A stretch of DNA of 6,383 nt, taken from contig CAZECW010000211.1 of the NCBI GenBank assembly GCA_964510585.1, positions 1-6,383 on the forward strand. Direction: 5' to 3'. This document shows positions 1 to 6,383 of the stretch, one piece after another (within the stretch, counting starts at the first letter, position 1; each line of letters begins with the position of its first letter). The translations under genes were made by a program, and so were the position numbers. The notes beneath the pieces were generated by a model. That model saw nothing but the letters and a program-made list of their open reading frames with translations. It did not search any database and was not told the DNA's origin. The stretch comes from an uncultured archaeon. GTDB lineage: Archaea; Asgardarchaeota; Jordiarchaeia; Jordiarchaeales; Jordiarchaeaceae.

Positions 1-1
1 C

Positions 2-241
2 TGTCTGCACTATGATAAGATGTGGTTTGATTTTCCAGACTGGGACAAAATTAAGGCTGGCCCTCCAGACGTTATTGCTGCCTATGAGAAGGAGAGGTAC
101 AAGATTGCCTGTTCTGACCCCAAGAGCAAGTACTGGAACCCCGGACCCAGTGACTACTGGATACCTATGGAGCACTACCAAGCCTGGGTTGACGCCTGCA
201 AAAAGTATGGTTCCTATCCAAAAGGCTGGGAGCAACCATAA
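2..241 (+). CDS. 3' end of an unidentified protein, probably truncated by the window edge; Trp/Tyr/Pro-rich C-terminus
   Basis: Frame 2 is open from base 2 (CLHYDK then MWFDFPDW...GWEQP) to TAA at 239-241. There is no SD before ATG20, so the true start is probably upstream. It is followed by an AT-rich intergenic region. I recognise no family motif. Confidence 0.7.
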   Translation, partial: CLHYDKMWFDFPDWDKIKAGPPDVIAAYEKERYKIACSDPKSKYWNPGPSDYWIPMEHYQAWVDACKKYGSYPKGWEQP

Positions 242-256
242 AACAAGTTTTATAAA
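241..256 (+). promoter_or_regulatory. Candidate archaeal BRE/TATA promoter for the SCP2 gene
   Basis: A purine-rich AAACAAG (241-247) is followed by TTTTATAAA (248-256), about 50 nt upstream of the TTG start at 306. Confidence 0.5.
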
Positions 257-290
257 CATTCCATTTAATTTGATAGTTAGTGTTTGATTA

Positions 291-296
291 GGAGGT
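291..296 (+). promoter_or_regulatory. Shine-Dalgarno site GGAGGT for the SCP2 gene
   Basis: GGAGGT lies 9 nt before the TTG at 306. Confidence 0.8.
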
Positions 297-305
297 AAAA
301 AATTT

Positions 306-698
306 TTGGCGACTATAGAGGATTCAGACGCCTGTTTTCATTTTGGCGTTGAGAGAATTAAGAAAATACATGAGGAAGGCTTAGGTGTGGGGTGGAACCC
401 CTTTACAGTGGTTATGTGGCTTGAGGACTTGAAAAGGGGATACTGGTACAAGTTTAAGAAAGACGGTATTCTTGAGGATGCAAAAATAGTTACTGGCGAA
501 CCACCGGAAGCCACAGCTGTTGTGTATATGTCGAGTGATGATTGGGTTGGCCATCACACGAAAGAAGTGGATCTGGCTGAAAAGTACTTTTCAGGCGAAA
601 TGAAGGTTAAGGGTGATGTAGTAGTTCTACAACAGTACCAAACCTATGATTCCTACGAACCCTACTATCCTCCGGGACATCCTAAACACAAAAAATAA
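306..698 (+). CDS. SCP2 (sterol carrier protein 2-like) lipid/acyl-CoA binding domain protein, 130 aa, TTG start
   Basis: The size fits, and the SCP2-like C-terminal half is present: 'ATAVVYMSSDDW....EVDLAEKYFSGEMKVKGDVVVL' (G-x-[ML]-K-[VI]-x-G-D). It has a good SD. Confidence 0.75.
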   Translation: MATIEDSDACFHFGVERIKKIHEEGLGVGWNPFTVVMWLEDLKRGYWYKFKKDGILEDAKIVTGEPPEATAVVYMSSDDWVGHHTKEVDLAEKYFSGEMKVKGDVVVLQQYQTYDSYEPYYPPGHPKHKK

Positions 699-712
699 TC
701 GAAGCCGGCAGA

Positions 713-727
713 ATCCATTGAATGGAT
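713..727. repeat. Perfect 7-1-7 inverted repeat ATCCATT-G-AATGGAT
   Basis: Seen directly, 14 nt after the SCP2 stop in the convergent intergenic region. Confidence 0.6.
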
Positions 728-736
728 AAGAAATTT

Positions 737-779
737 GGGGATAGGTAACTGTCCCCTTCCCTAATTTCATCCCTTTTTT
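737..779 (+). terminator. GC-rich hairpin with GUAA tetraloop followed by a T6 tract; candidate terminator between convergent genes
   Basis: GGGGATAG-GTAA-CTGTCCCC (737-756) gives 8 bp with one G-U pair and a GNRA loop. TTTTTT follows at 774-779. Confidence 0.5.
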
Positions 780-871
780 GGCTCATTCTTCGATGTTTAA
801 CTTGCAACGTCACTTGTTTCTAGATTCTTTTTTCTGTGAAATTATTGTCTTTATGCGCTGATTTGTTGAAG

Positions 872-2557
872 TTACACTGTTTGTGGTTTGAATTCTCCAA
901 AAACTTCTCTTAAAACTTGGCATATTTCCCCCAGTGTGGCGTAGGCTTTAACTGCTTCTATTAGGGTGGGCATTAGATTGCATTTTTCCTGCTTCGCCTC
1001 TTCTCGTAGCTTTTCAAGGAGGCTGTCCACCAGTCTATTGTTGCGTTCCTCTTTTATTTTTTTGAGATTGGAAATTGCCTCCTTTTCGATTTGTGGGTCT
1101 AATTTGTGTAGGGATAATTGAAGCTTTTCATCTGTTTGAAACTTGTTAACTCCTACAATGATTCTTTCGCCCCTTTCTACTTCCTTCTGGTAATTGTAAG
1201 CCATTGAGGCTATTTCCTTCTGAATATACCCCCTCTCGATGGCCTTCACCATTCCCCCCATTTCATCAATTTTCCTAATGTATTCCAATGCTTGCTCTTC
1301 AAGTTTGTCTGTCAGCGTTTCTATAAAGTATGAGCCTCCAAGTGGGTCTATGGTTTTTGTGACTCCGCTTTCGTAGGCTATTATCTGCTGGGTTCGCAGG
1401 GCTATTCTTACGGATTCCTCGGTTGGGAGGGCTAGGGCTTCATCCATGCTGTTTGTATGTAGGGATTGGGTTCCGCCTAGGACTGCGGCTAGTGCTTGAA
1501 TTGTTACTCTTATTATGTTGTTTTCTGGCTGTTGAGCGGTTAGGGTTGAACCTGCGGTTTGGGTGTGGAACCTTAATTGCAGGGAGCCTTCCTCCTTGGC
1601 CTTAAATCTGTTCTTCATTATTTTGGCCCACATTCTTCGCGCTGCCCTGAATTTTGCTATTTCCTCAAAGAAGTCGTTGTGTGAGCTGAAGAAGAAGGAT
1701 AATCTTCCTGCGAATTGGTCTATGTCTAATCCTCTCTCTAAGACTGCGTTCACATATGATATTCCGTTTGCGAGGGTGAAGGCAATTTCTTGGACGGCGT
1801 TGGCACCAGCCTCCCTAATGTGGTATCCTGAAATTGATATGGGGTTCCATCTGGGCATGTTTTTGGTACAATATTCTATTACGTCGGTAACCAGCCGCAT
1901 AGAGGGTTTTGGGGGGAAAATGTATGTTCCCCGGGCAACGTACTCCTTGAGAATGTCGTTTTGAACTGTCCCTGCAAGTTTTGAAATGTCAACTCCCTGT
2001 TTTTGGGCAACTGCAATATACATGGCTAATATGATTGCGGTGGGAGCATTAATGGTCATTGAGGTGCTAACTTTGTCTAGCGGTATCCCCTCAAAAAGGG
2101 TTTCCATATCCTTTAGGGTGTCAATTATTACTCCAACTCTTCCAACTTCTCCCTGGGCAAGTGGGTGATCTGAATCGTATCCCATCTGTGTAGGAAGATC
2201 AAAGGCCACACTGAGGCCAGTTTGCCCCTGCTCAATAAGGTACTTGAACCTCTTATTGGTTTCCTTGGCTGAAGCGAATCCAGCGTATTGCCGCATGGTC
2301 CAGAGTCTTCCCCTATACATGGTGGGGTAAACGCCTCTAGTGTAGGGGTACTCTCCTGGAAAACCTAGCTCCTCAACATAGCTTTTTCCGATTCTGTCCA
2401 ATGGAGTGTAAAGTCTATTCAAAACTATTCCAGAGGCGGAGAGGAATATTTTCTCCCGTTCAGGATTTTTCTCTAAAAACTTACTGAGCTTTTCCTTCTC
2501 CCACTTCTCAAGTCCTTTTTTTAGACTCTGCAATTCTTCACCATCATCCTCAGACAT
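872..2557 (-). CDS. mcmA: Methylmalonyl-CoA mutase, large (substrate-binding, N-terminal domain) subunit of a split enzyme, about 561 aa
   Basis: Family motifs are present: [78 protein letters not shown] and [11 protein letters not shown]. There is no DxHxxG cobalamin domain. I prefer ATG 2557 over TTG 2563 because GAGGT (2569-2565) is 7 nt from the ATG and only 1 nt from the TTG. Confidence 0.95.
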
Positions 2558-2564
2558 TTTCAAA

Positions 2565-2571
2565 ACCTCTA
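2565..2571 (-). promoter_or_regulatory. SD (GAGGT) for the mutase, overlapping the DUF35 stop codon
   Basis: The minus strand reads TAG-AGGT-TTTGAAA-ATG, so the TAG stop (2571-2569) shares its G with GAGGT. Confidence 0.75.
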
Positions 2572-2940
2572 AATAGGTTCAAAAATAATTCCTAGGGCTG
2601 GTTTGCCCTCTGAGTCCACTGATACTTGCCCATATGTGGGTTTGACCCTCATCCCTATTTCGACCTTTTCCTTCTCGGAGATCTGGCCGAAGATTCTCAC
2701 CCCATTATCAAATTCCACTATACCGAATACGTAGGGTGGTTCACCCTTCAGGGTTTCGGGGAGGGCGTATAGCTTTGTGAATGTTATGACTTTGCCGCTA
2801 TCTAAAGGTTCAGGGTAAATGTCTTCAAATTCTGAGGCTCTACACTTAATACATTTAATCCTTCCCGGATACTGGATTCTACCACACCTTTTACATTTAA
2901 TTCTCCGAAGCTCTTCCATCATTTTCTCCTTATTTTCCAT
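2569..2940 (-). CDS. DUF35-family Zn-ribbon + OB-fold protein (ChsH2-like acyl-CoA-binding scaffold), about 123 aa
   Basis: Two CxxC pairs (CKRC...CIKC) are followed by 'GKVITFT', '[19 protein letters not shown]' and 'VEIGMRV'. I moved the start from TTG 3000 to ATG 2940 because GGGTGAT (2953-2947) is optimally spaced from it. Confidence 0.9.
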
Positions 2941-2946
2941 CTGGTA

Positions 2947-2953
2947 ATCACCC
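2947..2953 (-). promoter_or_regulatory. Shine-Dalgarno site GGGTGAT for the DUF35 gene
   Basis: It lies 6 nt upstream of ATG 2940. Confidence 0.7.
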
Positions 2954-3265
2954 ATAAATAGGCAGAGAGAATCAATAATTAGAGTGTAGCTATTCACCAA
3001 TATTAAACTATTTCAGCACCTCCAAAAATAGCAGGCCTAATTTGATAAAATGTGTGCCAAAAGGTTTGTAGTGTAAATCGTCCGGAGCGGGGGTTTAATT
3101 TTTGGATAGAGGTTCTATTCTTTTCTATAGAAGTCCTAAATATTTTTTCTTTTGTCCAAAGAAGCCCCTTTTACAATTTATTTTTAGGGATACCTGAAGC
3201 AGCCAAGCCAAATCATCCATCAATTACTTGTATCCCAAAAGTCAGAGACCTTTTTATGCCTAACC

Positions 3266-3277
3266 AAAAAAGAAAAA
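3266..3277 (-). terminator. Archaeal oligo-T terminator after the SDR gene
   Basis: The minus strand reads TTTTTCTTTTTT, starting 12 nt after the SDR stop. Confidence 0.6.
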
Positions 3278-3289
3278 GTTTTGGGTTCT

Positions 3290-4240
3290 CTAAATTAAAC
3301 CCACTTTTTTGAAAATGTCGATAAACTCTGGGTTTGGGGGAGCCTTCTTAATCAATTCTTTGAGTCTGGGGCCTAATTCCTCGGGCGTCCAAGTGCCGTT
3401 CTTCTTCACCTCTCCCACATCATGCCAAGACTGTAAGAGGAAAACAGTACCCCCAACAAGTCTAATCACCCTACCTGTAATGTCTTTTGCGTCGTCTGAA
3501 GCTAAATAAACCACCAGAGGGGCAAGGTTTTGGGGTCCCAGCGGGTCGTACCCAAACCTTTTAGTCATCTCTTCGGGAGTGCTCATTATAGGCGCTATAG
3601 AAGGAGTCGCCTCCGTCGTCAACCTGGTCCTAGCCACAGGAACTACAGTATTTGCAGTCACCCCATACTTCGCCATTTCCTTCGCCACGATATTCGTGAA
3701 AGCCACGATTCCAGCCTTGGCAGCCCCGTAATTGCTTTGACCTGGATTATAGAGCAAGCCCGCATCGGAAGCAGTGTTTATTATTCTTCCTGCTACGGGT
3801 TTTCCTTCTTTGGATTGGGCTCTCCAGTAGTTGCAGGCGTGTCTGGTGCAGTTGAATGTTCCCTTGAGGTGAACGCCTATCACTGCGTCGAAATCTTCCT
3901 CTTCCATGTTGAATATCATTTTGTCTCTTAGGATTCCGGCATTGTTGACCAGTATGTCCAATTTTCCGAAGGTGCTAATAGCCTGGTCAATTATCCTCTT
4001 TGCTCCCTGGAAGCTTGTGACGCTCTCATAGTTGGGGGCTGCTTCCCCTCCCATCTTCTTGATTTCGTTTACCACCTCGTCAGCGGGACCATGAAATTCA
4101 CCCTTCCCATCATAGCTTCCGCCCACATCATTAACAATCACTTTCGCCCCATACTTTGCAAGGAGTAAGGCTTCTTCGCGTCCTAAACCTCTTCCAGCGC
4201 CAGTAACTATAGCTACTTTACCTTTAAGTGATATTGGCAT
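3290..4240 (-). CDS. Classical SDR oxidoreductase, MFE-2/HSD17B4 (3-hydroxyacyl-CoA dehydrogenase)-like and Rv3548c-like, probably NAD(H)-dependent, 316 aa
   Basis: It has TGAGRGLG, VNDVGG (acidic residue at the end of beta2, suggesting NAD), NNAGILRD, VHLKG, Ser158, Y171-x3-K175 (YGAAK) and ARTRLT. Confidence 0.92.
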   Translation of the reverse strand: MPISLKGKVAIVTGAGRGLGREEALLLAKYGAKVIVNDVGGSYDGKGEFHGPADEVVNEIKKMGGEAAPNYESVTSFQGAKRIIDQAISTFGKLDILVNNAGILRDKMIFNMEEEDFDAVIGVHLKGTFNCTRHACNYWRAQSKEGKPVAGRIINTASDAGLLYNPGQSNYGAAKAGIVAFTNIVAKEMAKYGVTANTVVPVARTRLTTEATPSIAPIMSTPEEMTKRFGYDPLGPQNLAPLVVYLASDDAKDITGRVIRLVGGTVFLLQSWHDVGEVKKNGTWTPEELGPRLKELIKKAPPNPEFIDIFKKVGLI

Positions 4241-4243
4241 CTT

Positions 4244-4251
4244 ATCACCCC
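4244..4251 (-). promoter_or_regulatory. Shine-Dalgarno site GGGGTGAT for the SDR gene
   Basis: It lies immediately upstream of 'AAG ATG' at 4240. Confidence 0.7.
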
Positions 4252-4316
4252 ATAAAAACGATATCTACTAGTCATTTTAGTATGATTTTGGTGAACTCTT
4301 TCATAAGCCTTTCTAT

Positions 4317-4359
4317 GTACATAAATGTACTAATAATTATGTTGATATATCACATAATT
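4317..4359. promoter_or_regulatory. Two adjacent palindromes upstream of the SDR gene; candidate operator sites
   Basis: GTACAT-AA-ATGTAC (4317-4330) and AATTATG[T]TGATA|TATCACATAATT (4335-4359, 12-bp arms with one bulged T). Confidence 0.55.
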
Positions 4360-4379
4360 TGGGTAGGATCTAGGAGGGT

Positions 4380-5186
4380 TTATTTTCTTGGACGGTAATC
4401 AAGACTCCTCATATTTGAGGGATCTATTCTTTCTCTTATTAGTTTAATTTGGTTAACTGTAGGTGGTTCTGTCTCAGGAATCTTCTCAGGAAGTAAGAGG
4501 GGGAATCCAGTGTTCTCCTTTACTTCATTCAAAGATACGCCTTTGTGTATAGATTCTAATCGCATTTTTCCACTCTTCTCGTCGAATCCCATCACACAGA
4601 GGTCGGTGATTACTTTGCATGGGCCTCTGCCACTGATTTTTAGGTTTTTTCTCCACTTACCCTCTTCTAAGTGCCCGGGACCTGTGATGAAATCGACTTT
4701 TTCGACGAAGACTCTGGGCTCATGTCTAGGTACGTAAACGAGAAGCCGTCCGCATAGGTGTGCCACGTCGCCTATTGCTACGCCTCCTGGCAGCCGAACT
4801 TTAGGTTTAAAGTAATCTCCCACCACACTATTATTGATGTTACCATATTGGTCTATTTGGCCTGGTCTTATGATTCCAAAGTCGATCTCTCCCCTCTGCC
4901 AGAGGTCGTGGAGGTCTGTTAACTTTATGAGAGCCTCAGCTTTAATGGTTTTAAAGGCAGTAGGGTCAGCCATCACCGCCATATAGTTTGTGTAAGGATC
5001 AGGGTTAACCCACATTCCATATATGCAGATAAGATTCGGTGCGTGGGTTACGCGAGCAAGCTGAGTTGCTATCACTCCAATTGGGGTTGCTGCACCTAGA
5101 TACATTTTTTCTCCATCTCTCATTTCTCGCGCCAAACTCACAATCATTAATTCGTCTATGCCATAATCTTTGGCGTATTCCGACAT
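4380..5186 (-). CDS. Class I CoA-transferase-fold beta subunit (GctB/IpdB-like) apparently lacking the catalytic Glu, 268 aa
   Basis: Family motifs are present: ELMIVSLARE, THAPNL, QIDQYGNIN, GDYFKPKVRLPG, HEPRVFVEKVDFITGPG, VITDLCVMGFD, VKENTGF and IRERIDP. Where GctB-like proteins have 'xxYESG', this one reads 'ICIYGMW'. Confidence 0.88.
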   Translation of the reverse strand: MSEYAKDYGIDELMIVSLAREMRDGEKMYLGAATPIGVIATQLARVTHAPNLICIYGMWVNPDPYTNYMAVMADPTAFKTIKAEALIKLTDLHDLWQRGEIDFGIIRPGQIDQYGNINNSVVGDYFKPKVRLPGGVAIGDVAHLCGRLLVYVPRHEPRVFVEKVDFITGPGHLEEGKWRKNLKISGRGPCKVITDLCVMGFDEKSGKMRLESIHKGVSLNEVKENTGFPLLLPEKIPETEPPTVNQIKLIRERIDPSNMRSLDYRPRK

Positions 5187-5199
5187 TTCTCATCCCCTT

Positions 5200-6048
5200 T
5201 TAGCTCTTTTTCACTTTTTTCAGGTATTCTTCATGATCCTTAACTGAGTAAATGTACTTATCTAGGTACTCTTCGTAAGCTTTAGGATTACTAGAAGCTA
5301 TAGTGTATTCTGTAATGTGGGGAACATCCATAGTATATAGCGGCAGAAAACCAGTTGGATGAGCACCATAGGGCGCCTCCACTACAAGGTCAACTTCATA
5401 TTTTGGTAACATTAATCTTGTATCTTTTTCCGGTTCTCCTTTCACTACCTTCTCCACAGTAACTATTGTTTTCTTGGCCGCTTGGGCAAATGCTACCAAT
5501 AAGTCAGTCATTATCTGGGATTCTAAGGCGTAAATGTTTCCAAGGGAATCGCACTGATATGCATGTATAAGCGCAACGTCAAGTTTGGTTGCTGGCACCG
5601 CTACAGTTTTTTGGTTTGTTATGGGGCAGTCAAAAACTTTAAAGTCCGTATTAACTTTCAGCAGATCTGAACCCAGAAGTGACCTAGTAGGTAGGAAGCT
5701 CACCCCCATAGCTGCAGCTCTGAGGCCCAAAACGAAGGTCAGTTCACTATACTCTTTGAAACTTATTTCACCGTTCTGAACTTTGCTGCGGAAGTTTTGG
5801 GCAAAGCCCATCATCGGGAAACCCACGTAGGCCGCGCAGATTCTTTTAGAACAACCGGAGCCCACCAGCAGATCTACATCTACATCACCCATAAGGGAGT
5901 ATACTGTCAAATCTGTAATTTTTTGTCTCACGATCTCTCTTACGGCGGCCATAGGTTTATAGACAAGAGATGCTCCACCTATTCCTATAGAGTCTCCCCT
6001 TTTTATCTCACTGACTGCTTCTTGTAAACTCACAATCTTTTTCCTCAT
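5200..6048 (-). CDS. Class I CoA-transferase-fold alpha subunit (GctA/IpdA-like), about 282 aa
   Basis: Family motifs are present: SLQEAV, GDSIGIGG, KPMAAVREIVRQKITDLT, RAAAMGVSFLPTRSLLGSDL, DVALIHA, IVTVEKVV and VVEAPYGAHPT. I prefer ATG 6048 over TTG 6054 on SD spacing (GAGGT at 6060-6056). Confidence 0.9.
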   Translation of the reverse strand: MRKKIVSLQEAVSEIKRGDSIGIGGASLVYKPMAAVREIVRQKITDLTVYSLMGDVDVDLLVGSGCSKRICAAYVGFPMMGFAQNFRSKVQNGEISFKEYSELTFVLGLRAAAMGVSFLPTRSLLGSDLLKVNTDFKVFDCPITNQKTVAVPATKLDVALIHAYQCDSLGNIYALESQIMTDLLVAFAQAAKKTIVTVEKVVKGEPEKDTRLMLPKYEVDLVVEAPYGAHPTGFLPLYTMDVPHITEYTIASSNPKAYEEYLDKYIYSVKDHEEYLKKVKKS

Positions 6049-6055
6049 ATTCAAA

Positions 6056-6060
6056 ACCTC
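6056..6060 (-). promoter_or_regulatory. Shine-Dalgarno site GAGGT for the alpha subunit
   Basis: It lies 7 nt upstream of ATG 6048. Confidence 0.7.
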
Positions 6061-6066
6061 TCCATC

Positions 6067-6080
6067 TCCTTAATTAAGGA
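6067..6080. promoter_or_regulatory. Perfect 14-bp palindrome TCCTTAATTAAGGA just upstream of the alpha-subunit SD; candidate operator
   Basis: Seen directly. A second TTTAATTAAA palindrome lies at 6125-6134. Confidence 0.5.
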
Positions 6081-6250
6081 TTCACTCCCAAAAACGTAGA
6101 TAATCCTTAAAATTTTTCACCCAATTTAATTAAAATACAGATTCAACCGACTTAATAGCTCATCGCTCTAATAATTTTAATGTTCAATTACTTATTCTGC
6201 CTGACCTTCAGGCCACAATTTCTTTTGCTCGAGGGTATCCGTATTTTTAC

Positions 6251-6383
6251 AAAACCTTGGCGAGAAAGCCCCCGACTTTAGTCGTGGGGATGAATCGCCA
6301 GAAAGTTTATTTGAAAGTATGGTATATAAATAGTTGTTGGTAGCTGAAGGGTTTGGCTTGGGCTTAAGAGGCTAAACAAGACG
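6251..6383 (+). mobile_element. Left end of an IS200/IS605-family (IS608-like) element or derived MITE, running off the window
   Basis: TTAC (6247-6250) is followed by AAAACCTTGGCGAG, then AAAG (6265-6268) at the foot of an imperfect hairpin CCCCCGACT-TT-AGTCGTGGGG (6269-6289). An outer stem TGGCGA (6258-6263)/TCGCCA (6295-6300) encloses it. This matches the IS608 left-end layout: TTAC cleavage site, AAAG guide and subterminal hairpin. Confidence 0.8.
6323..6332. promoter_or_regulatory. TATA-like element inside the IS end, readable on either strand
   Basis: The + strand reads TATATAAATA. The - strand reads TTTATATA (6330-6323), which fits the archaeal TTTAWATA consensus. Confidence 0.4.

Follow-up and report, generated by a model that had tools for sequence, protein, structure and literature searches.

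What does a protein pair of class-I CoA-transferase fold do in an Asgard archaeon when its active site resembles that of a steroid ring hydrolase? The first-pass annotation of the DNA analyzed here (the window, a stretch of 6,383 nucleotides) had combined six genes into part of a possible pathway for methyl-branched or cyclic lipids such as steroids or hopanoids. The window is a complete contig of a Jordarchaeia (Asgard) metagenome-assembled genome, with hot-spring metagenomes as source type. The host is an archaeon, its closest named genome is 'Candidatus Jordarchaeia archaeon RPF2', and neighboring contigs carry eukaryote-like genes for a Ras GTPase and a SNAP-like protein as well as a weak, sub-threshold Vps36-like match. 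All six genes are located where they had been placed, as confirmed by open reading frames and family matches, and the window is composed as follows:

1..287, plus strand: 3' end of a core gene of ~448 aa, no Pfam family, the rest on contig C206
306..698, plus strand: small protein of SCP2 fold, 130 aa (PF02036, 24.7 bits, cut-off 21.3, E 3e-5)
872..2563, minus strand: methylmalonyl-CoA mutase (MCM) catalytic subunit (PF01642, 797 bits; TIGR00641, 850 bits), probably starting with the ATG at 2557
2569..3000, minus strand: DUF35 protein with Zn ribbon and OB fold (zf-ChsH2 and OB_ChsH2_C domains; PF01796, PF12172), probably starting at 2940
3001..3289: intergenic, containing the boundary between core unit and island (homology to genome G028 is lost at 2958 and is back at 3266)
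3290..4240, minus strand: MFE-2-type (3R)-hydroxyacyl-CoA dehydrogenase, an SDR of 316 aa (NF005861/PRK07791, 376 bits, cut-off 373)
4380..5186, minus strand: beta subunit of the CoA-transferase-fold pair CoAT1 (PF01144), catalytic Glu absent
5200..6054, minus strand: alpha subunit of CoAT1 (PF01144), Glu104 at codon 5743-5745
6055..6244: divergent intergenic region, judged by the gene order of L013/G064
6245..6383, plus strand: first ~138 bp of an IS200/IS605-type mini-element, high-copy and protein-free, ~275 bp in full

The contig break at the right end is caused by this mini-element, which is found in 86 copies (consensus ~275 bp), 58 of them at contig ends. At the left end, positions 1-115 are identical to the end of C206. 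The C206 portion of the ~448-aa gene gave no match in a Pfam search, and its ortholog in genome G056 is a 448-aa open reading frame immediately 5' of the SCP2 gene; this gene lies outside the catabolic unit. The remainder consists of two joined units, A (872-3000, with SCP2 at 306-698 alongside) and B (3290-6054, continuing on contig C129). Unit A is a DUF35-MCM operon for a vitamin-B12 mutase, conserved throughout the order, with SCP2 nearby, and is not part of the island that begins with the SDR; the island is carried by two of the six genomes of the genus, and one more, G028, retains a deletion remnant, in which the homology from 3266 onward corresponds to the SDR. Hence, the six genes do not form a single unit.

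Unit B belongs to an island of 10 genes and ~10 kb for CoA-thioester catabolism and makes up one of its arms, with the CoAT1 pair and the SDR, its first gene, at the edge. In uninterrupted relatives (L013/G064), a second arm, which in the present assembly is contig C129, faces the divergent region and encodes DUF35b, a thiolase, the alpha and beta subunits of another pair, CoAT2, an acyl-CoA ligase and NMO. The thiolase is SCPx-type and is accompanied by a BbsA-like DUF35 protein, and NMO is a FabK/IpdC-like flavoenzyme (FabK-like, 175 bits), IpdC being likewise FabK-like. This flavoenzyme is encoded just past the right end of the window, together with further families of the HIP pathway (the ligase and the thiolase with DUF35). 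In contrast, genes for an EchA20/BadI-type crotonase, for a hydratase and for any acyl-CoA dehydrogenase, FadE-type ones included, are absent from the island. The genome has 25 crotonases, and one MenB/BadI-like crotonase lies outside the island on contig C62. A D-2-hydroxyacid dehydrogenase gene adjoins the island. The order CoT-alpha, CoT-beta, SDR, DUF35, MCM is repeated in two further species, with 90-96% amino-acid identity in Jordarchaeia RPF2/G064 and 89% in L077, and thus the arrangement is not due to chance. However, the synteny does not extend to the Heimdall and Hod homologs, which are solitary and lack the gene neighborhood of the window, and CoAT1 orthologs with 69-74% identity are found in mixed contexts, next to a class III CoA-transferase or a nitroreductase. 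In L012, the ortholog (72%) is accompanied by a MaoC pair, NMO, SDR, thiolase plus DUF35, SCP2 and two HGD-D genes.

The SDR had been likened to Rv3548c of Mycobacterium tuberculosis, and this likeness holds at the level of the family. Its translation contains the motifs TGAGRGLG and YGAAK, its top solved-structure matches are 2ET6, 3QLJ, 7LG9, 1GZ6 and 1ZBQ, and the segments FDAVIGVHLKG, YWRAQSKEGK and RIINTAS, on which the comparison was based, are present and align to the mycobacterial SDR 3QLJ (276 bits). The best characterized match of Rv3548c is P22414 (Crowe 2017, Table 1), which is the 2ET6 protein and hence also the top structural match of the window SDR. By sequence, the SDR is therefore placed in the MFE-2 family with Rv3548c and Hsd4A/ChsB1, and would be the same type of (3R)-hydroxyacyl-CoA dehydrogenase as peroxisomal MFE-2 (HSD17B4 / C. 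tropicalis Fox2). As with peroxisomal MFE-2 and SCPx, an SCP2-fold protein and an SCPx-type thiolase are encoded close by, but here by separate, unfused genes; also, in contrast to MFE-2, the Jordarchaeum island lacks a MaoC hydratase, which the L012 version possesses. A paralog of the SDR (83%) is found on C148.

The central question is what CoAT1 does. In the beta subunit, the site of the catalytic Glu is taken by Tyr56-Gly57 (codons 5016-5021), and the motif 'CIY-GMW', which the orthologs share, aligns with 'IIVESG' of GctB and with Cys56 of AibB. In the alpha subunit, Glu104 aligns with the only position at which 6CO6_A and 6COJ_A are not identical (E to A); Gln is found at this position in GctA and Gly in AibA. 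Glu104 is retained in 12 of 12 sequences, orthologs and Heimdall/Hod relatives taken together, and by alignment corresponds to the catalytic Glu of IpdA. IpdAB (Rv3551/Rv3552; RHA1 6CO6/6COJ, Mtb 6CON) is the COCHEA-CoA ring-C hydrolase of steroid catabolism, and shares with CoAT1 the two-subunit class-I fold, the loss of the beta-Glu and the alpha-Glu at the position mutated in 6COJ. The annotation as an IpdAB/GctAB-like pair is thus IpdAB-like at both diagnostic positions, but overall scores are higher to GctAB of Acidaminococcus fermentans (1POI), the top match for both subunits (alpha, 138 bits to GctA and 116 to IpdA; beta, 102 bits to GctB and 59 to IpdB). Against the IpdAB structures, the alpha subunit reaches 101-116 bits and the beta subunit 49-59 bits; in overall sequence, CoAT1 is thus at least as distant from IpdAB as from GctAB, with which it shares the alpha-then-beta gene order. 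Across nine pairs of the genome and four plasmid-borne ones, of which three were clear and the fourth (of M. chubuense) ambiguous, the alpha-Glu accompanies the loss of the beta-Glu, with one exception (C118). Bacterial pairs with the same swap are found in sugar-acid-like clusters, so that the signature cannot by itself assign a class of substrate.

The intact fold and subunits, the top structural match to GctAB and the strict alternation of Glu between beta and alpha across pairs would also fit a CoAT1 that is still a CoA-transferase, its catalytic carboxylate relocated from the beta to the alpha subunit. We consider this quite improbable, as IpdAB, the sole characterized enzyme with the swap, had no CoA-transferase activity and reportedly forms no glutamyl-CoA intermediate. 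Moreover, the Gct signature missing from CoAT1 (the beta-Glu of 'VESG') is retained by the adjacent CoAT2, which has 'ITECG' and an Asn at the alpha diagnostic position; a true transferase is thus already present in the cell and in the same island.

Unit A raises a different possibility. DUF35 is found immediately 5' of MCM in 6/6 genomes of the genus and 4/4 MCM-bearing genomes of the sister family, and the two are fused in G038, L077 and P0121-P0123; the window DUF35 thus pairs with the mutase and is not the ChsH2-type partner of a sterol side-chain hydratase that had been suggested. SCP2 is a core neighbor of the mutase within the genus (adjoining it in G064 and G056, 5.5 kb away in G038), with a paralog (68%) on C206. 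The mutase is the sole MCM-type enzyme among three paralogs in the genome, with MCM-type specificity residues in RQYAGF (Tyr), LSVAFD (Ala) and ARGTY (Arg) when compared with HcmA (4R3U). However, a search of 11 genomes of the order for the PF01039 biotin carboxyltransferase gave no match, so that the known route from propionyl-CoA to MCM is closed and the proposed disposal of propionyl-CoA through the mutase is unsupported. MCM, MeaB, adenosyltransferase and B12 subunit are nevertheless kept, and hence some non-biotin enzyme must link methylmalonyl-CoA. CoAT1 might be this enzyme, as a biotin-free decarboxylase similar to AibA/AibB, the 3-methylglutaconyl-CoA decarboxylase of Myxococcus xanthus (5MZW-5N03), a Glu-less non-transferase at a similar sequence distance (110 and 65 bits) which shows that the fold can decarboxylate acyl-CoAs. 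It could act on methylmalonyl-CoA, with the mutase and the true CoA-transferase in an Sbm/ScpABC-type conversion of succinate to propionate, or on glutaconyl-CoA in a 2-hydroxyglutarate-type fermentation. In three species, CoAT1, SDR, DUF35 and MCM share one orientation; the HGD-D genes in L012 and the D-2-hydroxyacid dehydrogenase flanking the island point in the same direction. As in E. coli sbm-ygfD-ygfG-ygfH (ScpA-ArgK-ScpB-ScpC), the archaeal mutase is next to a CoA-transferase and a possible biotin-free decarboxylase, and the lack of biotin carboxyltransferases in the order adds to the likeness; the E. coli decarboxylase, however, is a crotonase, the archaeal MeaB and B12 subunit are encoded away from the mutase, and the DUF35 partner has no counterpart. 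Still, we regard this reading as unlikely: DUF35-MCM occurs without CoAT1 across most of the order, AibAB has Cys56 (AibB) and Gly (AibA) where CoAT1 has Gly57 and, like IpdA, the conserved Glu104, neither AibC nor MvaS is encoded nearby, any of the 25 crotonases could be an ScpB-type decarboxylase, and SDR, NMO, ligase and thiolase would be left without a role.

The active-site signature thus returns the argument to a hydrolase. In M. tuberculosis, ipdA and ipdB indeed adjoin Rv3548c, and also Rv3549c, echA20 and ipdC (Crowe 2017), and a FabK-like flavoenzyme, SDR, thiolase and ligase are common to the neighborhoods of IpdAB and CoAT1. A similar layout is found in the anaerobic cholesterol degrader Sterolibacterium denitrificans, where SEDNCHOL_10317-10321 encode IpdABC-like proteins, a BbsA-like DUF35 and an SCPx-type thiolase, the same five adjacent families (CoT-fold pair, DUF35, thiolase and NMO-family protein) as in the island. 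With the IpdAB-type signature, the SDR and SCP2, this would fit HIP-type degradation of steroid or hopanoid rings C/D, with propionyl-CoA passing through MCM. However, the cluster of this proven steroid degrader goes on with an enoyl-CoA hydratase and acyl-CoA dehydrogenases, whereas the island has an additional true CoA-transferase and a ligase, and no EchA20-type crotonase or FadE is near CoAT1, whose host is an archaeon of anoxic hot springs. Since, in addition, MCM, DUF35 and SCP2 form a separate unit, propionyl-CoA could not be carboxylated, and CoAT1 shows no greater similarity to IpdAB than to GctAB, a steroid-specific role is very unlikely. Of the cyclic or methyl-branched lipid pathway, the ring-opening-type signature and HIP-like families stand, but nothing tested points to steroids or hopanoids.

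We instead propose, at about even confidence, that the island encodes a module of beta-oxidation type, in which a retro-Claisen C-C hydrolase would act on acyl-CoAs that carry a ring or are blocked in some other way. Gene content, gene order, active-site signature and island-carrying genomes are directly observed, and from them we infer the hydrolase chemistry, the step order and the alicyclic or blocked nature of the substrate. Besides the residues at both diagnostic positions and the Sterolibacterium family set, it is consistent with this proposal that CoAT1 alpha matches IpdA whereas CoAT2 alpha does not at E<=1e-10, and that a search of the genome gave neither a canonical BadI nor a canonical Oah ring hydrolase, although it has sets of genes similar to those for benzoyl-CoA reductase or 2-hydroxyacyl-CoA dehydratase. 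The higher GctAB scores, the missing crotonase, hydratase and acyl-CoA dehydrogenase, the varied ortholog contexts and the swap in sugar-acid-like clusters argue against it. In the proposed module, a lipophilic carboxylic acid would be converted to its CoA ester by the ligase or CoAT2, desaturated by the FabK/IpdC-like flavoenzyme, hydrated by a hydratase encoded elsewhere and oxidized to the 3-oxoacyl-CoA by the MFE-2-type SDR. Where a ring or branch blocks thiolysis, CoAT1 would make the hydrolytic C-C cut, acting by analogy with IpdAB through a retro-Claisen reaction with alpha-Glu104 as base, and the SCPx-type thiolase with DUF35 may complete the cleavage. Substrates of such a module in these archaea could be, for instance, cyclohexane- or cyclopentane-carboxyl-type acids, reduced aromatic acids or cyclic isoprenoid acids.

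The window is a complete contig, C211 (6,383 bp), of a metagenome-assembled genome of 3.78 Mb that is 96% complete (G000). Its DNA is present in eight hot-spring metagenome studies, and no RNA data set is listed as containing it, which carries no information on expression. Every window gene shares 90–96% amino-acid identity with 'Candidatus Jordarchaeia archaeon RPF2' (G064), the closest named genome, relatives with a fusion of DUF35 and the mutase bear the name 'Candidatus Freyarchaeota', and neighbouring contigs encode a Ras-type GTPase and a SNAP-like protein, along with a Vps36-like match that is weak and stays below threshold. The host, a putative archaeon in the first-pass annotation, is therefore an Asgard archaeon. 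The six open reading frames of that annotation were all recovered intact at its coordinates:

306–698, plus strand: SCP2 protein (PF02036, 24.7 bits against a gathering score of 21.3)
872–2563, minus strand: catalytic subunit of a B12 acyl-CoA mutase (PF01642/TIGR00641, 850 bits)
2569–3000, minus strand: DUF35 protein (PF12172 and PF01796, Zn-ribbon and OB domains)
3290–4240, minus strand: SDR of 316 aa (NF005861/PRK07791, 376 bits against a cut-off of 373)
4380–5186, minus strand: beta subunit with the class-I CoA-transferase fold (PF01144)
5200–6054, minus strand: alpha subunit with the class-I CoA-transferase fold (PF01144)

Positions 1–243 are duplicated with 94% identity at the far end of another contig (G000:C206:4481-5156), together with an SCP2 paralogue (68%), and the same contig encodes a corrinoid (B12-binding) methyltransferase-type protein. 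Elsewhere in the genome, paralogues of the CoA-transferase-fold (CoT) genes adjoin eukaryote-like genes (G000:C118:6590-14145; C101:17004-17867; C148:10605-11108), namely a Ras-family GTPase that carries a long extension at its N terminus, a SNAP/TPR protein, and weak Vps36 (ESCRT-II)-like and weak folliculin-like matches.

The pair at 4380–6054, CoAT1, resembles the steroid ring-C hydrolase IpdAB, whose substrate is COCHEA-CoA, in having adjacent alpha and beta genes with the class-I CoA-transferase fold, a beta subunit without the catalytic Glu and an alpha subunit with a conserved Glu. For both subunits, the solved structures rank in the order GctAB (1POI), AibAB (5MZW series) and IpdAB (chains A and B of 6CO6/6CON), and the HMMER scores for GctAB and IpdAB are 138 versus 116 bits for alpha and 102 versus 59 bits for beta. 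CoAT1 is not demonstrably an IpdAB orthologue. The catalytic Glu motif of glutaconate CoA-transferase, (S/V)E(N/S)G, is absent from its beta subunit: the catalytic Glu of GctB ('IIVESG') and Cys56 of AibB, the latter pinpointed via the four point-mutant chains 5N00–5N03, both fall opposite 'CIY-GMW', a motif free of acidic residues that is kept across all CoAT1 beta orthologues. The catalytic Glu of IpdA was located from the sequence difference between 6CO6_A and 6COJ_A, a single position changed from Glu to Ala. It is with this position that Glu104 of CoAT1 alpha aligns; M. tuberculosis IpdA likewise has Glu, GctA has Gln and AibA has Gly, and Glu104 is retained in all 12 proteins examined, orthologues and Heimdall and Hod relatives taken together. 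The aligned IpdA residue is presumably Glu105, the catalytic base of IpdAB. Because the alpha-Glu is present and the beta-Glu lost, CoAT1 is assigned, at the level of sequence, an IpdAB-type active-site layout.

Two other readings of the pair have to be weighed. CoAT1 might be a transferase with a relocated Glu, which we regard as distinctly unlikely; GctAB is the closest solved relative, but the beta-subunit Glu motif that is missing in CoAT1 is present in the neighbouring pair CoAT2. An AibAB-like decarboxylase would be attractive in an order without biotin enzymes and with a mutase adjacent to CoAT1. However, CoAT1 beta has Gly57 at the mutated AibB position (Cys56, reported to be non-essential), the alpha Glu stands where AibA has its Gly, and neither AibC nor MvaS is found in the CoAT1 neighbourhood; we consider such an activity unlikely.

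To our knowledge, IpdAB is the only characterised CoA-transferase-fold enzyme in which the catalytic carboxylate has shifted to the alpha subunit, turning it into a C–C hydrolase. The same swap recurs among the nine CoT-fold pairs of G000: four have no beta-Glu and carry Glu, Glu, Val (with Asp one residue earlier) and Glu in alpha, and the five with a beta-Glu carry Asn, Asn, Asn, His and Met. This rule is obeyed by two plasmid pairs of Azospirillum and one pair of Halomicrococcus, and a plasmid pair of Mycolicibacterium chubuense is ambiguous; across the pairs checked in G000, its relatives and bacterial megaplasmids, the alpha-Glu accompanies loss of the beta-Glu apart from a single exception and the ambiguous pair. 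In a sample picked for similarity to the window, 97 of 128 beta subunits are without the Glu, and in a tree of all 128 the 31 Glu-bearing proteins form one clade among diverse Glu-less groups. The annotation 'glutaconate CoA-transferase' is probably wrong for many Glu-less proteins. The contexts of the plasmid homologues (Mycolicibacterium, Azospirillum, Halomicrococcus) are heterogeneous and give no pointer to the substrate. A further Glu-less pair of G000 (G000:C139:14151-22288) adjoins a beta-keto acid cleavage enzyme (BKACE), two thiolases and two DUF35 genes.

CoAT1 and the SDR form one arm of a larger unit. In G064, the window genes continue beyond a divergent promoter into a second DUF35 gene (DUF35b), a thiolase, the alpha and beta subunits of CoAT2, an AMP-forming ligase and an NMO/FabK-like flavoenzyme. 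In G000 this second arm is contig C129, with 99–100% identity to the near-identical strain L009, in which an IS66-family transposase gene and a DUF2080 open reading frame occupy the divergent promoter region between the arms (L009:8358-9002, a JGI 3300045900 contig). The two arms are on separate contigs because the window ends in a high-copy mini-IS: positions 6245–6383 are the start of a protein-free repeat of about 275 bp with hairpin-bearing ends, present in 86 copies in G000 (58 at contig ends and 27 internal). The island comprises ten genes, from the SDR to the NMO, over about 10.3 kb, an extent that follows from G028, another genome of the genus, in which the flanks meet where the island is absent: a block of D-2-hydroxyacid dehydrogenase, IorAB and ACD directly abuts the DUF35 and mutase genes. 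Of the SDR, 375 bp of the 3' end (71% nucleotide identity) persist as a scar that separates the D-2-hydroxyacid dehydrogenase gene from DUF35 (L073:6122-6496, on G028:C384). This shows that at least the G028 lineage lost the island by deletion, and an insertion in G000 and G064 was rejected. Orthologues of CoAT1 and CoAT2 (94% identity) occur in only one of the five other genus genomes, G064; the closed genome G038, G028, G056 and G082 have CoAT paralogues of at most 52% identity. The six window genes, initially viewed as one cluster, therefore fall apart, with the island confined to G000 and G064 among six genus genomes and the DUF35 and mutase genes conserved independently.

Within the island, CoAT2 beta keeps the catalytic 'ITECG' and CoAT2 is a predicted canonical transferase. 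The thiolase is of the SCPx/archaeal type and its DUF35 is BbsA-like, the ligase is of a generic medium- or long-chain type, and the flavoenzyme is FabK-like, as is IpdC. The SDR has the cofactor motif TGAGRGLG and the catalytic motif YGAAK. Its closest structures are 2ET6, the (3R)-hydroxyacyl-CoA dehydrogenase of C. tropicalis MFE-2, the mycobacterial SDRs 3QLJ, 7ULH, 7LG9 and 4KZP, and HSD17B4 (1ZBQ); Hsd4A has been modelled on the same structures as those best matching the SDR. Rv3548c, which adjoins echA20, ipdA, ipdB and ipdC, has as its top match P22414, the same Candida protein as 2ET6 (Crowe 2017). The SDR is accordingly placed, by similarity, in the Rv3548c/Hsd4A family as a putative MFE-2-type (3R)-hydroxyacyl-CoA dehydrogenase, and the resemblance to Rv3548c noted in the first-pass annotation holds at family level, since the SDR passes NF005861 and shares P22414 with Rv3548c.

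The best-supported reading is a beta-oxidation-like module whose Glu-swapped pair acts as a hydrolytic C–C cleaver; it is based on the signature of the active site and on the gene neighbourhood, from which we infer chemistry and substrate. The SDR would make the 3-oxo group, CoAT1 would cut a C–C bond hydrolytically (retro-Claisen) where thiolysis is blocked, and completion of the cleavage would fall to the thiolase with DUF35. The proposed hydrolysis has its analogues in IpdAB (steroid pathway) and in BadI or Oah (alicyclic and aromatic pathways); canonical BadI and Oah are not found above cut-offs in G000 (best 294.5 bits against 467.6; 118 against 464), and its sole MenB/BadI-like crotonase lies on contig C62. 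A steroid-specific pathway is very improbable. Of the companions expected from steroid loci, an IpdC-like (FabK-like) NMO, a thiolase and a ligase are indeed in the island, but crotonase and acyl-CoA dehydrogenase are absent from it; compared with the KstR2-type gene set around ipdAB (ipdC, echA20, fadA6, fadD3, fadE), it holds the NMO, ligase, thiolase and SDR. The steroid idea of the first-pass annotation was not supported by the tests run. We found no paper on Asgard steroid degradation and none on IpdAB-like enzymes in archaea.

Conserved synteny within Asgard archaea, for which the first-pass annotation proposed a search, extends to G064 but not to the Heimdall and Hod homologues of CoAT1 (45–48% identity), which stand alone; one of them adjoins an MFS transporter gene. 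A 72% orthologue at locus L012 neighbours a MaoC pair, an NMO, an SDR, a thiolase with DUF35, SCP2 and two HGD-D genes; for the latter, no BzdN/O, HadB/C or double-cubane model reaches its cut-off, leaving benzoyl-CoA reductase versus 2-hydroxyacyl-CoA dehydratase ambiguous. Other orthologues adjoin a class III transferase or a nitroreductase. G000 itself encodes about 25 crotonases, 16 acyl-CoA dehydrogenases, 24 thiolases, 21 ligases and 10 NMO proteins, together with gene sets resembling benzoyl-CoA reductase or 2-hydroxyacyl-CoA dehydratase, a richness in line with the published description of Jordarchaeia as oxidisers of fatty acids. In several crotonase and CoT genes, the family match runs across in-frame TAG, TAA or TGA (G000:C193:13231-13980, C144:3829-4308, C134:16337-17098, C38:31110-31841, C10:3513-4250); these stops could be mini-introns, recoding or broken genes, and both mini-introns and recoding have been reported for the Jordarchaeia lineage.

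The second unit of the window, the DUF35 and mutase genes, has a distribution of its own. The best solved-structure match of the mutase is HcmA, but a 2-hydroxyisobutyryl-CoA mutase was rejected, as its specificity residues are those of methylmalonyl-CoA mutase (MCM), namely Tyr in RQYAGF (Tyr89), Ala in LSVAFD and Arg in ARGTY (Arg207), with Ile and Gln in HcmA in place of the Tyr and Arg. All three G000 mutases are housed in acyl-CoA clusters. One paralogue is ICM-like (Phe/Gln) and lies beside a CoT pair with a Glu-bearing alpha subunit (G000:C29:1-2972); the other is divergent and accompanied by a 141-aa open reading frame, DUF35 and two thiolases (G000:C28:22018-27769). MCM is kept in all 11 genomes of the order (G000 and 10 relatives, one closed), and G000 also has an adenosyltransferase and the following:

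C98:8206–8634: B12-binding subunit (PF02310)
C25:716–1690: MeaB, adjoining the CobA/BtuR-type adenosyltransferase

The carboxyltransferase domain PF01039 was not found in any of these 11 genomes, in a search that recovered it from 12 of 14 control genomes. No known enzyme here could therefore convert propionyl-CoA to methylmalonyl-CoA by carboxylation, which removes the suggested disposal of sterol-derived propionyl-CoA via MCM. DUF35 accompanies MCM in 6 of 6 genus genomes, in each of the four sister-family genomes that have MCM and in one genome of another Asgard family, and is absent at 20 other Asgard MCM loci. In the sister family, three of the four loci have the order thiolase, DUF35, MCM, and the fourth (L089) ends before any thiolase is visible. 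DUF35 and MCM are also fused into one protein of 684–697 aa, in the closed genome G038 (L069:13846-15939), at locus L077 (4975–7047) and in three database proteins (P0121-P0123). Because the association is conserved and sometimes fused, the window DUF35 is a mutase partner and not, as had been proposed, a ChsH2-like component of sterol side-chain catabolism; in the window it lies upstream of MCM and neither adjoins nor is fused to a thiolase-fold or MaoC partner. We found no paper on a DUF35–mutase link.

DUF35, known as a thiolase scaffold, is thus a conserved and sometimes fused partner of a B12 mutase, and a whole archaeal order with MCM and without a biotin carboxyltransferase makes the missing biotin-free step directly searchable. 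It is a long shot, and quite improbable in our estimate, that the island is the first archaeal pathway to open the carbon rings of lipid-like acids via IpdAB-type hydrolysis; candidate substrates in hot springs would be tetraether-derived archaeal isoprenoid acids that bear cyclopentane or cyclohexane rings, or else fragments of hopanoids or steroids, and such a pathway would let an Asgard archaeon attack cyclic lipids without oxygen. A biochemical test of the small, intact CoAT1 would give a large family a function.

Follow-up and report, generated by a model that had tools for sequence, protein, structure and literature searches.

What reaction is left to a two-subunit enzyme of the glutaconate CoA-transferase (Gct) type when its catalytic glutamate is missing? 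The question is raised by two adjoining genes from an Asgard archaeon (Jordarchaeia) of hot-spring origin, which form an alpha/beta pair in a 6,383-nt stretch of DNA (here called the window; Table 1). In family I CoA-transferases the acyl anhydride and then the CoA thioester are made on a glutamate in the (S/x)ExG loop of the beta subunit, and the GSGGAND motif is tied to the thioester chemistry. An earlier note on this DNA had suggested that the beta subunit lost this glutamate and that the pair could be an IpdAB-like hydrolase or have a new activity.

Table 1. Genes and sequence motifs of the window discussed in the text
Feature	Coordinates	Strand	Details and basis
Methylmalonyl-CoA mutase catalytic subunit	872..2563	-	Pfam PF01642 6.9e-240; TIGR00641 850 bits
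DUF35 (ChsH2-type OB/zinc-ribbon) protein	2569..3000	-	Pfam PF01796 + PF12172
SDR, MFE-2/Hsd4A-like (3R)-hydroxyacyl-CoA dehydrogenase type	3290..4240	-	NCBIfam PRK07791 376 bits, above cut-off
Beta subunit gene	4380..5186	-	268 aa; same fold as alpha; without catalytic glutamate
RLPGGVAIGD (beta), vs transferase glycine motif RLPGSGGAND	4767..4796	-	Translation; motif table
IIRPGQID (beta), vs usual FLGGAQID	4851..4874	-	Translation
Former catalytic loop H48-APNLICIY-G57-MW (beta)	5010..5045	-	Translation and alignments
Alpha subunit gene	5200..6048	-	282 aa from ATG 6048; Gct-type family I CoA-transferase fold
E99-Y-S-E102 ('ExxE', alpha)	5743..5754	-	E102 is the IpdA Glu105 counterpart; alignment

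The pair and its altered beta subunit

Both open reading frames are intact, and the 13-nt gap between them contains an AGGGGA ribosome-binding site. An in-frame TTG at 6054 lies two codons upstream of the alpha ATG; orthologues are 280-284 aa long. One orthologue, at 97% identity, comes from hot-spring samples (JGI 3300045900, SRR25522558). The pair has the family I hallmark of two homologous CoA_trans subunits (PF01144; alpha 3.7e-29, beta 6.6e-17). Among PDB entries, alpha matched 1poi_A (GctA, 3.5e-39), 6co6_A (2.3e-32) and 5mzw_A (1.6e-30), and beta matched 1poi_B (GctB, 2.6e-28), AibB (6e-17) and IpdB (4e-15). The AF2 model of alpha (pLDDT 93) has a TM of 0.88-0.89 to GctA and IpdA. Foldseek searches of the PDB gave a probability of 1.00 for both subunits, with TM values to GctAB, IpdAB and AibAB that are about equal (beta 0.71-0.74, alpha 0.83-0.89) and do not separate these families. 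The best explanation is that the pair is a working heterodimer from the Gct branch of family I. The best-scoring solved relative of both subunits is GctAB of Acidaminococcus fermentans (1POI; 28-33% identity), which has the same fold and subunit layout but differs in having beta Glu54, the GSGGAND motif and a Gln in place of the alpha glutamate discussed below.

Direct translation recovered all motifs and codons quoted in the earlier note: 5045-5010 translates to HAPNLICIYGMW and 5757-5743 (alpha) to KEYSE. The residue numbers it gave (H48, G57, R107 and alpha E102, codon 5745-5743) are therefore correct. Its central observation also stood, as the alignments with GctB and AibB, those with the paralogues, and the translation all agree that beta has no catalytic glutamate. 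There is no acidic residue anywhere in the loop HAPNLICIYGMW. In the alignment with 1POI GctB the glutamate of 'vESG' has no counterpart; its site (GctB Glu54) is occupied by Gly57, which also aligns with AibB Cys56, the residue that replaced the glutamate there. A glycine takes the place of the catalytic glutamate in Rhodococcus RHA1 IpdB as well, also as Gly57 (PMC5380842). Both glycine motifs are replaced (FLGGAQID by IIRPGQID, GSGGAND by PGGVAIGD), and only their Gln and Asp are kept.

A mini-intron or recoding event hiding the glutamate was rejected. The beta subunit matches its 72-97% orthologues in length and reads through without an in-frame stop, and at the loop it falls short of GctB instead of exceeding it. 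Two other acids, Asp63 and Asp74, had been named beforehand as possible substitutes. Asp63 has no conserved counterpart in the alignments. At Asp74 an acid is present in the Glu-bearing paralogues too (VGD, VAD, IAE, PND) and in AibB (Glu72), which makes it an ancestral residue; it is probably not a relocated nucleophile. This region (residues 60-85) is poorly predicted in the beta model.

In CtfAB the E46S and E46A variants are inactive and E46D is a hydrolase, and in family I generally the removal of the glutamate abolishes CoA transfer, while a displaced carboxylate supports hydrolysis (PMC12400318). Since the beta nucleophile is gone, ping-pong CoA transfer should be lost, and the pair is almost certainly not a CoA-transferase acting by this route.

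A glutamate on the alpha subunit and the clade that carries it

In both pairwise and profile alignments alpha E102 coincides exactly with Glu105 of Rhodococcus IpdA, and E99 with its Glu102. The position matched by E102, at top posterior probability, is the one at which the wild type 6co6_A (EMDE) and 6coj_A (EMDA) disagree, the latter titled 'RHA1 IpdAB E105A'. The by-eye placement of E102 at the IpdA 'EMDE' site thus proved right. The residue here is Gln in GctA and Gly in AibA. Glu105 is the catalytic base of IpdAB according to the title of the 6COJ entry and to papers that cite the structure. Neither E99 nor E102 varies in the 14-sequence alignment of the alpha clade. Judging by these alignments, Glu102 would be catalytic and lie near the thioester.

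Among 69 alpha/beta pairs the alpha glutamate was found only with betas that lack the catalytic glutamate (25/25), whereas the corresponding residue is Asn or His in all ten Glu-bearing pairs with an alpha subunit that covers this position. All pairs with the alpha glutamate belong to a single clade, so a covariation test of its gain against the beta loss has only one independent contrast, and the association is a clade signature, not repeated covariation. Arg107-Pro108 is nearly invariant in the betas of this clade, with Gln110 kept; these two residues appear to be clade-specific and to lie beside the old catalytic loop. Arg107 may bind a carboxylate or an oxyanion, as the earlier note proposed. 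Members of the clade come from Jord-, Hod-, Heimdall-, Odin-, Thor- and Helarchaeia, and a bacterial record labelled [Eubacterium] cellulosolvens belongs to it too. Two plasmid matches examined (Sinorhizobium pSymA and Mycolicibacterium chubuense) keep a glutamate in the catalytic loop and have His and Cys at the Glu102 position.

Loss of the glutamate is not rare, a point on which the earlier note appears overstated. The catalytic glutamate is absent in 190 of the 250 nearest beta homologues; the RPxQID motif is present in 88 of the 250, and none of these 88 has the glutamate. The same genome encodes four Glu-less and five Glu-bearing pairs. The signature is therefore no one-off, and its wide recurrence, together with a low dN/dS against the 94% orthologue (alpha 0.077, beta 0.048), bears out the claim of a repurposed enzyme as opposed to a pseudogene. 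The genes are under strong purifying selection and are not decaying. A non-catalytic pseudoenzyme that binds acyl-CoA or serves as a scaffold would account for the lost family nucleophile and the two altered glycine motifs. It is nevertheless very improbable given this constraint on the genes, the conservation across the clade of newly fixed polar residues of the active-site loop (E99, E102 and R107, the last nearly invariant), and the enzymatic activity of IpdAB and AibAB, the relatives of solved structure that lack the glutamate.

Relatedness to these references was judged by scoring clade profiles against the PDB. Profiles of the alpha-Glu clade scored 168/156 bits with IpdA and 98/88 bits with IpdB, and those of the true-transferase clade of the genome 109/93 and 73/67 bits. 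Relative to the Glu-bearing clade, the alpha-Glu clade thus gains 58-63 bits (alpha) and 21-25 bits (beta) with IpdAB, but GctAB still has the top score. IpdAB (RHA1 6CO6/6CO9/6COJ; Mycobacterium tuberculosis 6CON; ScdL1L2 of Comamonas) is the COCHEA-CoA hydrolase of steroid ring C/D catabolism. The archaeal pair shares with it the two-subunit Gct-type fold (the alpha model superposes at TM 0.89), a glycine at the beta catalytic site, and an alpha 'ExxE' whose second glutamate is at the Glu105 position. It differs from IpdAB in an identity of only 21-32% (GctAB is higher by HMM), in being archaeal, and in its own clade, for which the beta motifs RPxQID and PGG(V/A)A(I/V)GD are diagnostic. Of the suggested IpdAB-like hydrolase, the resemblance holds through Gly57, the alpha glutamate and the closer scores; a place within the family does not follow, with GctAB the best relative and foldseek not discriminating. 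By sequence the pair is IpdAB-like and only a candidate member of the IpdAB family.

Neighbouring genes and the candidate reactions

The pair lies within an accessory module of ~10 kb that also encodes an acyl-CoA ligase, a true CoA-transferase, a DUF35-thiolase, a FabK-like reductase and an MFE-2-type dehydrogenase. The last is the SDR, which starts 139 nt downstream of beta and comes after the pair in every close orthologous contig long enough to include it. Orthogroup neighbourhoods always contain a CoA-activating enzyme near the pair (a ligase and a Glu-bearing CoA-transferase, or a class III CoA-transferase), the divergent DUF35-thiolase adjoins the pair in five of seven, and the SDR and a FabK/IpdC-like NMO are found in them too. 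The DUF35 gene at 2569..3000 is part of a conserved DUF35-mutase core outside the module. In two congeners (G038 and G028) this core is present without the pair or the rest of the accessory module, so the mutase is a neighbour of the pair and not an obligate partner.

This context resembles in part the one around IpdAB. Of the KstR2-type gene set (echA20, ipdC, fadA6, fadD3, ipdF, fadE30-33), counterparts of the FabK/NMO-like (IpdC), thiolase + DUF35, acyl-CoA ligase (FadD) and SDR kinds are present; no crotonase analogous to EchA20 and no acyl-CoA dehydrogenase was found in the module, which sets it apart from the IpdAB context. The orthogroup context equals the set of genes listed together for Sterolibacterium, namely IpdAB-like, DUF35, SCPx thiolase and IpdC-like (PMC6678751). 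A steroid or other cyclic substrate is unsupported, the neighbours being only of generic beta-oxidation type.

Most likely the pair cuts or reshapes a CoA-bound acid, and our leading reading, with a probability of about 0.4, is a C-C hydrolase that uses a glutamate base and acts on an oxoacyl-CoA. The fold is retained, and presumably the acyl-CoA site with it, and the IpdAB-type alpha Glu102 (with Glu99) and beta Arg107-Pro108 have been gained. Glu102 would act as the general base that activates water on the CoA-bound substrate. The reaction would most likely be a hydrolytic, retro-Claisen-type C-C cleavage of a 3-oxoacyl-CoA unsuited to ordinary thiolysis. Its substrate could first be activated by the ligase or the true CoA-transferase of the module and then oxidised by the adjoining MFE-2-type dehydrogenase, and the product may be handed to the divergently transcribed DUF35-thiolase. 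We infer both the reaction type and the order of these steps.

A less probable reading is a biotin-independent decarboxylase of a dicarboxylyl-CoA (of the glutaconyl-, methylglutaconyl- or methylmalonyl-CoA type), in which the acyl-CoA would sit in the pocket inherited from Gct and lose CO2, the enolate then taking its proton from an acid residue, alpha Glu102 or beta Asp74. Its model is AibA/AibB of Myxococcus xanthus (PDB 5MZW-5N03), a Gct-family pair that lost the beta glutamate, performs non-transferase chemistry on an acyl-CoA, and decarboxylates 3-methylglutaconyl-CoA (PMC7756340; PDB 5MZW); AibB Glu72, the counterpart of Asp74, is the proposed proton source. The genomic context is compatible with such an activity. 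The carboxyltransferase domain PF01039 was found neither in this genome nor in the 11 genomes of the order (one closed), so the usual biotin enzymes that decarboxylate methylmalonyl- or glutaconyl-CoA were not found there, and ten of the 11 genomes have two to three mutase genes each. A pair resembling 2-hydroxyacyl-CoA dehydratase/BzdNO follows the 72% orthologue, and a class III CoA-transferase, with best matches to dicarboxylate-specific enzymes (formyl-CoA, succinate-glutarate and mesaconate types), precedes two orthologues. Unlike AibAB, however, the pair has a glycine where AibB has Cys56 (hydrogen-bonded to beta Glu72 there) and an invariant glutamate where AibA has Gly, and the active-site Arg misfits the hydrophobic carboxylate pocket of AibAB. 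AibAB is no closer to the alpha-Glu clade than to the true-transferase clade (profile scores of 128 vs 132 and 101 vs 100 bits). The mutase linkage is weakened by the congeners that have the core without the pair, and any of the approximately two dozen crotonase-family genes of the genome could encode a YgfG-type decarboxylase. None of the aib context genes (HMG-CoA synthase, LiuC hydratase, AibC reductase) was found in the window or the orthologous contigs.

An atypical CoA-transferase is improbable. It would move CoA intramolecularly between the carboxyls of a dicarboxylate through an internal anhydride, or use alpha Glu102 as a relocated nucleophile. A precedent for the former is ThnP of anaerobic naphthalene degradation, a Cat1-type member of family I that lacks the conserved glutamate, acts on a dicarboxylyl-CoA and transfers CoA intramolecularly (PMC11659651). 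Class III transferases of the dicarboxylate type and a dicarboxylyl-CoA mutase adjoin orthogroup members, Arg107 could hold the second carboxylate, and the Hodarchaeales sister clade adjoins an MFS transporter, which is common for acid-activating enzymes. Against this, RHA1 IpdAB, which has the same alpha glutamate, shows no CoA transfer (PMC5380842), and the glycine motif has changed from GSGGAND to GGVAIGD. ThnP is also a single-chain protein of a different family I subgroup, Cat1, whereas the pair is of the Gct A/B type, and no specific relationship between them is detectable.

The chances of a simple acyl-CoA thioesterase also seem slim. Here a carboxylate unable to reach the thioester would activate water, and free acid and CoA would be released, for example at the end of a pathway. 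Glu-to-Asp variants of GctAB and CtfAB are acyl-CoA hydrolases that work through a general base, according to PMC12400318 (citing Mack and Buckel 1997), and PDB entry 9cq2 is titled 'E46D hydrolase'. The thiolase, ketoreductase and FabK-like reductase of the module, joined by a dehydratase at one locus (L006), could need such a terminating step. However, plain thioester hydrolysis would waste energy in a fermentative anaerobe, and the module itself has a true CoA-transferase, by which the thioester is conserved. No characterised enzyme other than IpdAB has the alpha glutamate, and IpdAB breaks a C-C bond while leaving the thioester uncut (PMC6678751).

Consequences for annotation and Asgard metabolism

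One point against the leading hydrolase reading comes from other members of the alpha-Glu clade. The Hodarchaeales sister clade adjoins, besides the MFS transporter, a MarR gene, with no CoA-pathway genes nearby, and other clade members have unrelated neighbours. Because these neighbours differ, a single function throughout the clade is unlikely.

A broader proposal, which we also hold to be unlikely, is that the alpha-ExxE/beta-RPxQID pairs form a distinct and widespread family with an undescribed acyl-CoA reaction of its own. At least one of the four Jordarchaeia paralogues could then be a biotin-independent decarboxylase, a role suggested by the failure to find a carboxyltransferase gene in any of the 11 genomes, and could connect propionyl- or crotonyl-CoA with the methylmalonyl-CoA mutases and 2-hydroxyacyl-CoA dehydratases of the order.

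To our knowledge, IpdAB and AibAB are the only characterised members of the fold without the glutamate, and in both cases the chemistry proved unexpected. In the databases these genes carry the name 'glutaconate CoA-transferase subunit A/B', and metabolic reconstructions of Asgard archaea consequently count such pairs as CoA-transferases, a label that is almost certainly wrong for them. Pairs of the true, Glu-bearing Gct type do exist in this genome, both within the module and at other loci. Pairs of this type are not unique but common in unstudied genomes. Finding their reaction by biochemistry would set many annotations right, and a C-C-cleaving or decarboxylating step new to anaerobic acyl-CoA metabolism could come to light.

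Active-site residues of the subunit pair

Direct translation gave HAPNLICIYGMW, IIRPGQID and RLPGGVAIGD in the beta subunit and KEYSE in the alpha subunit, and the motifs and coordinates quoted in the earlier note were confirmed. Both subunits are clear homologues of glutaconate CoA-transferase GctAB (1POI; alpha 3.5e-39, beta 2.6e-28), and also of the decarboxylase AibAB and the hydrolase IpdAB. In the alignment to GctB, beta contains no equivalent of the 'vESG' glutamate. Its proposed loss is therefore borne out: Gly57 occupies the site, aligned with AibB Cys56 and with the Glu of the source genome's own Glu-bearing paralogues. RHA1 IpdB is likewise reported with Gly57 at the catalytic-Glu site (PMC5380842).

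Alpha Glu102 aligned exactly with the residue that differs between 6co6_A and 6coj_A (the latter entry is titled 'RHA1 IpdAB E105A'), and Glu99 aligned with IpdA Glu102. An earlier by-eye match to the IpdA 'EMDE' glutamate therefore holds; the position is Gln in GctA and Gly in AibA. Asp63 and Asp74 of beta had been named as possible substitute acids, but by alignment neither rescues a transferase: Asp74 (AibB Glu72) is ancestral and shared with the Glu-bearing paralogues, and Asp63 is not conserved. Beta Arg107, three residues ahead of the retained Gln110, is near-invariant among pairs with alpha Glu102 (the alpha-Glu clade) and may bind a carboxylate or oxyanion.

Profiles of the alpha-Glu clade and of the source genome's true transferases (Glu-bearing) were scored against the PDB.

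Bit scores of clade profiles against PDB entries
Profile	Gct	Ipd	Aib
Alpha, alpha-Glu clade	207	168/156	128
Alpha, Glu-bearing clade	267	109/93	132
Beta, alpha-Glu clade	171	98/88	101
Beta, Glu-bearing clade	252	73/67	100

On these scores the alpha-Glu clade lies clearly nearer to IpdAB than the Glu-bearing clade does, but no nearer to AibAB, and GctAB is still nearest in absolute score. IpdAB shares beta Gly57 and the alpha Glu with the pair but is outscored by GctAB, whose beta Glu is missing here and whose alpha residue is Gln. The AibAB signature residues are missing (Gly57 for Cys56, Glu for the AibA Gly). AF2 models of the subunits (pLDDT 93 for alpha, 78 for beta) fit the GctAB, IpdAB and AibAB structures about equally and so do not discriminate between them.

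Distribution and phylogeny

Comparison with a 94% orthologue gave dN/dS ratios of 0.077 (alpha) and 0.048 (beta); the pair is thus not a decaying pseudogene, as the earlier note had judged probable. The source genome contains nine pairs, four Glu-less (contigs C211, C118, C101 and C139) and five Glu-bearing, including a fusion. Of 201 genomes searched, the source genome counted, 113 have a beta homologue, whatever its type, at E <= 1e-40. The 250 nearest beta homologues (two database searches) include 190 without the Glu and 88 with the RP motif; no beta with the motif has the catalytic Glu. The signature is therefore not a one-off. The named records that carry it come from Odin-, Hod-, Heimdall-, Hel- and Thorarchaeia and from some bacteria, one of them labelled [Eubacterium] cellulosolvens.

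Alpha and beta residues were compared in 69 pairs. Ten Glu-bearing betas have an alpha that covers the site, with Asn in nine and His in one; in an eleventh pair alpha is truncated. With Glu-less betas the alpha residue is Glu (25), Cys (22), Gly (5) or Val/Ile (2), and four alphas are truncated. Beta RPxQID accompanies alpha Glu, the exception being the C139 paralogue. In a tree of concatenated subunits with the trait columns masked, as the earlier note had suggested building for signature homologues, all alpha-Glu pairs form one group of 27 rows with the C118 type, which has lost the Glu; the window's family is sister to a Hodarchaeales/Heimdall group. Only one independent contrast links alpha Glu to beta-Glu loss, so the combination is clade-defining and not repeated covariation.

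In a second Glu-less clade, of 22 pairs (loci L018-L045, L057 and L059; Aquificota, Dehalococcoidia, Thermodesulfobacteriota, Acidilobaceae and others), exactly the Glu102 position is an invariant Cys, within the alpha motif 'E(H/D/G)(A/T)C', and the beta motifs are NTAD/NVSD and PGGAAS. A third clade, of five Asgard pairs, has Gly there.

Gene neighbourhood

Features of the window
Feature	Position	Strand	Remark
Trp/Tyr-rich C-terminal fragment, 79 aa	2-241	plus	unannotated
SCP2 gene	306-698	plus	convergent with minus-strand run
Methylmalonyl-CoA mutase catalytic subunit	872-2563	minus	after DUF35
DUF35 protein	2569-3000	minus	after SDR
MFE-2/Hsd4A-like SDR	3290-4240	minus	after beta in gene order
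Beta subunit	4380-5186	minus	Gct-type homologue
Alpha subunit	5200-6048	minus	Gct-type homologue
Hairpin-bearing stretch	6247-6383		

The window makes up all of contig C211 (6.4 kb); its source genome is 96% complete. A contig deposited under Candidatus Jordarchaeia archaeon RPF2 is 94% identical to it. The alpha-beta gap (13 nt) contains a ribosome-binding site; the DUF35-mutase gap is 5 nt. The terminal fragment has no Pfam or NCBIfam match. Copies with 97-100% identity stand at each end of contig C206, and the fragment also lies beside SCP2 in congeners; the gene is multi-copy and seems to break the assembly. The other contig end lies ~330 nt upstream of alpha, and a 97% orthologous contig has an IS66-family transposase at the matching place (L003:8358-9002).

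In the 85-97% orthologues the SDR comes next after the pair, which is divergent from a run of DUF35, SCPx-type thiolase, Glu-bearing Gct-like pair, acyl-CoA ligase, FabK/NMO-like flavoprotein and D-2-hydroxyacid dehydrogenase. This left arm is contig C129 in the source genome, and in some samples an IS66 transposase separates the arms. The congeners G028 and G038 (closed) have DUF35, mutase and SCP2 as a core but lack the pair; G028 has its 2-hydroxyacid dehydrogenase immediately next to DUF35-mutase. A direct orthologue of the pair occurs in only one of five congeners. The pair is therefore part of a ~10 kb accessory module, not an obligate mutase partner. The transposase at the contig-end place and the patchy presence suggest that the module is mobile or recently rearranged.

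In G038 a single 697-aa ORF (L111:9845-11938) spans DUF35 and the catalytic subunit of the mutase, suggesting a gene fusion. The source genome's other two mutase paralogues, on C29 (1-2960) and C28 (19952-25402), have 62% and 48% identity; next to them, too, stand a CoA-transferase alpha gene or genes for SDR and DUF35.

Neighbours differ in the 69-75% orthologues. Locus L006 has DUF35-thiolase-SDR upstream and SCP2 with a 2-hydroxyacyl-CoA-dehydratase/BzdNO-like pair downstream. L008 and L101 have a class III CoA-transferase directly upstream, which in NCBIfam matches dicarboxylate transferases best, though always below cut-off. In L102 (626-3748; 69% orthologue) a nitroreductase-family gene directly adjoins the pair upstream; in a Thorarchaeota locus (L109:5237-7788) such a gene lies between alpha and beta. 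What stays constant is that a thiolase accompanies DUF35 and that CoA activation falls to a separate enzyme; this speaks for a CoA ester produced by another enzyme as the substrate of the pair. In the Hodarchaeales sister clade the pair lies beside an MFS transporter and MarR, and elsewhere among RP-type members the neighbours are unrelated; the clade is not assumed to share one function.

Neighbours of the Glu-less paralogue on C139 are two BKACE genes (beta-keto acid cleavage), an old-yellow-enzyme/2,4-dienoyl-CoA-reductase-type flavoprotein, an MtmB-like gene, two thiolases and two DUF35 genes (C139:12825-15173, 8689-12507).

Proposed reaction and its setting in the order

In family I enzymes, removal of the Glu abolishes transfer, and a carboxylate unable to reach the thioester yields a hydrolase by general-base catalysis (PMC12400318). 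IpdAB opens a ring hydrolytically with an alpha Glu at exactly the Glu102 position and is reported not to transfer CoA (PMC5380842, PMC6678751). By this analogy, the adjacent dehydrogenase would oxidise a CoA ester to a 3-oxoacyl-CoA, the pair would cleave its C-C bond hydrolytically, dependent on Glu102, and the product would be fed to the thiolase. We give this IpdAB-like reading a probability of roughly 0.4, the best among the repurposed enzymes considered in the earlier note; a simple acyl-CoA thioesterase, also named there, is quite improbable. A CoA-transferase that is atypical or works intramolecularly, as ThnP does (PMC11659651), is doubtful, and a pseudoenzyme would be very surprising. 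Nothing in the evidence supports a steroid substrate.

The departure from transferase chemistry is of a known kind, as two Glu-less relatives are characterised. What is new is the clade with its RPxQID signature and archaeal setting, of which no characterisation was found in the literature searched.

Methylmalonyl-CoA is usually linked to propionyl-CoA by biotin enzymes. The PF01039 carboxyltransferase domain was found in none of the 11 genomes of the order (the source genome and ten others, one closed), and 10 of the 11 have methylmalonyl-CoA mutase genes (2-3 each). Together with the dehydratase-like and dicarboxylate-type neighbours, this fits the main rival to C-C hydrolysis, an AibAB-like decarboxylase, but the missing AibAB signature and the facultative mutase link make it unlikely. 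Since the usual biotin enzymes were not found in these 11 genomes, the order must rely on some other decarboxylase or carboxylase, or its mutases on other substrates.
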